In this document: piece by piece, positions 1-64,000 of the stretch
Numbering within the stretch: the stretch's first letter is position 1
Layout of the letters: each line of letters begins with the position of its first letter
DNA from: Leptonemataceae bacterium
GTDB taxonomy: Bacteria > Spirochaetota > Leptospiria > Leptospirales > Leptonemataceae
Assembly (NCBI GenBank): GCA_965227295.1
Contig: OZ245742.1
Coordinates: forward strand, 4,160,001 to 4,224,000
Direction of reading: 5' to 3'
DNA length: 64,000 nucleotides
Made by a program: the position numbers and the translations under genes
The notes under the pieces: generated by a model
What the model was told of the DNA's origin: nothing
Seen by the model: only the letters and a program-made list of their open reading frames with translations
The model's database searches: none

Positions 1-2
1 AC

Positions 3-191
3 CGCGACTTCCTGCCGTCCAGCTGGGACATGTATGTCATGACCATTCACGACTACGGCATCATGCTGGGCTCGTTTGGTTTGTTCTTTACGCTGTTCCT
101 GCTGTTCTGCCGCTTTCTGCCGACCATTGCCATGGCGGAAATCAAGACGGTCATGAAATCCAAGGACGCGGCCAAGGGTTACGGACACTGA
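3..191 (+). CDS. actC: Alternative complex III subunit ActC (NrfD/PsrC family), C-terminal fragment (5' partial)
   Basis: Frame from nt 3 reads [11 protein letters not shown]...[26 protein letters not shown]...GH*, the typical ActC C-terminus; directly upstream of actD. Confidence 0.85.
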
Positions 192-226
192 TTCGAACGG
201 CCATGCGCCAACGGAACTGAGATACT

Positions 227-1000
227 ATGAAAGAAAAACTGGATGCATTTCTGGCCGGCCTGGCCTCGAAAATCGATGCGGCCCTCACCGCACCGGGCCT
301 GGCGTTTTTCAATTTCGTCGAGTCCTTCTTCCAGTATACCTACCGGGAGACGGAAAAGGGCATTTACTGTCTGTTCGATACGCCGGAAAAGATGAGCAAG
401 GCCGCGAAGGCCACGCACGCCAGAGGCTACACGAACTTCGACTGCCTCACCCCGTTCCCGGTGCACGGCCTGGAGTTCGACATGGGCCTCACGCGCTCGA
501 AGATTCCGTACATCACGTTCTTCGCCGGCCTTACCGGCCTCGCGATTGCGTTCGGTTTGCAAACCATCGTGCACGAAAACATCATCGAACGGCCGGAGTT
601 CCTGGCCTTCCTCGACGGCTACCCGAACATCTGGTCCTACCCGCTGAACATCGGCGGCAAACCGACGTTCGCCTGGCCGGCCATGGTACCGATTCTCTTC
701 GAACTTACGGTCCTCATCGGCGGACACACGACGGTGGCCGGACTCATCCTGCTCGCGAAGATGTACAAACCCTTCCGCGGCGTCCTGCACCCGGACATCA
801 CGAACGACAAATTCGCGCTCTGGATTCCGGCGGACTCCGCCCACTACGACGAGGCCGGCGTGGCCGCGTTCATGAAGGAACTCGGCGCGGACAACATTAC
901 GAAGGTGGACGGCGAAAATCAAAGCGCGGTCTCCGCACCGGCCGTGAGCGGCGACGCTCCGGTTGCGGGTGATAGCGCCCCGGAAACCGGCAACGGCTAA
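227..1000 (+). CDS. actD: Alternative complex III subunit ActD (DUF3341)
   Basis: FDCLTPFPVHGL, YPLNIGGKP, PILFELTVL, TNDKFAL motifs; two TM helices; operon position. Confidence 0.85.
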   Translation: MKEKLDAFLAGLASKIDAALTAPGLAFFNFVESFFQYTYRETEKGIYCLFDTPEKMSKAAKATHARGYTNFDCLTPFPVHGLEFDMGLTRSKIPYITFFAGLTGLAIAFGLQTIVHENIIERPEFLAFLDGYPNIWSYPLNIGGKPTFAWPAMVPILFELTVLIGGHTTVAGLILLAKMYKPFRGVLHPDITNDKFALWIPADSAHYDEAGVAAFMKELGADNITKVDGENQSAVSAPAVSGDAPVAGDSAPETGNG

Positions 1001-1032
1001 TTTCTATTTAACGCAAACTTACGGCGAAACAC

Positions 1033-1662
1033 ATGAAGTTATCTAAACGATACAGCAACGTCCTTCGCACCGCGGGCATCGCGGCTGCCGTGCTCTTTCT
1101 CGCGAACTGCAACTACGGCGGGAGTCTTTCCGGAATCCACTGGTTCCTGGATATGCACGACGGCTACTCCGTGGAAAGCCAGGAAGAAGACTACACGAAC
1201 CTGGACGTCAGCAAGAACGGCGCCTGGACGCGCGGCATGGACAACAGCGAAATCTGGGGCGGCCCCGGTACGGTGGTTCGCATGCCGCCGGAAGGCACAA
1301 TCCCCCGTAACAAAGAACCGTATCCCTACGAGGCCACGGACTTCGCCGCCGCCGGGGCCGAACTGCGCAACCCGCTGCCGGCAACGAAGGCCATCCTCGC
1401 CCGGGGCCAGGACCAGTACAACGCCTACTGCGCGGTGTGCCACGGTTACACCGGAAACGGCGACGGCCCGGTCACCCCACGCTTTCCGGACGTACCGAGC
1501 CTGAATTCCGAAAAGATCAAGGCCTGGAAAGACGGTGAGATCTTTCACATCATTACGATGGGCCGCGCCCGGATGTATCCGTACGCGGCGCAGGTGGAAC
1601 CGAATGATCGTTGGGCGATCATCCGATACGTACGCCTGCTTCAGGCGAACAGCGAACAGTAA
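1033..1662 (+). CDS. actE: Alternative complex III mono-heme cytochrome c lipoprotein ActE
   Basis: Lipobox FLANC, RMPPEGTIPR, CAVCH heme motif, DGEIFHIITMG...MYPY, RWAII. Confidence 0.85.
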   Translation: MKLSKRYSNVLRTAGIAAAVLFLANCNYGGSLSGIHWFLDMHDGYSVESQEEDYTNLDVSKNGAWTRGMDNSEIWGGPGTVVRMPPEGTIPRNKEPYPYEATDFAAAGAELRNPLPATKAILARGQDQYNAYCAVCHGYTGNGDGPVTPRFPDVPSLNSEKIKAWKDGEIFHIITMGRARMYPYAAQVEPNDRWAIIRYVRLLQANSEQ

Positions 1663-1685
1663 ACACAGTAACATTTGGTGAAATC

Positions 1686-3062
1686 ATGGTAAGCCTTCCG
1701 GAAGAATCGAAACTCCAGTTCAAGATTCCGAAACAACTGCAAACGATCTGCCTCGCGCTGGTTGCGGTTGGTCTCGTACTCACGGTGATCCAGGCGGTGA
1801 TTGCGCTGCCCGGCGGTGACGCCCACCACGGCGGCGACCATCATGCCGAAGCGGCGGACCACGGCGACGCGGCGCATGCCGAAGACCACGCTGCTGACGA
1901 AAACGGTGATGCAGCGCATGGGGAAGATCACGCCGTGGCGGAAGAGCACGGCGAAGAGGATCACGGCGAACACCACGGCTACACGGCAAAGATGCGCTTC
2001 TTTTACTCGCTGCATCTGGCACTGTTGATCCTGATCCCGCTCAGCCTGTCGGGCGTCTACTTCTCGGCCTACAACCATCTCTCCGGTGCGGCCTGGAGCG
2101 TGACCGTCCGCCGCGTGGCGGAGAACTTCTTCTGGGGCCTGCCGGTGGCCTTCGTGTTGTTGTTGGTCATCCTCTTCCTGGGCATCGGCGACGTATTCCA
2201 TCACTGGGTCGGCAAGGCGGAATCCGACCACCTGATCGCCCACAAAGAACCGTATCTCAACGTCGGTTTCTTTACCGTTCGTAACATCATCATCTTCCTG
2301 GTATGGATGGTCTTCGGTTATCTGTTCTGGCGCTGGTCCACGAAACAGGACGAGGACGGTAAACTCGGCCGGACCAAAATGCTCGCGCGCCTGGGCGGCG
2401 GTTTCCTCGTCGTCTTCGGTCTCACATACTCGGTTTCGACCTGGGACCTGGCCATGAGCCTGTACCCGCACTGGTTCTCCACGCTGTGGGCGCTTTACAT
2501 TTTCGCGGGCCTGGCGCTCACGCTCTTCGCGACGCTCATTCTCTGGACTTACTTTCTTAAGAAAGCCGGCTACTACGGCGACACCTTCAACGAGAACCAC
2601 TTCCACGATCTCGGGAAGTTCATGTTCGGCCACACGATCTTCTGGGCCTACATGGCGGTCTCTCAGTACCTGCTCATCTGGTACGGACACATTCCCGAGG
2701 TCACGACCTACTATAAATACCGCACCACCGGCGGCTGGTACTACGTAACCTTCTTCCTGGTGATTGCGCGCTTTGCGATTCCGTTCTTCGCTCTGGTGCG
2801 TCGCGACGTGAAACGCAACTGGAACTACATGGCGGTCCTGTCCGCCTGGATCCTCTTCGGCCAGGTCCTGGATATGTACTGGATCGTCTACCCGACGCTG
2901 GACGGTCACGGAGCCTTCATCATGTTCAGCTGGCAGGAACTCGGCCCGCTGCTCATGGTAGCCGGCGCCTTCATCTACCTGGTGGCGTGGGGCCTGTCAC
3001 GGAACTCGTTGATTCCGAAAAAAGACCCGCGCCTGGAGGAATGTCTGCACTTTCACCAGTGA
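1686..3062 (+). CDS. actF: Alternative complex III subunit ActF (quinol:cytochrome c oxidoreductase membrane subunit) with His/acidic-rich loop
   Basis: AWSVTVRRVAE, KEPYLN, MSLYPHWFST, HFHDLGKFMF, SQYLLIWY, DPRLEECLHFH; start moved to ATG at 1686. Confidence 0.85.
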   Translation: MVSLPEESKLQFKIPKQLQTICLALVAVGLVLTVIQAVIALPGGDAHHGGDHHAEAADHGDAAHAEDHAADENGDAAHGEDHAVAEEHGEEDHGEHHGYTAKMRFFYSLHLALLILIPLSLSGVYFSAYNHLSGAAWSVTVRRVAENFFWGLPVAFVLLLVILFLGIGDVFHHWVGKAESDHLIAHKEPYLNVGFFTVRNIIIFLVWMVFGYLFWRWSTKQDEDGKLGRTKMLARLGGGFLVVFGLTYSVSTWDLAMSLYPHWFSTLWALYIFAGLALTLFATLILWTYFLKKAGYYGDTFNENHFHDLGKFMFGHTIFWAYMAVSQYLLIWYGHIPEVTTYYKYRTTGGWYYVTFFLVIARFAIPFFALVRRDVKRNWNYMAVLSAWILFGQVLDMYWIVYPTLDGHGAFIMFSWQELGPLLMVAGAFIYLVAWGLSRNSLIPKKDPRLEECLHFHQ

Positions 3063-3109
3063 GACGGCGCGCCGAATTGTATTCATCGAAACTCAAGCAG
3101 AGAAGCAGC

Positions 3110-4066
3110 ATGCAGAACATAAAACGAAATAGTCTGATGTTCCTGGTAACGGCCCTGGCCGCGACCGCCACGGTAGCCTGCGGCGGACCGGACGGCAGCA
3201 TCGAAGGCCATCATTCGCCGAACCCGCTGAAGGTGCCGGTCTACGAAAGCAACGCCACGGTCGTATACAAAGGCTCCATCTATTACGCCGAAGCCGGCTG
3301 TGCGAAGTGCCACGGCGTCGGCTTTGACGGCGCCGGTCCGGACGCGAGCGGCGTGCAGAGCGAAACCGGCCTCAGCGTGCCGGGTTTCCAGAGCGTTGAG
3401 ATCGCCCCGGAAAAAACGCCCCTGGCCTACTTCAAAGCCATTACCGTGGGCACCGAAAAGCTGCCGACACACTCGTACCAATCTTACACGGACCGTGGTC
3501 GCTGGGCCATGGCCCACTTTCTGTATTCACTGACCACGAAACCTTCGGGACCGAAAGCCGCGGCTCACGGAGCCCAACTGGCGAAAGACGAGCAGGCCGT
3601 GCATGCGGCCTACGCTTCGGACCGTCGTTGGGTCATGGGCTACAAACCCATCGGAGAACGTGACAAAGCACCGGAGCTGGGTTCGCTCATGAAACTCACG
3701 AGCGTCGAAGAAGAGTACGCCACGGTCAGTGTGGACGAAGCCCGCAAAGACCGTCGCGATGTCACGCATGCGGGCTACGAACTCTACGAAAACAACTGCG
3801 TCATGTGCCACGGCAAGTACGGCGAGGGCATGGCGTCGAGCAAACGCTTCGGCCTGTACCGCTGTGATGAGCGCGATCGGCAGTGCGGCGTGTTCCTTTC
3901 CACCCGGGACTTCGCCGACAGCACGGCCCTGCAGAGCGCGGGCGCCTTCTCCGAAGCTCACGCCGCGGCCAGTGACGCGGGGCAAAACCTGCGCTCATTT
4001 TCGCACTTCAGCACCGAAGAGTGGCAGGACCTTTACGACTATACACGCAAGCTGGCGGGCCGGTAA
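3110..4066 (+). CDS. Di-heme c-type cytochrome lipoprotein
   Basis: Lipoprotein-like signal (TVAC), CAKCH and CVMCH motifs; start moved to ATG at 3110. Confidence 0.75.
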   Translation: MQNIKRNSLMFLVTALAATATVACGGPDGSIEGHHSPNPLKVPVYESNATVVYKGSIYYAEAGCAKCHGVGFDGAGPDASGVQSETGLSVPGFQSVEIAPEKTPLAYFKAITVGTEKLPTHSYQSYTDRGRWAMAHFLYSLTTKPSGPKAAAHGAQLAKDEQAVHAAYASDRRWVMGYKPIGERDKAPELGSLMKLTSVEEEYATVSVDEARKDRRDVTHAGYELYENNCVMCHGKYGEGMASSKRFGLYRCDERDRQCGVFLSTRDFADSTALQSAGAFSEAHAAASDAGQNLRSFSHFSTEEWQDLYDYTRKLAGR

Positions 4067-4103
4067 GCGCTAATATGATTCGCCTGTACGTTAAGAGACA
4101 AGC

Positions 4104-5645
4104 ATGGAACTGATCAAAAATCTCATTAAACTCGTCGAAGACATTCACTTCACCGTGAAGGCCTATCTGCTCGCCGGCTTCCTCTGGTCCCTGGCGGCAC
4201 TCGCCCTGGGCCTCTTGAACCAGGTGCAGTTCTTCGTGATCCTGGGCATTCCGCCGGAGCTGGACTACGGTTACGTGCGCCCGCTCTACACGACGGCCCT
4301 CATTTACGGCGCCCTGCTCTCGTTCTTCTTCGGAGCGTCGTACTACATTCTCAAGAATGTGACGGGCTCCAATCCGCCCCTGGCCCTGGCCGCCTGGGCG
4401 GGATTCAAGCTGCACCAGATCGCGGTGCTCTTCGGCATCATTACGATCCTGGTCGGTTACAACAGCGGCCGGGAGTACGGCGAACTCAACTGGATCGCCG
4501 ACAACCTGCTGATCATCGCACTGGTTCTGTTTCTCGTAACGACGATCCAGGCGGTGATCGCCTCGGGTAAGAAAGATGCAACCGCCCTCGTGCCGATTTC
4601 TCTGGCCGTCGTCGCCGGCGCGGGCGGACTCATCTCGTATTTCTTCGCGAACTTCGGCCTGCCGAACAGCCCGCTGACCTCCGTGGGCATTTACCGCGGC
4701 ATGATGGATGCCACGCTCCAGGAAATGTTCCGGTACGGCGTCCTGGGATACTTCATCCTGTTTCCGTGCTTCGCGATGTTGAGTTACTTCGTTCCGTCCT
4801 ACTATAAAGTCCCGCTGTACAGCACCAGCGCCGTGCGCTTTCACACTTTCGCCATGATCATCCTGCTGCCCCTGGCCGGGGCTTCAGGCCTGGCATTTTC
4901 GGCGGCGCCCGGCCTCCAGGAAACCGTCGGCGTCTTTACGGCCCTCGCTCTGGGCTTCGCGATTCTCGCCGGCGCCTTCAACGTGCGCAACACACTGACC
5001 CGTTCCGGAAAGTACTTCCGTTCGGATGCGGTGGGCCTCACGTTGCGTTGGGGTCTCTTCTTCTTGATTGCTGTCGCCGTTCTGCGTATTTTTGCGACGC
5101 CGTTCTTCATGCAGGCCGCCGTAGGCTATACCGCATACAACGTAAAAGATCTCAGCCTGGACGTGGTGACCTACGCCCTGCCCATCGCCATCGGTGTGGC
5201 TTTCATCATCACCCAGAAGATCAGCAACCGCCGCCTGTCACCTTCCGCGGCCGGATGGTTCGTCTTCCTGTTCGTTCTTGGAGCAGCATTGCTCTGGATC
5301 GGCTCCGTCGCGGGCGGTCTGCTCCAGGGCGCAAGCCAGAGCGCTCTCGTGGACGGCGGCGTGCCCGGCGTAAAGGTTCCGGAAGTCACCGACTGGACCG
5401 CAGTCCTGGTTCCGGGCAGCCTCTATCAGGGCGAAGACTTCCTCGGGAAGTTCTTAATCAGCCTGCGCGGCCTGGCGTTCTTCGGCTACTTGCTGATCGT
5501 ACTCGCCGTGCTGATTGCGAGCCTGGCCTTCTTGCTGCATCATGTAGTCTCCGGACCGGAGTACAGCGAACCCGATCTGGAAGATAAGGAACGCGCGGCA
5601 GAAGAGGCCGCCGTTGCCGGAGCGTCCGGGCACGGCGCTCATTGA
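4104..5645 (+). CDS. cbb3-type oxidase subunit I (CcoN)-like polytopic membrane protein lacking canonical His ligands
   Basis: YGYVRPLYTT, REYGELNW, YRGMMDATLQ, YFVP...PLYS align to CcoN motifs; followed by ccoO- and ccoP-like genes; ligand histidines substituted. Confidence 0.75.
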   Translation: MELIKNLIKLVEDIHFTVKAYLLAGFLWSLAALALGLLNQVQFFVILGIPPELDYGYVRPLYTTALIYGALLSFFFGASYYILKNVTGSNPPLALAAWAGFKLHQIAVLFGIITILVGYNSGREYGELNWIADNLLIIALVLFLVTTIQAVIASGKKDATALVPISLAVVAGAGGLISYFFANFGLPNSPLTSVGIYRGMMDATLQEMFRYGVLGYFILFPCFAMLSYFVPSYYKVPLYSTSAVRFHTFAMIILLPLAGASGLAFSAAPGLQETVGVFTALALGFAILAGAFNVRNTLTRSGKYFRSDAVGLTLRWGLFFLIAVAVLRIFATPFFMQAAVGYTAYNVKDLSLDVVTYALPIAIGVAFIITQKISNRRLSPSAAGWFVFLFVLGAALLWIGSVAGGLLQGASQSALVDGGVPGVKVPEVTDWTAVLVPGSLYQGEDFLGKFLISLRGLAFFGYLLIVLAVLIASLAFLLHHVVSGPEYSEPDLEDKERAAEEAAVAGASGHGAH

Positions 5646-5681
5646 TCGGCACTAACTACTAACAGTAAACGACTGAATACT

Positions 5682-6374
5682 ATGAGCGAAAAACAAAATC
5701 CCATCGCAAGTTTCCTCGACGATCTCATGAGCGATCCGCTCAAGCTCGCCGGCGCAACGATCGTGCTCAGCCTGGGCATCGGTTTCGCGGCGCTGCACTT
5801 TCCGTACGAAAGCATGCCCGCCTACGGCAGTCGCCATCTCACCATGGAGAAGGCGATTGTCGTGAAAGGCCAGGAAGTCTACTATCAGGAAGGCTGCCAG
5901 TACTGTCACAGCCAGAACCTGCGTTCGCTGAACTGGGAGGTCGCCCGCTTCGCTCAATCCGGCGCGGAACAACCCTACGGTTACTTTCCGCTGCCGGAAA
6001 TGATGGAGTACAATTTCGAAATGCCCTCGCTGCGCGGCAGCAGCCGGCTCGGCCCGGATCTCTCTCGCGTTGCCGGCCGATTCGACGAGGCTCAGCTCAC
6101 TTCGCTTCTGAAAAGCACGAAGACGGACAGTCTGCGCAGCGGCCACCATCGCTACGGCCACCTCTTCCAGAGTGACGCCGGCATCAATCCGCTCTTCCTG
6201 TCCTGGCGCATTCGCATGATGATGGAATGGCGCGCGCCGCTTTCCGATGATTTTCAAAAGAGCGCGTTCGAACAGTTGAACGACAAAAGTCGCGGCGACG
6301 CCCTGGTGGCCTATCTCCTCAGCCTCGGGAAAAAACAATCCGACTTCGCCGGAAAATTCTACAATAACCAGTAA
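5682..6374 (+). CDS. ccoO: cbb3-type oxidase subunit II (CcoO)-like mono-heme cytochrome c
   Basis: N-terminal TM, GQEVYYQEGCQYCHSQNLR, GSSRLGPDLSRVAGR, DALVAYLLSLG. Confidence 0.75.
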   Translation: MSEKQNPIASFLDDLMSDPLKLAGATIVLSLGIGFAALHFPYESMPAYGSRHLTMEKAIVVKGQEVYYQEGCQYCHSQNLRSLNWEVARFAQSGAEQPYGYFPLPEMMEYNFEMPSLRGSSRLGPDLSRVAGRFDEAQLTSLLKSTKTDSLRSGHHRYGHLFQSDAGINPLFLSWRIRMMMEWRAPLSDDFQKSAFEQLNDKSRGDALVAYLLSLGKKQSDFAGKFYNNQ

Positions 6375-6391
6375 TTAATAAGAGTATTGAT

Positions 6392-6856
6392 ATGAGCAAT
6401 CCATCCCCCGCAGGTGTACCTAACTGGATTCTGTTTCTGTTCGTCGGATCGCTGATCGTCGGCGGCGCTTACGGTATCTTTAATCATGTGTTTCTCGGCC
6501 CCACGCCGATCAACGCTTACGTGATTCCCACCGTGGCGGAGGTTCCGCCGCGCACGCCCGAAAACATTCAGCTCGGTGAAGAGATTTACGGACGCGCCTG
6601 CGTCGCCTGCCACGGCCAGAACCTCGAAGGCCTGGTGGGCCCGTCGCTTGCGGACGCCGAATGGTGGCACCACCAGAACGAAACGGATATGGGCAAACTC
6701 ATCATGCGCGGCATCGGAGCCGGCCAGTCCGTCTCCGGTCAGATCATGCCCGCGAAGGGCGGCGCGGCGATCAGCGACGCCGACGTCTGGCGCGTGGTGT
6801 ACTTCCTGTCCGAAAAGAACGGAACGATCGAGAAAGATCAGAACGCCGGCGAGTAA
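6392..6856 (+). CDS. ccoP: Short cbb3-type oxidase subunit III (CcoP)-like mono-heme cytochrome c
   Basis: N-terminal PNWILFLF anchor, CVACH, GLVGPSLAD, MPAKG. Confidence 0.7.
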   Translation: MSNPSPAGVPNWILFLFVGSLIVGGAYGIFNHVFLGPTPINAYVIPTVAEVPPRTPENIQLGEEIYGRACVACHGQNLEGLVGPSLADAEWWHHQNETDMGKLIMRGIGAGQSVSGQIMPAKGGAAISDADVWRVVYFLSEKNGTIEKDQNAGE

Positions 6857-6883
6857 GCGGCGAGATTGCCGCAAAAAATCGGG

Positions 6884-6919
6884 GCGTTTTTACCGCAGAG
6901 GCGCGAAGTTCGCGGAGAG
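6884..6919. repeat. Short REP-like intergenic motif GCGTTTT(T)ACCGCAGAGGCGC, copy 1
   Basis: Near-identical motif recurs at 13289-13312; both lie just downstream of a stop codon. Confidence 0.5.
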
Positions 6920-7120
6920 TGGGCGTGGTGGGTGCGCTGCTTCTGCGGTCGCGTTGGGTAAGTTTGATCCAGCTTAAGTTTAGCACAAGGGTGTGACATT
7001 TTGCTGGACGGGCCGTGGTTTTTTTGATATGATTCGCCTGCCCCCGCAGCGCCGCCGCCTGCCGGGATAGTTTCTGTTCTCCCTCCTCCGAAGAAGAGTC
7101 CACCCACAGGGGGTGGGTGA

Positions 7121-7620
7121 GGTGTATTCTCCTCTTCAATTGGTTGGCACTATCAAGAACTGCAGGCAAAAAATGGGATACCTGTCCTCAAGCCCCATGG
7201 CTCTGTTAACTGGGTTTTCGACGACCAGGGCACTGTGATTGTGGATGATTCATCAGTTGCCCTGGGCTGTCATAATCGCCCCGACGCATCTTAAGTTGAT
7301 CGGATTACAGAATCAACACGCTGGGAATTCGCATGGTGTTCGATCAGAATAGGAGCGTAAAAGGAATATGGAGGCGCATGGAAGAGCACATGAAGGAATC
7401 ATCTGCGCTCGTATTTTGCGGCTACTGGTTCCCTGTGGCACACTTGTATTTCGTTTCAGTCCTGCGCACAGTCCTGACTACACACAAACCACGGATCATT
7501 CTGGTTAACCCAGATTCGCTACGAATTTCTGAGCGTCTCGAGGCACGGTTTTCTTTAGAACAAAATCAAATCTTGAAGCATTTCAATCTAAAGCAGTTTG
7601 TCCTCAACCAATTGCCCAGG
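7121..7620 (+). pseudogene. Frameshifted, 5'-truncated SIR2-like domain gene remnant
   Basis: Successive frames give GIPVLKPHGSVNW (from 7175), VIIAPTHLK, then LVFCGYWFP...IILVNPD, in the order seen in SIR2-like proteins; visibly lower GC. Confidence 0.6.
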
Positions 7621-7624
7621 TCAG

Positions 7625-9631
7625 TCAAACCACCTCCACCCCATCCACCCGAAACTGCAACCGACTGCGCCCCGCAAAGTAACTCATCTCCAGCGACCCG
7701 TACAAATCAAACCGCCCGCGCGCATCTTTCTCCAGCGCGTCCGCGATCAACTTGCCCTGCCGCCAGGCCACGCACTCCAGATACACCGGCCCGCCGGTTA
7801 TGCTGAACTTCGCGTGCAGGCCCTGCGTCATGTACTTCACTTTCTGTAAGACGGCGCCGGCCACGCGAAACACCGGCTCCGGGTTCCGCGGGCCGAACGG
7901 TTCCAACAGCTCCAGCTCGCGTAAGAGATCGTAGGACAACTGCGCCGGCCGTACTTCAAGATGGTACTCCCGCGAGACGTTGGCCGGGGGCGGGCTCTTA
8001 ACTTCCTGCGATTGCATCTTAACGAAACCGTCCAGCAATGCCGCCTCGAGTTTCGGGATATTGTCGTACTGGATCGAAAATCCCGCCGCCTCCGGGTGCC
8101 CGCCGAACTGAATGAACAACTCCGCCGCCGTCGACAGCAGATCGAGCACGTTCACCCCACCGAAGCTTCGGGCCGAACCGCGGGCATAGTCGCCGTCGGG
8201 ATTCACGTAGACGACCGGTCGCTCGTAACGTTCGGTGAGCCGCGTGGCCACGATACCGGAAACGCCTGGCTCCAGGTCTTTGTGATAACAGAACACCAGC
8301 GGCCGCTCCACCCGCGCCGGGTCTTCGGCAATGAGTCGCGCGACGACGCCTTCGTTGCGGGCCGTGCGTTTCTTGCGTTCTTCGTTGAGTTTTACGAGTT
8401 CCGTGGCCAGCTTGCTCGCCCGCTCGCCGCGCTCCGCCGTCAATAGATCCAGGGCGAGCCGGGTGTTGCCCATGCGGCCGGCGGCATTCAACGCGGGACC
8501 AATGCTCCAGCCGAGGTCCCGACTCACGATGCGATCCTCCGGCAATCCCAGCGCGCGAATCAACGCGGCGTAACCCGGAATGTACGGACGCCGGCCGTTG
8601 CGAAAGCCGGCCAGGCCGATGCCCAGGCGCACGAGCGCGCGGTTCTCGCCGACCAACGGGACCATGTCCGTCATGATGCCGACGGCCGCCAGGTCGGCAA
8701 TGCGGCCGACGAAGTCGAGCAAGCGCCGCCGGTTCAGGATGATGCGCGTGAGCAGCAGTTTGCCCGCCGCGTGCGGATCATCCATAAAGCGAGCGCGCTC
8801 CCCCGGCCGCGGACAATACGCCGCTTCGTCCTTGAGATTGCACCATTCCCACTGCGGAATCGCCGCCTGGCCCGCGGCAAGATCCGTGAAACGTCCCAGG
8901 AAACAACCGCAGCGATACGCGAGCACGGCCGTCTCATCTTCCTGTTCCGTAAGATAGTAGACCCGTTGCCATTCCCGCGTATGCGCCAGGGCGTAGCCCA
9001 GGAGCAGCTTAAAGACCAGGCCGACCGTGGCGATCTTGCCCTCGTGCTCCAGAGAACCGACGCTCTCCGGATCCCGCATGGGATTCACGAAGGCACAGCG
9101 CTCCGGATCCGGCACGCGGTCGTGCAACTGGTGGTGATCGAGAATGATGACGGCCTTGCCGCGCTTGACCAGGGTCTCCACCTCGGGACCGTGGGAAGAC
9201 CCCATGTCCAGCAGGATGACCACATCGGCCTGACCGTCGCGGATGTCTTCGAACAGCCGGCCGGAGAGACCGTAGTCGTCGCCTTCATCGGAGACGCGCA
9301 GGTCGAGCTTTGGAGGGTCGTGCATTTCTTTCAGGAAATTGCCGAGCAACGCCGTCGACGAAACGCCGTCCACATCGCGGTCGCCCAGTACCAGAATGGA
9401 CTGCCCGTCCTCGATGGCCCGGCCGAGCACGTCCACGGCCTCCTCCAGGCCGGGGATCAACAGCGGGGAATGGAAACCCGGCTCCGGGCTGAAAAAGTCC
9501 TCCGGGTCCTGGCGGGCGGCAGCGTAGTCCGGATGCCGGACGATCTCTCGCAACGTCGGCGGGACGTGTCGGGGAAAATCCGTTCCGGACGGCGGATCGA
9601 TGGAGGGGCTGGACGCCGTAGACAATGACAT
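7625..9631 (-). CDS. recJ: Single-stranded DNA exonuclease RecJ
   Basis: GDRDVDGVSS, LLDMG, LDHH, GPALNAAGRM, GSARS, FGGHPEAAG, LEPFGPRNPEP. Confidence 0.92.
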   Translation of the reverse strand: MSLSTASSPSIDPPSGTDFPRHVPPTLREIVRHPDYAAARQDPEDFFSPEPGFHSPLLIPGLEEAVDVLGRAIEDGQSILVLGDRDVDGVSSTALLGNFLKEMHDPPKLDLRVSDEGDDYGLSGRLFEDIRDGQADVVILLDMGSSHGPEVETLVKRGKAVIILDHHQLHDRVPDPERCAFVNPMRDPESVGSLEHEGKIATVGLVFKLLLGYALAHTREWQRVYYLTEQEDETAVLAYRCGCFLGRFTDLAAGQAAIPQWEWCNLKDEAAYCPRPGERARFMDDPHAAGKLLLTRIILNRRRLLDFVGRIADLAAVGIMTDMVPLVGENRALVRLGIGLAGFRNGRRPYIPGYAALIRALGLPEDRIVSRDLGWSIGPALNAAGRMGNTRLALDLLTAERGERASKLATELVKLNEERKKRTARNEGVVARLIAEDPARVERPLVFCYHKDLEPGVSGIVATRLTERYERPVVYVNPDGDYARGSARSFGGVNVLDLLSTAAELFIQFGGHPEAAGFSIQYDNIPKLEAALLDGFVKMQSQEVKSPPPANVSREYHLEVRPAQLSYDLLRELELLEPFGPRNPEPVFRVAGAVLQKVKYMTQGLHAKFSITGGPVYLECVAWRQGKLIADALEKDARGRFDLYGSLEMSYFAGRSRLQFRVDGVEVV

Positions 9632-9679
9632 GTCCCGATAATGACAGATTATGTCCGGTTTACAAGCACGAAACCATAT

Positions 9680-10048
9680 TCAGCGCCCCGCCGGTCGCCG
9701 AAATTCCTCGGTGAACAGGGACGGCCGCTTTTCGCCGGGAGGAAGGGCATCGCTCACGGGATCGTAGAATCGCGGCGCCCGGGACAATCGCCGGGGAACG
9801 GTCATGTACCGCGTGGAAAGATCGCCGAACTCGCGGTAAAAGAGGCGGTCGACAAACATAAGCAGGCCGAAGAAGCCGTGGTCCCGGACGGCGTGACCGG
9901 CGTAGGCCGCGCACGAAGGATACATGGGACAGCGCGGCCCGTCGATGTGCGTGCCGGTCTCCCGGTGCTGCTCGATGATGACATCCAGGGGCGCGGAAAT
10001 CATACTGGCACAGTTCGCCAGCGTGAGTACCGATATACTGAGTAACAT
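9680..10048 (-). CDS. YidD-like membrane protein insertion efficiency factor domain protein, probable lipoprotein
   Basis: CPMYPSCAAYA...G...DRL...DP motif; start moved to ATG 10048 (MLLSISVLTLANC). Confidence 0.65.
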   Translation of the reverse strand: MLLSISVLTLANCASMISAPLDVIIEQHRETGTHIDGPRCPMYPSCAAYAGHAVRDHGFFGLLMFVDRLFYREFGDLSTRYMTVPRRLSRAPRFYDPVSDALPPGEKRPSLFTEEFRRPAGR

Positions 10049-10099
10049 CCGCCGCACCGACGCAGCCTGCGGACGGATGCAGGATACGCAAGGCTTTTC

Positions 10100-12064
10100 A
10101 TGAGATACTGGAATCAGGAGCGAGTGGATGAGTTCATGCAGAACGTCGCCACCGGTTTTCAGTCGCGGAGCCTGGCCGATGTCGCCGTGGACCTGGGCGT
10201 GGTGCTCGCCGTCGTGATTCTGTACTTCGTGGTCTTTCGCGTGGTGCAAAACCGTTTGCGGCGCTCGCGCGAAGAACGCAGCCGCGACGCCTTTGCCGGC
10301 CAGGCCGTAAAGCTAAAGCTCACGCCGCGCGAGCGGTCCCTGCTCCACGAACTCTCCGAATTCCTGGACCGCCCCGACGAGGAACTGCATCTGCTCTTGA
10401 GCGACCGCGATCGCTTTCGCCGGACGTCGGAACTCCTGCGGGCTACGACCGACGACCCGGAACGTTACGGTCGGGACCTGCTGGCCCTGGGAGTCCGCCT
10501 GGGCTTTCATCGCCGCGACGCCGGCCACATCCTGCGATCCAGCAGCGATCTGCCCGAGGGCACCCTGCTCTTCGGAAACGATGGCGAGCCGCTGCTCCGC
10601 GTCGCCCGGGTCGAGCCCGGTCACATTTCCGCGCGCCTCATCGACGCAAATCGTTTCGAAGAATTTGCACAAGCTTCCGGCGGCGAACTGGAGTTCGTTG
10701 TGAAACGTTCGGAAGGCCTCTATTCCCTGCGCACGACCTGGCTCGGCCGTGATCCGCATCATGAAGATCGCATCATCCTCGAACACCGCCAGGACCATAA
10801 CCTGAAGCGGCGCCAGTTGCGCCGCTACGTACGCCGGGAGCTCGGCGTGCCCGTAGAATGGAACGGAATTCCCGGGCGCACGGTGGACCTCGGCGGCGGC
10901 GGCGCGCGCATCCGGCTGGACCGCAGTGCCGGTGCCGACAAAGCTGACGACGGGCGGCTGAAAATCTTCCTCGACGACGGCCACCGACGACCGGTGAGCC
11001 TGGACTGCGAGGCCCGGGTCGTCGCCGTAACTTCTGATCATATGCACTTAGAGTTCACCCGCATTCGCGAAGCCGATCGCGATCGCATCATCCGGCTCAT
11101 CTTTGGCGACATCCGTCGAGAACGCAACGAACGGAGTCGCGGCGACGGTGTCATCGCCGTGCTGTTGTTCGGCCTCGCGTGTGCGTTCATCGCCGTACCG
11201 TCGCAGTCGGCCCACGGCCAATCGCCGGAAATTCGTCGCGGTCTGAGCGGGGAAGCCCTGGGCGATTACTACTACGACCGCGAAGAGTTCGATCTCGCGC
11301 GCATCGAGTACGAACGCGGCATGCTGCGCGGCGGGGCCCGGGAAAACGAGTATCGGGCGAAGCTCGGCCTGAGCCTCATGCGTGAGCATCGTTTTCGCGA
11401 CTCCCTTCCGATCATGAACGACGGCCGGGACTTCAGTCATCTGTACTTGAGTATGTTCGCCTCGTTTCGCGCGGGCTGGGCCTTCCAGGGTTTGTCGAAG
11501 CAGGCGCTGATCCTGGATTCGAATGCCTTTTCGGAAGAGCAGAAGGACCAGGCGCGACTGCTCGGCGGCACGGTCTACCTTGAAGAGGGCGACTACGAAA
11601 AATCGCGCCGGTACTATACGCAATTGCAACGAGACTCAAACATTGAACTCGTGCGCCTGAAAGCCGGCGAACTGCTGACGGCCCTCGATGAGTACGAGTC
11701 GCTGGATCAGAAATCGCCCTGGCTCGCCGGGACTTTCTCGGCAGTGCTGCCGGGTTCGGGACAAATCTACGCCGGTCATTACGCCGACGGGGCCACCGCG
11801 TTTTTCTTCAACGCCATGTTCCTGGGTTCCGCCGTGGTGATGTACGACCTGGAGAATCGCGCGGGCAGCGGTCACGTCGCCTCGGGCATCTTCGGCGTGG
11901 TGGGCCTCATGTTTTATCTGGCCAACGTCGGTGGTGCCTACCAGACCGCGGTCCGCTATAATGTGTATCAGGAACGCAAGTTTCACGAGGACATTCGGGA
12001 CTCGTTTTTTCATCTGGACTATATCCAGAAAACCAGTGGAGTGTCCTTTCAGACGAACTTTTAG
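10100..12064 (+). CDS. Membrane protein: PilZ-like domain fused to TPR region and C-terminal TM segments
   Basis: RRQLRRYVR and TVDLGGGGARI (PilZ-like motifs), internal hydrophobic segment, TPR-like helices, KSPWLAGTFSAVLPGSGQIYAG. Confidence 0.65.
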   Translation: MRYWNQERVDEFMQNVATGFQSRSLADVAVDLGVVLAVVILYFVVFRVVQNRLRRSREERSRDAFAGQAVKLKLTPRERSLLHELSEFLDRPDEELHLLLSDRDRFRRTSELLRATTDDPERYGRDLLALGVRLGFHRRDAGHILRSSSDLPEGTLLFGNDGEPLLRVARVEPGHISARLIDANRFEEFAQASGGELEFVVKRSEGLYSLRTTWLGRDPHHEDRIILEHRQDHNLKRRQLRRYVRRELGVPVEWNGIPGRTVDLGGGGARIRLDRSAGADKADDGRLKIFLDDGHRRPVSLDCEARVVAVTSDHMHLEFTRIREADRDRIIRLIFGDIRRERNERSRGDGVIAVLLFGLACAFIAVPSQSAHGQSPEIRRGLSGEALGDYYYDREEFDLARIEYERGMLRGGARENEYRAKLGLSLMREHRFRDSLPIMNDGRDFSHLYLSMFASFRAGWAFQGLSKQALILDSNAFSEEQKDQARLLGGTVYLEEGDYEKSRRYYTQLQRDSNIELVRLKAGELLTALDEYESLDQKSPWLAGTFSAVLPGSGQIYAGHYADGATAFFFNAMFLGSAVVMYDLENRAGSGHVASGIFGVVGLMFYLANVGGAYQTAVRYNVYQERKFHEDIRDSFFHLDYIQKTSGVSFQTNF

Positions 12065-12077
12065 TGATCTGTGGAGT

Positions 12078-12746
12078 ATGATGATGAACGACCTGGATGT
12101 ACGTGAAATGATTGCGGAGATGTGCCGGAACTTTTATCGCCTGGGCTGGGTCAGCGGCACCGGCGGCGGCATTTCCATTCGGCGCGGAGAACGCGTTTTC
12201 ATGGCGCCCAGCGGCGTCGAGAAAGAGAAGATCCGCCCCGAGGACGTCTTCGTTCTGGATCGTCAGGCCAACGTCCTCGAAACTGCCGCCAATCCGAAGT
12301 TAAAGGTCAGCGAGTGCGCCCCGCTCTTCAACAGCGCCTACGATCTGCGGGACGCCGGCGCCGTCATTCATTCGCACTCCGTGAACGTGGTCCTCGCCAC
12401 CATGCTGGCCGAGCGGCAGCATAGCTTCATCTCCACCCTGGAGTTCACGCAGTTGGAAATGCTGAAGGGCATCGCCGGCCACGGTTTTTACGATACCTTC
12501 GTCCTGCCGGTCATCGACAATACGCCCCACGAATGCGACCTCACCGATTCGCTGCGCGCGGCCATCGAAGAGTTTCCGAAAACGCCGGCGGTGGCCGTAC
12601 GCAATCACGGCATCTACGTCTGGGGTCGCGACGAGGTCCAGGCCAAGACCCAGGCGGAGTGCATCGATTACATCTGCGAAGTCATGGTAAAGATGCGCGG
12701 CCTGGGCGTCGCCGATCATCGCCAGTCCGTACCGGCCGGCGTCTGA
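12078..12746 (+). CDS. mtnB: Methylthioribulose-1-phosphate dehydratase
   Basis: FYRLGWVSGTGGGIS, APSGVEKE, SECAPLF, AGAVIHSHS, VRNHGIYVWG; start moved to 12078. Confidence 0.9.
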   Translation: MMMNDLDVREMIAEMCRNFYRLGWVSGTGGGISIRRGERVFMAPSGVEKEKIRPEDVFVLDRQANVLETAANPKLKVSECAPLFNSAYDLRDAGAVIHSHSVNVVLATMLAERQHSFISTLEFTQLEMLKGIAGHGFYDTFVLPVIDNTPHECDLTDSLRAAIEEFPKTPAVAVRNHGIYVWGRDEVQAKTQAECIDYICEVMVKMRGLGVADHRQSVPAGV

Positions 12747-12758
12747 ACGAGGCGTTGC

Positions 12759-13268
12759 ATGCCGGGGGACCGGGATCATAACGCGGACGAAGAGCGCTGG
12801 CTGGACATCTCCCGGCCGGCAAAGCCACGGCAAACGGATGCGTCGCCGCCGGCCTCCACCCCGCAGTCCGAAACGGTCGTCCGCAATCCGTACGCGAGTG
12901 CGACGCCGGCTCCCGCGGCTTCCGGTTCTGTAGGCCCGCGGGACGCGCGGGTGAATCAACTCGCGATTGTCTACATTGTGATGCAGATCATCGGTTCGGC
13001 TCTGGCCGGTTTGATTCTCTACGTCGGCATGATCAACGAGAACGCGTCCACGTCGGAGTTCGTGGCGATCGGCATTGTCGGCGGCCTGCTGCAATTACCC
13101 GGTATCGCCGGCATCGTCGGTCTCATGCGTCGCCGCGTCTGGGCTCGTTACTTTATGATTGTCTGGGGTGTCCTGTGGATGGCCGGTTTTATGCCGATCG
13201 GCCTTTTGATCGGCGGCTATACGATCTGGTTGTTGACGCGACCGGAGATTGCGGCGGAGTTTTCGTAA
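12759..13268 (+). CDS. Hypothetical membrane protein
   Basis: Pro/Ala-rich N-terminus followed by hydrophobic helices; follows mtnB closely. Confidence 0.6.
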   Translation: MPGDRDHNADEERWLDISRPAKPRQTDASPPASTPQSETVVRNPYASATPAPAASGSVGPRDARVNQLAIVYIVMQIIGSALAGLILYVGMINENASTSEFVAIGIVGGLLQLPGIAGIVGLMRRRVWARYFMIVWGVLWMAGFMPIGLLIGGYTIWLLTRPEIAAEFS

Positions 13269-13288
13269 CGGTTCTGTGGTAGATTGCA

Positions 13289-13312
13289 GCGTTTTACCGC
13301 AGAGGCGCAAAG
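13289..13312. repeat. Short REP-like intergenic motif, copy 2
   Basis: GCGTTTTACCGCAGAGGCGC matches the motif starting at 6884. Confidence 0.5.
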
Positions 13313-13403
13313 ATTCTGCTGTGGTATCGTTCGTTCATCAGTTTGAGCGCCGACGATCCGGTCCGGGATGCGAGTGTGTTCTCGAAAAATCGCGACCACC
13401 GCC

Positions 13404-13484
13404 GCATGATCGCCAATACTAACTTGCGAAAGGTAAGCGTTAGGGCTGCGCAGGGTGCCGCGCAGCGGCAGTCCGGAGCGCGAA
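13404..13484. repeat. Dispersed intergenic repeat (GCGTTAG family), copy A
   Basis: 81-bp ungapped, highly similar match to 48332-48412. Confidence 0.8.
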
Positions 13485-13543
13485 ATCCGTTTGGAGTGCC
13501 GCTCTATGCATATGCGGGCTCGATATGATCATTTTCTCAACGA

Positions 13544-14689
13544 TCACTCCCCATCCGCCGCATAAATCTTCTCAATCTTTCGCGCGATGCCGCTGACCAC
13601 GCGCTCTTCCAGTTCGTCTCGCGGCACCCAGGCCCATTCGCACTGCTCGCCCGCCGCCGCGCTTAACTTCCGCAAAGCCGTTAGTACCGGTCCTGGCGCC
13701 GTGTCGATCACACCATCCCACACCCGGCCCTCTATGCGATGATGGGTGATCGTATGTTTGAATCCCTTCGATAACGCGCGCAATTCCCGCAACTCCACTA
13801 TCTCCGCAAACGGTCGACCCCGCCCGCGCAATCCCACGGCCGCCGAAGGTTCGAAGTACACCCCGTCGCCGCCGAACCGGTACGGAAAGAACCACAGGTT
13901 CCGGAAAAAACGCGACTCCGGTTCGCGCAGAATCAACAACCGTTCGCGCTTGCGATCGTGCATGAGATAGACGTCCAGAAGCAGGTCCACCACTTCGGCC
14001 TTAACTTTCTTTCGTGGAATCTTAGCGGCCAGCTCCGGCCCGCCGCGCGCGAACGTCACACACGTCTCCCGCAGCGGACACGCGTCGCAGTTCGGCCGCC
14101 CGGGAATGCAGACCGTCGCGCCGAGTTCCATCATGGCCTGGTTGTGATCGCCGGGTGAAGCCTCGCCGCGCCGGTCCATGGCCTGCCGGGCCAGTTCACG
14201 CAGTTCTTTTTCCCCGGCCTCCGGCAGATGCAACAACCGTGAGAGGACGCGCTTTACGTTGCCGTCGAAGGCCGCATGGGGTTCATCGTAGGCGATACTC
14301 AGCACCGCCGCCGCCGTGTACGGGCCCACGCCCTTGAGTCTTAACGCCGATGCGAGGTCCCGCGGGAAGACACCGTCGTGTTCGTGCATGACCTGCTGCG
14401 CGCCCAGACGCAGATTGCGCGCGCGACTGTAGTACCCCAACCCACGCCAGGCCGCGAGCACGTCCTCTTCTTTCGATGCGGCCAGGCTCGGTAGATCGGG
14501 AAAGCGCGCGGTGAATTCCTCGTAGCGCGGTAACATCGCCGCAACGCGAGTTTGTTGCAGCATGACCTCGGACACCCAGATCGCATACGGATCTTTCGTG
14601 CGACGGAACGGTAGATCGCGATGGTGTTTACGATACCAGGACAGCAGCGGGGCCAGGGATGATTCACTCAGCGTGTTTCGCGCGGGCAT
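13544..14689 (-). CDS. mutY: A/G-specific adenine glycosylase MutY
   Basis: WVSEVMLQQT, WRGLGYYSRARNL, GVGPYTA, DGNVKRVLSR, CxxxxxxCxxCxxxxxC FeS motif. Confidence 0.95.
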   Translation of the reverse strand: MPARNTLSESSLAPLLSWYRKHHRDLPFRRTKDPYAIWVSEVMLQQTRVAAMLPRYEEFTARFPDLPSLAASKEEDVLAAWRGLGYYSRARNLRLGAQQVMHEHDGVFPRDLASALRLKGVGPYTAAAVLSIAYDEPHAAFDGNVKRVLSRLLHLPEAGEKELRELARQAMDRRGEASPGDHNQAMMELGATVCIPGRPNCDACPLRETCVTFARGGPELAAKIPRKKVKAEVVDLLLDVYLMHDRKRERLLILREPESRFFRNLWFFPYRFGGDGVYFEPSAAVGLRGRGRPFAEIVELRELRALSKGFKHTITHHRIEGRVWDGVIDTAPGPVLTALRKLSAAAGEQCEWAWVPRDELEERVVSGIARKIEKIYAADGE

Positions 14690-15650
14690 ATTCGATGTTA
14701 CGTTTCCATTGTTCCAGTTTCACGCGACGAAAGGCACTCCCGCGGCTCAGGGCTTCCCACTCGTCCGCATGGTTCAACTCAGCGTCTCGCATGAGTCGCG
14801 CGGTCTCTGCGCGCAGTACGAAGGCCCGCTCCTGCGTCTGCAAATCCCGCGCGCGGCGATTGCGATTGTACGGGCACACCTCCTGGCAGATGTCGCAGCC
14901 GAAGGCCCAGTTCTCGAAGTCCGGCGAACGAGCGGCGTTTTCCGGGCCGAGGTGTTCGTCTTCGCCGGGCGATCCCGTCGCGCTCTCGATCGTAACATAC
15001 GAAATACAACGCCGGGCATCCATTCGATACGGTGTGAGCGCGTCGGTAGGACACGCATCGATGCACAGCGTGCAGCTTCCGCAAAGATCGTTTACAGGTA
15101 CGCCCGGGCTGCATCTCCGGTTCAGTAAGAGTACGCTCAGGAAAAAATAAGAACCGAGCTCCGGATGAATCAAATTCGTGTGTTTGCCCTGCCAGCCCAG
15201 ACCGGCCTCCCGGGCGAGTACTTTCTCCGGCACCGGTGCCGAATCCACCACGATGCGTCCGTCGAGGTCCCCGTCCAGTTCCTGAAGGGCGGCGAGCAGG
15301 CGCGTACCTTTCTTGCGCAGAACTTTATGATAGTCGCGTCCGCCGGCGTAGCGCGCTAACTTAACTTTTGCGGAACTCAGCGCGCGTTCGTGTTCCTGAT
15401 CCCGATAGTAGACGGCAAGGACCAATGCCGTGGCGGCCCCGGGAAAAAGCTGCGCCGGGTCCTCCCGCAAATGCAGATGGCGTTCAAACCAGGTCATACT
15501 GCCGTGCCGGCCCGCGTCTACAAAAGCGCGCAGGTTCTCGCGATCTCCGTCGGGAATGCGCAGGGACGCGAAGCCGGCCAGGTCGTAGCCGTGTTCCAGC
15601 GCGACGCGTCGCGCCGCATCTTCGAAGGGTTCCGGCGTCATACAATGCAA
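14664..15650 (-). CDS. queG: Epoxyqueuosine reductase
   Basis: ARYAGGRDYH, VDSAPVPEK, AGLGWQGK, CGSCTLCIDACPT, CISYVTIE, GCDICQEVCPYN. Confidence 0.93.
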   Translation of the reverse strand: MHCMTPEPFEDAARRVALEHGYDLAGFASLRIPDGDRENLRAFVDAGRHGSMTWFERHLHLREDPAQLFPGAATALVLAVYYRDQEHERALSSAKVKLARYAGGRDYHKVLRKKGTRLLAALQELDGDLDGRIVVDSAPVPEKVLAREAGLGWQGKHTNLIHPELGSYFFLSVLLLNRRCSPGVPVNDLCGSCTLCIDACPTDALTPYRMDARRCISYVTIESATGSPGEDEHLGPENAARSPDFENWAFGCDICQEVCPYNRNRRARDLQTQERAFVLRAETARLMRDAELNHADEWEALSRGSAFRRVKLEQWKRNIEYARAKHAE

Positions 15651-15667
15651 GCGGGTGTGAAAAAGGA

Positions 15668-16276
15668 TCAGGCGTTAGCCGGAGTCGGGTGCTCTTCGGC
15701 GAAGCGTGCGAGTTGCCGGCGCACCTCGTCCGGAATGGTAATGAACTGCACGCCGGTTTCGTAAAGTTTGCGCCCGTCTTCCATGGAACGACACCACTTC
15801 ACGGTTCCCTGACAGCTCACGCGAATGCCCGGCTCGCTGAGATAAAAATCCAGGCTGATCAACTCGCCGCGCGCCAGGTCACGATACGCCAGCATGCGCA
15901 TGCCGTCTTCGCTGATGTCGAGCAACTCCGCCTGGAAGCGCCCGACCTCGGTCCACAGCGTATAGTGCATGGGCGTGTGGATGTCAGTGCGGACGGTGCG
16001 GCGCACCCGACGACGTTCGAAGCTTGCGGGCTTGTCCAGGAAAACCTCACCGCGCGCGCCGATGCGATTGACGACGGTAACCGCTTCGAAGGCGAACCGA
16101 TCGAGGACGAACTCCAGCACGACGCGTCGCCCGGGCTCGAAATTTTCCTGGGCGGTGTCGGAGGTCTCGAACCGCAGGAAGCGGCTGTCAATGTCGCTCA
16201 GCCGTACGGTAAAGCGCGGCTCCCCCGGCAGATCCTGGAGCGTCAGGTTCGCAAAGAAGTCACCGGGTTCGGGCAT
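15668..16276 (-). CDS. PilZ-domain (YcgR-like) c-di-GMP-binding protein
   Basis: RRRVRRTVR and LLDISEDGM motifs, GTVKW, TGVQF. Confidence 0.8.
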   Translation of the reverse strand: MPEPGDFFANLTLQDLPGEPRFTVRLSDIDSRFLRFETSDTAQENFEPGRRVVLEFVLDRFAFEAVTVVNRIGARGEVFLDKPASFERRRVRRTVRTDIHTPMHYTLWTEVGRFQAELLDISEDGMRMLAYRDLARGELISLDFYLSEPGIRVSCQGTVKWCRSMEDGRKLYETGVQFITIPDEVRRQLARFAEEHPTPANA

Positions 16277-16407
16277 AACGAAAGCAGGCTGGAAAAGGCG
16301 AATATCGACAAGAAAATTTCCGCGACGCGCAGGAAAAGACCGACACCCGACCGGCGACGACGGTGCAGGTAGTATCAGCGATATTATTGATATGCCTACC
16401 TGTTGCG

Positions 16408-17475
16408 CTACGAAGGATTCATGGCCGGAAGCTCCGCGGCGATCTCAAGCAAGCGCGATTGGTACCGCGTAAGCCCGGCCGGCCGCGCGGCCGGGTGTCG
16501 CGCCAGGTATTGAAAATCGGAGCGGTTCGGGTAAAACTGGCGGCGGCGCGTGAAGCCTTCCGGGCGCTGCCGGAGCAACTCATCTTCCAACGGCTGGAAG
16601 GTCAACGCATCGAGCTCGTACTCCGGCTCCGGCAAATCGGGAACCAGGTTCGGGTCCGCGCCCAACCAACGACAGAAATTCCGCGCCAGGACGACACTGC
16701 CTCCGGCCCGGGCGCTGTAGTGGTAACCGGCGACGTGGGGCGTGACGAGGCGTGGGCCTTCCAGCCAGGCCGGCGGCGGCGGCTCCTCCGGAAAGACGTC
16801 CATAACGCATTTGCGACGTGCGCAACAAAATTCGTAAGCTTCCGCTGAGAAGATCTTACCGCGGGCCGTGTTAATGACGGCGGTGTGAGCGGGGACGTTC
16901 GCCAGGTATGCTTCATCCACCATGCGCAGCGTAGCATGCGGGTCGATTTTCGTGAGCGGGACGTGAAAGCTGATCACGTCCGCGCCGGCCGCGGCGGCAC
17001 TCGCGTCTGCGGCCCCGCCGGGAACGTACGGGTCATAGTAACGATAGCGCACTCCCAGTGCTTCGAGGTACGCGCTCAGTCGCCGGCCGATGCGACCGTA
17101 GCCGATGATCGCCATACACCAGTCGCTCTCATGGAGTCGTTCAGGCTTCAGCAACACCGGTAAAGCCGCGAGAACATACTGGGCCACCGAGTCGGCATTC
17201 ATTCCGGGCGTGTGCAGAAACGGAACACCGCAGCCTGCCAGGGCCTCAAGGTCCACGTGATCCGTACCGGTGGACACCGAAGCGAAGGCACCGATGCGGC
17301 CGTTCAGATCGCCGAAGACGTCCGCACGAATGGGAACGGAGGTGGGCAGAACCAGAAGCGCCGGTTCCCGGCTCAGCCAGGCGGCGGCCTGCTCGCGCAA
17401 CGCTTCACCGGAACGTGCGGCGAGATCATAGCTTTCGTAACGCAGGCCGAGACGTCGGCACAGCGGTTCCCACAC
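16408..17475 (-). CDS. pdxB: Erythronate-4-phosphate dehydrogenase (D-2-hydroxyacid dehydrogenase family); true start may lie upstream
   Basis: STGTDHVD, PGMNADSVAQYV, GYGRIG, SFHVPLT, INTARG, TPHVAGY. Confidence 0.75.
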   Translation of the reverse strand: MWEPLCRRLGLRYESYDLAARSGEALREQAAAWLSREPALLVLPTSVPIRADVFGDLNGRIGAFASVSTGTDHVDLEALAGCGVPFLHTPGMNADSVAQYVLAALPVLLKPERLHESDWCMAIIGYGRIGRRLSAYLEALGVRYRYYDPYVPGGAADASAAAAGADVISFHVPLTKIDPHATLRMVDEAYLANVPAHTAVINTARGKIFSAEAYEFCCARRKCVMDVFPEEPPPPAWLEGPRLVTPHVAGYHYSARAGGSVVLARNFCRWLGADPNLVPDLPEPEYELDALTFQPLEDELLRQRPEGFTRRRQFYPNRSDFQYLARHPAARPAGLTRYQSRLLEIAAELPAMNPS

Positions 17476-17667
17476 GTCGAGGGCGGCGGGCAGACCGGCA
17501 GGCAGTAAGATGGGACGGCCGGAACCGCTGAGCTGCGACGGAGAGAGGGCTTCGATCTGAAAGGCGCGTCCGGTACTCAGAGCCGCAGCGAAGCGCAGGC
17601 GGATGACGATGACAACCGGTTTTTCGCGATTGCGTTTTCAGTCCGGGCTGCGAAACGTACCGTCTAC

Positions 17668-19512
17668 ATGACACATCGCTCCCGCCACGAACGCGGCCAG
17701 GCCCGATTGCGTCTCCGGCTCGAACGACTGAACCGGCGACTGACCCTGCTCTCCACGCTCCGCTTGCTTGCCTTTGCAGCCACCTTCGTGATTCCAGGCG
17801 TGCTCTTGTATGCCGGCAACATCCTGGCGCCGACCTGGTCCGTGCTCACCGGCCTGCCCGGCCTGGTTGGTTTTGCAATCTCGCTCTACTTCTACGGCCG
17901 CGTGCGGCGTGAACGCGAACTCGCGCTTGGACAAATTGACCTGTACGCCGGCGATGCCACGCGCTGCGAGAACGACTGGTGGGAACAACTGCCTCCAGCT
18001 CCGCCGCCCGAGGATCTCGACCGGGAACACGCCTACGCGGACGACCTGAATCTCTTCGGTCGCTTCTCCATCTTCCAGTTTCTGGATCGCACCACGACCC
18101 CCGGCGGTCGCCGACGTCTGTCCAATCTCCTCACCGGCCAGCCGGACGCGAGCGCTCTGGATCCCGCGGCCTGGCAGGAACGCGGGGCGGCCGTGCGCGA
18201 ACTCTGTGATCGGCGGCTGTTTCGGTTTCGCTTTCGTCGCCGCGGTCGTTCCATCGCCGCGATGCCGGGCTTCCACAAACTCTTTGACCTGGCCTGGATC
18301 GAACACATCCGCAATCTGCCCGACGCTCCGGCAGGCCTGGTCTCGCTCTGGGCCGCGCGCATCTTACCGCCGTTGACCCTGGCCGCGTACATCGGCCACG
18401 AGATGCACTGGAGCCCGGCCTATCATTATCTCACACTCCCTGTCCAAATTTTACTGTTCATCTGGATGCACTATCGCCATCGCAAAACGGCGCAGGCCCA
18501 CGGGCCGGTGGCGGACCAACTGGCCGGCTTCGATCGTTTGTTCGCGTCCACGGCCGGCTTTCGTATGATTGCGCCGTACCTCCGGGCCCTGAGCGTTTTC
18601 GAAGAACGGCCGGCGCGGGAAATCCGTCGCCTGGCGAGTCTCGCGGGTTACTTCGACTTTCGCCGCAATCCCCTGCTGCACGGACTCGCCGGCATCTTTT
18701 TGTTGTACGAGGGCCATGTGGTCCACGCCCTGGCGCAGTGGCAAAAACGTTGCCGCCACGACTTCGCCGGCTGGTTCGAGGACCTGGCGGACCTCGACGC
18801 CCTGGCCGCCTTGAGCGCGCTCCGGGATACCGACGCCTCGCTCTGCTTTCCGGAAAACCTGGCGAACGACGGCGACGCCGATCTGCTCATCGAAGCGAAA
18901 GACCTGGCGCATCCGCTGCTGCCGGGCAATGAACGCGTGGCGAACGACTTCGCGTTACGGCGGGATCGTAAGATCTGGCTGATTACGGGGTCGAACATGT
19001 CCGGCAAGTCGACGTTTCTCCGCACCGTGGGCACGGCGCTCGTGCTGGCCCTGGCCGGCGCTCCCGTGTGCGCGCGGGAGTTTCGCTTTCGGCCGCTGCG
19101 GCTCATGACCTCCATGAACCAGCGCGACGATCTCGCCCGCTCGCTCTCGTTGTTTTATGCCGAAGTGAAACGCATCAAGAAAGTTCAGGATGCTTCGCTG
19201 CTTACGGGCCCGCCGTCGTTCCTGCTGGTCGACGAGATGCTGCGGGGTACGAACGCCCGGGAACGCTTTCTTGCATCGCGGGGTATCCTGGAACACTTGC
19301 GCAAGAGTCCCGCGGCGGCCATGATCGCCACCCACGACCTGGACCTGGTGGAACAGATCGAAGGCGAAACCGGGAACAGTGACACGGCCAGCTATCACTT
19401 CGAAGAAATCGTCACCGACAGCGGGATGAGTTTCGACTATACCCTGAAAGACGGACCGGTTCGCAGTTCCAACGCGTTGAAGATCCTGGAAATGGAAGGC
19501 ATCCAACTGTGA
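17668..19512 (+). CDS. Membrane-anchored MutS-related ATPase (MutS domain V only)
   Basis: N-terminal TMs, HAYADDLNLFG, ITGSNMSGKSTFLR, SLFYAEVKR, DEMLRGTN, ATHD. Confidence 0.85.
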   Translation: MTHRSRHERGQARLRLRLERLNRRLTLLSTLRLLAFAATFVIPGVLLYAGNILAPTWSVLTGLPGLVGFAISLYFYGRVRRERELALGQIDLYAGDATRCENDWWEQLPPAPPPEDLDREHAYADDLNLFGRFSIFQFLDRTTTPGGRRRLSNLLTGQPDASALDPAAWQERGAAVRELCDRRLFRFRFRRRGRSIAAMPGFHKLFDLAWIEHIRNLPDAPAGLVSLWAARILPPLTLAAYIGHEMHWSPAYHYLTLPVQILLFIWMHYRHRKTAQAHGPVADQLAGFDRLFASTAGFRMIAPYLRALSVFEERPAREIRRLASLAGYFDFRRNPLLHGLAGIFLLYEGHVVHALAQWQKRCRHDFAGWFEDLADLDALAALSALRDTDASLCFPENLANDGDADLLIEAKDLAHPLLPGNERVANDFALRRDRKIWLITGSNMSGKSTFLRTVGTALVLALAGAPVCAREFRFRPLRLMTSMNQRDDLARSLSLFYAEVKRIKKVQDASLLTGPPSFLLVDEMLRGTNARERFLASRGILEHLRKSPAAAMIATHDLDLVEQIEGETGNSDTASYHFEEIVTDSGMSFDYTLKDGPVRSSNALKILEMEGIQL

Positions 19513-21134
19513 GCACGTCGCACCTGGCCGCCATTGATCTCGGCACGAACTCGTTTCACCTGGTCGTCGTGCGTACGGACGAGCGCGGTAAATTCGAAAT
19601 CGTGAGCGACGAGAAAGAATCGGTGCGGCTCGGCAGCGGCGGCGGGGACCTGGGCAACATCGCCGAAGACGCCTTTGAGCGCGGCCTCGCGACGCTCACG
19701 CGTTTCGCGCGCATTGCCCGGAGTCACGACGCGGAGATTCGGGCCGTGGCCACCTCGGCGCTACGGGAAGCGCGCAACCGCGACGACTTCATTCGGCGCG
19801 CCCGGGAAGAAATCGGCCTGGAGATCGAAGTCATTCAAGGGACGGAAGAAGCGCGACTCATTTACCTCGGCGTGCTGCAGGCCATTCCGGTTTATAACAA
19901 ACGCGTTCTCGTCCTGGACATCGGCGGTGGTTCCACCGAGTTTCTCATCGGCACCGCCGGCCATCCGGAGTACGCCGTATCGCGTAAGCTCGGCGCCATT
20001 CGACTCAAAGACCGCTTCTTCGCGAAAGAGCCCTTGAAGGCGAACCTGATCGAAGAGTGCCGTCATTTCGTTCGCGTGCAGCTCTCCGGCGTGTTCGAGG
20101 ATCTGCGCAACTCCGGCTTCGAAGCGGCGGTGGGTTGTTCGGGCACCATCGAGACTCTTGCGAAGATGGCGATCCTGACCGAAAGTTCCGATGACGATGA
20201 GGACCATGAATTCAAAGATCTACACCTGAGCCGCAGCGGTCTGGACCGCGCGGTGGAACGCATCCTGAGCGTGCCCACGCATCGTAAACGGGCGAAGCTG
20301 CCCGGCCTCGACGACAAACGCGCGGACATCATCATCGGCGGGGCGCTGCTTTTACAGGAAATATTCGCCGGCCTCGACATCGAGGACATGGCCATCTCTC
20401 CATATGCCCTGCGCGAGGGCGTAATCTTTGATTCCGTGGTTCGGCGCACGGAACGGGCCGGTTCCATTCCTGACATCCGCCGTGAATCCGTGAAAGACCT
20501 GGCGCAGGCCATGCTGGGGCATGATCCGACGATGCTGCGTTCGGCCTGGCACATTGCGTTTTTGTCGGTCCGCCTCTTCGATGAACTGCGCCTGAAGGAT
20601 CTCCTCAAAAAAGAAGACTTCGCCGACCCGCGTCACCCTCCTGCTCCGGACGAACCGGTCTTCTCGTTGAACGACAGCTTTCTGCTGGAGTCGGCGGCGG
20701 TGTTGCACAACATCGGCATGTTCATCGCGCACTCCGCGCACCACAAGCACAGCTACTACGTCATTCGCAACAGCGATACCCTCCTCGGCTTTACGCGCCT
20801 GGAAATCGAGATCATTGCTCTCACGGCCCGCTACCATCGCAAGGCCGCGCCCACCATGAAGCACTCCGAGTTCGCCGCTCTGCCGGTCCTCTGGCAACGC
20901 CGGTTAACTTTATTCTCTGCGATATTAAGAATCTGCGTCGGCCTGGAACGCGGGGCGGATCAGTCCGTTCAAAATCTGTCGGTCGAGGAGAACGAGGCCG
21001 GTGTGGCGATCGTTCTGGAACCCGTGGGCGAACTCACCGGCCCCCGGGATGTGGCGCTGGAGATCTGGGCGGCCGAAGCACGGAAGCAGGAACTGGAAGA
21101 CGTCCTGGGGAAAAAGGTGACGGTGCGAATTTGA
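19509..21134 (+). CDS. ppx: Ppx/GppA exopolyphosphatase
   Basis: AAIDLGTNSFH, VATSALREARN, EEARLIY, DIGGGSTE, ALREG, HHKHSYY HD-like domain. Confidence 0.92.
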   Translation: MSTSHLAAIDLGTNSFHLVVVRTDERGKFEIVSDEKESVRLGSGGGDLGNIAEDAFERGLATLTRFARIARSHDAEIRAVATSALREARNRDDFIRRAREEIGLEIEVIQGTEEARLIYLGVLQAIPVYNKRVLVLDIGGGSTEFLIGTAGHPEYAVSRKLGAIRLKDRFFAKEPLKANLIEECRHFVRVQLSGVFEDLRNSGFEAAVGCSGTIETLAKMAILTESSDDDEDHEFKDLHLSRSGLDRAVERILSVPTHRKRAKLPGLDDKRADIIIGGALLLQEIFAGLDIEDMAISPYALREGVIFDSVVRRTERAGSIPDIRRESVKDLAQAMLGHDPTMLRSAWHIAFLSVRLFDELRLKDLLKKEDFADPRHPPAPDEPVFSLNDSFLLESAAVLHNIGMFIAHSAHHKHSYYVIRNSDTLLGFTRLEIEIIALTARYHRKAAPTMKHSEFAALPVLWQRRLTLFSAILRICVGLERGADQSVQNLSVEENEAGVAIVLEPVGELTGPRDVALEIWAAEARKQELEDVLGKKVTVRI

Positions 21135-21174
21135 AAGCAGGCGCGACGCGCCGGGCTTCGGGACGCCGGGAAGC

Positions 21175-21555
21175 TCAGATCTTCTCTAAAATCACCACGG
21201 CCAACGACATGTTGCGACTGTGCGAAAGCGAAATGTGAAAACGATTCGCGCCTTTTTCGTCGGCGATCTCTTTCGCGCGGCCGTGCAGTACAAGCTGCTT
21301 TTTGCCGAAGATTTTGCCCGAGACCTCGACGTCCTTCCAGTTCAGCCCCGAACCGCCGGGTAACGACAGGGCTTTGACCAGGGCCTCTTTTACGGCGAAA
21401 CGCGCGGAGAGATACGGCACCGGGTCCTCGTGAGACAACGAGTACTGGATCTCCTCGTCGGAAAAGATGCGATGCAGAAACCGTTCGCCGTGTTTCTCGA
21501 AGACCGCACGGATGCGATCGTTCTCGACGATGTCCGTACCCATGCCCAGAATCAC
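21175..21555 (-). CDS. acpS: Holo-[acyl-carrier-protein] synthase
   Basis: GMGTDIV, ARFAVKEA, ISLSH. Confidence 0.92.
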   Translation of the reverse strand: MILGMGTDIVENDRIRAVFEKHGERFLHRIFSDEEIQYSLSHEDPVPYLSARFAVKEALVKALSLPGGSGLNWKDVEVSGKIFGKKQLVLHGRAKEIADEKGANRFHISLSHSRNMSLAVVILEKI

Positions 21556-22568
21556 GGCAGGAGATGCTCCTCCAGGCCCTGGCGTTCTTCCGGCGAAATG
21601 CGCGGCTCCACTTTTTCGAACTGTAGATCGACGCGCGCCGGAACGACGTTGCGGACTGGAACGTTGCTGCGATTGAGACGGTCGATGATCCGCACGGGGA
21701 GATCCTTGATCAAAAAACCCGGCTTCACGGATCGATCACGTTCATCAAAAAACACCGGACAGAATACTCTCGCCTGGAACTGATCCCGGCGCAGCGAATC
21801 CGGCGAACCGGTGACGTAGACATCCACGGTCTCCTCGCCGACGACCTTCATGCGCAGGCCGGGAATCTCGTTGCTGCACCGCACCGGCAGTTGTTCGAAT
21901 TTCACCAGGTCCGGGCGATCAATCCAGTTTTCCGAAAGCACCTGGACCTTCACGTCCACGTCCGAGCCCTGGCCCAGGGCCGGGGCGACGAAGGGCGGCA
22001 GGTTCGCCAGCAACAGGCGTGACTTATCGAACTGCGTCTCCACCGAACTTTCGAAAGCAACCTCGGTCGTGGAGATGCGATCCATGGTTGCCAGGGTCGT
22101 CAAAGGACCGCGCAGGCGTACGGTCTGCGGGCGCACGGAAACATAACCGATCTGCAGATTGTTCGCCAGGTTCGGGGCGAGGTCGGCGACGACGGGAAGT
22201 TCCCGGGTCATGCTTTCGTCCAGGTAGACCGTCACGCGTTTTGTGTACGAGGCGCTGATGTTCTCCGGCGGCTCCGGAATGAGATAGGCCTGGTAGACGT
22301 TGGGGCCGGGCTCCGGTTTGGAGTTGCGCAGCAACACCCGGAACGTCGAGGTCTCGAAGTCCATGAGATCTCTGGAACCGCGGAAGCTCACTTCAATGAA
22401 CGACGGCACGCGCTGCGACAACAAGAGGTTATCCGGGAGCGGCGTCATCTCCACGCGGACGTTGACCCGGCGGGTCACGTTGTAGGAGTACTGAACGTAG
22501 CCGAACAAAAAGAGCGCAATGCCCACGCTCGCACTTTTCATTACAAAATTTCTACGAATCCAGCTCAT
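21552..22568 (-). CDS. cdaR: CdaR/YbbR-like diadenylate cyclase regulator
   Basis: N-terminal TM, YbbR-like repeats (VSFRGSR, PQTVRLRGP); between cdaA and acpS. Confidence 0.7.
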   Translation of the reverse strand: MSWIRRNFVMKSASVGIALFLFGYVQYSYNVTRRVNVRVEMTPLPDNLLLSQRVPSFIEVSFRGSRDLMDFETSTFRVLLRNSKPEPGPNVYQAYLIPEPPENISASYTKRVTVYLDESMTRELPVVADLAPNLANNLQIGYVSVRPQTVRLRGPLTTLATMDRISTTEVAFESSVETQFDKSRLLLANLPPFVAPALGQGSDVDVKVQVLSENWIDRPDLVKFEQLPVRCSNEIPGLRMKVVGEETVDVYVTGSPDSLRRDQFQARVFCPVFFDERDRSVKPGFLIKDLPVRIIDRLNRSNVPVRNVVPARVDLQFEKVEPRISPEERQGLEEHLLP

Positions 22569-22593
22569 GCTACTAACAATACTTCAGCAATAC

Positions 22594-23430
22594 TTATGCT
22601 TTTTTCTTCGGCGGCGGCGTGCCTTCCAACCAGCGGACGTTCTCGACTCCCTGCGCCAGGGACGGATTCGTGTCCGTCAGCAGATACTCGACGAGGGGCA
22701 TCAGTTCCGGCGGGCGGACCGGTGTTTTCAGTTCGCCGTTGTACATGATGCTGATGCGACCGGTTTCCTCGGACGTCACCAGCACCACGCCGTCGCTTTC
22801 CTCGGAAATGCCCATGCCCGCCCGGTGCCGCGCACCGTGGGTCCGCTTCAACGCCCGGGAGTTCGACAGCGGCAGATAACACGAGGCCGCAATCACGCGG
22901 TTGCCCTCGATGAACACGGCACCGTCGTGCAGCGGCGTGTCCTTGTGAAAGATCGTCTGCAACAACTCGGCCGAGACCAGGGCGTCCACCCGCACGGCAC
23001 TGTCGATGATCGGTTCGGGTTTGATGTTCTTTACGATGATGATGATGGACCCCACCCGCGCGGAGGCCATGCTCTTTACGGCCTCGGCGATCGGCACCAG
23101 AGGTACATCGGGAACGCGATTCAAGAAACGGAAGACCGGCATTTGACCGATCTCGGCAATGAGGCGGCGCAGTTCCGGCTGGAGCAGAACGATCAGACCG
23201 AAGACTAAGTACGAAAAGACGTTCGTAATGATCCACGACAACGTGGCCAGGCTCAGAATGTCGGCGATCCAGTAGACGATGACGATCAGCGCGACGCCGG
23301 TGAGTAACTGAAAGGCCCGAGTGCGGTTCAGGAGCAGCAGGACGCGGTACGCCACGAAGGCGACAATCGCAATGTCCACGACGACCCGGGCAAACTCCAG
23401 GAAATCGAAACTTTCGAGCAGATCCCACAC
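22594..23430 (-). CDS. cdaA: Diadenylate cyclase CdaA
   Basis: Three TMs, LQPELRR, TPLHDGA, GARHRAG, SEETG. Confidence 0.92.
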   Translation of the reverse strand: MWDLLESFDFLEFARVVVDIAIVAFVAYRVLLLLNRTRAFQLLTGVALIVIVYWIADILSLATLSWIITNVFSYLVFGLIVLLQPELRRLIAEIGQMPVFRFLNRVPDVPLVPIAEAVKSMASARVGSIIIIVKNIKPEPIIDSAVRVDALVSAELLQTIFHKDTPLHDGAVFIEGNRVIAASCYLPLSNSRALKRTHGARHRAGMGISEESDGVVLVTSEETGRISIMYNGELKTPVRPPELMPLVEYLLTDTNPSLAQGVENVRWLEGTPPPKKKA

Positions 23431-23441
23431 GATGATTGTAC

Positions 23442-24290
23442 TTACGGCCCGCCGCCGGAGTCGCCGATGCCCAGGACGTCCTTCATGGAGTACTCACCCG
23501 GGGCCTTACCGGCCAGGAAGGCGGCGGAACGCAGCGCCCCCGCGGCAAAAATTTTCCGCGACGTCGCGCGATGCACGAGTTCAATGCGTTCCCCGTCGCC
23601 GAAGTAATAGACGGTATGCTCGCCGACGACGTCCCCCCCGCGCAGGGCGTGCACGCCGATTTCTTGCGCCGGCCGCGGTTCACCGATGCCCTCGCGGCCG
23701 TAGACCACGTCTGCTTCGCTGCGCCCCAGGTTTTCGAGCAGAACTTCTTTCAGGCGCTGCGCCGTACCCGAGGGTGAATCTTTCTTATGATGATGATGGA
23801 TTTCGGTAACTTCGGTTTCGAAACCAGGCACGGCCTTCGCGGCGACCTCGGTTAAGTGAAAGAGCAGATTCACACCCACGGACATGTTCGGCGAAACCAG
23901 GAGCGCCAGGCGATCGGCGAATCCGGAGAGTTGTTCGCGTTGTTCCGGTGTAAAGCCGGTGGTACCGACGATCAGAGCAATGCTCCGCTCCGCGCAGAGC
24001 TCGGCCACGCGCAGCGTCGTCTCCGGCGCGGAGAAATCGATGACGGCCCGGGCATTCTCTATAGCCGCGGCCGGGTCCGCGCTCACGGTGACACCGAGTT
24101 CGGCCACACCGGCCATGGTTCCCGCGTCCTTGCCGATCCACTCCGAACCGTTGCGTTCCAGGGCCCCGGCCAGGCGCAGCCACGGCTGTTGTTCGAGGCT
24201 CTGCTCGGTGGACAGGGCGATGATCGATCGACCCATGCGACCGCCGGCGCCGACCATGGCAAAGGGAACGGCAGTGTCCGTGCCGGACAT
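23442..24290 (-). CDS. dapB: 4-hydroxy-tetrahydrodipicolinate reductase
   Basis: GAGGRMG, GTTG, PNMSVG, EIHHHHKKDSPSGTA, RGGDVVGEH. Confidence 0.95.
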   Translation of the reverse strand: MSGTDTAVPFAMVGAGGRMGRSIIALSTEQSLEQQPWLRLAGALERNGSEWIGKDAGTMAGVAELGVTVSADPAAAIENARAVIDFSAPETTLRVAELCAERSIALIVGTTGFTPEQREQLSGFADRLALLVSPNMSVGVNLLFHLTEVAAKAVPGFETEVTEIHHHHKKDSPSGTAQRLKEVLLENLGRSEADVVYGREGIGEPRPAQEIGVHALRGGDVVGEHTVYYFGDGERIELVHRATSRKIFAAGALRSAAFLAGKAPGEYSMKDVLGIGDSGGGP

Positions 24291-25174
24291 CAGGCGTCCT
24301 CCCCGGTCGCTGTCAGGACGTCGGCGAGCTTCGCACGCACATCGTCCTCAAGCTCGACAAGGGGCAGGCGCACCGCCGAAGAACAGTAGCCGCGAATCGC
24401 GGCGGCGGCTTTCACAGGCACGGGATTGGTGTCCCAGAACAGGGCATTCATGAAGTCCAGCAGGCCGTAAAAGATCTCATTGCCTTTGCTGAATTCTTCT
24501 TTCAAAAAGTGATTCACCATGCGCACCAGACGGCGCGGGTACAGGTTCGATGCCACCGAGATGACGCCGCGCCCGCCGAGGCCCATGAGCGCGGGGGTGA
24601 TGTTGTCGTCGCCGGAGAGCATGGCCAGGCGACCGCCGCACATTTTCTGCACGCGTGCCATCTGCCCGGGATTACCGCTGGCCTCTTTCACCGCGGCAAT
24701 GTTCGGGCTCTGCATGAGCCGCGCCAGGGTTTCCGTTTCCAGGTTCACCGCCGTGCGGCCCTTGATGTTGTACACGACGACGGGGACCGTGCTCACTGCG
24801 GCGATGGTGTGAAAGTGACGGTAGAGACCTTCCTGGGACGGCTTGTTGTAGTACGGGTTCACGAGCATGACACCGTCTACGCCGTCCGCGCACGCCGCCT
24901 TCGTAAGTTCGATGGCCTCGTTGGTACTGTTGGAACCGGTGCCGGCCACGACCTTCGTGCGCCCTTCCACGAACTCCACCGTCTTGCGGATGAGGTCGCG
25001 GTGTTCGTCGTGACTGAGCGTCGGTGACTCGCCGGTCGTGCCGCAGGGAACGATGCCCGCGATGCCGGCTTCCACCTGGCGTTCCACCAACTCACGATAC
25101 GCGCCGTAGTCGATGCTGCGCCCCTCGTTTTGAAACGGAGTCAGGATGGCCGTGTATACGCCTTCGAAATTCAT
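24290..25174 (-). CDS. dapA: 4-hydroxy-tetrahydrodipicolinate synthase
   Basis: GTTGESPTL, GTGSNST, PYYNKP, YNIKGRT, KEASG, SGDD, TNPVPVK; start moved to ATG 25174. Confidence 0.95.
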   Translation of the reverse strand: MNFEGVYTAILTPFQNEGRSIDYGAYRELVERQVEAGIAGIVPCGTTGESPTLSHDEHRDLIRKTVEFVEGRTKVVAGTGSNSTNEAIELTKAACADGVDGVMLVNPYYNKPSQEGLYRHFHTIAAVSTVPVVVYNIKGRTAVNLETETLARLMQSPNIAAVKEASGNPGQMARVQKMCGGRLAMLSGDDNITPALMGLGGRGVISVASNLYPRRLVRMVNHFLKEEFSKGNEIFYGLLDFMNALFWDTNPVPVKAAAAIRGYCSSAVRLPLVELEDDVRAKLADVLTATGEDA

Positions 25175-25256
25175 ACGGAGATCTGCTGCAAAAGCATTGA
25201 TTTTGTCCACAATTTGAGCGCTATGGCATTTCTCACACAAAAATCCCTCGAACGTA

Positions 25257-26435
25257 ATGCCGTTTTCCTTTCAAATCGTCTTTCCCATCCTTGCATTTCT
25301 GCTCTCCTTCGCCGCGATCGGCGCTCTGCTTTCCGGTGTGCGCCTGCTCCCGGCCGACGTGCCCAACGAGCGCTCCCTGCACGCCACGCCGGTTCCGCGC
25401 GGCGGCGGCATCGTCTTTGCGCTCATCTTTTTACTCGCGCTGGCCTGCGTCTTTGTGCTTGTGCCCGGCAGTCGCACAGCCGGGCTTTACTCGCTGTTCG
25501 CCGGCAGCTTTGCCATGTCTTTGCTCGGCTGGCTGGACGATCTGTACACCCTGCCCGCGGTGCATCGTCTGCTCGTGGAGTCGGTGATTGCCGGCATCGT
25601 ATGCGCCTTCGGCGCTCCGCATCGGGTGGACTTCTTCGGCCTGGTTGAATTCAGCGGCCCGACGGCCCTGGTGTTGCAAACGCTCTGGATTCTAACGTGC
25701 ATTAACTTTTTTAACTTCATGGACGGCCTGGACGGCCTCGCCACCCAGCAGGCCGTGTTCATCGCCGCGGTGTCCGGCATCGTGCTGGCCCTGGATGCCG
25801 GCCGCCTGGAACCAGGCTCAGTGCGCACCGCTTACGAAACGGCGTCTCTCGCGGCCTTCGTCCTGGCCGCGGCGTTGTTGGGTTTTCTCGCGTTCAACTT
25901 TCCCCCGGCCCGCATTTTCATGGGCGATGCCGGATCGCACTTTCTCGGCTTCGCGCTGGGGTTTCTGCTGCTGCCCTTTCCGCCGACGGACCTCGTTCCG
26001 GACGTCCCCTGGGATGCCCTCGGCGGTTTTGAGTCCGTGCGGTTCAGCGTACTCCGAGCGGATACCGGCGCCGGTTCCGTCGGCCTCGCGTCGGATCAGT
26101 TTCTGCTGGCACTGCTCTGGACGCCTTTTCTGCTGGACCCGGCGTTGACGTTACTGCGCCGCCTGCGTCGGCGCAAAAACATTCTGCGCCCGCATCGTGA
26201 GCACGTGTACCAATTGCTCGTACGCTTCGCAGACGGCTGGACGCGCGCCAGGGTCAATGCGTTGTATCTCGCGGTAAACTTCGCCATGCTCGGGCCGGTG
26301 ATTTTGAAAGTACTGGGTTATTCGAATGCGCAGGTGTGGTTGAGTGCCCTACCGCCGGTGCTGGTTCTGGTGATTGCGCATTCCATGATCGGTAATGCGC
26401 TGGGACCGAAGCGCAGCGAGCCGGAAGAAACGTAA
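25257..26435 (+). CDS. Glycosyltransferase family 4 (WecA/MraY-like polyprenyl-phosphate sugar-1-phosphate transferase)
   Basis: PNERSLH..PVPRGGG, GWLDD, NFMDGLDG, FMGDAGS, HREHVYQ. Confidence 0.88.
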   Translation: MPFSFQIVFPILAFLLSFAAIGALLSGVRLLPADVPNERSLHATPVPRGGGIVFALIFLLALACVFVLVPGSRTAGLYSLFAGSFAMSLLGWLDDLYTLPAVHRLLVESVIAGIVCAFGAPHRVDFFGLVEFSGPTALVLQTLWILTCINFFNFMDGLDGLATQQAVFIAAVSGIVLALDAGRLEPGSVRTAYETASLAAFVLAAALLGFLAFNFPPARIFMGDAGSHFLGFALGFLLLPFPPTDLVPDVPWDALGGFESVRFSVLRADTGAGSVGLASDQFLLALLWTPFLLDPALTLLRRLRRRKNILRPHREHVYQLLVRFADGWTRARVNALYLAVNFAMLGPVILKVLGYSNAQVWLSALPPVLVLVIAHSMIGNALGPKRSEPEET

Positions 26436-26490
26436 GGTTCTTAGACTCTTGCGTTAGCGCGGGCCGGTACCGCAGCGAAATGAGGGAAAC

Positions 26491-26970
26491 TTATTCCGTC
26501 GGCGGGTTTTGCAACCACTCCGGAATTTCCAGTTTTTCGGGCAATGCGTTCTGCAACGCCTCCCCGACACCCGCGCTCATATCCCATCCCAGGAAATACG
26601 CGAGAAACCAGAAACACCAGAAGAAGAGCGTAACCAACACCAGGTTCCGCAAGAACACCAGGGCCTCCTCGGCCGTGCGGTTGCGGTGAATCGCAATCAA
26701 CGCGAACGGCCAGAAGAGCACTAACAATAACGGAAACAAAGTTACGACGGCACTCAGAAAACGCGGAAGCTCGGTGCCCCAGTCCTCGATGTAACGCGGC
26801 AGGGCCGCGTCGAAGAGTTCGCGGGAAAAGTAGATCCCGTAAAAGACGAACACCAGCACGGCACTGATCTTCCAGGCGAGCGGGATCGTGCGGCGAAACA
26901 GCAGGAGGACCAGGCCGACCAGCCACAGCAAGAACAGCGGTAGTATGATGTGATCCAGCTCCATGTTCAC
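26491..26970 (-). CDS. Hypothetical membrane protein
   Basis: About four hydrophobic helices; co-oriented downstream of pdxA. Confidence 0.65.
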   Translation of the reverse strand: MNMELDHIILPLFLLWLVGLVLLLFRRTIPLAWKISAVLVFVFYGIYFSRELFDAALPRYIEDWGTELPRFLSAVVTLFPLLLVLFWPFALIAIHRNRTAEEALVFLRNLVLVTLFFWCFWFLAYFLGWDMSAGVGEALQNALPEKLEIPEWLQNPPTE

Positions 26971-26984
26971 TCAATGCATCGCGA

Positions 26985-27974
26985 TCAGGTGGCGGTCAGC
27001 TCTCCGCTCAGCGCCGCACGGATGGCCGCGCGCAGACTGCCGGCGTCCGGCTTCGACGCCCGGCTCGCGGCCAGGTCGAAGGCCGTGCCGTGATCGGGAC
27101 TCGTGCGTACGATGGGCAGGCCGATCGTCGCGTTGACCCCGTACGCGCCCTCGAAGGCCTTGAACGGAATGAGCCCCTGGTCATGATAGCAACTGAAAAT
27201 CAGCCGGTACCGCCTCCGCACGGATTCCATAAATAGAGTATCGGCCGGCTTCGGCCCTTCCAGCGGAAATCCGCGCTGCCGCAAATCCTCGCAGAAGTCG
27301 TTCAGGAAGTCGAGTTCTTCCCGGCCGATCGTCCCGCCGTCGCCGCAGTGCGGATTCAGTCCGCACATGGCCCAGCGTGCCCCGCCGTACTCCGGCAGAC
27401 GTTGGAGTTGCTGCAACAGTTCCAGAAAGGCCGGCTCTGCCAGGCGTTGCCGGAGCGCGGCGGGTACTTCATCGACGGCGATGTGCACCGTAATCGGCAC
27501 CACGGAAAACTCCCGGCCGTGCATGAGCATGAGCACGTTGCTCTGAAAGCGCTCCGCCAGATACTCCGTGTGGCCGCGGAAGTCCGGCCGCAGGGACTTC
27601 GCCACCCACTCCTTCGAAAGTGGCAGGGTTACCAGACCGGAGCAGCCGTGCTCCAGGGCAAAATCACAGGCCAGCTTCAACGCGGCGAAGGACAAGGCAC
27701 CGGTATGCGGCCCGGGCCGACCGGCGGTGATGGGAGCGGCTTCGCGAAAGTCGGGAAACGCCCGTGCCAGGTGCGCGTCCACATCGACAATCTCAAAGTC
27801 CCGGCCCATCTGAAGGCCGAATCCTTTCGCGTGATGGACGACTTCATCCGCATGACCGGCCGTGTCGTAGTAAACGATTTTGCGACCGGCGTTGCGCCAG
27901 TCCTGGACACTATCGAGGAGGATCTCCGGACCAATGCCGGCGGGGTCCCCGCCGGTGATCAGGAGGGGCTTCAG
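26985..27974 (-). CDS. pdxA: 4-hydroxythreonine-4-phosphate dehydrogenase, probable CTG start
   Basis: In-frame extension upstream of the tracked ATG contains ITGGDPAGIGPE; also GHTEYLA, GLNPH, YHDQGLIP, RTSPDHGTAFD. Confidence 0.88.
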   Translation of the reverse strand: MKPLLITGGDPAGIGPEILLDSVQDWRNAGRKIVYYDTAGHADEVVHHAKGFGLQMGRDFEIVDVDAHLARAFPDFREAAPITAGRPGPHTGALSFAALKLACDFALEHGCSGLVTLPLSKEWVAKSLRPDFRGHTEYLAERFQSNVLMLMHGREFSVVPITVHIAVDEVPAALRQRLAEPAFLELLQQLQRLPEYGGARWAMCGLNPHCGDGGTIGREELDFLNDFCEDLRQRGFPLEGPKPADTLFMESVRRRYRLIFSCYHDQGLIPFKAFEGAYGVNATIGLPIVRTSPDHGTAFDLAASRASKPDAGSLRAAIRAALSGELTAT

Positions 27975-28408
27975 GACGCCTTCTGGCGCGATCCGAACAG
28001 TTTTTCGAGGGACAGGTTATCGCGGCCGTACTCGCTTTCGATGTACTGGCGCGCGGAGTGCTTGAGGTCGTGGCTGATCATGCAACGGCCCTCGAGGATG
28101 ACGCCGTTCTGGATGATGAGCTCCGGCGTGCTGATGTCGCCGAGGATGCGCGCCGTGGGCAGCAACATGACCCGGTTCCGGGCCGTGATGTTCCCGACGA
28201 TGATGCCTTCGACGATGACCGAGGCCGCCGTAACGTTGGTGCGGACCCGGCCGGTAACGCCGATGTAGAGCTGGTCGGCCTGGAGGGACTTGCCCTCGAA
28301 CTTGCCGTCGATCTTGAGCGAACCGTTGATGAAGAAGCGGCCGCTGAAGTAGGAGTTCTCGCCGATGGTGGAGTTGGTGACTTCCGATGCTGCTTTTACA
28401 AGTGCCAT
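27971..28408 (-). CDS. Bactofilin (polymer-forming cytoskeletal protein)
   Basis: STIGENSYFSG...LKIDGKFEG...VEGIIVGNI...ILGDISTPELIIQNGVILEGRC beta-helix pattern. Confidence 0.9.
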   Translation of the reverse strand: MALVKAASEVTNSTIGENSYFSGRFFINGSLKIDGKFEGKSLQADQLYIGVTGRVRTNVTAASVIVEGIIVGNITARNRVMLLPTARILGDISTPELIIQNGVILEGRCMISHDLKHSARQYIESEYGRDNLSLEKLFGSRQKAS

Positions 28409-28505
28409 GTGTGGATGATTCCGAATTTTCCAGTAGTGCTACAGTACCAGACTTTCGGCCTCCGTCGCAGCGGGGAAGGATTTTATTGTCTCGTAGCGGT
28501 CACTT

Positions 28506-30263
28506 TTAGTGCAGATCGCCGAAGAAGTGCGTCGTGCCCTCACCGAGCAATTCCCCGTCCGCCAGGGACGGAGACAGGTCCAGAGAAGACGCAAGATCGG
28601 CGTCATAAAACAGGTAGAGCGAGCCTTGCTGGGCGCCGGCGCCGGCATCACGCCGGGGGGCGGATAGAAAGAGTTCCGGATGGCGATTGCCGTTCCAGTC
28701 GCCCAGGCGCAGGTCGCTTCCGAACGAATGAGCGCTGCTTTCGCCGGTGGCAATGACCGACTCCGACTCCGGGACCGACGCCGCCCAGGAACTACGCCCG
28801 GAAAAGACATACACCCGTCCCTGGAGGGAATTGAAGCCCTGGGCAAGCAGAATCAGTTCCGGCAATCCGTCGGCGTTCAGATCGGCGACCCGCGCCCCGG
28901 CAGTGTTGGCCGCCAGGACCTCGGTATCGTTCGCCGTATCCACGGTGGAAGTGAAGCCGCCCGCGTTTCCGAAGAAGATCCGATACGAGGCATTTCCCTG
29001 AAATAAGAGATCCGTGTAGCCGTCCGCATTCAGGTCGGCCGCGCGCGGGTGCGCGCCGAACTCGTTGCCGGGGGACGTGCCCGTAAAGATCACGTCGGCG
29101 ATGGCCGCAGAACCGCTCGCCAGACCGCCCGGGCTTCCGTAGTGCACGTAGCTACGCCCGGTAAAGACGCCCGCGGGATAGCCCAGGGCGTTGGCGATGA
29201 CGTCGGCGTAACCGTCCGCGTTGACGTCCGCCACGAAGAGGTCGTCGGCCAGTTCCTCGAGCCCCGCCTCTCCCTGCACGGTCGTATCCGCACTGCTGAT
29301 ATCACCATCCGCCAGTGGAGCGGCGGAACCGTGAAAAACGAACCACCCACCCCGATCACTCAGATAACCCGAAGCACCGACGACGATGTCGGCGTAGCCG
29401 TCGCCGTTGACGTCGCCGGTGTACAGCAACTGGCCGAGCGCGGTACTCGCCGTGCCGCGCAAGGTCGCGTCGGCATCCGCCGGGCTCGTCGCGGAGATAC
29501 CGTTCGCGCTGCCGTAGTAAACGTAAATAGCCCCACTGCCCGGGGCGGGCACGGCGGCCCCGGATGCACCCACAAACAAATCCGCGTAGCCGTCGCCGTT
29601 CAGATCACCGGTATTGAAGCCGGACCCGAGACTTTCATTCGTCGCGGTACCGGTGATGATGACGTCGGCCGCGGCCGGCGAGGTGGATTCGATACGTGAA
29701 CCGTCACTGCGTCCGTAATAGAGATAGAGCCGTCCCGCATTGCTCACGCCGGAGTCGTAGGTCGTGGCAGCAACGAGCAACTCCGCGAAACCGTCTCCGT
29801 TTATATCCCGATTGCGACCGATGGTAATCGTCGTCTCGACGCTGCTTGAGGGAGCGGCATAGATCGAGTTCACCCGCACGGTGACGCGGTGTTCCGTTCC
29901 TTCTCCGTAGCCCGCCGTCGTCGGCAGACGATAGCGCCACGTCGTCGTTCCTTCGGCCGGTTGAAATTCACCGTCGTTCAATGCAACCTCTACACCCAGG
30001 ACCGGCGTGGATGCCTCCGCCGTTCCGATCAGGTACGCCGATTCCACGATGCCGGTGGTCTGCCGATTCGTGAACACGACCGCGGCTTCCGGCCGGCCCC
30101 AGAAGAATAGCGCCGCCGGATTGCAGGCAACGTCGGCCGTTGCGCAGGGAGGCTCCGCCATATCGCCGGCGCAGTGACCCGAAAAGCCGATCGCGCCGAG
30201 AACGAGGAGGAGCAGGGTTAATAGTTTATTGTTAGAAGTTAGGGAACGAAGTTGTCTCTGCAT
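28506..30263 (-). CDS. FG-GAP repeat (integrin-alpha-like beta-propeller) surface lipoprotein with Ig-like domain
   Basis: Signal ending in SGHC; repeated DxNGDGYAD motifs with GA..G..Y.Y.G segments. Confidence 0.85.
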   Translation of the reverse strand: MQRQLRSLTSNNKLLTLLLLVLGAIGFSGHCAGDMAEPPCATADVACNPAALFFWGRPEAAVVFTNRQTTGIVESAYLIGTAEASTPVLGVEVALNDGEFQPAEGTTTWRYRLPTTAGYGEGTEHRVTVRVNSIYAAPSSSVETTITIGRNRDINGDGFAELLVAATTYDSGVSNAGRLYLYYGRSDGSRIESTSPAAADVIITGTATNESLGSGFNTGDLNGDGYADLFVGASGAAVPAPGSGAIYVYYGSANGISATSPADADATLRGTASTALGQLLYTGDVNGDGYADIVVGASGYLSDRGGWFVFHGSAAPLADGDISSADTTVQGEAGLEELADDLFVADVNADGYADVIANALGYPAGVFTGRSYVHYGSPGGLASGSAAIADVIFTGTSPGNEFGAHPRAADLNADGYTDLLFQGNASYRIFFGNAGGFTSTVDTANDTEVLAANTAGARVADLNADGLPELILLAQGFNSLQGRVYVFSGRSSWAASVPESESVIATGESSAHSFGSDLRLGDWNGNRHPELFLSAPRRDAGAGAQQGSLYLFYDADLASSLDLSPSLADGELLGEGTTHFFGDLH

Positions 30264-30335
30264 GAAAAAGAATCGCTACGGATACTTTTTCACTGAGCGG
30301 AATCAATGCAAGTATGTTGCGATCTCGCGACCCGC

Positions 30336-31181
30336 TCAGCCCGGCCGGAGGGGGCTGCGGTCGGCCTTGAGCGTCGGCATGTTCAGTTCTTCGATGGCCT
30401 CTTCTACAAACTGCGCGAACTCGCGAATACCCTCGCTCACCGGCCGGCCTTCCAGGACCGTGGCGTCCTCGTACTTCGAGTTGAACTTGATGGGCTCGTT
30501 CTTGTTGGTGACGATGCCGCCGCCGCGTTCCAGGTCTTCGGTAAGCGAGCGCAGAAATTCGCGCAACTTCTTGAGCATTTCGCTGGAGTCGAAAATGAAG
30601 GCGCGGGTCTGGCGGTTCTTCATTTTCAGAAGCTGCTCGCGGAAGTCCTGCTTCTCCGCACCGGAGTACTCCTCAATGGTTTCCAGGAGGACCTTCATGT
30701 TCCGGATGACGTTTTCGAGCTGGGTCCGCAGGGAGTCGCGCTCCGAGGCCCGGGAGAAATCGAGGCGACAGTGCTGCTCGGCAATGGCCGGCCAGTACTC
30801 GTTTTGAATGGTGCGAAAGACCGTGGCGAGAAAGTTTACGTCCGGGTCCGTGCTGTGCGGGGTGGCCTTGCTCACCGGAAATTTGTCGAGCACGCGATGA
30901 CCGCTTCCGCCGCCGGAAGGCGCGGCGCTGCGGGCCGCCGGAGCCGCGGCCGCCGGGGCGCTGACTCCGAGTTCTTCAACGACCTGGTCGGCGCTCATCT
31001 TCGTGGCGTCGAGGCCGGGGACCATTTGGGTGAGGCGGGCGCGCTGTTTCGCCAGTTCCTTCTGCACCCGGGCCTTTTGCTCTTCGCTCGGAGAGGTGCG
31101 GATGATTCCCTCCATTTGTTTGAGGTACTTTACGACCTTTTCGACTTCCGCGCGTTGCTGATCGGTAAGATTGTACGCCAC
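30336..31181 (-). CDS. Hypothetical helical/coiled-coil protein
   Basis: 281-aa ORF with host-like codon usage; no recognisable motif. Confidence 0.7.
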   Translation of the reverse strand: MAYNLTDQQRAEVEKVVKYLKQMEGIIRTSPSEEQKARVQKELAKQRARLTQMVPGLDATKMSADQVVEELGVSAPAAAAPAARSAAPSGGGSGHRVLDKFPVSKATPHSTDPDVNFLATVFRTIQNEYWPAIAEQHCRLDFSRASERDSLRTQLENVIRNMKVLLETIEEYSGAEKQDFREQLLKMKNRQTRAFIFDSSEMLKKLREFLRSLTEDLERGGGIVTNKNEPIKFNSKYEDATVLEGRPVSEGIREFAQFVEEAIEELNMPTLKADRSPLRPG

Positions 31182-31252
31182 GGCGTGAAAATCAGGTGTG
31201 TACTGCTATTCAGCAAGTCTTTTTTACCACGGCCTGGCGGGCCGCCGATCGC

Positions 31253-32824
31253 TCATTCGCGGATGGAGAAACCGAATTGCTCGTTGTTCTCGGCACCCTG
31301 GATGATCAGGTCGTTGACCGTCCGACTGACCGTACCGCTCAGACGGGTGTCCGTGTTTTCGTAGAGCACGGTGGCCATCCCGAAATCCGTGCCGGGGCCG
31401 TCCGCGGTGGGGCTGCTGAAGACGATCTCGGTCAATGTCCCATCCCCGTTGAGATCCTGGCGGAGCAACGGGGCCCCGAAGCCCTCGTTTGCCTCGGCCC
31501 CCTGCACGCGCACGAAGCCCTGGGTCACCAGAAGCGTGGAACCGGAAGTGAGCGCCGCACCGGTGAAGGCGTAGGCCTCGCCCCGCCCGGTCCCCCCGCC
31601 CGCGGACTGGGCCGCCGTGATCCAGAGGTCCGGGTAATCGTCGCCGTTGATGTCCTCGCGCACGGCCAGGAGGTCACCGCTGCGATCGTTGTCGGCCTCA
31701 CCCCGGATGGTCACGTCGGCGTTCGTGCGAAACTTTGTTCCGCCGAACGGCGGAAAGTAGATGTGAGTTTCGCCGCGCTGGGTTCCTCCGCCGCCGGCCT
31801 GTACGGAACTGGCGGCGATTTCGATGAGGCCGTCGTTGTTCAGGTCCCCGTGGGCGATGAATGACGGAAAGGCCTCGTTGGAGACCGTGCCGCGGTAGAC
31901 GGCAAAGGCCTGGTCCGCTGTGATCAGGCTGCCGTTCGTGAACGGCCCGGCATACAGCCGCAGGGCGCCGGCATCGGATTGGCCGTTGGCCGTGTCGTCC
32001 TCACGGTTCGCCGCGACAATGAGATCGTTGATGCCGTCGTTGGTGATGTCGGCCACGTTCTGGCGAAACCCGAAGAAACTACCGGACACCGCTCCCTCGA
32101 ACTGTATGTTTGAGTCGGCCTCGGTGAGACTGCCGGTGCTGATGTTGCTGCTGCCGAGATAGACGTAGATCATTCCCGAGTTGGTTACGTTGGGTCCGTT
32201 GGCGCCGAAGGCTCCGACGCTCAGGTCCGCCACCGTATCGTTGTTCAGGTCGCCGATGGTCATGGAGTTGCCCAGGCTCGCGTTGTCGGTGGTGTGGGTG
32301 AGGATCATGTCCGCGTCCGAGGCCAGAAGCGTTGCCGGCCAGGAGCTCCGCCCGAAGAAGACATACACAAAGCCGCGACTCGTGCCGGCGCCGTTGGCCG
32401 TAAAGGCGCTGAAGGCGAGATCGTCCAGGCCGTCCGCGTTGATGTCTCCCACGGCCTGGATGATCCCGAACTGCCCGCTGTTCTCGACACCCGTGATTTT
32501 AACGTCGGCGGTGTCGTTCTGAATGCTTCCCGTAGCGCTGAGGGGACCGAAGTAGATGTAGATCCGCCCGCGATCGGTACCGCCGCCATCGTAACCAAAT
32601 CCACCGATCATCAGGTCTTCGTTGCCGTCGTTGTTGAAATCCGCCTTGATGGTCGGCGGCGTTTCGGGCGGGGTATAAAAGAGATAGGCGAGCCAGGCAG
32701 TACCGCAATAGGGATCCCGGGCATCGCATTCTGTTTCCACGGTCAGGCAGGCCGGCATCGTCGACAGGACAGCGCCGGCCAGGATCGCGAGAAATGTTTG
32801 GTGAATGGTATGTCCCCGATTCAT
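31253..32824 (-). CDS. FG-GAP repeat surface lipoprotein
   Basis: Signal ending in MPAC; repeated D(L/I)N(N/G)DG motifs; start moved to ATG 32824. Confidence 0.85.
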   Translation of the reverse strand: MNRGHTIHQTFLAILAGAVLSTMPACLTVETECDARDPYCGTAWLAYLFYTPPETPPTIKADFNNDGNEDLMIGGFGYDGGGTDRGRIYIYFGPLSATGSIQNDTADVKITGVENSGQFGIIQAVGDINADGLDDLAFSAFTANGAGTSRGFVYVFFGRSSWPATLLASDADMILTHTTDNASLGNSMTIGDLNNDTVADLSVGAFGANGPNVTNSGMIYVYLGSSNISTGSLTEADSNIQFEGAVSGSFFGFRQNVADITNDGINDLIVAANREDDTANGQSDAGALRLYAGPFTNGSLITADQAFAVYRGTVSNEAFPSFIAHGDLNNDGLIEIAASSVQAGGGGTQRGETHIYFPPFGGTKFRTNADVTIRGEADNDRSGDLLAVREDINGDDYPDLWITAAQSAGGGTGRGEAYAFTGAALTSGSTLLVTQGFVRVQGAEANEGFGAPLLRQDLNGDGTLTEIVFSSPTADGPGTDFGMATVLYENTDTRLSGTVSRTVNDLIIQGAENNEQFGFSIRE

Positions 32825-32959
32825 GGGACATGGTTTATCCGATCGCGTTTCTTGCCAGAAAAAACGAGGTTTGCCTCGATGCACCTGCGCCCTGCCCGGC
32901 TACTGAAACTCCGTCGCCCAAATGGTTGACCCGATCCCGCCGTCACGGCTTGTTTCCTC

Positions 32960-34633
32960 ATGCCCTCTACGTACGACTTCATCATCGTCGGCGGCGGCTC
33001 GGCCGGCTGCGTGCTGGCCAACCGTCTGTCGGCCAATGCCGATCAATCCGTGCTCATGCTCGAAGCCGGCCGCCCGGATTACTGGTGGGACCTGTTCATC
33101 CACATGCCCGCCGCGCTCACGATTCCCATCGGCAACAAACACTACGACTGGATGTACGAATCGGAGCCGGAACCGTTCATGGACGGCCGTCGCGTCTATC
33201 ACGCCCGCGGCAAGGTCCTCGGCGGTTCGTCGTCCATCAACGGCATGATCTTCCAGCGCGGCAATCCCCGGGACTTCGAAAAATGGAGTAAGTTGCCGGG
33301 CCTCGGGAACTGGGACTACGCCCACTGCCTGCCGTACTTCAAGCGCATGGAAGAGTGCACGGCCGAACGCGACGGTATTTTGGGCGGCGGCGGGCGCAGC
33401 GCAGAGTTTCGCGGCACCGACGGACCGCTGTGGCTCGAACGCGGGCCGGGTGTGAATCCGCTCTTCGCCGCGTTCTTACAGGCGGCCGAACAGGCCGGCT
33501 ACCCGCTCACCGACGACGTCAACGGTTTTCAGCAGGAGGGCTTCGCGTTGTTTGATCGGAACGTGCGCAAGGGCCGGCGGTGGTCCGCGGCGCGGGCGTA
33601 CTATCATCCTGTCAAACATCGCAAGAACTTAACGTTGCGCAGTCGTGTATTAACGTCGCGCATCATTTTCGAAGAAGGCGGTAGTCGACCCCGGGCCGTG
33701 GGTGTGGAGTTTTTTCGCGGGCGTAAACGTGAAGTCGTCTACGGAAAAGAAATCATTCTGTGCGCCGGGGCCTTCAACTCGCCGCAGTTGCTGCAACTTT
33801 CCGGCGTGGGCCCGGCCGAACATCTCAAGGCCGCCGGCGTGAACGACGTGCGCCTGGACCTGAAGGGCGTCGGTGAGAATCTGATGGACCACCTGGAAGT
33901 CTACGTACAGTACGCGTGCAAGAAGCCGGTGTCGATGAACCCGGCGCTGAAATGGTGGCGCAAACCGTTCATTGGAGCGCAGTGGTTGTTTCGTACCGGC
34001 CCGGCCGCGACGAATCACTTTGAGGCCGGCGGCTTCATCAAGAGCAATGCGAACGAGGCCTATCCGAACCTCATGTTTCACTTTTTGCCCCTGGCGATTC
34101 GCTATGACGGCTCGTCGCCGGCCGGCGGTCACGGTTACCAGGTGCACGTCGGTCCGATGTTTTCGGACGCCCGCGGCCACGTGCGCATTCAATCGACGGA
34201 TCCGCGCGTGCATCCGAAGTGTTTGTTTAATTATCTCAGTACGGAACAGGATCGTCGGGAATGGAAGGAAGCCGTGGACCGCGCCCGCGACATCCTGAAT
34301 CAGCCGGCCATGGCCGAGTTCAACGGCGGCGAGATCTCTCCGGGCCCCGGCGTAAGTTCGAACGAGGAGATCTTAGCGTGGGTTGCGAAGGACGCGGAAA
34401 CCGCGCTCCATCCTTCGGGTACCTGCAAGATGGGGACGGACGAATGGGCCGTCACCGATCCGGAAGGCCTGCGCGTGCACGGCACGGAGGGCCTGCGCGT
34501 CGTGGACGCTTCGATCATGCCGATCATTACGAACGGTAACATCTACGCGCCGACGGTTATGATGGCCGAGAAGGCCGCGGACGCGATCCTGGGGAACACG
34601 CCGCTGCCGGCGGAAGACGTGACGTGGGGCTGA
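32960..34633 (+). CDS. betA: Choline dehydrogenase (GMC oxidoreductase)
   Basis: GGGSAG, IHMPAAL, RGKVLGGSSSINGM, GENLMDHLEVY, HFLPLAIRYDG, ETALHPSGTC, NGNIYAPT. Confidence 0.92.
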   Translation: MPSTYDFIIVGGGSAGCVLANRLSANADQSVLMLEAGRPDYWWDLFIHMPAALTIPIGNKHYDWMYESEPEPFMDGRRVYHARGKVLGGSSSINGMIFQRGNPRDFEKWSKLPGLGNWDYAHCLPYFKRMEECTAERDGILGGGGRSAEFRGTDGPLWLERGPGVNPLFAAFLQAAEQAGYPLTDDVNGFQQEGFALFDRNVRKGRRWSAARAYYHPVKHRKNLTLRSRVLTSRIIFEEGGSRPRAVGVEFFRGRKREVVYGKEIILCAGAFNSPQLLQLSGVGPAEHLKAAGVNDVRLDLKGVGENLMDHLEVYVQYACKKPVSMNPALKWWRKPFIGAQWLFRTGPAATNHFEAGGFIKSNANEAYPNLMFHFLPLAIRYDGSSPAGGHGYQVHVGPMFSDARGHVRIQSTDPRVHPKCLFNYLSTEQDRREWKEAVDRARDILNQPAMAEFNGGEISPGPGVSSNEEILAWVAKDAETALHPSGTCKMGTDEWAVTDPEGLRVHGTEGLRVVDASIMPIITNGNIYAPTVMMAEKAADAILGNTPLPAEDVTWG

Positions 34634-34640
34634 CGCTCCC

Positions 34641-35246
34641 TTACTTCGGCGACTTGCGGTGAATGACCTCGGGGCCGATCTCATCGTATTCGTCCGGCGT
34701 GATCATCGTTTCGGCGAACGTGGAATCGGCCGCCATGCCGGACGTCATGGACCAACTCGTAAAGTGCGGGCTCATGAAGAATCCGGCGACACCGAAGGTT
34801 TCGAAGAACAACTGCGTGGTTGCTTCGCGGGCTTCGTCCGTACTATTCGCGGCCTCGTTTAGAACCACGGCGACCTCGTCCGGTTCTACCTGAAGTTTGC
34901 TCGATAGAATGTGTTGCACGAGCGCTTCGAAGGCGTTCCGGTCGCTGATCGTATTACCACCGGGTTCCAGGGCGTAAGTAATTTTTAATGTAGCTTTGCG
35001 TTCGAGGGCTTCGTTGCCGTAATAGGTTTTTGTACCGCCCATGCCGATCATCGGTCCCGGACTCGCGCTTGTGCCGATCACGGCCGGCATGCTGAACCGC
35101 GGCGCGGATTCGCCGGCCAGACCGGCTTCGATGTTGCCGTCTTTGAGATGCAGGACGACCGTTTGTTCGGGACCGCCGGCGGACAGAGGCAGCGCGAAAA
35201 CGGCGAGCACAATGCAGAGTAGTAATCGATACGACAGGTAATTCAT
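34641..35246 (-). CDS. Secreted truncated eukaryotic-actin-like protein (subdomains 1+2 only)
   Basis: Signal peptide, then AGLAGESAPR, MIGMG, GNEA, REATTQLFFETF, STF...ITPDEYDEIGPEVIHRK, matching actin N- and C-terminal segments. Confidence 0.85.
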   Translation of the reverse strand: MNYLSYRLLLCIVLAVFALPLSAGGPEQTVVLHLKDGNIEAGLAGESAPRFSMPAVIGTSASPGPMIGMGGTKTYYGNEALERKATLKITYALEPGGNTISDRNAFEALVQHILSSKLQVEPDEVAVVLNEAANSTDEAREATTQLFFETFGVAGFFMSPHFTSWSMTSGMAADSTFAETMITPDEYDEIGPEVIHRKSPK

Positions 35247-35303
35247 GTAAAAAATCTCCAGGCAATCTATGCAAAATTTAGACGATGATCCGCCCGATTT
35301 TGT

Positions 35304-36884
35304 TCACCCGGCCCATTCCTCGCGCTCTTGTTCCAGGGGAACAAACTCCGGTTTCAGGAAATAGGCTGAAGTAGTGTCTTCCATTAACAGGCGTAGAAAT
35401 TCACCTACGGACCGTGCAATGAACACACGGTCCTCCGGAGTCCGTTCCAGTACAACTTCGAAACCGTAATCATCTACGGCGATCCAGGCGCCGTCCTGCA
35501 TTTTGCCGAAGGCGATGCCTCGCATATCCGAATAGTCGACACCACCGTCCGTACGATGCTCCACCGTCGCCAGCGGTTCCAGATCCTGCACCGGCAAAAA
35601 CTCGAACTGCCATTGCGGGAAACGAATGCCGTCACATTTATGATACAACGCATTCAGCTCCGCGGGAACGTCGCCCAGTAAAAACGAAACGGTACCGTGC
35701 AACGCTTCGGACACCGCGCCGGCCGGCTTTGGCGGTCGCGGGCTGCCGTACAGCATCAGCTCATCGATGAATTGTAAGGCCGTGCGTACTTCGCGGACGG
35801 CCCATCCGGGCTTCGGCTTCAGGGCGAGGCCTTCCTGATGCACACCCGCGACTCCGCCCACGAATTCCATGCGTTTTGATACGAGGCGGTCCCTGTACTG
35901 AAACGGAACGAAGGAGAGGCCGGAAGGCAAAGAATCAGCGCTCAATCCCGGTCCCAGATCGTAACTTGCATCTTCCCAGTCTTCGTCCGTAACGCCCAGG
36001 ATCGGATTGGGAATCGTAAACCGTCCGGTAACATAGTTGCGCACATACGGAAAGAGATGCGCGATCCAACCGTTCATCAACTCTTCGCCGTAAGCATCCC
36101 TGAGTTTGTAGATGCGTCGCCAGTGGTCCAGGTCAATGTCACCGGAACGCGCGCGCACAAACTGATCGCACACCGGAACCAGATACTCCAGCCACCATGC
36201 ACAGTCATAATCGTGCAGGTACTCCACTTTGGCTCGCAAACGTTGCCAGTCGGCCGGAGTACCTTCCAGTGTGATTTCCGGAATACCGCAGACACAAACA
36301 GAGCGATAGTTGTAAAACGGCTGAAAGACATCCATCATGACCAGGCGACTGACCAAAAGCTCCAGCGGGCCGGAGGTACTGAAGTCGGCCTCCAGCCATT
36401 GAAAAGACTTCGGAGCGCGCGCCTCGATTTCCTCTGCAAACATGGGAAACATAAGCTGCCAGGGATTTTCCGGAGCGCCGTCGACAAAACCTTCGACTTC
36501 GATCGTAATGTCTTTCGTGCCTTCATGTGAGACCAGGCGATCTCGCAGATGCTCCGCATGATTGTGCACGTGATTTGCCAGGCCCTGGGCGATCGTAATC
36601 CAGATCGCATCCGGCGTGAGAATGAGCGGGCGATGCTCGCTGAAGGCAAGATGCACGGCACCGACTAATGGATGACCGGGCGCTCGCACCACGTTATCGG
36701 TATAACTGTAACATGCCTCCAGGGGAGCCGCTTCCTCTTCCGGATAGCTGTACGGCCCGTGATCCACACTGTCGATGGTGCCGGCCATGTAGTCGTAGAT
36801 CTTGCACTCGGGCAGCGGCTCTCGCGCCGGTTCAACATCGTCCACCGGAAACGTGATGTATTGTTCGTTCTTGCGTATGTTCAT
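35304..36884 (-). CDS. DUF4419 domain protein with possible C-terminal SMI1/KNR4-like domain
   Basis: AFSEHRPLILTPDAIWITIAQG, DFSTS, CGIPEITLEGTPADW, GWIAHLFP; C-terminal VPAELNALY...DG and IARSVGEFL. Confidence 0.75.
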   Translation of the reverse strand: MNIRKNEQYITFPVDDVEPAREPLPECKIYDYMAGTIDSVDHGPYSYPEEEAAPLEACYSYTDNVVRAPGHPLVGAVHLAFSEHRPLILTPDAIWITIAQGLANHVHNHAEHLRDRLVSHEGTKDITIEVEGFVDGAPENPWQLMFPMFAEEIEARAPKSFQWLEADFSTSGPLELLVSRLVMMDVFQPFYNYRSVCVCGIPEITLEGTPADWQRLRAKVEYLHDYDCAWWLEYLVPVCDQFVRARSGDIDLDHWRRIYKLRDAYGEELMNGWIAHLFPYVRNYVTGRFTIPNPILGVTDEDWEDASYDLGPGLSADSLPSGLSFVPFQYRDRLVSKRMEFVGGVAGVHQEGLALKPKPGWAVREVRTALQFIDELMLYGSPRPPKPAGAVSEALHGTVSFLLGDVPAELNALYHKCDGIRFPQWQFEFLPVQDLEPLATVEHRTDGGVDYSDMRGIAFGKMQDGAWIAVDDYGFEVVLERTPEDRVFIARSVGEFLRLLMEDTTSAYFLKPEFVPLEQEREEWAG

Positions 36885-37046
36885 GATAGAGGACGGATCA
36901 GCGACGATGGCAGTCTTCCGATTCGCTGTCCATCTAAATCATCCGGCGGGAACGTCCTTGCTCTTTTCGTGATGACCGGGAAAACTCGCCGTTATGCATC
37001 GCATCTTACTTGTTTTAAGTATGCTTTTTTGAGTGACGGAGCCGGA

Positions 37047-38813
37047 TCACAACGCCGACTCCACCGCCCGAATTCCCTGCTTCGCTTCGCCTTCCGCGTC
37101 ATGCAACGCATCTTTTAGAAGATCGTCCAGCGTGGCTTCAATGACGCCGAACAACGGCGCGTGCGGATTGTAACCGACTTCGTCCCAGACTTTGCAGAGT
37201 TTCGCGAAGGGATCCGCCTGCATGACGATGCTGTCGTTCGAAAAAACCATCACGTCTTTGCCGGCGTCGTAATGATTCCAGGCGGCGGCATCGGCGACGG
37301 GCCGGCCGGATTTCGCAAAGCTCGTCCAGTAGCCGCCCATGATGTCCGACATGCGATTCTCGGAAACGTTAAAGCCGCCGTCGACGGCGCCCGTGCTGTC
37401 GTCGGAGTTATGAAAGACGTACGGCAACTCCGAGCCGTGGCAGACCGCGTCCGCGCACTGCGGATACTGCGGCCAGGGATTGAACGCGGAGATGTAGTCG
37501 AACGTGTAGACAAAGTTACGCGCAGCCTGCCCCACTGCCGCTGAACGGTTGCCGCACTTAAACAGATAGTCCGTGGCGAGCCGCGCGAGGGTCGCGCTGT
37601 TGTCGCCTTTCACCGGCGGATACTGCTGCACAATGAGTTTGCGTTCGTTTTGATCGAAGAAAAGATTCAACACGAACTGATACTCGGCCTGCGTGATCGC
37701 TCCGATGACCTTCGTCGCCATGGCGATGAACAACACCGCCTCGTTCGCGTTCGAGCCCATCAACATGGGCACACGGAACTGAGCCTTGGAGATCGGCGGC
37801 GGGTTGTCCGTGATTACCCTGTGGTCGATGACCGGAGCCCAGATGACCGGCCCGGCAATGCCTTCGGTCAGCACCGGCAGGAGACCCACGAAATTCGTCT
37901 CGCCGCTAACAATTTCTTTTGTGGACTTAGAACGCAGGCACTCCGCGCGTGCGGCTCCCGGAATCGGACAGAGGTTCACCAGGCTGAAGGCCCGGCCGAG
38001 TTTATCGGCCTGCTGCGCATCTTTGTAGGCCAGCGCGATGGGATTGCTTTCCATGATTGCGAAACGAAACAGGCCCGCGCTACCCGGCGCGGTCGAGGCA
38101 TGCAACCCCACCGACATGGCCCCGGCGCTCTGGCCGAAGATGGTAACCTTGTCCGGACTGCCGCCGAAGGCACCGATGTTCCGTTGCACCCAGCGAAGCG
38201 CCAGTTGTTGATCCAGGAAACCGTAATTCCCCAATAGGCCGGCGTCCTTCACAAAGAGAAAACCCGAAGCACCGAGGCGATAATTCAGGTTCACGATGAT
38301 GATGTCGTGATGCGAGGCGAGGTAGGCGCCGTCGTACAGGGTCGTCTGCGCCGAGCCGGCCATGAAAAATCCGCCGTAAATGAAAACCATCACCGGCGTA
38401 TGCGGCTGCACATGCTCCGGCGTCCACACGTTGACGATGAGACAATCCTCGTCCATGGTCTTCGGATCGTAAGGTGCCTGCGGACAAATTTTACCCGGTC
38501 CCGTCGCATCGAAGACGCCTTCCCAGACGGCCTTCGGTTCCGGCGGCGCGAACCGCACCGGCTTTTCGGCGAAGGGAATGCCCGTGTACGCGTAGGCCTT
38601 GCGATCGCCGGAGTCCACGAGTTGCCCCTGGATCTTTCCGGCCGGCGCGGGAATGATGCCCTGATGCGCCGTCGTCTTCAGCGTCGGCAGATCGGCAACG
38701 GGAGCGGCGGCGTCATGCCCGGCAGGTTTGCACGCGAGAAGCAGCACGCTGCTCGTAAGCAGAGTGGAGGCTAACAGTAGCGTAACATTCGTTCGGAATG
38801 CTTTAATTTGCAT
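37047..38813 (-). CDS. Type-B carboxylesterase/lipase lipoprotein
   Basis: LLAC lipobox, EDCL, YGGFF, NYRLG, FGQSAG catalytic Ser, HGSEL. Confidence 0.92.
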   Translation of the reverse strand: MQIKAFRTNVTLLLASTLLTSSVLLLACKPAGHDAAAPVADLPTLKTTAHQGIIPAPAGKIQGQLVDSGDRKAYAYTGIPFAEKPVRFAPPEPKAVWEGVFDATGPGKICPQAPYDPKTMDEDCLIVNVWTPEHVQPHTPVMVFIYGGFFMAGSAQTTLYDGAYLASHHDIIIVNLNYRLGASGFLFVKDAGLLGNYGFLDQQLALRWVQRNIGAFGGSPDKVTIFGQSAGAMSVGLHASTAPGSAGLFRFAIMESNPIALAYKDAQQADKLGRAFSLVNLCPIPGAARAECLRSKSTKEIVSGETNFVGLLPVLTEGIAGPVIWAPVIDHRVITDNPPPISKAQFRVPMLMGSNANEAVLFIAMATKVIGAITQAEYQFVLNLFFDQNERKLIVQQYPPVKGDNSATLARLATDYLFKCGNRSAAVGQAARNFVYTFDYISAFNPWPQYPQCADAVCHGSELPYVFHNSDDSTGAVDGGFNVSENRMSDIMGGYWTSFAKSGRPVADAAAWNHYDAGKDVMVFSNDSIVMQADPFAKLCKVWDEVGYNPHAPLFGVIEATLDDLLKDALHDAEGEAKQGIRAVESAL

Positions 38814-38864
38814 AGGGCTCTTAACTTACGGAAAGCCGGGGTGAACGCAAGCGGAATTCTTCGA

Positions 38865-40266
38865 AATCAAGAGCCGCGAATCCGAACCCGCTCCGCCCCA
38901 CGGATTGAGCGGGGCTCCGGGTGCGGATTCGCTTGCTGGATCTTTACGATGAAGACGCCGTTCCGGTCCGCCGAACCACGATCCCCGGCACAACCTCCGC
39001 ACGTCAGCTGGAACCGGCTGTACCCATAATAGTGTTAATCCAAACTGGCCTTAACTTACACCACGATTCGGGCCTAAGCGAACGAATAAAACGCTTCCGG
39101 TAGTTCAAGAGCTGTGCCCCGCGGCGGTTGCCGTGAAAATACGATATAAGTTGCGCAATGTTGAAGGGGTTCTTTTTGCTACGGCTTAGCGGGAGTTGTG
39201 GAGTTTCGTTTTGCAAAGCACGCTGCGTTCGACCCGGACGTCGCTTTGCAAGTCAACTACCGGACGTTTCTTGCGGCGAAGACGCCGTTCCGGTGCGCCT
39301 TACCAAATTCCCCGGCATGACCTCCGTTCATCTGCTGGAACCAGCCGTACCCAAAAAGTACACTGGCCGCCACTTACACTACGATTCGGGGCGTCCGCGA
39401 ACAACCCGCGCGTTTCCGGTAGTTCAAGAGCCGCGGTTCGTTGCGATTGCCGTGAGGAACATGAAGTAAGTTGTGCAACGGTGAAGGGGTTGTTATGGCT
39501 ACGGCGAAGCGGGAGTTGTGGTATGTCGTTTTGTTAAGACAGTCCGCATCGACCCGGACGTCGGTTGTGCGACTTCTCTATCGTATCGTTTCTTACGGCG
39601 AAGACGCCGTTCCGGTCCGCCTCACCATGCTCCCCGGCATGACCTCCGCCCGTCAGCTGGAACCAGCTGTACCCATAAAAGGCTTAATGTACACTGGCCG
39701 CTACTTACACTACGATTCTGGGCGTGCGTGAGCTACCCGAACGTTTCCGGTAGTTCAAGAGCCGCGGTTCGTTGCGATCGCCGTGAGAAACATGACGTAA
39801 GTTGCGCAACGGTGAAGGGGTTGTTATGGCTACGGCGAAGCGGGAGTTGTGGTATGTCGTTTTGTTAAGACAGTCCGCATCGACCCGGACGTCGGTTGTG
39901 CGACTTCTCTATCGTATCGTTTCTTACGGCGAAGACGCCGTTCCGGTCCGCCTCACCATGCTCCCCGGCATGACCTCCGCCCGTCAGCTGGAACCAGCTG
40001 TACCCATAAAAGGCTTAATGTACACTGGCCGCTACTTACCTCACGATTCAGGGCGTGTGCGAATAATCAAAACATTTCCGGCATTCAAGAGCCGCGGTTT
40101 ATGCACGCCGCCGTGAACATCAAAGCGTAAGTCGTGTAATAGTAGCGGTATCTTTTGGTTACGGCTCTTCGGAGTTGTGGAAATTCGTTTTGCAAAGAAC
40201 GTTCACTTCGACCCGGACGTCGACTTACGACTCTGCTACCGAAGCGTCTCTGACGGCGAAGACCGC
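38865..40266 (+). repeat. Tandem array of ~322-331-bp non-coding units (4 full plus flanking partial copies); candidate structured ncRNA array
   Basis: Anchor GAAGACGCCGTTCCGGT at 38951, 39278, 39600, 39931, degenerate at 40258; nested inverted repeats with G-U pairs on + strand. Confidence 0.9.
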
Positions 40267-40307
40267 ATCAGCTTACACTGACCTTCATTTACTCTACAAT
40301 CCCAACC

Positions 40308-42032
40308 CTACCCCAACAACCCAATCTTCTCCCGTGCATCCTTAAACGTCGGATCAACTTCCAGCACGCGATGGTACTGCCTTAACGCCTCATCGAACCG
40401 GGACGCGCGTTCGTAAATCAAGCCCAGGTTAAATAGCAACGTCGGCGAATCCGGAAACAAACGCAACAGCCGACCGTAGATCGCCTCGGCCCGATCGAAA
40501 CGTTCTTCGCGTATCATCAATTCACTGCGCGCATGCAACAAAGCGGGGTGCGCGCCGCCGGCGTTACGTAAGAAGCGGCCCGCCGCGTCGAACTCGTGTT
40601 GATCGAACAATTGCAAACCGAAGAACGCGCGCGCGGCCAGGCAGCGCCCGGCCATGGCTTCGAACTGCGGACGCACCGCCCCGCTCAGGCGGTCGGCGTA
40701 CTGCTCGAACGTACGCAACAAAGTCTTAAAATAAAAGGCCGCCCGTTCGTAATCGCGCGGGCCGTCCCCGCGTAAATTGGAGACGATCTCCTTAAAAATC
40801 CGAAAACGTTCCTGCATGAGACGCGGGTCGTGGCCGCCGCCGCTGATCTTCGCCGCGGCTTCCAGAAAGTAATGGTTCTCCACAAGATCGCCGCGCTCTT
40901 CGTGATCGGGACCGAGCACCGGCGGATGACCGTTGCGCGCCACTTCCAACGCCGTGCGAAAACGATAGCGCAACTCTTCCGGCGGCAACAAGAGATCCTG
41001 CTTATCCGCCATGGCCTTTTGCAACAAACGCTCTTCGCGTTCGTGGGCGCCCAGGCGATGAATGCAGTACACCGTTTCGAAGTACGCCGAACGCCCCGGC
41101 CACACCGAAAACTCCTGGAGTCGCCGCAGATAGTGCACGTACTTACCGTTGATCAAATAAGCGTTCAACACTAATCGCGACAGATAAGCTTTTTCCCCCA
41201 TGAACTTAGCGTGTCGCAACAGCAGACGGTTCGCCCGGAACAGCTTGCCGCGCATCTGGAGGTTCGCGTAGAGGTCCAGCAGATCGTCCTCGTCCACCGG
41301 CGGATTCTTCGCCATGCGGCGAATCACGTAGGCTTCCGTCTCCGTGTCGCCGGTGTAGGCCGCTTCGAGCCAGAGCAAACGCTTTACCGAAGGTCCGCCG
41401 TCGTGGCCGGCCGCGGCCCCGCCGCCCGGCACGGCCTCCGGATCGTCGTGAGCCCCCGGGCGTTTGCGCCCGCGCAAAATTTCATAACAATAATCAAAAT
41501 ACGGATCGTCGTGGCCCACCGAACGCGCGTAAAAATCCGCGGCCAGCGGGCGCTCCGGATGTTCGCAGGCCGAAAGCAGCGCCGCCGTCCGGTACACCGC
41601 GTCCCATTCGCAACCGTGCGCACGCAGGTGTTCGGCCAGGCTGAAGACCCACTGCGACCTCCCGGTCCAGATGGCGAAATGAATCAACGCGACGATGATG
41701 CGCCGGTCGATCTCGTGCCGGCCGTCGGTGGGATCTTCGAACGGCTTGCGCAAGTAGCAACGATATAGCTCGGGCATGAGCTCGCGCGCGCGGCGCCGGG
41801 CCTGGGGATGTAAGATGAACCGCGCCTTCCAGAACACGAAGGCGAAGCGATCCGGCAACGGCCGACCGGAGACGCCCGGGCGGAAGATGCGCTCCATGAG
41901 GATGTCACGATGCGTCAGATTTTCCAGTTGATCGTGGAACAGCGCCCGATAGTAATCATAGGTCTTTGCGTACCGCGCTGCGTCCGGATTCAGACGCAGG
42001 TGGTGACGGGGTTGGGTATTCGCAGAAGCCAT
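40308..42032 (-). CDS. Tetratricopeptide repeat protein
   Basis: C-terminal TPRs (FPDSPTLLFNLGLIY...ALRQYHRVLEVDP). Confidence 0.75.
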   Translation of the reverse strand: MASANTQPRHHLRLNPDAARYAKTYDYYRALFHDQLENLTHRDILMERIFRPGVSGRPLPDRFAFVFWKARFILHPQARRRARELMPELYRCYLRKPFEDPTDGRHEIDRRIIVALIHFAIWTGRSQWVFSLAEHLRAHGCEWDAVYRTAALLSACEHPERPLAADFYARSVGHDDPYFDYCYEILRGRKRPGAHDDPEAVPGGGAAAGHDGGPSVKRLLWLEAAYTGDTETEAYVIRRMAKNPPVDEDDLLDLYANLQMRGKLFRANRLLLRHAKFMGEKAYLSRLVLNAYLINGKYVHYLRRLQEFSVWPGRSAYFETVYCIHRLGAHEREERLLQKAMADKQDLLLPPEELRYRFRTALEVARNGHPPVLGPDHEERGDLVENHYFLEAAAKISGGGHDPRLMQERFRIFKEIVSNLRGDGPRDYERAAFYFKTLLRTFEQYADRLSGAVRPQFEAMAGRCLAARAFFGLQLFDQHEFDAAGRFLRNAGGAHPALLHARSELMIREERFDRAEAIYGRLLRLFPDSPTLLFNLGLIYERASRFDEALRQYHRVLEVDPTFKDAREKIGLLG

Positions 42033-42107
42033 CTTATGTATAGTATCGAAACACCGGCGGAATCTGTTTTACAAAAATCCCGCCCCATTCCCCGCTTTCC
42101 AGAAATT

Positions 42108-44450
42108 ATGTCCACTTATATGCACCGCGCGCTGCCCCTGCTGCTCGTCCTCATCTTACTGAACCCCACCGGCGCCGGGGCCGACCAGGCCCAGGGCTAC
42201 GACGTCTATCGCTTCATGCAGACCGATCGCTGGGATGATCTGCGCGCGCACTTCCAGCGCTACCGCCCCCGCACGCGTACCGAGTACTACGCCCTGGCCG
42301 AGTCCATCTTCCGCACCAATCCGCCGCGGCGGGGCAGCCTCAGCAAAGACCAGGCCCAGGGCTACGCGGCCTTCTTTCAAATATTAGGCTCGAACTGCCA
42401 GGCCTCCAGTGCCGCGGCCTTCGAGGCCTGTCTGGAAGACATTCGCGAGGAGTCGTTGGATGATTTTATGCAGCGCCTGGCGATCTGGAAGGCCGCGGAG
42501 TACGCGGACAAACAGGGCTACGTGAGCCTGGCCTCGTCTCTCCAGGCCCGCGCGAACCTGTCAAAAAACGATCCTCTTTCGGAAAAAATATTCACCGACC
42601 GCCTGGCCACGTACGTACAGTCCGGGCAGTTTTCCGCGGCCCGCGCCCTGGCCGATCGTTACGAGGAACTCCAGGGCCCGTCGGCGAATCTCTATCGCGC
42701 CCGGGCCCTGGTAAAATCTCCCGGCACTACCACCGACGCCGGGGGCAACACCGTCAGCGATCGCGACCGCGCGCTCGGGCTGTACTTCCAGGCCATGCGC
42801 GACACCACCGTCACCTGGCTCGAACGCGCCATCGCCCAGGACGTCATGCGCAACTATCCCGGGTTGTTTACGACGGCGTCGCTGGCTTCCAACAATCCGG
42901 CGAACCGCGAAATCGTCCAGCTCGCGGAGTACATGCCGGCCGGCGAACTGCGAGCACTCCGCCGCGGCATCACGCCGCCGGAACTGGTGCGCACGACCAC
43001 GGCGGAACGCGTGCGCGGCGACGGGCTCTATCTCATCGCCGCCGGGGACGAACACTCCCTCATCTCCCTCGCGAACGCGGCCTATACGCATCTCTCGCAT
43101 TCGCCGGAGATCCTGCGCGAATGGGCCTACGCGCTCCGCCGCAAACGCGAGAACGGCGTGGCCTACGGACTTCTCACCGAGTTCAAACACGTGCGCGCGC
43201 AGTCGCCGTCGCTGTGGCAGGTGTACCTGGACCTGGTCGAAGAGCGCGATCGTAAACTTTATTTCAACGAACTCTTAGAGTACAACGCGCGCTACCACGC
43301 CCACTTCTCCACGGCGGATCGCCTCATCGCCATGCTCATCGGCGAAAGCGCTTCCAACATCAACTGGGCGCCGGACGAACTCTGGAACGAAGCGCGCCAG
43401 AAGCTGCCCGATCAAACGGGCAAGGGTCGCTTCGTCTACTGGCTCAAGCGTTACTATCTTCACAAGAACAACACCGCGGGCATCGAGGATCTCAAAGAGA
43501 ACTTCTACGCCATGGCCCCGGGTTCGTTCTATGCCGGGGCGTTCTGGGAGGACTTCGTCGAGGAATCGAAGGGCGGCGATTTCGCCCGGGACTGGCAGCA
43601 GGTCAACGACCGCCGCAGTTATTTGCAGTGGGTCGGCCGCCACGGCGGCAACGACCAGGCCGTGTTGTTTCTGCGCCGCCGCAACCTCACGCGTTTCCAC
43701 GATCCGCAGGCCCTATATTTATGGAAGGACTTCCAGTCCGGCCGCTATCGTGCGCCGGAGGACATCCAGCATCTGCACCGCCTGGGCGAACTCACGCTGG
43801 GCTCCGAATTCTTCGAGCACTACTACGACGGTAAGGTTTCACACCGCGAACGTTTAGCGCGGCGCGCGTACCTCGGCGACCGGGCGAACTGGTTGCATCA
43901 TTCGGTCTACTTCACCCGCCAGCTCGCGCGGGACATGGGCGTGCCCGAGGATCCCTTCTCCATGCCGGAGGGATTATTGAAAGCGCTCTATCCCCGCCCG
44001 TACTACGACCTGGTTTCGAAGTACTCGCAGGATTACAACATCTCTTCGAACGCGGTCTACGCCCTAATGCGCCAGGAAAGTATGTTTAGAGAGCAGGCCA
44101 TCTCACGCTCCGGTGCCCGGGGGCTCATGCAAATCATGCCCGCCACCGGCAAGTGGCTCGCCGGCAAAATGAACATCCGCAATCCCGATCTCATGGAACC
44201 GGACGTAAACATCAACATGGGCGCGAAGTTCATGTCGGACCTGGTGCGTTCCACCGGTAACTTTCGCTGGGCGAGCATTGCGTACAACGGCGGCCCGGGG
44301 AATCTGCGCCGCTGGAAAGCCGCCTACTACAAGGACGACTTTTACTTTTTCCTCGAGAACCTGCCGAAAGAAGAACCCCGCAACTACTGCCGCGTCACGT
44401 TTCAAAACTACATGCACTACAAAACGACGTATGCTTTGTATCCGGAGTAA
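42108..44450 (+). CDS. Soluble lytic murein transglycosylase (Slt-like)
   Basis: Signal peptide; C-terminal LYPRPY, ALMRQES, GARGLMQIMP, AYNGGPG; start moved to ATG 42108. Confidence 0.88.
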   Translation: MSTYMHRALPLLLVLILLNPTGAGADQAQGYDVYRFMQTDRWDDLRAHFQRYRPRTRTEYYALAESIFRTNPPRRGSLSKDQAQGYAAFFQILGSNCQASSAAAFEACLEDIREESLDDFMQRLAIWKAAEYADKQGYVSLASSLQARANLSKNDPLSEKIFTDRLATYVQSGQFSAARALADRYEELQGPSANLYRARALVKSPGTTTDAGGNTVSDRDRALGLYFQAMRDTTVTWLERAIAQDVMRNYPGLFTTASLASNNPANREIVQLAEYMPAGELRALRRGITPPELVRTTTAERVRGDGLYLIAAGDEHSLISLANAAYTHLSHSPEILREWAYALRRKRENGVAYGLLTEFKHVRAQSPSLWQVYLDLVEERDRKLYFNELLEYNARYHAHFSTADRLIAMLIGESASNINWAPDELWNEARQKLPDQTGKGRFVYWLKRYYLHKNNTAGIEDLKENFYAMAPGSFYAGAFWEDFVEESKGGDFARDWQQVNDRRSYLQWVGRHGGNDQAVLFLRRRNLTRFHDPQALYLWKDFQSGRYRAPEDIQHLHRLGELTLGSEFFEHYYDGKVSHRERLARRAYLGDRANWLHHSVYFTRQLARDMGVPEDPFSMPEGLLKALYPRPYYDLVSKYSQDYNISSNAVYALMRQESMFREQAISRSGARGLMQIMPATGKWLAGKMNIRNPDLMEPDVNINMGAKFMSDLVRSTGNFRWASIAYNGGPGNLRRWKAAYYKDDFYFFLENLPKEEPRNYCRVTFQNYMHYKTTYALYPE

Positions 44451-44501
44451 GATCCGGGTAACCGAACCGGAATAACGGCACGTGCGGGGACTCTCATTCT
44501 T

Positions 44502-44781
44502 GCGTTAGCGATCCGGAGGGTGGGCCGAAGGCCCAGTCTCAGCCGTCTTCGGCTGAGACCGCAGCGAGAGCGGAGCCCGGAGGAGCGCGACCCGGAGCGA
44601 AGCGCAGGGGAACGCCCTTACAAATATTACATTATTCAAAGCTAACATAATAATTTCCGGCTGAATGTTGGGATGCCCGAAACTCTTTTTTGGGCGCGTC
44701 GCCTGCGGCGACCGCGCTTTCCGGGGCTCCGCCTTACGGCTACGGTCCTCCGGGCTTCGCCCTCCGGACGCGCGCTAACGC
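44502..44781. repeat. Inverted pair of palindromic REP-like elements (GCGTTAG family)
   Basis: 44502-44617 (+) and 44692-44781 (-) both read GCGTTAGCG..TCCGGAGGG...GACCG.AGC...GCGGAGCCC; internal hairpins such as TGGGCCGAAGGCCCA and GTCTCAGCCG-TCTT-CGGCTGAGAC. Confidence 0.7.
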
Positions 44782-44879
44782 GCGCCCCCTCCAATCGCTC
44801 GCGCGAAGAAATTTGCTGTAAAACGGCGAAAGTAATCGCATGATTACGGGATGGTGATGATAATGCTATCTTTCTGCCG

Positions 44880-45733
44880 ATGATCGGCTTCAACCCATTG
44901 AACATTGCAGTTAAGAAAGACTTCTACAAACTTGAGCTTCTGTCAGATATTGAAAAACAATTTCTCGTGCGCTGGATTGAGACAATGTCACCAGTCAACC
45001 GCGCGCTTCACCATAATTGGATAAAAATATTCACGGCTCCTTTTGACTGGATAGACATATTACGGAGCAAGAATACTCTGCAACGAGTGACTTGTATAAA
45101 GCGGCGGAGGCGTCTGCAAACAACATGGAAGAAGATACATTGGAACGTATCGAGGGTTCCGCGATTAGCTTGCTCAAATGCTTAGGATTAAGCCACTGTA
45201 ATTTATTCATGTCTGATGAAAACTTTCGGTTCAATTTTCTCTATTTCTTGGCTTGGCAGTATTTCCGAACTTACAATATGCACCAACGAATCGTGGAAAA
45301 AATACCAACCATGTCCAGTGAGGTTCTTACAGCGGCAGTATGGCCCGTACTTCGACAAATGATTTCAGTAGAACTGGGCATGAGGCTCAGTGCCGTACCC
45401 CTGAGAATATCTTTACTACACAATCCGCACAACATCCCATTTCTTACATCTGACCAGCCCGTCGTGAATATCGCTGCGACTGAAGATGAGGAGCCAGAGG
45501 ACTTAGAACTGTATTATCCACTATCTCCTCATCTGGCCCTGCTTGTCGCTCCCGCTCAAAATGGCTTAGAAACAACAGAGAACCGAGAGATGTCCGAGTT
45601 TCAAACTGAAATATTTAACAATCACCTTATTCGCCGTTCCCACCAACAATTATACTGCAATCCTGAGGCAGCCAAAGTCTTGGAGGGTCTCTCGGTGCGG
45701 AAACGGGACTTCGGTTCGGAGTCGCAGTCCTAA
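44880..45733 (+). pseudogene. DUF4238-family gene, frameshifted and 5'-decayed
   Basis: ORF 44880-45185 has NIAVKKDFY; overlapping ORF 45092-45733 has QYFRT, FLTSDQPV, YYPLSP; N-terminal HYVP-type motif not seen; lower GC. Confidence 0.65.
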
Positions 45734-45871
45734 GGATCCACGACACGTCCCTGAGTGCCACAGTCACCCTCTCGACCTCTCATCCTCCCGCGAAAATCTT
45801 CCCCCGGTGTCCTCGGTGTCTCGGAGGTTCAATTGACACTCAGGCCGCTCCCGAACTCCCTGTCTCAGTCC

Positions 45872-47443
45872 ATGCCCGTCCAGTTCTACAACAGCCTTGC
45901 CGACGAGAAGCAACCGTTTGAACCCGCCGACCCCGCGCGGGTGAAGATCTATAGCTGCGGGCCCACCGTGTACAACTACAATCACCTGGGCAACTTCCGC
46001 GCGTACGTCTTCGTCGATTTACTGCGCCGCTATCTCCTGTTCCGTGGTTACGGCCTCGAACAGACCATGAACATCACCGACGTCGAGGACAAGATCATCA
46101 AAGGCGCGCTGGACGCGGGCCGCTCCATCGACGAATTCACAAAGCCGTACATCGACGCCTTCTTAGAAGACCTGGCGTTCCTGAACATCCAGGACCTGGA
46201 ACACCGGCCGCGGGCCACACGCAGCATCGACGCCATGATCGACATCATGCAACGCCTGGACGAGAACGGCCACGTATACACCCGCGACGGCAACGTGTAC
46301 TTTCGATTAAAAACGTTCACCGATTACGGGCGCCTGTCAAAAATCGAAGCCGAACAGTTGCAGACGGCGGCAGACGGTCGCTTCGAAGCGGACGAATACA
46401 CCAAAGAAGACGTCCGCGACTTCGCGCTCTGGAAGGCGCCGCAGCTCGACAACGAACCCGCCTGGGATTCGCCCTTCGGCCCGGGCCGACCGGGCTGGCA
46501 CTTAGAATGCTCCGCCATGATCCGCGACGTCTACGGCCAGGCCGGCGTCGACATACACACCGGCGGCATCGATCTCTTGTTCCCGCATCACGAAAACGAA
46601 CTGGCGCAAAGCGCCTGCGCCTACCCCGGCGACAACTTCGTTCGCTACTGGATGCACAACGAACATCTGCTCGTCGACGGCAAGAAGATGTCCAAGTCCG
46701 AGCGGAACTACTTTCTCCTGCGCGACTTCAGCGACAACGAACGACTGCAGGCCCTGGTCAACGACGGCATTGCCCCGGACTTCCTGCTGAAGCTCAAAGA
46801 ACGCGGGCGCCTCGGTGTTTGCCTGCGGCATTTGCTGATCGGCACGCACTATCGCCAGAAGCTCAACTTCACGTTCACCGGCATCCAGGCCGCGGACGCC
46901 GCCCTGGGGCGTATTCAAAATATGATCGCCCGCCTCAAGGAAGAGAGCGGCTGGTCCGCCGCCGACATCCGCCGGGCCGGCGAGGACCACGCCGCGAAAG
47001 AACGCGAGCGCGGCCCCGGCGCCGAACCGCTGTTTCCGAACGAGGACTCACCGACGTCGGCGGCGGAGCAGGCCCACGCCGCCTTCACGGCGGCCCTGGA
47101 CGACGACCTGAACGTTGCGCGAGCCTTCGCCGCCCTCTTCGATCTCGCCCGCGAAAGCACGCGCAACTTAGAAGGCCTGGGCACGGCCTTCGCGGAGCGC
47201 GCCCTCATCTTCCTGCACCAGGCCGACGCCGTCCTCGGCATCCTGGATTTTTCCGAGCAGGCCGACGCGGCCCCCGGCATCGACGCGGTGGATGCGGATC
47301 GCATTGAACGGCTCATTCAGGAACGCAAAGACGCGCGCGCGAACAAGGACTTCGCCCTGGCCGACCGCATCCGCGACGAATTGAAAGATGAAGGCATCAT
47401 TCTGAAAGACAGCCCGGAAGGAACCACCTGGGAAGTGGAGTAG
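45872..47443 (+). CDS. cysS: Cysteine--tRNA ligase
   Basis: CGPTVY..HLGN, DFALWK, GRPGWHLECS, FPHHENE, KMSKS, ADRIRDEL; start moved to ATG 45872. Confidence 0.95.
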   Translation: MPVQFYNSLADEKQPFEPADPARVKIYSCGPTVYNYNHLGNFRAYVFVDLLRRYLLFRGYGLEQTMNITDVEDKIIKGALDAGRSIDEFTKPYIDAFLEDLAFLNIQDLEHRPRATRSIDAMIDIMQRLDENGHVYTRDGNVYFRLKTFTDYGRLSKIEAEQLQTAADGRFEADEYTKEDVRDFALWKAPQLDNEPAWDSPFGPGRPGWHLECSAMIRDVYGQAGVDIHTGGIDLLFPHHENELAQSACAYPGDNFVRYWMHNEHLLVDGKKMSKSERNYFLLRDFSDNERLQALVNDGIAPDFLLKLKERGRLGVCLRHLLIGTHYRQKLNFTFTGIQAADAALGRIQNMIARLKEESGWSAADIRRAGEDHAAKERERGPGAEPLFPNEDSPTSAAEQAHAAFTAALDDDLNVARAFAALFDLARESTRNLEGLGTAFAERALIFLHQADAVLGILDFSEQADAAPGIDAVDADRIERLIQERKDARANKDFALADRIRDELKDEGIILKDSPEGTTWEVE

Positions 47444-47444
47444 C

Positions 47445-48227
47445 GTGAGCAAAGCACGCATCATCTACGGTCGCCATCCGGTGAGCGCGTATCTTAAGGG
47501 CGCGGGCGACGACCAGGCCGTGGCCGCGGTCTATCTCGGCGAACACTTCCCGCGTAAGTTAGGCGACGAGCTGCGCAAGAAGTTTGCGAACGCAAGCTTT
47601 CACGAGCTGCCGCGCAAAGAACTGGATCGCCTGTACCCCGGTCTGCGTCATCAGGGCGTCGTCCTTGAATTTCACGAGGGCGCGCCCATGCCTGGCGAAG
47701 CCGAGGCCGGCGACGACTGGCACGACATTGTCCGCGAACGGAACGGCCTCATCATTCTCCTGGATCGCATTCAGGATCCGCACAATCTCGGCAGCATCAT
47801 CCGCAGCGCCGAGGCTTTGGGTGCACGCTGCGTGTTCGTCACGGGCCAGGGCGCGCCGGTCAACGAGACAGTGCACAAGGTTTCGAGCGGCGCAAGTTTA
47901 CGATTGCCGCTGTTTCGTAAGAGCAACCTCGCACAGTTACTCGACGCCCTCAAAGACGCCGGCTACTGGATCTGCGCCGCCGCGGCCCGCGAAGATCTGC
48001 CGGAGGATCTCCCCGCCGATCATCCCGTCCAGGCGCATACCGAACTCGGCCGGCTTCCGGAGGCCCAGGAAATCGCGCTCATCATCGGCAGCGAGGGCGA
48101 CGGCGTAAAAACGTTGTCGATCAAACGCAGCGACTACGTGATCACGATCGATCTGCCGGGCGATACCGAATCATTGAACGCCGGGGTCGCGGCGGGGATT
48201 TTGATTGATCGGATCGTGCATAGATAG
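47445..48227 (+). CDS. rlmB: TrmH/SpoU-family RNA methyltransferase (RlmB-like)
   Basis: IYGRHPV, HQGV, DPHNLGSIIRSA, GSEGDG, ESLNAGVA; follows cysS. Confidence 0.85.
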   Translation: MSKARIIYGRHPVSAYLKGAGDDQAVAAVYLGEHFPRKLGDELRKKFANASFHELPRKELDRLYPGLRHQGVVLEFHEGAPMPGEAEAGDDWHDIVRERNGLIILLDRIQDPHNLGSIIRSAEALGARCVFVTGQGAPVNETVHKVSSGASLRLPLFRKSNLAQLLDALKDAGYWICAAAAREDLPEDLPADHPVQAHTELGRLPEAQEIALIIGSEGDGVKTLSIKRSDYVITIDLPGDTESLNAGVAAGILIDRIVHR

Positions 48228-48331
48228 CCAAAGTCTTCGCGTCAGCGATTGGAAGGCGTGTCGGGTGGATTTTTCGCTTCGCTGTTGCCGTCTACAACTT
48301 GCTACGAATCAGAAACCTACAGGAGGCCGCA

Positions 48332-48445
48332 GCATGATCGCGAATGCTAACTTGCGAAACACAAGCGTTAGGGATGCGCAGGGTGCCGCGCAGCGGCAGT
48401 CCGGAGTGCGAAGCACGGAGGACCGAAGCGAAGCGGAGCACTGCG
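48332..48445. repeat. Dispersed intergenic repeat (GCGTTAG family), copy B
   Basis: Matches 13404-13484 and shares TCCGGAG.GCGAAGC.CGGAGGACCG with the minus-strand element at 44692-44781. Confidence 0.8.
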
Positions 48446-48617
48446 TAATGCACGGAGTAAATCGGCGTGAAAATGTGTAATTTCGCTTATTTCGCGCGGT
48501 TCGCTTCCCTTATGACCGGGGCGGAGAATACCGCAAGACCGTTTCGGGAAATCCGGCCGCGCAAGCCGGTTTTCGGAGGGTTTGTTGTCCATCCTCCAAT
48601 AAAATTTCCCTATCGTT

Positions 48618-49127
48618 TCAGAATGTTACAAAGGACGCAAGCCGCTTTTGATTTGTCGCTGGAGTTTCCCCGGCCCCTTCGTCCGGTGTGCCGGGGGACG
48701 TGCCGGGGGCCGTCCCTTGTCCTCCCAGCCAGGGCGGGCTAAGGAAGCGTCGCCAGTGACTCAATACGGCATCCGCGTTGTTGATTGATTCAAGTGAGGT
48801 AAATAAAATCCGTTCCCGCCGCGCCGCCGTAACCATGGTACGAGAAAACACATGCATGAACTCTTCCGGGTCGCAATCGTAGACTTCGCATAGTCGCACG
48901 AATTCGACCGGGTCAATACCCCTGCCGCCGCCGTGATCCTCAATCACGGCCAGCCGTTCTAACGTAATCGGCAGTGAGGCGCAAACCCGCGCGACATCCT
49001 CGCGGGCAATGTCTGATAAGATTCGCACACGCTGCAATAGCAGTCCCAGGCGACGGGCTTCCGCCTCACTCCAGACTATCGCCGCCGCCGTCGGAAAGTT
49101 TACGTCTACTATTTCGAATAGTGGCAT
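48618..49127 (-). CDS. Putative XRE/Cro-C1-type helix-turn-helix protein
   Basis: LGLLLQRVR...REDVA...LAVIE...EFVRLCEVY pattern. Confidence 0.5.
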   Translation of the reverse strand: MPLFEIVDVNFPTAAAIVWSEAEARRLGLLLQRVRILSDIAREDVARVCASLPITLERLAVIEDHGGGRGIDPVEFVRLCEVYDCDPEEFMHVFSRTMVTAARRERILFTSLESINNADAVLSHWRRFLSPPWLGGQGTAPGTSPGTPDEGAGETPATNQKRLASFVTF

Positions 49128-49557
49128 CTTCGAGCCCTCCTGTCAATTCCTCTGCCCACGCTGTCCGAACAAGGGTCCGACGGTGTCGCGCCTTGCTCAG
49201 AAAAGATTCTAATTGCCTTTCAAGAACCGTATCGGGTGCGTACGCAATTGCATTGCGAAAGACACTGAAACTGTCCAGGTCCAGCAATTCACATAGCCGC
49301 AAGTATGCATATACTGAATACTTTCCCGGCGTTCCTCTCTCTATAGCCTTCAACCGGTGCTTGCCCATTCCGCGCAGTCGTCGGCACAGTCGAAAAATGG
49401 CGGGAGGCTCAAGCCCTAATTGCAACCGGCGTTCGCGAATCTGCTTTCCGATCCTTCTTACGACAGTGGCGGGCAGAAATAGGCCCTCGTTCGTCTGGCC
49501 GGTCGTGATTTGCGCGATTTTTTTCGCCGCATCTTCGTATGTTTTTGGAGTTAGCAT
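49066..49557 (-). CDS. Putative XRE/Cro-C1-type helix-turn-helix protein
   Basis: IGKQIRERRLQLGL...LKAIERG...LRLCELLDL pattern. Confidence 0.55.
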   Translation of the reverse strand: MLTPKTYEDAAKKIAQITTGQTNEGLFLPATVVRRIGKQIRERRLQLGLEPPAIFRLCRRLRGMGKHRLKAIERGTPGKYSVYAYLRLCELLDLDSFSVFRNAIAYAPDTVLERQLESFLSKARHRRTLVRTAWAEELTGGLEDATIRNSRRKLSDGGGDSLE

Positions 49558-49646
49558 AAAACTGAGTTCAAATTCGCGTCCATTTCCCGGTGATTACGCT
49601 TGAATTCTTCGCAATTTGAGGGCGAAAATGATGGAAAAAATTTGAT

Positions 49647-49973
49647 TCATAACGAATTTAAGAGCGCTTTCGCTTCAGCTTCGCCATGCGCGAGCGCAAG
49701 GGGAATGTGACTTTGCGTCAAAATGCTTCCGACTCTTTTGTTTTCGCCCACAAGGACAACGACGCGGCCCCCGCCGGTCTCACAAATCCGCTGTAATTGG
49801 AACAATTGACCGATTGCGGCCGAATCGATAACCAGGACTTGCGTTAAGTCTACAATAATGCGTGAGTAAGATGCAGAATGGATTTTAAATTGTTCGGCCC
49901 ATTTGTGCGCATTGTGCATATTGAAAGTGTCGTCATCGACAATAATAGTTTTCATTCGAGCGCTCATTCTCAT
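49647..49973 (-). CDS. STAS-domain anti-sigma-factor antagonist
   Basis: IIVDLTQVLVIDSAAIGQL motif, 108 aa. Confidence 0.75.
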   Translation of the reverse strand: MRMSARMKTIIVDDDTFNMHNAHKWAEQFKIHSASYSRIIVDLTQVLVIDSAAIGQLFQLQRICETGGGRVVVLVGENKRVGSILTQSHIPLALAHGEAEAKALLNSL

Positions 49974-49978
49974 GCGAC

Positions 49979-50650
49979 TTACAGCGAAAAGGACCAGGAC
50001 AATACAAAGTTATCCTGAGAAAAAGTTAGCGCCGGTAAGTCGCCGTGCTCATCGAAGAATTTCGGGCGCGTGACGCCATGCAGTCGTGAGTCTATCTGCG
50101 CGAGGGCATAGACTGCTATGGCGAGGCCGAGCGAGATTTCTGCACGCGTACGCGCAGCTCGCAACTCTCGTTCGCGTGATGCTGAATCGAAGGGTGCTTC
50201 GTACCACGCACGATCAACCGAGGCCCCGCGCCGCACCAGCTCCCGATTACTGAAATACGCGGCGGTTAAAAACACCGGCCAGGCGATAGCATAGAAACCA
50301 CCCCGATAATAAAAGCCTTCTCCCATATGACCGGCCCCGGGCCAAATGAGGTTGTATGTTTGCAAATCGCTCTTGCGTTCGGCGGCTTTCTTGTCCTGCT
50401 CCAATTTTCTCCTTTTCTGATCTTTGATCGCTGCAATTTCTTCGTTGGCTGATCTTTCATACTCCCGCGTGCGCACATCGAAGCGCTCTACTTTCAATTC
50501 TCTTTCTTTGGCTCCCATGCCCACTTTGAGAGTGTTGTTTTCGAGCTCCAATCGCTCAATCTTTGCCTCGGGAGTTTCCGCGACGATCGATTGCGAATAC
50601 AAAGGGTTAATCGAAATCGATATGATAAGGGCGGCCGTTAATAGGAACAA
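49979..50650 (-). CDS. Hypothetical exported/membrane protein with coiled coil (start uncertain)
   Basis: Signal-like LFLLTAALIISIS, coiled-coil stretch, LIWPGAGH motif plus TM; downstream of FecR gene. Confidence 0.55.
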   Translation of the reverse strand: MFLLTAALIISISINPLYSQSIVAETPEAKIERLELENNTLKVGMGAKERELKVERFDVRTREYERSANEEIAAIKDQKRRKLEQDKKAAERKSDLQTYNLIWPGAGHMGEGFYYRGGFYAIAWPVFLTAAYFSNRELVRRGASVDRAWYEAPFDSASRERELRAARTRAEISLGLAIAVYALAQIDSRLHGVTRPKFFDEHGDLPALTFSQDNFVLSWSFSL

Positions 50651-51665
50651 TACCGGCCCCGACGAGATGAACGTATTCTTTCCCGGCGCGTGTAAAGACG
50701 ACGCCGCGCATTGGGCTATCCTCTTCCCCGATGAAATAAAATGTGCCAATTCTTCCATATTCATCTTTAATCTGTTCCTCCGTCCATTCCGCGCCAAACG
50801 CTTCAAACTTCTTTGGAGCATCAGAGAGCAAATCTTTGATGGCCTCTATGGCATGGCGCGACAGTTGAAAGGTTTCGCTGAATTTTTCGCGCTGGCCGTC
50901 GTATTCGACTCCCTCACCGGCGTTAACAATAATGGCTTTCCCGTTTCGGTTGGCCACGCGGACAGAACCTGAAACGACCTGGAGAAACTCCGAATTGTGA
51001 TAGACGCCTAATCTTAATTCGGTTCCAATTAGTGTATAATCGGCCCTGTCCGATGCGATTACGTAGTGTTTCGCCTCCCCGGCCAGGGGGCGCGAAAAAA
51101 CAGTGATATTGCCGTAAGAAACGTAGAGGCGAGCCGTGTTTTTTTTACAGTCCACTCCCGGGAAGCTCACCAGGGAAGGCGGCAAGAAAACCATTCTCGC
51201 GTTGCCACATTGTACGATTACCTGGCCGTGAAATTCATTCGGGAGGACCAGAATATCACCAGCCTTCAGATCACCCGGTGTCGCTCCCGGTATTCGAAGT
51301 TGCTCCTCGTTCCGCTTCAGATAAGCGCCGTTTTCAACTGAAGTTATCAATGCGGCACCGAACGAATTCGGCTGGACGAGTAATCCCCAAAACAATGCAA
51401 AGGCGCCAGCCACAAACAGAAGACTCGCTGCGACCTTCAAATAGAACGGCGTGAATGACTGTTGCACTCCTCCAATCTTGTTGAAGTCTTCGATGTCAGC
51501 GTCAAGACCGGGATACGTCGGAGCGTCGTCCGGTCGTTTCTTTCTTTCTTCAATCTTTTGTAAGATTCGGTCCAGTCGTTCTTTAGAAACGGGTGTATCG
51601 TTGCGTAAGGACTCGAATGTCTTGCGCCATTCTCTGGGGATTCTATCATCATCGTATGAACTCAT
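50607..51665 (-). CDS. FecR-domain anti-sigma factor
   Basis: Single TM (VAASLLFVAG), LKAGDIL, IGTEL, QVVSGSVRV; coupled to ECF sigma gene. Confidence 0.75.
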   Translation of the reverse strand: MSSYDDDRIPREWRKTFESLRNDTPVSKERLDRILQKIEERKKRPDDAPTYPGLDADIEDFNKIGGVQQSFTPFYLKVAASLLFVAGAFALFWGLLVQPNSFGAALITSVENGAYLKRNEEQLRIPGATPGDLKAGDILVLPNEFHGQVIVQCGNARMVFLPPSLVSFPGVDCKKNTARLYVSYGNITVFSRPLAGEAKHYVIASDRADYTLIGTELRLGVYHNSEFLQVVSGSVRVANRNGKAIIVNAGEGVEYDGQREKFSETFQLSRHAIEAIKDLLSDAPKKFEAFGAEWTEEQIKDEYGRIGTFYFIGEEDSPMRGVVFTRAGKEYVHLVGAGIVPINGRPYHIDFD

Positions 51666-52201
51666 AATGGCTTGATCCCCCTTTTTTTGAATTCCGCTAT
51701 AAGGCTTCTGTTTGCACGCCTCAAAAGTCTACTGGCCCAGCTTTCATGAACGCCCATAACCTGCGCGATCTCAGAGAGGTTAAGGTCACATTCATGACGA
51801 AGCCTCGCGCATTGCGCTTGTTCTGGCGGTAGACGTAAGAGTACGTCCTGATAAATACTTTTGATCGGCGAAGTACTGCTTTCGCGCAATCGCGAAAGGT
51901 GCTCGTTTACTGTACGCTTGACACGGTCGGCTTCTAACTCAAATTCTTTCTCCCGACCGGAGCCCTGCCGCTTCGCATGGTCTTTGCGCAAACCCTCCGC
52001 CACACGATAAAGCAAGGCTCGTCGGATGTACGCGAGCTTGCCCGCCTGGATTTTTCGCCACAGCAATATGAAGGTATCCTGCGCCAGGTCATCACTTAAC
52101 TCAGGATGGCCGGTTTTTTGATCGAGGTACCGGACAAGCTTCTCTTGCTCCCTTTTGTAAATCCGGGTGAGTTCCCGTTCCAATTCCTCGTATTCGCTCA
52201 T
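51662..52201 (-). CDS. ECF RNA polymerase sigma factor
   Basis: DDLAQDTFILLW, LYRVA, LPPEQ, LSEIAQVMG. Confidence 0.85.
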   Translation of the reverse strand: MSEYEELERELTRIYKREQEKLVRYLDQKTGHPELSDDLAQDTFILLWRKIQAGKLAYIRRALLYRVAEGLRKDHAKRQGSGREKEFELEADRVKRTVNEHLSRLRESSTSPIKSIYQDVLLRLPPEQAQCARLRHECDLNLSEIAQVMGVHESWASRLLRRANRSLIAEFKKRGIKPL

Positions 52202-52280
52202 TTGAACCGGCAGCAGCTATTAGCCGCTTACTCTGAACCGATCGAGAGACGCGGAAACTTTCCTGGTATCGCAAAAAATT

Positions 52281-52694
52281 TCAATCGGCCGGAAAAAAAT
52301 ACTCTATACGTTGAATTGAATCCCACGCGTACGAGGTTGAACCATTTTGGCCGATCGGAAGGACGGACACCCCCTGCGCATCGTGCCGTGTCAAATGTCC
52401 GATAATCTCTTGATTCTTCCCGGTGATTAAGCGAACCCTGACATCAGTTAAAAGCGCTGTTCGTATACGGCGTACTCTTGCAAGCGGATAGCGGCCCCCG
52501 CCGAGGGAGCTTTCTAAAAGGATGTATGCGTTTTGGCCTGTGGTCTGCCGGTAGATCGTCCCCACGATGACGGTTTCAGGATTAAGGAATTCTATACGCG
52601 CCAATTGCCCCGCTGATTCCCTGGGTGATTCCTCGCCAAAAAGCGTACAGGAGGCGAAAAAAAGCACTGAGCATACCAAAAAAAAACGCCGCAA
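52281..52694 (-). CDS. Hypothetical lipoprotein
   Basis: TTG start at 52694 gives MRRFFLVCSVLFFASC lipobox; co-oriented with sigma gene. Confidence 0.55.
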   Translation of the reverse strand: MRRFFLVCSVLFFASCTLFGEESPRESAGQLARIEFLNPETVIVGTIYRQTTGQNAYILLESSLGGGRYPLARVRRIRTALLTDVRVRLITGKNQEIIGHLTRHDAQGVSVLPIGQNGSTSYAWDSIQRIEYFFPAD

Positions 52695-52764
52695 AGGAAA
52701 GTTTCGGGTGCTCCCGATCGGTTTACATGCGTGGGCGACGAGCACACACAGGGGGCGTTTAGTT

Positions 52765-53697
52765 ATGCGAGTCATAGAAATTTTCACCATGTTAGTGGTT
52801 CTTATCTCTTCTTTCTTTGCATTGAATTACTGCACAACCATTTTCGGCCAAGCGGGTCAGGATGTAGCAGATTCAGGGCCGCTTTTACTACTCGCGGCCG
52901 GGCTCGGGAACATCGGAACGCCCCTGGATTTGGACGGGGACGGCACCACGGACGGCACCGCCTACGATACGAACGGCGACGGCGTCCTTGATGCCATCGC
53001 CTGGACGCTAACGCCGGGAACGGTTTCAGCTCTACTTGATACGAACAACGATGGGATTTTCGATGCCATCGACACGAACGGCGACGGAACGGCGGAGGCT
53101 CACACCTGTAGTAATACGGGGGGCCTGACTACCGGCGAGAACTGTACCGGCAGTGCCGTTAACATCGTCGCCGGTGGCCTCGACACAGACGGCGACGGGG
53201 CGGCAGACATTAGTTTTCAGACCGACACAAGTGATAGCGGTTCCTCAGGATCGGGTAGCGGAGGGGGGGCTACTCCGGCGACACCAAAATTTATCTTTGT
53301 CACTGCCGCCACATTTGGCGGAATCCTGGGGGGCTTTACCGGAGCGGACGCGCTTTGCAATGCCGACGCAAACAAGCCGAATTCAAGCACATATAAAGCC
53401 GGGCTCGCCGGTAATTCTGCTTTTGCTGCTAACCAGGAGTATACGCGGCCCGACTCAACGACCATTGGAACAACGGACGGCACGGGAAGTCTGACGACTC
53501 CCTTAACAAGTTCAATCGCCGCATCTTCGCCTGTCGAAATTTGGACCGGTGGCGATGGTACGAACTGTAGTAGCTGGACCGCGAATTCTACTTGCGGAAT
53601 TGGACTGGCCACAAGTACAACCGTGACTTTCTGGAACAACGGCAACGAGTTTGCGCCAATCTCGACGAACAACGCTCTATATTGTGTTGAGCAATAA
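52765..53697 (+). CDS. DUF1554 (Len/endostatin-like) lipoprotein with DxDGDG Ca-binding-like repeats
   Basis: FIFVT, GGFTGADALCNAD, TYKA, IWTG, NCSSWT, LYCVEQ; DLDGDG and DTNGDG repeats; AGGGGG RBS before ATG 52765. Confidence 0.85.
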   Translation: MRVIEIFTMLVVLISSFFALNYCTTIFGQAGQDVADSGPLLLLAAGLGNIGTPLDLDGDGTTDGTAYDTNGDGVLDAIAWTLTPGTVSALLDTNNDGIFDAIDTNGDGTAEAHTCSNTGGLTTGENCTGSAVNIVAGGLDTDGDGAADISFQTDTSDSGSSGSGSGGGATPATPKFIFVTAATFGGILGGFTGADALCNADANKPNSSTYKAGLAGNSAFAANQEYTRPDSTTIGTTDGTGSLTTPLTSSIAASSPVEIWTGGDGTNCSSWTANSTCGIGLATSTTVTFWNNGNEFAPISTNNALYCVEQ

Positions 53698-53711
53698 ACT
53701 ACAAGAGGAAA

Positions 53712-54182
53712 ATGTATTGCATCAGGGGCGCACGGCGTTTTTATACCGTCGTGCGTCTTGCATTTATCCTTTTTGTTTCTTTGGCTTTGTCGGCCTCTTG
53801 TCGCAAGCCAGAGTATTCGCAGCTCAGCTCACCCTCAAGAGTTAAGAGCTACCTTGCCGGTACTGCCTGGAAATGCGAGACTAGAGAGCTTACGTCTTTT
53901 CTAAGATTTTGGTCTTCGCCCCGGGGTGACAAACTCTTGTTCTCGCTCCTCCAATCGGAGCGAAACAAGCCAGGCGGAGGGCTTGTCTTAAGGGTTGAGG
54001 GGGGAACGCTAAGGCTGTACGATGACGGCTTAGTCGGCTTTTCTTATCCAGGGCGGACAGGAGAATTCACCCAACAGCGGTTCTTTGTTCATGCTTCGGA
54101 CAATAAAAAGCTTCGCATGATAAATACAAGCGTCGTGGATTGCATTCGCCAAATGACAAAGACGCCCGGTACAGTTCTCTAA
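53712..54182 (+). CDS. Hypothetical lipoprotein
   Basis: Hydrophobic stretch ending in LSASC; LAGTAWKC. Confidence 0.5.
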   Translation: MYCIRGARRFYTVVRLAFILFVSLALSASCRKPEYSQLSSPSRVKSYLAGTAWKCETRELTSFLRFWSSPRGDKLLFSLLQSERNKPGGGLVLRVEGGTLRLYDDGLVGFSYPGRTGEFTQQRFFVHASDNKKLRMINTSVVDCIRQMTKTPGTVL

Positions 54183-54187
54183 ATGCT

Positions 54188-54619
54188 CTATCGCGTTTCG
54201 CTAAGTAGCTCCGTATTCCGAAAGCAAACCCTCTGCAATTGACCATCCGCAAACAACGTCATCTTTTCCGGCGGTCGTCCAACCAGCACGACGTCGAAGG
54301 CGCTTCCCACCGTCCCTTGATGTGCTAGCTGAAATCGGAATCCGCCGTCATGGAGCAGGACGAGAGCCTGTACGGGATTCTCCCCGCGCATTTGATCAAA
54401 AGCACGCGGCCCCCCTCCCATATCCACCGTAAGGCGGTCAGGCGGAATGTCATCCGGTGCCGAATACATCTCGAAGACCTGTCCATATTCTTCGGGACAG
54501 GTCCAATACGAACCGACAATTTCGCGCAGTTCTGTTTTCGTAGGGCTATATTCGCCGGAGCAACCAGAACCGGCAACAGTCATGACAATTAGAAAAGAAA
54601 AAAGCCGGGCATTGTTCAT
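54188..54619 (-). CDS. Hypothetical lipoprotein
   Basis: ATG 54619 gives MNNARLFSFLIVMTVAGSGC; IVGSYWTC resembles the neighbour's LAGTAWKC. Confidence 0.55.
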   Translation of the reverse strand: MNNARLFSFLIVMTVAGSGCSGEYSPTKTELREIVGSYWTCPEEYGQVFEMYSAPDDIPPDRLTVDMGGGPRAFDQMRGENPVQALVLLHDGGFRFQLAHQGTVGSAFDVVLVGRPPEKMTLFADGQLQRVCFRNTELLSETR

Positions 54620-54662
54620 GATGGTAGACGCTCCGTCGCTTCTAACGTTCTGACAAGCAAAT

Positions 54663-54932
54663 TTAGCTTGAGGCTCGACACCGAACGCCCCGCCAGGCCA
54701 ACCATACCAGCAGGCCGCCGCCGAGGACGAGAAAGGGGCCATATTGATTCCAGACGTATTCCCCGGCCTTTTCCGCGCACCACTGTTTCACGGCGTCCGG
54801 CACAAGATCCAGACCGACGGTCTCGCCCGCGCCGTGAAGCCCACCGCAACCGCACGGCCGCGCCCCGGCCAGCCCGTTACGAATCCGCTGGAGCTTCTGC
54901 GCGACCTCTTCTAATTCGTTTCGCGTCTTCAT
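54663..54932 (-). CDS. Small phage-like membrane protein
   Basis: MKTRNELEE start; C-terminal TM (FLVLGGGLLVWLAW) plus basic tail. Confidence 0.55.
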   Translation of the reverse strand: MKTRNELEEVAQKLQRIRNGLAGARPCGCGGLHGAGETVGLDLVPDAVKQWCAEKAGEYVWNQYGPFLVLGGGLLVWLAWRGVRCRASS

Positions 54933-55506
54933 AGCGCTTGCTCCTGTGCTTAACTTTCGGCCCGGGAGTCTTGCCGGTACTCTTCGGAATCCTGGCCAGC
55001 ACCCGCCAGCCGAGAACGCCAACCACAATTACGGCCGCGATAATTCCTAGACGTTCTATCCGATCCAGGCCCCCGGTTACGTCGTCCACCGTGATGATAG
55101 GCTTTTCCGGGTCCTGGGCCTGCTCACTCAAGTACTCCGCCTTTGCCCGCTGATAATACGTCGCGAATTCGGGCGATGACTGGTAAATGATTTTGGTCGG
55201 ATTCTTTCCGTCATCATGGATGATGTACACCGTCTTTCGCATCCGCAATCGGGTTTCGTGTCGGCCGTCTACCCGTAAGACGTGCGTTCGGCCGGGACCG
55301 AAAATCAATCCCAGGCCGCCGCCCCAGTGTATCCGGGCATAATTGAAAACGCGCCAGAGATCCTTAGAATCGCCGCCGGTTATGTCCAGAAAATCAATCC
55401 CATGATCGAACGTTCCATAGTTCTTGACCGTGAAATCGGCTCCCCCGTGATCATTAAAGAATTTCGCGGCTGCGAGGGCATCGCTCGTAATTGGGCAAGA
55501 GGGCAT
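54877..55506 (-). CDS. Degenerate peptidase M15-like protein with C-terminal TM
   Basis: GIDF...LWRV...WGGGLGL...LRVDGR parallels the adjacent peptidase; start moved to ATG 55506. Confidence 0.5.
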   Translation of the reverse strand: MPSCPITSDALAAAKFFNDHGGADFTVKNYGTFDHGIDFLDITGGDSKDLWRVFNYARIHWGGGLGLIFGPGRTHVLRVDGRHETRLRMRKTVYIIHDDGKNPTKIIYQSSPEFATYYQRAKAEYLSEQAQDPEKPIITVDDVTGGLDRIERLGIIAAVIVVGVLGWRVLARIPKSTGKTPGPKVKHRSKRYEDAKRIRRGRAEAPADS

Positions 55507-55565
55507 TTTTAGCCTTTTCTCCCAGACGATCGCCCACAGTTTCCAGCCGACACAAGACACCCGAA

Positions 55566-56087
55566 TCACTCCACACCATACGATTCCGCCGAACGCGACG
55601 ACGCCAGCAACGCAAACACCAAAACACCCACGGCAAACACCAGCCCCCCGACCAACCACGAATCGAGCGGCGTACCTGCAGGTACTCCGTAAACCGGCCG
55701 CAACCGATCGAACCAGGCCCCGGTCAGCTTCGTAACTTTCACCGGCCGGGATTTAGAGAGTTCCACAAAATAAAACGGCGACGGCCGCGCGTCTACGTGT
55801 AAGTGACGGTCGGCCGGGGGATAGCCGAGGGCGACACCACCGGGCCAGCTCGTAGCCGTGAGCCGTCGCGCGACGTGCCACAACGTTGCCCGGCAGCGAT
55901 CGTCCGCGGCCGGGCACCCGAAATCCACCGCGGCGCGTCGACCATGAAAACCGCTATCCCCGCGGTCGGTCGACGTCACCGGGAGATCTCCGCCGCCGGC
56001 GCGCGTTACCGCCCGGATGATTTGACGCTGCGCCGGTGACAGTGCGGCGAAGCGGGCGCGGTCCTCGAGTACGTCGCGAGCCTTCAT
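55566..56087 (-). CDS. Peptidase M15/LAS-type Zn peptidoglycan hydrolase with C-terminal TM
   Basis: VTS..R, SGFHGRRAAVDF (HxxxxxxD), HLHVDAR (HxH). Confidence 0.7.
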   Translation of the reverse strand: MKARDVLEDRARFAALSPAQRQIIRAVTRAGGGDLPVTSTDRGDSGFHGRRAAVDFGCPAADDRCRATLWHVARRLTATSWPGGVALGYPPADRHLHVDARPSPFYFVELSKSRPVKVTKLTGAWFDRLRPVYGVPAGTPLDSWLVGGLVFAVGVLVFALLASSRSAESYGVE

Positions 56088-56088
56088 A

Positions 56089-56430
56089 TCATTTCCCGCG
56101 CATGATCGAAATTAATAACGCCGCCGCCAGGCCCACGGTGACGATCGCCAGAGCGTTCCGGTGGGGCTGGTAGATCGTGCGGTCCGGATTGAACCGGAGG
56201 CCGTCCACGGGCGCACGCACGGAAACGAACCCGGCCGCGCGGGCAACGTCGCGGGCTTCCTCCACGCGGTCCGCGTCTACGAAGACGTACGAAGGATCAA
56301 ACGAAAAGAAGTCTATGCCGCGTGTTTGTAATTCTTCCCGTACGCCTAACATCTTCGCCTGTGTCGCCGCGTCGCGCTGCGATGGGTAGAGATCCAGGAA
56401 AACATACTGCGGGCTTTGAATGATTGGCAT
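56089..56430 (-). CDS. Small phage-like protein with C-terminal TM
   Basis: Ends ALAIVTVGLAAALLISIMRGK; start moved to ATG 56430. Confidence 0.6.
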   Translation of the reverse strand: MPIIQSPQYVFLDLYPSQRDAATQAKMLGVREELQTRGIDFFSFDPSYVFVDADRVEEARDVARAAGFVSVRAPVDGLRFNPDRTIYQPHRNALAIVTVGLAAALLISIMRGK

Positions 56431-56434
56431 GATG

Positions 56435-56896
56435 TTACCTTTTCTTTCTTTTGCCCGACCGCGAAGTCTGACCGCCGAAGGCCCCGGACGCCCACAGCAC
56501 AAAACCACCGACCGCCAGACCGCCCAGAATCAAAGCGACCGGCGGGCCGTCGTCCGGTCGCTCCGGCGGTTTGACGGGGTTTACAAAGATTTCCGGGGGC
56601 GGTCGCCAGTCCGGATCGATCGCCCCGGGCTGCGGTTTCGGGACGGGATCAGACGCGACCACCACCGGGGACGGCGCGGGCGGCCGCACGGGTACAGGGG
56701 CCGGAGCCGTGCCGGGGATCGCCAGCACCAGGCCCGGCCAGATCGTATACGGCGACCGGTTCTGAAATGTATACACCCGCGAGCCGATGCGCACCGTACG
56801 CCCGTGGTTCGCGCGGGCGATTTCCGGCCAGCGCACTCCGTAGCGTGCGCCGATCCGTGAAAGTGTATCCCCTGATCTAACTGTATATTGAATCAT
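56435..56896 (-). CDS. LysM domain protein with Pro-rich linker and C-terminal TM
   Basis: YTVRSGDTLSRIGARYGV...IARAN...IWPGLVLAIP. Confidence 0.85.
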   Translation of the reverse strand: MIQYTVRSGDTLSRIGARYGVRWPEIARANHGRTVRIGSRVYTFQNRSPYTIWPGLVLAIPGTAPAPVPVRPPAPSPVVVASDPVPKPQPGAIDPDWRPPPEIFVNPVKPPERPDDGPPVALILGGLAVGGFVLWASGAFGGQTSRSGKRKKR

Positions 56897-56897
56897 A

Positions 56898-57290
56898 TTA
56901 GTACCATGCCCCCGCCGGAAACGCCTGGACGCGCTGCCCGAAGGCGGCGACCTGGAGCTTTAAGCGTTTGATTTCATCGTCTTTCGTCTGCGCCCGCTGC
57001 TTGCACTTTTGCAGCTCCTCCCAAATGTTTCGCATTCCCCGTTCGGTCTGAATCGTCGTGGATGCTACCTGTTGCCGGGCCTGTTCCTGGGCTTCGGCCA
57101 CCTGTTGTTTGGCCTGCTCTTTAAGTTGTTCCCGAAGCTGTTTCGCTTTCCGGATTTCTACCTGTAGCTCCTGGCCCTGAGCGTTAACGTCGCTCATGGC
57201 CTGATTGAATTCCGTTTGCTGACGGTGCGACTCCGCCATGCCCTGAGCCGCGCTTACCAGATCAAGAATCAGTCCGATGGGAAAAGACAT
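56898..57290 (-). CDS. Gln-rich coiled-coil protein
   Basis: Heptad-like Q/E/K-rich sequence; abuts neighbouring genes. Confidence 0.65.
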   Translation of the reverse strand: MSFPIGLILDLVSAAQGMAESHRQQTEFNQAMSDVNAQGQELQVEIRKAKQLREQLKEQAKQQVAEAQEQARQQVASTTIQTERGMRNIWEELQKCKQRAQTKDDEIKRLKLQVAAFGQRVQAFPAGAWY

Positions 57291-57309
57291 AACTTTACAT
57301 CACACTGAC

Positions 57310-58257
57310 TTAGTACGAATAATCCCATTCGAGCATAACCAGGCCCGACGCCGCACTGACGCTGGACGTGCCCGGTACGTATTCATCGCCCCCGTTCCCG
57401 CCCTTGCTCCCGGCACCGAACGTCTGATACGGCGCGGCCCCACCGTTCGAGCCCTCGCCGCCGGATGGGCCGACCGGAGGCTGCCCGCCGAACCGCGCAC
57501 CCCCGCTACCGCCCGGGGCGGTAGCCAGCGCCCCGAAGGACGACGCGCCGCCGGGGTAGCCCGTCGTTTGATTGGCAACACCCGGCCCGCCCGCGCCGAC
57601 CGTTACCAGGTAGGTGGCCCCGGGAACCAGTGAGACCGGGATTTCAACCAGTCCTCCGGCTGCGCCTCCGCCGCCACCGGCACCGCCGCCGCCGTCATCG
57701 CCGTTCTCACCACCGGCGCCGCTCCCGCCGCCACCCACACAGCGCAACGTAATTTCAAAATCAAGGCTCGCCGGACAGAGGAAAGAATGTGTCCCCGGCG
57801 TGGTCCACAGCACGACGTCGTTAGGGTACAGGGAACGTAAGATTAACTTCTTAGTTTGCAGCTCCTGGCCTTCGCTTAACGACGAAGCTTCACCGCCGGT
57901 CGCCGTGACGATCGAACCGTCAAGACCGACGGCGAGAAATTCGCCGATATGCAACAGCGGCGCGGCGATGGAAACATCATCCAGGTCATAAAAACCATCG
58001 GGTTTCGCTAGTAACGCGGCCAGGTCGGCCTTTAGATCCAGTTCAAGTTGTAAGTCGTGAATGTCGGCTATATCATGTAAGTGAATCGCATCCGCTTTCG
58101 CGGCCAGCTCCGTTTCTAACGAAACGATGTCCGGGATACTGTGCGCATGGCCCAGGGCGGCCTTGTTCTGTAGCTCCGACTCCAGCCCCTCGATGTCCTG
58201 GACCTGGAACAGATCCGCGAAGTCCCGCGCTTCGATGCGTTCACCGTTCGCGGGCAT
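57310..58257 (-). CDS. Fibre/spike-like protein with HxH tail-fibre repeats and glycine-rich C-terminal domain
   Basis: HAHSIPDIVSLETELAAKA and HLHDIADIHDLQLELDLKA repeats; WTTPGTHSF...VGGGGSG...PGATYLVTVGAGG; start moved to ATG 58257. Confidence 0.75.
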   Translation of the reverse strand: MPANGERIEARDFADLFQVQDIEGLESELQNKAALGHAHSIPDIVSLETELAAKADAIHLHDIADIHDLQLELDLKADLAALLAKPDGFYDLDDVSIAAPLLHIGEFLAVGLDGSIVTATGGEASSLSEGQELQTKKLILRSLYPNDVVLWTTPGTHSFLCPASLDFEITLRCVGGGGSGAGGENGDDGGGGAGGGGGAAGGLVEIPVSLVPGATYLVTVGAGGPGVANQTTGYPGGASSFGALATAPGGSGGARFGGQPPVGPSGGEGSNGGAAPYQTFGAGSKGGNGGDEYVPGTSSVSAASGLVMLEWDYSY

Positions 58258-58913
58258 CAGTACGCCCCCGCGTTCAAGAAATCCGGTAATTGATGGTTGT
58301 ACGCCTCGACGTCTACCTCTATGACGAACCGGACCCGGGTTGATGCGTAAACTTCCGTTTGCTTCAGGCTTGCCAGATACGGTATGAGTGCCAGATAGCC
58401 GCCGCGCGAATAAAACGGCAAATCCAGGCTTGCGGCGTATGTCGTCCCCTGGATCATTAACCCTTCGTGAAATTCTTCTAAATTGTTTATGAAACCGTAC
58501 GCGCTCCACTCCGGATAATACGCCGCGTCCGCCAGACGATAGCCGATCCGAAACGGGAAACCCCGGTTTCGCGCGTGGGGAGAGACGAGCAGTGTTTCCG
58601 GAAATCCCGTGTAGCTGGAAAGGAGCGGCGTCTCCGGCGCGTACAGGATTTCGGCCCCCTGGTCGAAATGCGCGGCGAATCGCTGGTACGGCTGGCCGGG
58701 GAGACTGACCAGGGCCAGCGTTACCGGCGTGTCCAGCGCCGTCTGTGAGCGGAAGTAATGGGCCTGGTTTAGAAACGACCGGATACGTAGGTACACGTTC
58801 TGCGGCACTTCCGCCAGGCCGATGGAAAACGTTTCACTGTACAGATCGTTCGCCGCATCGTACGATTGCGAAAACACCACCTGTTGACTGACTGTTTCGA
58901 CGACCAGGCCCAC
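58257..58913 (-). CDS. Hypothetical beta-rich protein (possible virion component)
   Basis: Stop overlaps the fibre gene start; aromatic and beta-strand-rich. Confidence 0.6.
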   Translation of the reverse strand: MGLVVETVSQQVVFSQSYDAANDLYSETFSIGLAEVPQNVYLRIRSFLNQAHYFRSQTALDTPVTLALVSLPGQPYQRFAAHFDQGAEILYAPETPLLSSYTGFPETLLVSPHARNRGFPFRIGYRLADAAYYPEWSAYGFINNLEEFHEGLMIQGTTYAASLDLPFYSRGGYLALIPYLASLKQTEVYASTRVRFVIEVDVEAYNHQLPDFLNAGAY

Positions 58914-58916
58914 AAC

Positions 58917-59315
58917 TTACCCCGTGGTTTCGCAGATCAGCAACACCGATACGCCCCGGGCCGGGACGGCATATGCAAAGGTTTGCAGGTGCATTTCCAT
59001 TTCGCGCCCGTTCGGCCAGGTGAGCGGACGGATCTTTTGAAAGACCCGCTCCATATCGCGCGGCGCTCCAATCTGACTTAACTCGACCGCGTCCTGAAAC
59101 GTAAGATTCGACGCGTTCGTACCCTGGGGTTTCAGGGCAAAGAGCACGTCGTCAAACACGGTGGGTGCGGCCGGTTCCGGATAACGCACGACCAGCCCGA
59201 TGATCTCCAGGGTGTGGCCGCTCTGGTTCGTGCGTGTGCCGACCTTGCCGAGTGTAGCCGACGCGCTGACCGGGTTATCGTTCACGATGCGATAGAGCAG
59301 AGTTTCGCGGGCCAT
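58917..59315 (-). CDS. Hypothetical beta-rich protein (possible minor capsid protein)
   Basis: GGAGG RBS; alternating hydrophobic strands; follows the capsid candidate. Confidence 0.6.
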   Translation of the reverse strand: MARETLLYRIVNDNPVSASATLGKVGTRTNQSGHTLEIIGLVVRYPEPAAPTVFDDVLFALKPQGTNASNLTFQDAVELSQIGAPRDMERVFQKIRPLTWPNGREMEMHLQTFAYAVPARGVSVLLICETTG

Positions 59316-59336
59316 GCCTTAACCTCCGGTCGTCGT

Positions 59337-60050
59337 TTATTTGCGGGCCGGTTGCGAAGCGTGGTCCATGCCGCGCAAACGTAACCGCACAAAGTGGTCA
59401 TTCAACGAAGCGGGAAAGTTAAAGCCCGCCGCCTCGAATACCAGCGACATTGATTGATCCGAGTTCCGCCAGTCCGGCGAGAACTTGAATTCGTACGGGT
59501 ACGCCACATTGGAACGCGGTCCCGCGAGCGCTGCCGAGGGCGTCGGCATGAGCACGGCCACTCCGGCCGCGACATCCAGAGCATTCCCCGGGTCTGTCTC
59601 AACCTGGTGAGGATAGAAGACCCAGGGCAAAGGCCCCGTGAGATCCACGGCCGACGACCAGTCGAGCAACTGTGACGTATCGCGGATTAACTTCACGTAC
59701 GCCCGGTTGACGACTTTCGCCCAGTCGTTGAACCGGTCCATGAAAGTGGCTCCGCCGGTCGGGATGAATGCGCCGCCGTCCTCGCCGATGATGTCCAGGA
59801 CCATTTGCACGGCGCCGCCGATGCCCGTTTGCCAGGCATTGTTCCCGTTGGTGCGGTAAGATGTATCCGCACCGAGTTGTTCGGCCTGGCCGTCAAAGAA
59901 GTTGATCTTTGCCGGTTGCCCGCCGGTGATTCGTTTGATACTGACCAGCGTGTGCGGATACGCGCCCACATCGTAGGGCGACCTCCGCCGGGGTCGATTC
60001 GGTCCGCTTCCGTCCATAGTCTTCGCTCCTGAGTTATGTTCGCCGTACAT
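59337..60050 (-). CDS. Candidate jelly-roll major capsid protein
   Basis: 237 aa, beta-rich, INFFDG...TN segment and terminal VRLRLRG strand; central position in the structural cluster; function is inferred only. Confidence 0.4.
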   Translation of the reverse strand: MYGEHNSGAKTMDGSGPNRPRRRSPYDVGAYPHTLVSIKRITGGQPAKINFFDGQAEQLGADTSYRTNGNNAWQTGIGGAVQMVLDIIGEDGGAFIPTGGATFMDRFNDWAKVVNRAYVKLIRDTSQLLDWSSAVDLTGPLPWVFYPHQVETDPGNALDVAAGVAVLMPTPSAALAGPRSNVAYPYEFKFSPDWRNSDQSMSLVFEAAGFNFPASLNDHFVRLRLRGMDHASQPARK

Positions 60051-60641
60051 TTACGCGGCGTAATAGTCGTAGTAATCGCCGGGGTCGTCGTCTCCGTGTA
60101 AGAGTTCGTCGAGTTCCGCCGCCTTCTCATGGCGATACACGGGATCGCCCCGCATTTCGTAATCGTCTTCCGGCATGGGCAGCGCTCCGCTCTCTTCCTC
60201 ACGCAAAGCCTCCAGCATTTCGCGGCGCTGGTCGCCGTCCGCCAGCGCCCACGCGAGCGCGAGCATTTGCCGGGGGTCCTGGATTTCGGCCTGGGCTGCG
60301 GGCGGCCCGGCCAGCTGGCCGGTAGCGCTGGCAACGGCGGGAAAGCCCATCGCCGAGAACCCGCGCGGCAGACCATAGGCCAGCGTACCGATGAAGACAC
60401 CCGCGATAGCCGGGGCAATCCAGGCATTGTCTTTGTAGGTCTTCGAGTCCAGCCGGTCGCCGATCAAAAGCGCCCCGACACCCAGGGCCGTAGCCAGACC
60501 GGGCCGGACCCAGGGCGTTAGCTTGCTGCCCTCTAAGAATTCCTCGCCGATCTTGCCGAGACTGTGCGTGAGCCACATACCGCCGAGAGCCGCGCCGCCC
60601 GCCATGACCAGGCCGAGTTTGTTCGTCTGTACATCACACAT
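60051..60641 (-). CDS. Phage-like membrane protein with acidic Tyr-rich tail
   Basis: About three Gly/Ala-rich hydrophobic segments; tail LHGDDDPGDYYDYYAA. Confidence 0.65.
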   Translation of the reverse strand: MCDVQTNKLGLVMAGGAALGGMWLTHSLGKIGEEFLEGSKLTPWVRPGLATALGVGALLIGDRLDSKTYKDNAWIAPAIAGVFIGTLAYGLPRGFSAMGFPAVASATGQLAGPPAAQAEIQDPRQMLALAWALADGDQRREMLEALREEESGALPMPEDDYEMRGDPVYRHEKAAELDELLHGDDDPGDYYDYYAA

Positions 60642-60642
60642 T

Positions 60643-60894
60643 TCATCGCCTCCGGGCTTTCGCCTTTTTCTTCGCTTTCTTCTTCGCGCGTTTCTTCGTG
60701 GTCTTCTTACGCGCTTTCTTCCTGGCCTTTTTCTTGACTTTCTTCTTCGTCTTCTTTTTGACCTTCTTCTTAACTTTCTTTTTCTTCTTTTTAGCGCCCG
60801 CCTGGGCCGCTTTCTTGATGGCGTTAAATTTACTTTCGGTCATGCACACCTGCTTTTTGCGTATGCCGGAACTGAATAGACTTCCTAACATCAT
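60643..60894 (-). CDS. Lys-rich histone H1-like basic protein
   Basis: KKKVKKKVKKKTKKKVKKKARKKARKK...; fits exactly between neighbours. Confidence 0.7.
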   Translation of the reverse strand: MMLGSLFSSGIRKKQVCMTESKFNAIKKAAQAGAKKKKKKVKKKVKKKTKKKVKKKARKKARKKTTKKRAKKKAKKKAKARRR

Positions 60895-60902
60895 CGTACT
60901 TC

Positions 60903-62318
60903 CTATTTGGATTTTCCCCGCATGGCGATGGCGAGCACGGCCACCCCGACCAGGGCCGCGCCGCCGATATAGACGGCGGTCTTAGGAATTCCGCCGATCG
61001 TGTCCGACGCCTTCGCCGGGGGCGGGGATTGCAGCATAACGCGCGGCATCCCACCCGGCCGGGGGGCCGGGGCCACGTAGACGCGCGGCCGGGCCACCGG
61101 CGCGGGACGCGGAGCCGGGCGCGGTGCGGGCCGGGGCCGCGCGAACTGTAACGCCGTCCTAAGCAGCTGCTGGCGTTCGCGGGCCTTGCGGGCCGCATCG
61201 GCCCGGCGTTTCGCGCTCATTTGCTGCGCGATTTGCAGCGGATTGATTTTGCCGATGAGCGAACCGATGCCACCGCCGGAGGCGAGGCCGGGCAATAGCG
61301 ACGAAAGACCGCCCGCCGCCCCGGCCGCGCCGGTGATGCCCGGCACCACCGCGGCGAGCGCGGGCAGAAAGCCCAGCTCGCCCGCCAGCGTCCCGGCGGC
61401 GAAACCGTAGAGCGCCGCCGCGCCGGGATCGTCGTAATAATAGCTCTGTTGCCCGTAGCCCGTATCCGCGTAGGGATCGCTGTAATACGGGTCTTTTGCG
61501 GCGTAGGAATCGGCGTACGCGTCGCCGTAGGGATCTTCCGCGTACGGATCGTATCCGTACGGGTCTTCCGTCATCGCGTAAGGATCTTCAGCCATACCGT
61601 ACGGGTCTTCGCCCATGCCGTAAGGATCTTCCGCCGCGTACGGATCTTCGCCACCGCCGGGCATCATACCATCCGCGCCCGGCATCATCGACGTAGCGGC
61701 CTGGAGCACTTCGCCCGCGCCTTCCGCGATGCTCGAAACGAACTTGCCCGCGTCCTGGCCGATGTTTGATACAAACTTGCCGTAACCCTTCGCGGCGTGG
61801 CTTACGCCTTTACTCAGATCTTTAAAGCCCCGGGAAAGCGGTTTCGTTACGTGATTCAAGTTGACTTTCGGCAGCTTGAATTTGGGTAACTTGAATTTCG
61901 GAAGCCTGATTTTCGGTAACTTGAACTTAGGTAGTTTCAAATTCATTCGAAACTTGCCCAGGCCCTTAAACGCCTTCCCGAAATTGAACTTTGGGAGCCT
62001 CATCTTGAATCCTTTGAACTTGAACGCGTTTCCGAAGGACTTACCGAGAGAGAACCGGCCGAGTTCTGCGCCGGAGAGTTCGTCTGTAATGACCAGCGTA
62101 TCGGGAAACCAGGTGCCATCGATGGGCGTGTCATCGCCCGCCAGCGTCCACTGGTTCACGTCATCGACGACGTAGTCACCTTCTAACGATACCGCGACGT
62201 GCTCGGGCAGACCGTCGTAGAAATCGCCCCACATTTGCACGGCTTCGCCGTACAGTGTGTGCGTTTCATGGGCGCGTAAGTCGTCGCCGTGGAGTTCTAA
62301 GAGTGCAACCACGCGCAA
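60903..62318 (-). CDS. Multi-block low-complexity protein with C-terminal TM anchor
   Basis: Acidic N-domain, KFKLP repeats, EDPY repeats, Gly/Ala segment, RPAP repeats, IGGAALVGVAVLAIAMRGKSK. Confidence 0.75.
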   Translation of the reverse strand: MRVVALLELHGDDLRAHETHTLYGEAVQMWGDFYDGLPEHVAVSLEGDYVVDDVNQWTLAGDDTPIDGTWFPDTLVITDELSGAELGRFSLGKSFGNAFKFKGFKMRLPKFNFGKAFKGLGKFRMNLKLPKFKLPKIRLPKFKLPKFKLPKVNLNHVTKPLSRGFKDLSKGVSHAAKGYGKFVSNIGQDAGKFVSSIAEGAGEVLQAATSMMPGADGMMPGGGEDPYAAEDPYGMGEDPYGMAEDPYAMTEDPYGYDPYAEDPYGDAYADSYAAKDPYYSDPYADTGYGQQSYYYDDPGAAALYGFAAGTLAGELGFLPALAAVVPGITGAAGAAGGLSSLLPGLASGGGIGSLIGKINPLQIAQQMSAKRRADAARKARERQQLLRTALQFARPRPAPRPAPRPAPVARPRVYVAPAPRPGGMPRVMLQSPPPAKASDTIGGIPKTAVYIGGAALVGVAVLAIAMRGKSK

Positions 62319-62419
62319 AAGTTAATACTATCGCGCGGGGTTTGTATAGCGGGAAATGGGTTAGTGTGTGGGGATTGGCCGCTACGTGTCCGGGTGGTGG
62401 CAGCAAAAACAATACTATT

Positions 62420-62815
62420 TTAGTGCCGGGGAAAGAACCGCCATTCTTGCTCTTGTCCTGAAGTATGCCGTGGTTGCTCTTGTACTTCACCGGGTTGCAC
62501 GAAATATGCACCGATTACATACGATGCAGCTACAGAAGAAAGAAAACCGACAATAAAACTAACCGTAAGCGATGCGAAATAGCCGATGGTCTTCTGCCAC
62601 CACTTCGGTTTAAACTCAGGAAGCCAAGTTACATTTCCGCATGACTGACACCTGACCCTTGAGCCCGCGTTGTGGTCTGTGATATTAAAAGTTGCCGAGC
62701 AATTGTCGTTTGGACACGGCATCACCCGGATGGTCTCAACCTGAGGAGAGCCCCCCACGATGTCAGGAATTATTGCGCCCATAAACAGTCTCCCTAACTT
62801 GCCTGAACTGTCCAA
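62420..62815 (-). CDS. Zn-ribbon plus TM hypothetical protein
   Basis: CPNDNC...CQSC followed by a TM helix; lower GC. Confidence 0.5.
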   Translation of the reverse strand: MDSSGKLGRLFMGAIIPDIVGGSPQVETIRVMPCPNDNCSATFNITDHNAGSRVRCQSCGNVTWLPEFKPKWWQKTIGYFASLTVSFIVGFLSSVAASYVIGAYFVQPGEVQEQPRHTSGQEQEWRFFPRH

Positions 62816-63300
62816 CGCTTAACTAGCCGATCGAAACCTGCGTAGACCTCCATGCCTCCGTGGTGTTCGCGCAGAAAGTGGATTATTGGCCCGTGACTCT
62901 TGTGTAATGAGAGCACGGCTCTTTGAAAGTATCTCGCGAGGACTTCCTCGTCGGCAGTTCGGTTTTCAATGGCCAGGGAAACCATTTCCAAATAATTGAG
63001 AACCTCCGTAGCGGCACGGTATGACCCTTTGTATGTTACTATCGCATCTGTGGGATCATTATTAAACGCTAGTAAGAAGAGCGGTTTTACTGACAGCTGT
63101 ACGCGTTCTATATACTCTGGCCCGGTCCATTGCCGGATGTAGTCCATAGCATTTTCTCGTTTCTGAAAGCGTAGATTCCTTCTATGTGCCACGATAAGGA
63201 CGCCGGGAATTAACAAGATGGACAATATTTGCGCAATCTGTATCGTCAGCTCGATCAAATCCATTCCAACCCCTCCCGAATATGCCTCAGTAAGTTTCAC
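62794..63300 (-). CDS. DUF4760-like protein with N-terminal TM
   Basis: VLNYLEMVSLAI...DEE...Y..F..LVKRW pattern; lower GC. Confidence 0.6.
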   Translation of the reverse strand: MKLTEAYSGGVGMDLIELTIQIAQILSILLIPGVLIVAHRRNLRFQKRENAMDYIRQWTGPEYIERVQLSVKPLFLLAFNNDPTDAIVTYKGSYRAATEVLNYLEMVSLAIENRTADEEVLARYFQRAVLSLHKSHGPIIHFLREHHGGMEVYAGFDRLVKRWTVQAS

Positions 63301-63354
63301 ATTTTAGGCATTTCTAAGTAGGTCAAGCATCTTACGAGACTACCTTGACTTCAT

Positions 63355-63543
63355 TTAAGGGCTTTGCAGGGATTTTTCCTTCTTTATTCGACGAACGGTC
63401 CGTTCTGAAATATTTATTGAACCCATCCATGGAAAATCTGGGTCACCTCGTTTAAAGAAGGAAACAACGTCAGGAGCCTGCCAGCCTTGGCTAATTAGCT
63501 CCCTAATCTTTTGTCGCACAGGTTCAGGTATCCGCCGTCCCAT
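63355..63543 (-). CDS. Small helix-turn-helix protein
   Basis: MGRRIPEPVRQKIRELISQG...ISERTVRRI; GGAGG RBS upstream. Confidence 0.55.
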   Translation of the reverse strand: MGRRIPEPVRQKIRELISQGWQAPDVVSFFKRGDPDFPWMGSINISERTVRRIKKEKSLQSP

Positions 63544-64000
63544 AAAAAACCCTCCGAAACTCTTCATCATACAGGCGCCCCCCAAACACACACCGATCAT
63601 CATACGTTGCATCGGTGGGCACCCAGGCCCCGCCTAACTCAATCTCAGGATAAACATGATGAGGCCCGGCCCCCGGCCGTGTGCCGACACACGCCAGCCG
63701 CGAGCGCAGTCCTTTCAAAAACGCAAACGCTAAAAGTAAGATGGCCTTGTCGTCACAATCCCGCGCAAACGGCCAGTCTGGCCGGACGGTGTAACGCGGG
63801 CGGGAAAGCATTTCCACGCCCGGCGGATCGGCGTGATACTTCAACCGCCGGACGTGGTTATAAAACTCCTCGAAAGACAGGTGAGCAAACGGGAGCAAAT
63901 CGGCGGCGTAGCGCCGCGCCATGTCGAACATACGCGCGACGGTAATTTCATACGACGCCAGGTCCTGCGTAAGCTTCGCCTGAATCGAAAGCAGGGTGTC
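63524..64000 (-). CDS. Transglutaminase-like cysteine protease (frame open to the window edge; start uncertain)
   Basis: RDCDDKA, HHVYPE, WVPTDAT giving a Cys-His-Asp triad; no stop between 64000 and the tracked start. Confidence 0.75.
   Translation of the reverse strand, partial: DTLLSIQAKLTQDLASYEITVARMFDMARRYAADLLPFAHLSFEEFYNHVRRLKYHADPPGVEMLSRPRYTVRPDWPFARDCDDKAILLLAFAFLKGLRSRLACVGTRPGAGPHHVYPEIELGGAWVPTDATYDDRCVFGGRLYDEEFRRVFYGTADT

Follow-up and report, generated by a model that had tools for sequence, protein, structure and literature searches.

Why should a spirochaete of free-living type carry a gene for half an actin? Few proteins are as conserved or as thoroughly studied as actin, which has four subdomains, binds ATP, polymerises in the cytoplasm and depends on a dedicated chaperonin for its folding. 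On a 5,938,550-bp Leptospirales contig, in the 64-kb stretch that we analysed as a whole and call the window, a gene for 201 residues resembles only the outer half of that protein and begins with what looks like a secretion signal. The gene and its parts are collected in Table 1.

Table 1. Coordinates, in window positions, of the half-actin gene and its recognisable parts.
Feature	Position	Strand	Description and basis
Half-actin, whole ORF	34641..35246	-	201 aa plus stop, ATG start; Pfam and PDB actin matches
Shine-Dalgarno-like GGAG	35256..35259	-	9 nt before the ATG; read from sequence
Signal-like peptide, residues 1-23 (MNYLSYRLLLCIVLAVFALPLSA)	35178..35246	-	predicted cleavage LSA/GG; heuristic
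Residues 27-159, equivalent to actin ~6-136	34770..35168	-	N-terminal part of subdomain 1 plus subdomain 2; Pfam/PDB alignments, AF2, Foldseek
Degenerate phosphate loop 1	35136..35150	-	HLKDG against actin DNGSG; alignments
D-loop equivalent, residues 58-72 (GTSASPGPMIGMGGT)	35031..35075	-	core GPMIGM; alignment, conservation
Junction M158-S-P-H-F162	34761..34775	-	strand after actin ~135 joined to actin ~337; alignment
Residues 162-198, equivalent to actin C-terminus 338-374	34653..34763	-	last subdomain 1 helices, ending DEYDEIGPEVIHRK; HMMER

Sequence comparison confirmed the window protein as a derivative of eukaryote-type actin, the likeness being much greater than chance could give. It matched the Pfam Actin model PF00022 (E 8.4e-25; 87.6 bits against a cut-off of 27) in two stretches, the first spanning residues 27–159 (profile positions 4–129) and the second the C-terminus. 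A phmmer search of PDB sequences returned 147 distinct matches, and the best 60 of the 147 are all named actin. In the alignment with the best match, 8trm_A (E 2.5e-26), query residues 28–162 correspond to actin 7–139 and query residues 162–198 to actin 338–374; actin 140–337, about 198 residues, is absent. By textbook subdomain limits, we take the absent residues to be subdomains 3 and 4. An earlier sequence-only reading had proposed this two-piece likeness, an N-terminal part followed by the C-terminus, with a clean loss of about 200 residues. Both proposals held, and the best matches in Pfam, PDB sequences and Foldseek were indeed to actin and not to another family. The motifs that it quoted were all found and assigned to residues: FALPLSA/GG (17–25), HLKDG (33–37), AGLAGESAPR (41–50), PGPMIGMGG (63–71), YYGNEA (75–80), LQVEPDE (118–124), REATTQLFFETF (140–151) and STFAETMITPDEYDEIGPEVIHRK (175–198).

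Structure prediction recovered the same outer half. The AlphaFold (AF2) model of all 201 residues has a pLDDT of 91.7 and a pTM of 0.81, with pLDDT above 90 across the part equivalent to actin ~6–136 except for the D-loop. The block at residues 61–70 stands at 64, as expected for a flexible loop. The best 50 Foldseek matches in the PDB are all actin-containing entries (E about 6e-15), superposed over about 131 aligned columns of ~370-residue actin chains with an rmsd of 1.4–3.7 Å. Compared with conventional eukaryotic actin (PF00022; 8trm_A, 1atn_A), the half form shows homology and superposes in subdomains 1 and 2 and in the C-terminal helices, and it keeps the D-loop methionines, Y53, the REK-TQ-FE-F helix and DEYDE-GP-IVHRK. 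It differs in having no subdomains 3 and 4, no phosphate loops and no hydrophobic cleft, and in having a signal-like peptide, no cysteines and 201 rather than about 375 residues. The complete two-lobe, four-subdomain fold is absent.

The nucleotide site has gone with the inner domain. In actin, subdomain 1 carries a first phosphate loop, DNGSG, while subdomains 3 and 4 supply a second one together with the adenine pocket. HLKDG replaces DNGSG in the window protein, as the alignments bear out, and the second loop falls inside the deleted part, so the half form has neither the phosphate loops by which the actin family binds nucleotide nor a nucleotide site. Lacking both that loop and the entire inner domain, it should be unable to bind nucleotide or to polymerise in actin fashion, which backs its description as nucleotide-free and non-polymerising. 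Loss of DNGSG extends to all 15 rows with a Sec-type signal that cover the region, including the full-length P0018 and P0019.

The half-actin is of eukaryotic type rather than a known bacterial actin homologue. MreB, ParM, MamK and BeeR are cytoplasmic, ATP-dependent polymers with both lobes, and share with the half-actin the superfamily fold in the N-terminal lobe. Membership of MamK (17.5 bits against 400) and BeeR (24 bits against 530) was rejected, and no Pfam MreB_Mbl or related model matched the half-actin at E up to 10; these scores, far below the cut-offs, support the original preference for eukaryotic-type actin over MreB, ParM or MamK. The best NCBIfam match is the 286-position syringactin model NF040575, where the likeness is that of an actin-type C-terminus: the half form covers model positions 244–285, and the longer relative P0010 up to 39–284. 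Syringactin membership was rejected at 33 bits against a cut-off of 300 over the C-terminal 42 residues only. Longer relatives score 63–115 bits against the same cut-off, and none is a member. Our literature search found no paper on syringactin.

The N-terminus has the anatomy of a Sec signal peptide. One basic residue precedes an 11-residue hydrophobic core (residues 9–19, mean Kyte-Doolittle 3.36), and LSA/GG at residue 23 places small residues at −3 and −1. By our own heuristic of hydrophobicity and the −3/−1 rule, used in place of SignalP, the protein has the n-, h- and c-regions of a signal peptidase I substrate and no lipobox cysteine, in agreement with the proposed 23-residue Sec-type signal ahead of the actin part. 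The same anatomy recurs in all 15 family rows with a complete N-terminus. A lipoprotein was rejected, there being no conserved Cys after the h-region; the segment may alternatively be an uncleaved membrane anchor. Cysteines are absent from the actin part of all 11 half forms and number one in each of the four three-quarter forms, whereas 31 of 32 other actin-like matches have at least four. Their complete absence from the half forms fits predicted export, but is only suggestive.

A half-length actin gene could also be an artefact or a gene in decay: contaminating eukaryotic DNA, a wrongly joined assembly, an actin gene model with skipped exons, or the decaying remnant of a transferred actin. 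Eukaryotic exon-skipped models of like outline do exist, namely P0027 (201 aa), P0079 (189 aa) and P0020 (257 aa), which are conventional actins with internal gaps. Exon skipping was nevertheless rejected, because in such models DNGSG is intact, a signal peptide is missing and the sequence hardly differs from conventional actin, whereas the half-actin is only 27–34% identical to the actins that it matched in Foldseek and has a bacterial ribosome-binding site. The 5.9-Mb contig, the surrounding housekeeping genes (RecJ, MutY, DapA/B, PdxA, AcpS and CysRS) and the further sequences of the same architecture described below also speak against an artefact. The nonsynonymous proportion of differences, pN, is below the synonymous, pS, in 10 of 10 pairs, which contradicts decay. 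We regard an artefact or decay as exceedingly improbable.

The half form belongs to a conserved family. A look for the same architecture in related genomes had been suggested, and at least 12 further sequences have it (nine complete, three partial), five of them on spirochaete or unclassified MAG contigs. Four same-length homologues are 47–70% identical to the window protein, and an exhaustive profile search added P0006, P0007 and P0013 and the partial P0008 and P0014. A genome-contig scan with two peptide patterns found at least five MAG loci; it yielded at least 599 matching stretches, its patterns favour the half form at the expense of longer forms, which are under-represented, and among the matches listed there is none from the genome of the window. 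The MAG contigs with half forms span 7,048 to 847,447 bp, and bacterial neighbours were checked in four of the five. Homologue matches of 810–2310 aa were eukaryotic fusion or tandem actin gene models, none of which was used, and in a protein atlas all the clusters returned were of eukaryotic actin (scores 0.86 and 0.97), with none from bacteria.

Phylogeny places the half form at the tip of a graded series. The architectures in the Sec-signal clade run from full length (~400 aa; P0018, P0019 and P0026) through ~322 aa without subdomain 4 to the half form, and both nested deletions fall at subdomain boundaries. In a tree of 52 rows and 174 shared columns, whose bootstrap had yet to converge completely (correlation 0.982), the 19 Sec-signal rows all fall in a single clade (support 98/81), three-quarter forms, P0017 and half forms together form a 16-row clade (99/91), and the 11 half-form rows form one clade (100/98). 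The window protein groups with the Sec-signal actins, and its deletion ends where it does in the other half forms: all 13 half-form sequences have an identical junction. Three-quarter forms appear as a grade, but an AU test does not reject a single clade (p 0.39), which leaves the order of subdomain losses tentative. Selection has kept the family: pN is 0.26–0.33 against a pS of 0.59–0.83, and dN/dS is 0.08–0.29 in the three pairs with finite dS, the other seven being saturated. Conserved homologues under purifying selection had been named as a mark of a genuine gene, and the half form is a single, well-supported, conserved lineage of Leptospirales-type spirochaetes under such selection.

These relationships revise how the half-actin arose. 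The earlier view of a horizontally acquired, reshaped actin stands as to eukaryote-type origin. A single reshaping in this genome is too simple, because the family occurs in several spirochaete MAGs, nested among longer signal-bearing actins. What the sequences describe is a eukaryote-type actin in bacteria that has apparently gained a secretion signal, dropped its nucleotide site and had subdomain 4 and then subdomain 3 removed.

The graded Sec-signal actin clade, with the half form at its tip, is new here. Exported or truncated bacterial actins are not described in the literature searched, subscription-only papers aside. Bacterial genes that group with eukaryotic actins, and not with MreB or crenactin, include ActM of Microcystis aeruginosa, BARP of Haliangium ochraceum and the actin of 'Ca. 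Uab amorphum' (PMC6906331, PMC3254629). All three are described there as intracellular, ActM forming a shell with profilin (PMC6906331, PMC3254629). The half-actin family resembles them in being bacterial and of eukaryote-actin type and, going by those descriptions, is set apart by its predicted export, missing nucleotide loop and reduced domains. Another protein, P0095 (336 aa; Pfam Actin E 4.6e-76), is like the family in looking exported, lacking subdomain 4 and having a degenerate phosphate loop (DYAGG). Its signal is of twin-arginine type (SRREFL), not Sec type, and in the tree it is placed apart from the 19-row Sec-signal clade, so that it looks an independent case.

Within the half forms, the D-loop core and the C-terminal helix are kept. 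P65, M66, G68 and M69 are at least 90% conserved in the alignment, in a D-loop core that we take to align to actin M44–M47 in rabbit numbering. A Pro occupies the actin V43 position and the flanks also depart from the eukaryotic consensus, so the loop might not dock on a canonical cleft; both the flanks and the equivalent of actin 61–64 vary among half forms, with an indel. Half-form D-loops lie further from the eukaryotic consensus than do the D-loops of longer paralogues. Y75, aligned to actin Y53, is conserved, and M158, P160, H161 and F162 do not vary. Conservation in the family peaks at residues 182–199 (mean top-residue fraction 0.82). The C-terminus has an acidic DEYDE face that hardly varies. 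Cleft-facing positions of the helix are polar or degenerate in half forms and actin-like in longer forms. The half form has kept the core of actin's plug and, with subdomain 3 absent, lost the cleft.

We therefore propose, tentatively and with a probability of about 45%, that the half-actin is an exported, nucleotide-free, plug-only outer domain that caps or blocks an actin-type cleft, with a longer paralogue its likeliest partner. Sec export and signal cleavage would yield a mature protein of ~178 residues that folds alone outside the cytoplasm, as its zero cysteines and lack of a nucleotide site fit, and that would act by protein binding alone. The D-loop plug, with its two methionines and glycines, would be retained while its own socket is lost, subdomain 3 being gone and the cleft residues of the C-terminal helix now polar. 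A plug without a socket could dock on an actin-type barbed face yet could not be extended, which would make it a cap. The cleft would most likely belong to a longer exported member of this clade, which has a plug as well as a socket and would occupy the same compartment; eukaryotic actin outside cells would come second. In one MAG, at locus L004, 2 kb separates a half form from a three-quarter form, which makes a bacterial partner at least as likely as a eukaryotic one; half form P0007 and three-quarter form L004b come from the same MAG. The mature part of the L004b model has a pLDDT of about 90 and a Foldseek TM of 0.62–0.69 of actin length, as if it folds as actin minus about a quarter. A longer paralogue stands beside the half form in one of five full-size half-form loci. 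None was found in loci L001–L003 (~20 kb each) or in the 64-kb window, where there is no other actin-like gene.

A secreted decoy is the rival that the earlier reading proposed. The half-actin would then titrate extracellular eukaryotic partners of actin, such as DNase I, which contacts the D-loop and subdomain 2, plasma gelsolin or other subdomain-1 binders, and would shield DNA outside the cell or interfere with a eukaryotic host, grazer or prey. DNase I, too, is found outside cells, and the topology thus fits. The D-loop, which DNase I binds (PMC11390976), keeps its core; Y75 is conserved as well, and the DEYDE face nearly invariant. Against this, the surroundings of the D-loop core vary, the cleft shared with subdomain 3 and used by most subdomain-1 binders is missing, and half-form D-loops have drifted more than those of longer paralogues, unexpected for an ultra-conserved eukaryotic target. 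The MAGs that carry it are of spirochaetes of environmental type with large genomes, and no host-interaction genes are conserved near the half form; Sec export gives no entry into the eukaryotic cytosol. A decoy appears unlikely.

Somewhat unlikely, too, is re-use of the fold as a periplasmic or surface structural or adaptor protein whose partner has nothing to do with actin contacts. That partner would be, for example, a component of the spirochaete envelope or periplasmic flagellum, and actin motifs would be kept only for folding. Predicted export fits such a role, as does the lack of conserved neighbours or eukaryote-interaction context, and the conserved R140, E141, T144, F148, E149 and F156–M158 lie largely in core helices and strands. 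Yet folding alone does not explain so conserved a core in a flexible surface loop of low pLDDT, and exposed acidic residues of the C-terminal helix are invariant as well.

A larger extension of the capping proposal is quite improbable: that Leptospirales-type spirochaetes run a nucleotide-independent, actin-derived assembly beyond the cytoplasm. In the periplasm or at the cell surface, the exported full-length and three-quarter forms would link up head to tail, with the half form terminating or regulating the chains, and at least one Tat-exporting bacterium would have arrived at convergent use. If true, no actin-family system resembling a cytoskeleton would have been known outside the cytoplasmic membrane before, and it would also offer a naturally chaperonin-independent minimal actin domain.

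The half-actin matters on four counts. It indicates that actin's outer domain can stand as an independent, evolvable fold, and it offers a natural minimal actin module, probably producible in bacteria, for studying D-loop and subdomain-1 interactions. The family is also a natural series of stepwise deletions, with which the contacts of actin can be assigned to the parts that they require, and it raises possible actin-derived interactions beyond the cytoplasm, or bacterial interference with eukaryotic actin or DNase I.

The genomic setting is bacterial, with variable neighbours. A GMC oxidoreductase gene and a DUF4419 gene flank the half-actin, and no other window ORF of at least 150 aa matches any half-form locus. 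Pfam detected no shared neighbour family among 33 flanking ORFs of L001–L004 and L006, and no secretion-system or host-interaction gene is conserved beside the half form in the loci compared; with no neighbour family conserved across loci, gene context gives no functional hint. Searches for signs of mobile origin gave no tblastn match in plasmids or phages, no PADLOC match and no match in tRNA and Rfam scans. Promoter and terminator scans around the gene did no better than on shuffled sequence, with no consensus promoter on its strand. Its GC3 of 0.70 falls within the range of six window genes (0.64–0.81), an ordinary composition.

Half-actin is a eukaryote-type actin from which one internal block is missing. 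An ATG opens the ORF, with GGAG read in the sequence 9 nt ahead of it. Pfam-A assigns the product a single family, Actin PF00022 (E 8.4e-25; 87.6 bits, gathering score 27 bits), in two stretches, the first placing residues 27–159 on profile positions 4–129 of 410. A phmmer search of PDB chain sequences matched 147 distinct sequences, and all of the 60 matches listed are named actin. The best listed, 8trm_A (E 2.5e-26), pairs half-actin 28–162 with actin 7–139 and, in a second piece, 162–198 with actin 338–374. This two-piece alignment means that about 198 actin residues are absent as one block, which by textbook limits we take to be subdomains 3 and 4; throughout, actin numbering and subdomain boundaries follow the textbook convention, anchored to the same alignment. 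HLKDG aligns to the DNGSG phosphate loop of actins. The sequence-only reading had claimed a eukaryote-type actin with this altered loop and without these two subdomains; all three claims hold, given those boundaries, and every motif it listed was found where it placed them. Scores against bacterial actin-like families are trivial: MamK, 17.5 bits (cut-off 400); BeeR, 24 bits (cut-off 530); and 'syringactin', 33 bits over the C-terminal 42 residues only (cut-off 300).

The predicted fold is that of actin. An AlphaFold2 model of half-actin, built on alignment A2 (19 family sequences), averages pLDDT 91.7 with pTM 0.81; its weakest block is at the D-loop (residues 61–70, pLDDT 64), and pLDDT is 74 at the boundary of signal peptide and first strand (21–30). 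Among the 50 Foldseek matches to the PDB listed, only actin-holding entries appear (E ~6e-15, ~131 aligned columns, rmsd 1.4–3.7 Å, 27–34% identity); these alignments cover the N-terminal piece in one run, as a sequential aligner is unable to skip 200 residues and reach the C-terminal helices.

Half-actin is a real bacterial gene. Its contig spans 5,938,550 bp, and the window (59.3% G+C, no N) surrounds it with genes for RecJ, MutY, a MutS-family protein, exopolyphosphatase, AcpS, DapA, DapB, PdxA, CysRS and RlmB. A convergent GMC oxidoreductase gene adjoins it, 7 nt apart, and a DUF4419 protein gene lies upstream on the same strand across a 57-nt gap, possibly co-transcribed with it. The window CysRS is nearest to proteins of MAGs named Leptospiraceae or Leptospirales (up to 58% identity among those with names), with 54% identity to Leptonema illini and 44–47% to Leptospira species, which makes the carrier a Leptospirales-type spirochaete outside Leptospira. 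At 57.5% G+C and GC3 0.70, the half-actin gene is in line with six other genes of the window, whose GC3 runs from 0.64 to 0.81. Plasmid or phage matches were looked for and none was found, PADLOC returned no match, and no tRNA or Rfam family was found in the window.

Half forms make up a family under purifying selection. A word-indexed search returned four homologues of 197–206 aa (70, 64, 56 and 47% identity) with the same outline, and an exhaustive profile search, covering 1.84 billion representatives, contributed P0006 (199 aa), P0007 and P0013 (201 aa each) and the partial P0008 and P0014. A pattern-limited genome scan found at least five loci on contigs of 7,048 to 847,447 bp. Together there are at least 10 complete and 3 partial sequences, all with the same junction. 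Flanks of L001–L004 hold ordinary bacterial genes (e.g. FapA, SpoIIE, STAS, OmpA, adenylate cyclase) and share no neighbour family, and among window ORFs of at least 150 aa none except half-actin matches the half-form loci. For five coding sequences, Nei–Gojobori counts restricted to the mature part gave pN 0.26–0.33 against pS 0.59–0.83 in all 10 pairs; dS was finite in three (dN/dS 0.29, 0.18 and 0.08) and saturated in the other seven. With pN below pS in every pair, the half forms are under purifying selection, whose absence from homologues the sequence-only reading had named as a refutation, and are not decaying.

The half form stands at the end of a graded series of signal-bearing actins. 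The same profile search retrieved longer relatives, likewise with signal-like N-termini, from full-length proteins to three-quarter forms of about 322 aa, and their deletions are nested in alignment A2. In the ~322-aa forms the stretch that separates the IYEGY strand from the helix aligned with actin ~274 is missing, and by textbook limits we take it to be subdomain 4; half forms lack everything from the strand after actin ~135 to actin ~337. An AlphaFold2 model of the L004 three-quarter form (overall pLDDT 80.6; ~90 in the mature part, <50 in the first 52 residues) matches actin in Foldseek with TM 0.70–0.77 by query and 0.62–0.69 by actin. DNGSG is gone from 15/15 signal-bearing rows covering that site; since two of these rows, P0018 and P0019, are full-length, the nucleotide site was lost before the domains were.

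Phylogeny orders this series. A careful IQ-TREE run used 52 of 63 rows and the 174 columns in which at least 85% of rows have a residue, omitting P0021, P0047, P0056 and P0113 (junk or partial N-termini) as well as seven conventional actins that are nearly identical. The bootstrap was not fully settled (correlation 0.982); node values are bootstrap/SH-aLRT. The 19 Sec-signal rows all fall into a single clade (98/81), in a tree rooted on actin-like representatives without names. Within that clade the earliest branch is P0019 and the next is P0018 with P0026 (98/86), after which 16 rows, comprising three-quarter forms, P0017 and half forms, group together (99/91). The 11 half rows are monophyletic (100/98), sister to P0009 plus the L004 three-quarter form (90/83). 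An earlier quick tree (375 columns) agrees on the half clade (99) and an 18-row set, leaving P0019 unplaced among other actins. The simplest history would have the signal gained once, subdomain 4 lost once and then subdomain 3 lost once. An AU test did not reject a single clade of three-quarter forms (p 0.39), so this order of losses is provisional.

Several other proteins border on the series. P0017 (171 aa) combines a signal-like peptide with subdomains 1 and 2 but stops, at ...KDSKGYVSKFCIEIKP, without the actin C-terminal helices; gene truncation, a frameshift or a variant shorter even than the half form could each account for it. P0095, a 336-aa actin-like protein without subdomain 4, carries a twin-arginine-type signal (MPQRSRREFLALAAG...) and DYAGG in place of DNGSG; because it falls outside the Sec-signal clade, exported reduced actins may have arisen twice. 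At the end of contig L007, from a MAG titled Aureispira sp. (Bacteroidota), lies an actin-type C-terminus 74% identical to that of the three-quarter form P0010, itself an ORF in L006, a Leptospiraceae MAG; the rest of the L007 gene is cut off. P0027 (201 aa), P0079 (189 aa) and P0020 (257 aa), conventional actins whose internal gaps mimic a half or three-quarter outline, were rejected as members: with DNGSG intact and no signal, they look like exon-skipped eukaryotic gene models, a trap for searches by architecture alone.

The family is predicted to be exported. By our own heuristic, under which a signal anchor remains the alternative, 15/15 rows with a complete N-terminus have a basic n-region and a hydrophobic core 11 residues long (mean Kyte–Doolittle 2.25–3.36). 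Most of the 15 also have a small-x-small site a few residues ahead of the first actin strand (LSA|GG, LHA|AE, LQA|DA, IFA|DD, IQA|NE, LSA|NT, IYA|GD, TFA|QD, LNA|QE, LQA|EE), the first being the Sec-type site already read in half-actin. The site is less clear in P0009, P0018 has a ~60-residue linker after its hydrophobic segment, and no lipobox cysteine is conserved among the rows examined. Cysteines in the actin part number 0 in 11/11 half forms, 1 in 4/4 three-quarter forms, and 0, 1 and 5 in P0018, P0026 and P0019, against at least 4 in 31/32 other actin-like matches; the low content appears in keeping with predicted export.

Conservation separates the two halves of the actin–actin contact. 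The best conserved half-form segment is the C-terminus (residues 182–199, ITxDEYDExGPxxIHRKS; mean top-residue fraction 0.82). The D-loop, which is also the DNase I site (PMC11390976), keeps its core P65, M66, G68 and M69 at ≥90% although flexible, with M66/M69 aligning to actin M44 and M47. Three-quarter and full forms have an actin-like helix lining the hydrophobic cleft (W-GGSIL-LSTF-MW) and retain LxLYA and YEGY as well; in half forms this helix is polar or variable (SW...S.MA..STF.ET). Longer forms thus have both plug (the D-loop) and socket (the cleft), whereas the half form has only the plug.

Alongside the homology, fold, architecture, family, selection, clade structure and conservation pattern computed here, we propose a mechanism. 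Half-actin would be exported and its signal cleaved, would fold independently and without nucleotide, and would bind through its D-loop and subdomain-1 face. It could fill an actin-type barbed face; because a plug without a socket allows no further addition, it would be a cap or blocker. One candidate owner of the filled cleft is an exported longer paralogue, which would share its compartment and retains the socket. The two forms sit 2 kb apart in L004, and half-form D-loops have drifted further from the eukaryotic consensus than those of longer forms; however, no longer paralogue occurs in the 64-kb window or within ~10 kb in L001–L003. The other candidate target is eukaryotic, namely actin barbed ends or DNase I. 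Half-actin keeps actin-specific surface residues and DNase I is extracellular, but the eukaryotic cytosol is out of reach of Sec export and the gene contexts give no hint of interaction with a host.

Half-actin belongs to a kind already known, horizontally acquired eukaryote-type actins in bacteria. Known examples are ActM, found with profilin in Microcystis (PMC3254629), and BARP of Haliangium and Uab actin (PMC6906331). As described in these papers all three are intracellular, and none is presented there as exported or domain-reduced, which sets the predicted exported family apart. Searches for 'syringactin' and for exported, periplasmic, secreted or truncated bacterial actins found no paper, in a literature coverage with most subscription journals outside it. 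What is new in this family, within the known kind, is the predicted export signal, the nucleotide-site loss and the stepwise inner-domain loss.

Coordinates and extents of the features discussed
Feature	Location	Strand	Length	Remarks
Half-actin ORF	window 34641..35246	-	201 codons	ATG start
FG-GAP protein	window 28506..30263	-
FG-GAP protein	window 31253..32884	-
DUF4419 protein	window 35304..36884	-
COesterase	window 37047..38813	-		E 5e-109
CysRS	window 45755..47443	+	562 aa	longest ORF, from GTG
ECF sigma factor	window 51662..52201	-
L004 half-actin	L004 9926..10531	+
L004 three-quarter form	L004 6682..7806	-		profile positions 3 to ~175 + later stretch
L007 actin-type C-terminus	L007 2..160	+		contig end
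P0019			397 aa	signal-like N-terminus; whole Pfam profile covered or nearly
P0026			402 aa	signal-like N-terminus; whole Pfam profile covered or nearly
P0018			462 aa	signal-like N-terminus; whole Pfam profile covered or nearly
P0009, P0010			322 aa	profile positions 3 to ~175 + later stretch
P0023			partial	profile positions 3 to ~175 + later stretch
Half-form locus	L001			Spirochaetales bacterium MAG
Half-form locus	L002			'bacterium' MAG
Half-form locus	L003			Leptospiraceae MAG
Half-form locus	L004			Spirochaetaceae MAG
Half-form fragment	L005, contig end			Leptospiraceae MAG

Some neighbouring genes merit separate mention. The stretch around half-actin is eukaryote-flavoured, with two FG-GAP (integrin-alpha-type) repeat proteins, the DUF4419 protein and a type-B carboxylesterase; none of these neighbours was seen again beside half-actin homologues. 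Between the two L004 actin genes, which lie on opposite strands of one MAG contig, are a 109-aa ORF and a calcineurin-like phosphoesterase. The collection copy of the window CysRS has 536 aa, and translation probably starts 26 codons after the GTG. NCBIfam matches of the ECF sigma factor include a Rhodopirellula/Verrucomicrobium family model (E 5e-11, below cut-off).

Follow-up and report, generated by a model that had tools for sequence, protein, structure and literature searches.

An actin reduced to subdomains 1 and 2 behind a putative signal peptide in the Leptonemataceae

The window analysed here, a stretch of 64,000 nucleotides from the genome of a Leptonemataceae bacterium, encodes a 201-residue protein (P0001; 34641..35246, minus strand) in which a putative signal peptide precedes actin subdomains 1 and 2, as judged from the reading frame and from Pfam, PDB and structure evidence. 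The gene belongs to a real, conserved family and is neither an artefact nor a relic. On the evidence of alignments and trees, P0001 reads as the end point of a reduction inside one clade, a series that runs from full-length actins through forms without subdomain 4 to forms without subdomains 3 and 4. Our best reading, held tentatively, is that such half-actins may be exported, non-polymerising mimics of the D-loop that act on eukaryotic actin or its partners.

The half-actin gene and its product

A ribosome-binding-like GGAG (35256..35259), read from the sequence, lies 9 nt 5' of the ATG on the minus strand, which carries all features of the gene. Residues 1-23 (35178..35246) form a putative Sec-type signal peptide. 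It contains a basic residue, its hydrophobic core reaches a Kyte-Doolittle mean of 3.52 over 10 residues, and it closes with L-S-A; the cut site has no lipobox Cys. Leaders were called by a hydropathy heuristic together with this tripartite pattern. By that heuristic all 23 leaders examined, including that of every complete family member, scored 2.13-3.52, and 108 canonical actins scored 1.62 or less over their first 21 residues, which supports the putative signal peptide proposed in an earlier note on this DNA.

Behind the leader, the Pfam Actin profile (PF00022) matches P0001 with 87.6 bits against a cut-off of 27, split in two stretches. A PDB sequence search aligned query residues 28-162 with actin 7-139 (E 7e-20) and residues 162-198 with actin 338-374, and the best 60 of the 138 PDB matches are all actins. 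Full-length actins insert approximately 199 extra residues at the junction. In actin numbering, P0001 joins residues 28-161 (actin 6-137, the first part of subdomain 1 together with subdomain 2; 34764..35165) to residues 162-201 (actin 337-375, the C-terminal part of subdomain 1; 34644..34763) at the sequence SPHF (34761..34772), and actin 138-336 is missing. The same limits were found in 10 of 11 complete short proteins, and the eleventh lacks 140-338. In actin, the hinge helix comprises residues 137-145 and the hinge loop residues 335-337 (bioRxiv 10.1101/309534). By this alignment, the deletion takes out subdomains 3 and 4 plus the hinge, its limits coinciding with the hinge helix and the hinge loop. 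The earlier description of eukaryotic-type actin halves behind a signal peptide, with subdomains 3 and 4 cleanly absent, is therefore borne out, the hinge having gone as well.

The only other PF00022 match in the genome is a separate 343-residue frame, which we take to be MreB. Against prokaryotic profiles P0001 scored far under the cut-offs (BeeR, 24 against 530 bits; MamK, 17.5 against 400), and in the trees described below it nests among canonical actins, in agreement with its earlier assignment to actins of eukaryotic type rather than to MreB, ParM or FtsA.

AlphaFold2 gave a confident model of the mature chain (pLDDT 95.3, pTM 0.89), which is biased towards the actin fold because the folding alignment included 31 eukaryotic-type actin-like rows, 30 of them full-length or nearly so. 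In an exhaustive structural search, actin and Arps were matched over model residues 1-178 with Z 20-23, MreB with approximately 14 and AlfA with 6.8; Foldseek gave a concordant result, and a search of the ESM Atlas returned eukaryotic actin clusters and one generic cluster, and nothing else. The structure prediction suggested as a check in the earlier note thus matches actin subdomains 1 and 2, and P0001 is predicted to be a stable half with the actin fold in these subdomains.

Bacterial genes surround the half-actin gene, which sits on a single contig of 5.94 Mb; its immediate neighbours are a convergently oriented GMC oxidoreductase gene and, upstream, a DUF4419 gene. The earlier note had asked whether reads support the locus; positions 33002-37000 are spanned without differences by one contig in each of two sequencing runs of one study, runs that may be the source of the genome itself; a third run contributed no contig. 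Codon usage is ordinary for the host (GC3 0.70; codon adaptation at the 31st percentile of long open reading frames). Promoter and terminator scans at the locus returned chance-level counts (1 against 1.2 and 5 against 2.9, respectively). The DUF4419 gene (window 35304-36884, minus strand) ends 57 bp upstream of the half-actin gene on the same strand, and its product has a weak C-terminal match to SMI1/KNR4 (SUKH) under the cut-off (E 0.02); it was absent beside half-actin homologues in the neighbourhoods compared. Also near the locus are two FG-GAP repeat proteins with hydrophobic N-termini (window 28506-30263 and 31253-32884, minus strand) and, in a region with no long open reading frame (window 38938-40241), approximately four imperfect direct repeats spaced 320-331 bp apart, one pair of which is 96% identical over 300 nt.

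Distribution, selection and the reduction series

Relatives of the half-actin occur in 10 of the 42 genomes of its family, in 5 of 21 genera. The order also contains a second family of 114 genomes, which probably holds Leptospira, and none of these 114 has a relative. Among 300 other Spirochaetota genomes sampled no relative was detected; the one weak match, a 344-residue frame, was taken for MreB from its length and score. A single-protein search of genome contigs and a search of viral contigs yielded no relative, nor did plasmids and phages queried with canonical actin. The wider searches covered 1.84 billion representatives plus 90% clusters and yielded the further signal-peptide actins described below, and the named records with relatives are metagenome-assembled genomes, mostly labelled Leptospiraceae, Spirochaetaceae or Spirochaetales.

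The 11 complete short proteins are divergent (mean pairwise identity 51%) and share the same junction, a recurrence that independently argues against a chimeric locus. Six of the short genes, with GC3 from 0.43 to 0.72, could be compared in 15 pairs; in all 15, synonymous sites are at or near saturation (pS 0.58-0.81) and pN is 0.15-0.34. Purifying selection and the recurrence of the architecture in related genomes, both named in the earlier note as points to check, are thus evident. A conserved operon was ruled out, as flanking genes were common only within one genus (g20) and none was shared across genera in the nine neighbourhoods compared; hence no dedicated bacterial partner is evident.

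The short forms belong to a wider set of signal-peptide actins, extending the family beyond the picture in the earlier note to full-length and subdomain-4-less members in more than one phylum. Full-length members are P0158, P0050 (named Crocinitomix sp., on a 72-kb contig), P0058, P0014 and P0083. Subdomain 4 (approximately residues 184-273) is absent from P0009, P0010, P0157, P0022 (partial), P0129, P0053 and a gene of genome G036, in which a short form and the subdomain-4-less form lie 2.3 kb apart. The 11 short forms lack subdomains 3 and 4. The leader of the subdomain-4-less P0053 carries a twin-arginine motif, which suggests folded export and possibly an independent origin.

In a careful tree of 31 rows, 13 signal-peptide actins form one clade (99/99) whose sister is a pair of canonical actins, P0161 and P0164 (94/93). 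Within the clade full-length forms branch first, reduced forms are nested (97/89) and short forms are themselves a clade (99/92). A quick tree of 48 of 73 aligned rows agrees, with an 18-row clade (SH-aLRT 99). The trees omit near-duplicates, gene models that were chimeric and eukaryotic rows on very long branches, and vertebrate-like matches were left unaligned. Long branches, and short rows that fill less than half of the columns, make the branching order within the clade no more than moderately secure. The supported clade does not include P0053, P0083 or P0129, and an AU test of a single origin of all 21 signal-peptide actins decided neither way (p 0.37). With the clade nested among canonical actins, bacterial genes flanking the locus and ordinary codon usage, the eukaryotic origin and horizontal acquisition suggested in the earlier note are supported.

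A further copy comes from Aureispira, presumably a member of the Bacteroidota. Here a signal-peptide actin halts at position 138, where the end of a repeat begins. The repeat has at least 40 matches in the genome and looks like an insertion sequence; its end (L043 1897-2016) is preceded by TA in all eight copies read. The first four bases of a second contig match the break, and 12 residues encoded there fit best to actin 138-149, a register that scored 19.4 where the runner-up among 359 scored 5.5; 61 of 5000 shuffles did as well. Almost immediately after these residues the frame continues from position 340 to the C-terminus. The N-terminal part is sister to the short clade in the careful tree (94/91). 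We infer that the two pieces represent an interrupted half-actin in which the hinge helix is still present, and that signal-peptide actins probably exist in a second phylum beside the Spirochaetota. An intact copy was not found, none of 400 other genomes of the class has a relative, and the genus offers no second genome for comparison.

Two genomes of the Aureispira family also encode, on short contigs, signal-less actins of 281-284 residues (L064 311-1165 and L065 207-1052, both minus strand). These lack positions 42-51 and most of subdomain 4 and form a separate branch in a tree of 33 rows. They are co-linear with the syringactin profile and score 66-78 bits against its cut-off of 300. As these two bacterial actins do without residues 42-51, the D-loop is dispensable for the fold.

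Sites lost, sites kept and possible functions

The half-actin does not have the features of a conventional functional actin: the four-subdomain architecture that closes the nucleotide cleft, the phosphate loops with K18 and Q137, and the filament acceptor site. In P0001 the first phosphate loop (actin 11-15; 35136..35150) is a degenerate HLKDG, a stretch that varies in the short family; positions 18 and 137 are Glu and His, respectively, and the second phosphate loop is deleted. The alignment thus agrees with the earlier reading of HLKDG and with the nucleotide-free state proposed there. The phosphate loop, K18 and Q137 are changed in all clade members tabulated. Because the full-length members are already altered, nucleotide binding probably decayed early, before the deletions as ordered by the tree.

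Two surfaces have been retained. Among the 25 columns invariant in the 11 short forms, the D-loop tip accounts for three and the final 25 residues for 11, and both the tip motif P-M-x-G-M and the C-terminal acidic motif are invariant. At the tip, which reads GPMIGM in P0001 (actin 42-47; 35040..35057), P43, G46 and M47 are present in 11/11 short forms and M44 in the 10/10 with a residue there; M44 and M47 persist likewise in all five subdomain-4-less and all five other clade members tabulated. The acidic patch from E354 to D360-E-Y-D-E364 (34680..34712) is invariant in 11/11, with Glu at 354 and 361, and includes positions 354/356/361, which bind a cation in actin crystals (PMC6187199). In 29 eukaryotic actin-like controls, which are more divergent than the family (mean identity 41% compared to 51%), pairwise identity at P43, M44, M47, E354, D360 and D363 is 0.13-0.31. 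The retention of these sites relative to the controls is only suggestive, as the controls diverge more and invariance is inflated among 11 kin sequences.

In actin filaments, M44 inserts in a pocket formed by L142, Y143, T148 and I165 of the next subunit, and the D-loop, flexible in monomers, wraps the W-loop (bioRxiv 10.1101/309534). The short forms have lost both the M44 acceptor pocket and the W-loop. A half-actin would therefore carry the donor loop without its acceptor and could not form a normal filament, in keeping with the non-polymerising protein predicted earlier.

Our tentative best reading of the origin and role of such a protein runs as follows. As the tree shows, a canonical actin gene was taken up by a bacterium and provided with a signal peptide; the nucleotide site decayed and subdomain 4, then subdomain 3, was deleted, whereas the D-loop tip and, on subdomain 1, the C-terminal face remained fixed. 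Export would proceed via Sec and then probably out of the periplasm through a type II secretion system, for which gspD adjacent to gspE in the genome is a candidate sign. The Met44/Met47 D-loop could then be presented to a eukaryotic partner. Perhaps the half-actin docks on the barbed end of actin from lysed cells or during protist grazing, blocking addition, or perhaps it titrates proteins that recognise the D-loop. The more specific version of the former, a chain terminator that sits on the eukaryotic barbed end via its D-loop and leaves the next subunit nothing to bind, is unlikely, if conceivable. Several points weigh against a D-loop mimic. Several of the contacts that subdomain 2 makes in filaments have been lost (P38 is mostly Ser, V43 is Pro in the short forms, and R39, R62 and I64 vary), the contacts of subdomain 4 are gone, so that affinity for filament ends may be low, and common ancestry inflates the invariance of the 11 relatives. 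Moreover, Sec or type II export gives no delivery into eukaryotic cytosol, and no route is evident.

Access to eukaryotic cytosol would be unneeded if the protein acted in the bacterial envelope, with its Met-x-x-Met loop and acidic cluster binding metal or a bacterial partner in the periplasm or at the surface. The M44/M47 spacing is that of copper(I)-binding Met motifs in periplasmic proteins, the loop of P0012 is expanded to four Met, and E354 and E361, within the cation site noted above, are invariant. However, the motif was inherited unchanged from actin rather than newly built, the gene is patchy (10/42 genomes), and the nine neighbourhoods show no partner gene, for metal handling or otherwise, that is common to different genera; we consider this role somewhat less probable than an exported mimic, and on balance doubtful. 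Self-assembly of a new kind is improbable. The two invariant patches could form both sides of one interface in a dimer of halves or a thin filament, the D-loop gripping the C-terminal face of the next copy, and AlfA filaments do form without subdomain 4 (bioRxiv 10.1101/309534), but the canonical acceptor pocket and W-loop are deleted, F375 is not kept and the nucleotide site that would serve turnover has gone.

The decoy roles raised in the earlier note lose ground. DNase I binds G-actin via the D-loop, and such binding is unlikely for Arps whose loops diverge (PMC13018090). An inhibitor or decoy of DNase I-type nucleases would fit the conserved loop tip, and self-protection is conceivable in a genome with seven PF03372 (DNase I-like) matches. 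The contacts of DNase I, however, are with the region of actin positions 38-43 and with subdomain 4; in the short forms 38-41 vary, an invariant Pro occupies 43 and subdomain 4 has been lost, which makes such a role more improbable still than self-assembly. Gelsolin, profilin and WH2 proteins bind the actin cleft including subdomain 3, and a decoy for them is weakened by the deletion of that half of the cleft. Least credible of all is a decaying relic, a mis-assembly or eukaryotic contamination. The Aureispira copy is indeed broken by a high-copy repeat, and one genome (G443) carries a eukaryotic-looking gene, which we take to be ARP1-like, on a 2.6-kb contig. The half-actin gene, by contrast, has GC3 of 0.70 and lies on a 5.94-Mb contig of bacterial genes, and its family combines one junction in 11 proteins with synonymous saturation. 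The ARP1-like gene of G443 (L046 1136-2431, minus strand) adjoins a cytochrome b5-like frame, and that genome is probably contaminated with eukaryotic DNA.

Comparison with other bacterial actins

By sequence, the half-actin belongs with the eukaryote-derived bacterial actins. Like ActM of Microcystis aeruginosa PCC 7806, it is a eukaryote-type actin gained by a bacterium via horizontal transfer (PMC3254629). ActM, however, is intracellular and was transferred together with a profilin, and the strings 'signal peptide' and 'secret' both have 0 occurrences in the paper that describes it (PMC3254629). The half-actin, in contrast, carries a putative signal peptide, comprises half the fold and has no profilin gene as a neighbour; profiles PF00235, PF00626 and PF00241 have no match in the genome, and the control genomes likewise have none. 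BARP of Haliangium ochraceum (PMC3035250) and the actin-like protein of Ca. Uab amorphum (PMC6906331) also occur sporadically and group with eukaryotic actins. The available parts of their descriptions mention no export signal or loss of subdomains; the trees here were built without their sequences.

Other shortened actins keep different parts of the fold. Syringactin (NCBIfam NF040575, 286 positions), known here from its profile alone, corresponds to actin from approximately residue 73 onward, including subdomain 3, and has no match to the first strands or the D-loop stretch. Its C-terminal part matches P0001 with 33 bits against a cut-off of 300. It thus keeps nearly opposite parts to the half-actin, and none of the 42 family genomes exceeds its cut-off. 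AlfA of the Bacillus subtilis plasmid pLS32 resembles the intermediate forms described here in its loss of subdomain 4, but it is a filament-forming prokaryotic actin-like protein of plasmid segregation (Z 6.8 to our model; bioRxiv 10.1101/309534). A literature search, mostly without subscription papers, found no publication that describes signal-peptide actins or any actin cut down to subdomains 1 and 2, and the half-actin family is apparently undescribed.

Actin is among the most constrained of proteins and needs nucleotide and chaperonin to fold. A natural series from full-length forms to forms without subdomain 4 and then without subdomains 3 and 4, each with a predicted export signal, suggests that the outer domain is self-sufficient, and it points to the surfaces kept by selection. 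It also makes testable the folding of subdomains 1 and 2 without nucleotide or chaperonin, D-loop binding outside the filament, and actin mimicry by free-living bacteria; a soluble half-actin could, in addition, serve as a reagent.

Changes in the nucleotide site are also seen in three near-canonical full-length actins without a leader (P0159, P0162 and P0165), in which both phosphate loops and Q137 are changed and which are encoded on contigs of 1.7-5.4 kb.

Follow-up and report, generated by a model that had tools for sequence, protein, structure and literature searches.

Most interspersed repeats of bacteria are shorter than 200 bp. In the BOX elements of streptococci the boxB module is about 45 nt, and over a hundred BOX copies can be found per genome. 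At first the LDR and QUAD/sib-ibs repeats of E. coli were recognized only as repeated sequences between genes, and Kawano et al. 2002 (listed among the references of PMC4147584) reportedly found that the E. coli long direct repeats encode a 35-aa toxin and an antisense RNA. The large RNAs OLE, GOLLD, ROOL, HEARO, and raiA were defined by covariation over many taxa, and none of them is known to form tandem arrays at several loci. In BOX elements, boxA and boxC flank a variable tandem array of boxB; folding of the transcribed elements is predicted, and they give rise to annotated ORFs (PMC3049150). NsiR1 of Nostoc sp. PCC 7120 comprises RNAs of about 60 nt made from 12 tandem copies with individual promoters (PMC9045159).

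We analyzed a tandem array in a window of 64 kb (the whole stretch of DNA under study) in which a head, four units, and a tail take up all of the space separating a TPR gene from a carboxylesterase gene and leave the esterase promoter no place outside the array; the tail runs up to the TPR stop codon. With a probability of roughly 50%, we read the locus as a lineage-restricted, non-coding composite interspersed repeat consisting of a hairpin head, ~330-bp modules repeated in varying number, and a short tail. The tandem array first reported in the initial annotation was confirmed: four full units of ~330 nt occupy 38951-40257, and the 17-mer GAAGACGCCGTTCCGGT starts at 38951, 39278, 39600, and 39931 (four exact matches versus 0.47 expected), with a decayed fifth copy beginning at 40258. 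All of the anchors claimed previously were thus recovered, as were the periods of 327, 322, 331, and 327, which follow from the start positions of the 17-mer. Tandem Repeats Finder returned a single array, 38944-40099, with a period of 331, 3.5 copies, 83% matches, and a score of 1504. The extent originally proposed, 38865-40266, covered a real array and was too short; with head and tail it runs from 38814 to 40310 and comprises the following parts:

38814..38950, + strand: array head (leader), an incomplete and diverged unit with a strong hairpin.
38951..39277, + strand: unit 1, 327 nt (nhmmer E 9e-105).
39278..39599, + strand: unit 2, 322 nt, with a 9-nt deletion at alignment columns 81-89.
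39600..39930, + strand: unit 3, 331 nt, a hybrid unit.
39931..40257, + strand: unit 4, 327 nt, with a CTTCGG loop at 40167-40172.
40258..40310, + strand: array tail, a decayed unit start followed by a piece like unit columns 89-117.

Both the deletion in unit 2 and the CTTCGG in the last unit had been described beforehand and were located as described. No further unit copies were found in the window (next-best nhmmer match E 0.12). The 3′ end of the head is the junction sequence preceding unit 1, and the word TCAAGAGCCGCG, read off the sequence, is common to the head and the units. Similarity of the head to unit columns 119-169 is collinear and weak (nhmmer E 9.6), as is that of the tail at 40272-40300 to unit columns 89-117 (nhmmer E 7); neither is significant alone, and this weakness counts against a composite repeat. 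Three negative results on mobility count in the same direction: among the 25 longest of 39 inverted-repeat pairs, none joins head to tail or forms terminal inverted repeats linking them; no target-site or direct duplication was seen in the sequence at 38814 or 40310; and no recombinase or transposase gene is present among the five genes before and six genes after the array. The genes checked likewise included no cas or RT gene, in agreement with the initial annotation. Identity as a MITE was rejected on the missing terminal inverted repeats (25 longest of 39 pairs) and target-site duplication. CRISPR arrays are composed of short (about 23-55 nt) identical repeats and unique spacers, usually with cas genes; here units of 322-331 nt abut without spacers and the neighborhood holds no cas gene, and a CRISPR array was also rejected.

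Relatives of the array were sought through the ORFs that read it, so that the number of copies is derived from mis-annotated ORFs and not from DNA. The repeat is also read by 15 distinct ORFs outside the window, all of them on its contig of 5,938,550 bp: 14 came from a profile of a second reading frame, and P0001 came from the search with a first frame, in which it was the sole match among 61 candidates. The second-frame profile matched 15 proteins at E ≤ 0.01, all on this contig and including P0009, the window's own ORF. A head module is common to five ORFs (P0001, P0005, P0006, P0007, and P0013), the head read by P0001 being similar to that of the window by tblastn, and at least six array heads were seen, the window's included. 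Ten ORFs span a unit-to-unit junction, and in P0013 a head is followed by a portion of a single unit and then by a tail-like piece. Judged from these ORF matches, one 5.94-Mb chromosome carries the family in many copies. This multi-locus family with a shared head had not been foreseen in the initial annotation. Its arrays inflate annotation with spurious small "proteins", 16 database entries in all (P0009 and the 15 elsewhere on the contig).

Via the same ORF proxies, no relatives from any other contig were detected among 5.8 billion protein clusters from genomes and metagenomes; seven matches were returned among 1.84 billion representatives, and six of the seven reappear on the 5,938,550-bp contig. 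Two units used as blastn queries gave no match in plasmids or phages. Scanning genome contigs with the invariant 17-mer identified at least 96 single-match loci in unrelated phyla, regarded as chance matches, in which an HMM of the unit found nothing beyond the 17-mer itself (best E 0.17). Literature titles and abstract openings contained no description of such a repeat, a weak negative. Because the family is multi-copy, shares a head, and was seen in no other genome, a dispersed composite repeat is at least as likely as a dedicated trans-acting RNA.

The units within the array recombine. Unit 2 equals unit 3 in columns 208-331 (100%), units 3 and 4 are 99.1% identical in columns 1-110, and all remaining unit-by-unit block comparisons give 63-89% identity, so that unit 3 is a hybrid with its 5′ third as in unit 4 and its 3′ third as in unit 2. 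The earlier description of the middle copies as nearly identical therefore holds for those two stretches, the rest being a mosaic. Unit 1 is 72-77% identical to the other units. Arrays may grow and shrink through unequal crossing-over or gene conversion.

Conservation along the unit appears strongly block-wise. Divergence from the consensus at informative positions is 12.4% overall, 1% in columns 1-20 and 281-290, and 36% in columns 271-280, and the heterogeneity among blocks is pronounced (chi-square 204 on 32 df), its apparent size being inflated because the paralogs were found through conserved words. Several blocks and inverted repeats recur at fixed places (strand is given where assigned):

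38876..38932: head hairpin, inverted repeat I6, with 15-nt outer arms that are 93% complementary and an inner helix.
39179..39201 (unit 1), 39499-39521 (unit 2), 39830-39852 (unit 3), and 40159-40180 (unit 4), + strand: hairpin with a U-rich tail, columns 231-253.
39654..39669 (unit 3), 39005-39020 (unit 1), 39332-39347 (unit 2, one internal mismatch), and 39985-40000 (unit 4): CAGCTG-GAAC-CAGCTG hairpin or palindrome pair, columns 55-70.
39880..39894 (unit 3), also at 39229, 39549, and 40208: invariant 15-mer TCGACCCGGACGTCG.

Under the composite-repeat reading, arrays would spread as head-plus-unit blocks in the manner of streptococcal BOX elements, with a module about seven times larger, and the blocks would owe their conservation to local hairpins formed by the + strand transcript. 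The hairpins we propose lie at columns 55-70, at columns 131-157, in a 3′ domain closed by GCCGU/ACGGC, and at columns 231-265, where a hairpin is followed by the U-rich tract. Each module could then be a small structured RNA or a terminator/stabilizer element rather than one ornate 330-nt RNA of fixed tertiary fold. If the repeat acts at all, it probably does so as + strand RNA modules. Several of the hairpins need G-U pairs and therefore form only on the + strand, a preference already claimed in the initial annotation and supported by strand-wise folding energies: stretches of 42-43 nt with the hairpin of columns 231-253, in which 88.9% of cells pair, fold at -9.2 to -10 kcal/mol on the + strand and at -1.2 to -2.9 on the - strand, the + strand z being only -0.65 to -1.26. 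For the head hairpin the - strand gives the more stable fold: the minimum free energy of 38860-38950 is -40.9 kcal/mol on the + strand (z -3.43) and -47.9 on the - strand (z -4.65), values reached by 0 of 200 shuffles on either strand.

The initial annotation had proposed that each ~330-nt unit is an unrecognized structured ncRNA with a covarying nested fold on the + strand, possibly acting in trans. We regard this as doubtful, although several observations speak for it in addition to the block-wise conservation. The four stem arms lie where they had been placed, and RNAalifold on three independent 3′ halves recovered the nested stems; 87-89% of the cells in these stems pair. The 3′ half of unit 2 folds at -61.1 kcal/mol (z -4.73 on the + strand, +0.11 on the - strand) and that of unit 3 has z -5.34 on the + strand and -1.66 on the - strand, an exceptional stability confined to the + strand; in unit 4 the CTTCGG loop closes a 9-bp hairpin. 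The two unusually stable 3′ halves, with z about -5, are nearly identical in sequence. The 3′ halves of units 1 and 4 fold ordinarily (z -0.31 and -0.69), whole-unit folding is no better than that of shuffles (z +0.87, -1.10, and -1.74), and the optimal fold of each unit uses different pairing partners. The RNAalifold consensus for the three independent copies, despite recovering the stems, has an ordinary energy (3′ half, z -0.93 on the + strand and -1.49 on the - strand; 5′ half, +1.05 on the + strand).

Covariation was assessed on the two stems of the initial annotation and one further hairpin, with partner-sliding and shuffle controls, using three independent full copies and degenerate back-translations of the paralog ORFs, a set of low power. 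Across the three stems 88.4% of cells pair, versus 36-46% with partners slid. The claimed covariation was not borne out: 81 of 500 shuffles scored at least as high, and 110 of 500 had at least as many double changes (two). The two stems, with zero and one double change, are ordinary among 427 alternative stems, 58 of which have at least one double change and 16 at least two. In the back-translated paralogs only determinable pairs were counted, and the ambiguity is too great for any helix to be supported or rejected. Pairing is preserved by a few double changes, at 55/70 and 56/69 in two of the paralogs and at columns 134/154 in one; the paralog-extended count for columns 55-70 is 56 cells paired, 4 unpaired, and 53 undetermined, with two double changes. 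Against these, paralogs have changes in the ACGGC arm for which nothing in the invariant GCCGT arm (columns 7-11) visibly compensates. A conserved, covarying fold of the whole unit is accordingly disfavored, with whole units, consensus energy, and covariation all at shuffle level, and no homologue was found in another genome through the ORF proxies.

A screen against Rfam 15, which covers known self-cleaving ribozymes, riboswitches, and large ncRNAs, gave no match at gathering thresholds in the whole 64-kb window, upholding the description of the array as unrecognized, so that an ncRNA here would be new. Relaxing the threshold to E ≤ 10 for 38700-40400 gave a single match, S15-Halobacteria (15.5 bits versus a cut-off of 49, E 7.5), which we regard as noise and which falls on the head hairpin; no tRNA or tmRNA was found. 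The array might still represent a true new ncRNA class. If the conserved blocks serve an RNA, they would define a new class of narrow distribution whose tandem layout over several loci would be without precedent; if they do not, the locus would usefully show how a fold that looks convincing in a few copies of recent duplication can mislead.

A different RNA-based account, which we consider rather unlikely, is that of an undescribed RNA of ~330 nt in head-led arrays at no fewer than six loci of one chromosome, either transcribed as a + strand multimer that is cut to unit length or released as many copies of one riboregulator. The cutting might be performed by a self-cleaving motif absent from Rfam, by analogy with the tandem satellites of eukaryotes that carry ribozymes, and the near-invariant columns 1-20 and 281-295 would be a catalytic or protein-binding core.

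It is unlikely that the array consists of tandem small-RNA genes, each with its own promoter and terminator and each yielding a transcript of ~140 nt that ends at the hairpin and U-tract of columns 231-265. All four units do carry the hairpin followed by the U-rich UCGUUUUG tract, invariant in the paralogs that cover it, and NsiR1 of Nostoc offers a precedent. However, the terminator-like scan flagged two of the four U-tailed hairpins (39179-39201 and 40159-40180), where chance alone predicts 2.9. A weak pair resembling -35 and -10 boxes, TGTACA-17-TACGAT, is discernible by eye at columns 89-117 of the full units, and its stronger version in the array tail, CTTACA-17-TACAAT at 40272-40300 on the + strand, was the only site called in the region (0.8 expected). 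No per-unit promoter reached the threshold of this sigma-70-type scan, which may not match the promoter type of the host, and inspection by eye for sigma-54 and ECF-type motifs found no convincing match. The proposed transcript would leave out the best-conserved blocks (columns 1-20 and 281-295), and the unit is far longer than such an RNA requires. The lack of a per-unit promoter at threshold, the terminator count (2 versus 2.9), the hairpin z of only -0.65 to -1.26, and the greater stability of the head hairpin on the - strand also count against the RNA role in the reading we favor.

The conserved blocks could instead act as DNA, the array being a set of binding sites for a regulator, a nucleoid protein, or a partition protein with the palindromic blocks as putative sites; we judge this very unlikely. 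The invariant blocks are rich in palindromes, with CAGCTG occurring twice 4 nt apart and GACGTC and CCGG lying inside the 15-mer TCGACCCGGACGTCG (four exact matches versus 0.67 expected at up to two mismatches), which is partly complementary to the 17-mer; the palindromic blocks are also the least divergent in the unit. But binding sites leave the one-strand G-U dependence of the hairpins unexplained, no candidate binding protein is encoded nearby, and binding sites spaced 330 bp apart have no known parallel.

Decayed coding repeats or tandem small-protein genes, be they a 109-codon repeat, an Ldr/Ibs-like toxin-antitoxin, or a family of ~100-aa paralogs, are highly improbable. Two units measure 327 nt (3 × 109), two + strand frames are open for 86-116 codons, and + strand ORFs are annotated at many copies; the E. 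coli long direct repeats, too, proved to encode a toxin and an antisense RNA. The repeat units are nevertheless non-coding. The four units differ by seven 1-nt indels, and the variable columns show no 3-nt periodicity (p 0.49), with variation at codon positions 1, 2, and 3 occurring 4, 11, and 12 times in columns 1-119. As the initial annotation had stated, no ORF runs through the entire array. ORFs of different copies differ in frame and stop position, paralog ORFs reading identical conserved DNA blocks in differing frames, and a search with the - strand frame gave eight candidates, none at E ≤ 0.1. Pfam returned no family at E ≤ 0.1 for any of the 10 translations tested, and no hydrophobic ORF of 12-70 aa recurs at one unit position in at least three units. 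A protein-coding tandem repeat was rejected on the indels, the periodicity, and the lack of a Pfam match, and type I toxin-antitoxin repeats (Ldr/Rdl, Ibs/Sib) on the lack of a recurrent small hydrophobic ORF. Least credible is an assembly artefact in which a repeat was collapsed or expanded, for although two stretches of 110-124 nt that are identical or nearly so between neighboring units can mislead short-read assemblers, the units differ overall by 10-28%, each with distinct indels, and related but different copies occur elsewhere on the same 5.94-Mb contig.

Compared with known systems, the array resembles the E. coli LDR (ldr/rdl) and QUAD/sib-ibs repeats in being made of direct repeats a few hundred bases long, which occur at more than one locus and to some extent in tandem, and differs from them, with their small hydrophobic toxin and antisense RNA, in having no conserved small hydrophobic ORF. 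It shares with OLE, GOLLD, ROOL, HEARO, and raiA a size of a few hundred nucleotides, a non-coding nature, and highly conserved blocks, but unlike these families it has no Rfam match at gathering thresholds in the 64 kb. Like NsiR1, it is formed of intergenic head-to-tail direct repeats, each of which could yield one hairpin-ended small RNA, with central copies more alike than outer ones (PMC9045159). NsiR1 has short units at one locus and proven individual promoters, whereas here the units are 330 nt, occupy several loci, and show no promoter at the scan threshold within a full unit. The composite-repeat reading finds its nearest counterpart in BOX. The module here is about 330 nt, no head-to-tail inverted complementarity is found among the 25 longest of 39 pairs, there is no sequence similarity to BOX, and the family, with its six or more array heads, was detected in a single genome. 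Yet this family and the BOX elements of S. pneumoniae and S. suis are both dispersed, non-coding, and intergenic; BOX places an internal tandem module of variable number between distinct end modules, as the family here may do; and both have predicted stem-loops on transcription and large copies annotated as genes (PMC3049150). A family of 330-bp modules with a shared head, block-wise conservation, and one-strand hairpins would be an unusual addition to the interspersed repeats.

The repeat array was delimited with Tandem Repeats Finder, which reported a single array at 38944-40099 (period 331, 3.5 copies, 83% matches, score 1504), and by sequence reading and alignment, which gave four full units (u1-u4) between a head and a tail. 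Positions in the unit alignment are called columns.

37047-38813, - strand: carboxylesterase gene, its start codon adjoining the array
38814-38950: array head, 5' of u1, with weak collinear likeness to a unit (nhmmer E 9.6)
38876-38932: head hairpin, very stable, within the array head
38951-39277: u1, from sequence and alignment
39278-39599: u2, from sequence and alignment
39600-39930: u3, from sequence and alignment
39931-40257: u4, from sequence and alignment
40258-40310: array tail, 3' of u4, a decayed unit start and then a piece like columns 89-117 (nhmmer E 7)
40308-42032, - strand: TPR gene, its stop codon adjoining the array

The anchors and periods of the initial annotation, and the four arms of the two stems that it placed in u3 (39780-39791 with 39919-39930 and 39799-39810 with 39895-39906), were recovered from sequence and alignment, and its positions for CTTCGG (40167-40172) and a 9-nt deletion in u2 were borne out. 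A 17-mer common to all unit starts has four exact matches against 0.47 expected, the others in the 64 kb having three mismatches; an invariant 15-mer occurs once per unit (four exact matches), and an 18-mer is present in three of the four. The array fills the gap from the carboxylesterase start codon to the TPR stop codon with no intergenic DNA to spare, the repeat borders lying at 38813-38814 and 40308-40310. Because the repeat abuts the carboxylesterase start, the esterase ribosome-binding site and promoter must fall in repeat-like sequence, and on the - strand the ribosome-binding site, AAGAG, is 4 nt upstream of the ATG. The head hairpin, 60-120 nt upstream of that start codon, folds at -40.9 kcal/mol on the + strand (z -3.43) and -47.9 on the - strand (z -4.65), with none of 200 shuffles equally stable on either strand, and could be part of the carboxylesterase leader rather than of a + strand element.

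The rest of the window is ordinary chromosome (RecJ, MutY, DapA/B, PdxA, CysS), and among the five genes before the array and the six after it there is, as first reported, no cas, transposase, or RT gene, nor any recombinase gene. The 5' ends of the TPR ORF (- strand, start 42032) and an SLT-domain lytic transglycosylase ORF (+ strand, start 41910) overlap by 123 nt (41910-42032); one of the two start codons was probably called too far upstream. At 34641-35246 on the - strand, a 201-aa ORF resembles eukaryote-type actin without its middle: residues 27-161 correspond to actin 7-139 and residues 161-197 to actin 338-374 (PDB 8trm_A, E 2.5e-26), with a Pfam Actin match at E 8.4e-25 and a weak C-terminal match to NCBIfam "syringactin." Such ORFs are rare in bacteria; this one represents a mini-actin or else what remains of a gene.

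The middle copies had been called nearly identical, which holds for u3 and u2 over columns 208-331 (100% identity) and for u3 and u4 over columns 1-110 (99.1%), whereas every remaining unit-unit block comparison gave 63-89%. u3 is a clean hybrid, its first third that of u4 and its last third that of u2. A single unequal crossover (or a conversion) joining a u2-type to a u4-type unit would produce such a hybrid, and a recent crossover of this sort probably raised the number of units from three to four.

The units are non-coding. Seven 1-nt indels and one of 9 nt separate the four units, the variable columns lack a 3-nt period (33/43/41 by phase, p 0.49), codon positions 1/2/3 vary 4/11/12 times in the best frame of the indel-free columns 1-119, and none of the 10 array translations tested matched a Pfam family at E <= 0.1. 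The long direct repeats of E. coli (LDR) reportedly can conceal toxin/antisense pairs (titles cited in PMC4147584); a type I pair of that kind was rejected here, as no small hydrophobic ORF recurring per unit was found in the array.

Related DNA might have been annotated with ORFs, so we searched for these with the + strand open frames of the array and retrieved database proteins P0001-P0017. The first frame found only P0001 among 61 candidates, a 184-aa protein that by tblastn comprises a window-like head, one shortened unit, and the greater part of a second. With the second frame, 7 of 1.84 billion representatives matched, and its profile found 15 proteins at E <= 0.01 among 8000 candidates scored, all 15 on the same 5,938,550-bp contig. 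P0009, among these 15, is read from the window itself, which places the window on that contig and makes P0001 and the remaining 14 paralogous copies elsewhere on it. The seventh representative, P0008 (238 aa), fell outside the length range of the profile search; it has 44 residues of repeat and then unrelated protein-like sequence, and is apparently a genuine ORF whose start was wrongly placed upstream, inside a partial unit. The other 16 proteins (48-184 aa) are spurious gene calls, each translated from the non-coding repeat in one frame or another. Identical DNA blocks are translated in differing frames with differing stop points, so the repeat is conserved at the nucleotide level. Five ORFs (P0001, P0005, P0006, P0007, and P0013) have the head module in common and ten span a unit-to-unit junction; judged from these proteins, there are at least five further array heads and at least ten further junctions. 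A - strand frame gave 8 candidates, none at E <= 0.1, and no relatives from other genomes or metagenomes were detected through ORFs in the protein collections searched. BLASTN against plasmids and phages gave no match, a 17-mer genome scan gave at least 96 chance matches, and the unit HMM found no real homolog among the matches listed.

The units had been described as covarying, a stronger claim than four copies, of which three are independent, can bear: the covariation score was reached in 81 of 500 shuffles and the number of double changes in 110. Double changes occur in 58 of the 427 stems that pair in three or more of the window's four units, and 16 of these carry two or more. The CAGCTG hairpin (columns 55-70) carries two; a small helix (131-134/154-157) carries one and has no broken cell; the two annotated stems carry none and one. 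Paralog back-translations single out no helix among the 427. In the annotated stems and a hairpin at columns 231-253, 88.4% of cells pair, versus 36-46% with slid partners. RNAalifold recovered the same nested topology from the three independent 3' halves, but at a consensus energy no better than column-shuffled alignments (z -0.93 on the + strand, 8 of 50 shuffles as good; -1.49 on the - strand); for the 5' half, z was +1.05 and +1.16, respectively. The proposed + strand specificity stands for several helices that depend on G-U pairs and for stretches with the 231-253 hairpin (-9.2 to -10 kcal/mol on the + strand, -1.2 to -2.9 on the - strand). The 3' halves of u2 and u3 are exceptionally stable on the + strand (z -4.73 and -5.34; +0.11 and -1.66 on the - strand), which counts as a single observation because they are the same sequence; those of u1 and u4 (z -0.31 and -0.69) and all 5' halves (-0.81 to +1.01 on the + strand) are ordinary.

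Conservation of the module is strongly heterogeneous. Paralog ORFs were placed on the unit columns as degenerate back-translations, and divergence from the consensus at informative positions was 12.4% overall: 1% in columns 1-20 and 281-290, 5-8% in columns 31-50, 61-70, 151-160, and 261-270, and 23-36% in columns 131-140, 171-180, 271-280, and 301-310 (heterogeneity chi-square 204, 32 df, for copies that are not independent and were retrieved via conserved words).

The array belongs to a genuine, unusual repeat family that is not established as a structured RNA: a non-coding module of ~330 bp in internally recombining tandem arrays, with many copies on one chromosome and a common head. We read it as a composite interspersed repeat with + strand RNA-hairpin modules (probability about 0.5). 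The head-units-tail block would have spread as a whole through the chromosome, its length shifting by unequal crossing-over, and conserved blocks would be retained because the + strand transcript folds into local hairpins, including a hairpin and U-rich tract per unit; each module might be a small structured RNA, or a terminator or stabilizer element. Counting against this reading, none of the 25 longest of 39 inverted-repeat pairs links the head to the tail, no target duplication was seen, no mobilizing gene is nearby, no per-unit promoter reached the scan threshold (1 promoter-like site, 0.8 expected), terminator-like sites are at chance (2, 2.9 expected), and the head hairpin is stabler on the - strand.

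A true unit-wide ncRNA is unlikely: a conserved unit fold is plausible, though not demonstrated, whole-unit folding gave z of +0.87, -1.10, and -1.74, and pairing partners in minimum-energy folds differ from unit to unit. Rfam had no match at gathering thresholds in the whole window; at E <= 10 within 38700-40400 it gave one noise match, on the head hairpin (15.5 bits, cut-off 49), and no tRNA or tmRNA was found. A new RNA made from tandem arrays with a head, and perhaps processed into single units, is also unlikely, and NsiR1-like independent sRNA genes, tandem as here but expected to show per-unit promoters, are distinctly so. Protein-binding DNA arrays are very unlikely, and would not explain why several hairpins form on the + strand only. 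Coding remnants, despite the many annotated ORFs, are highly improbable in units free of codon periodicity, and an assembly artifact, for all the identity within u3, is barely credible beside the paralogous copies.

Literature searches listed no title or abstract opening describing a comparable repeat. The closest architecture is that of the BOX elements of streptococci, in which boxA and boxC flank a variable tandem boxB array, folding is predicted upon transcription, and annotated ORFs arise (PMC3049150); the present array differs in module size, lacks end-to-end pairing, and is known from one genome. Closest in possible function is the NsiR1 array of Nostoc, with 12 tandem copies that each have their own promoter (PMC9045159).
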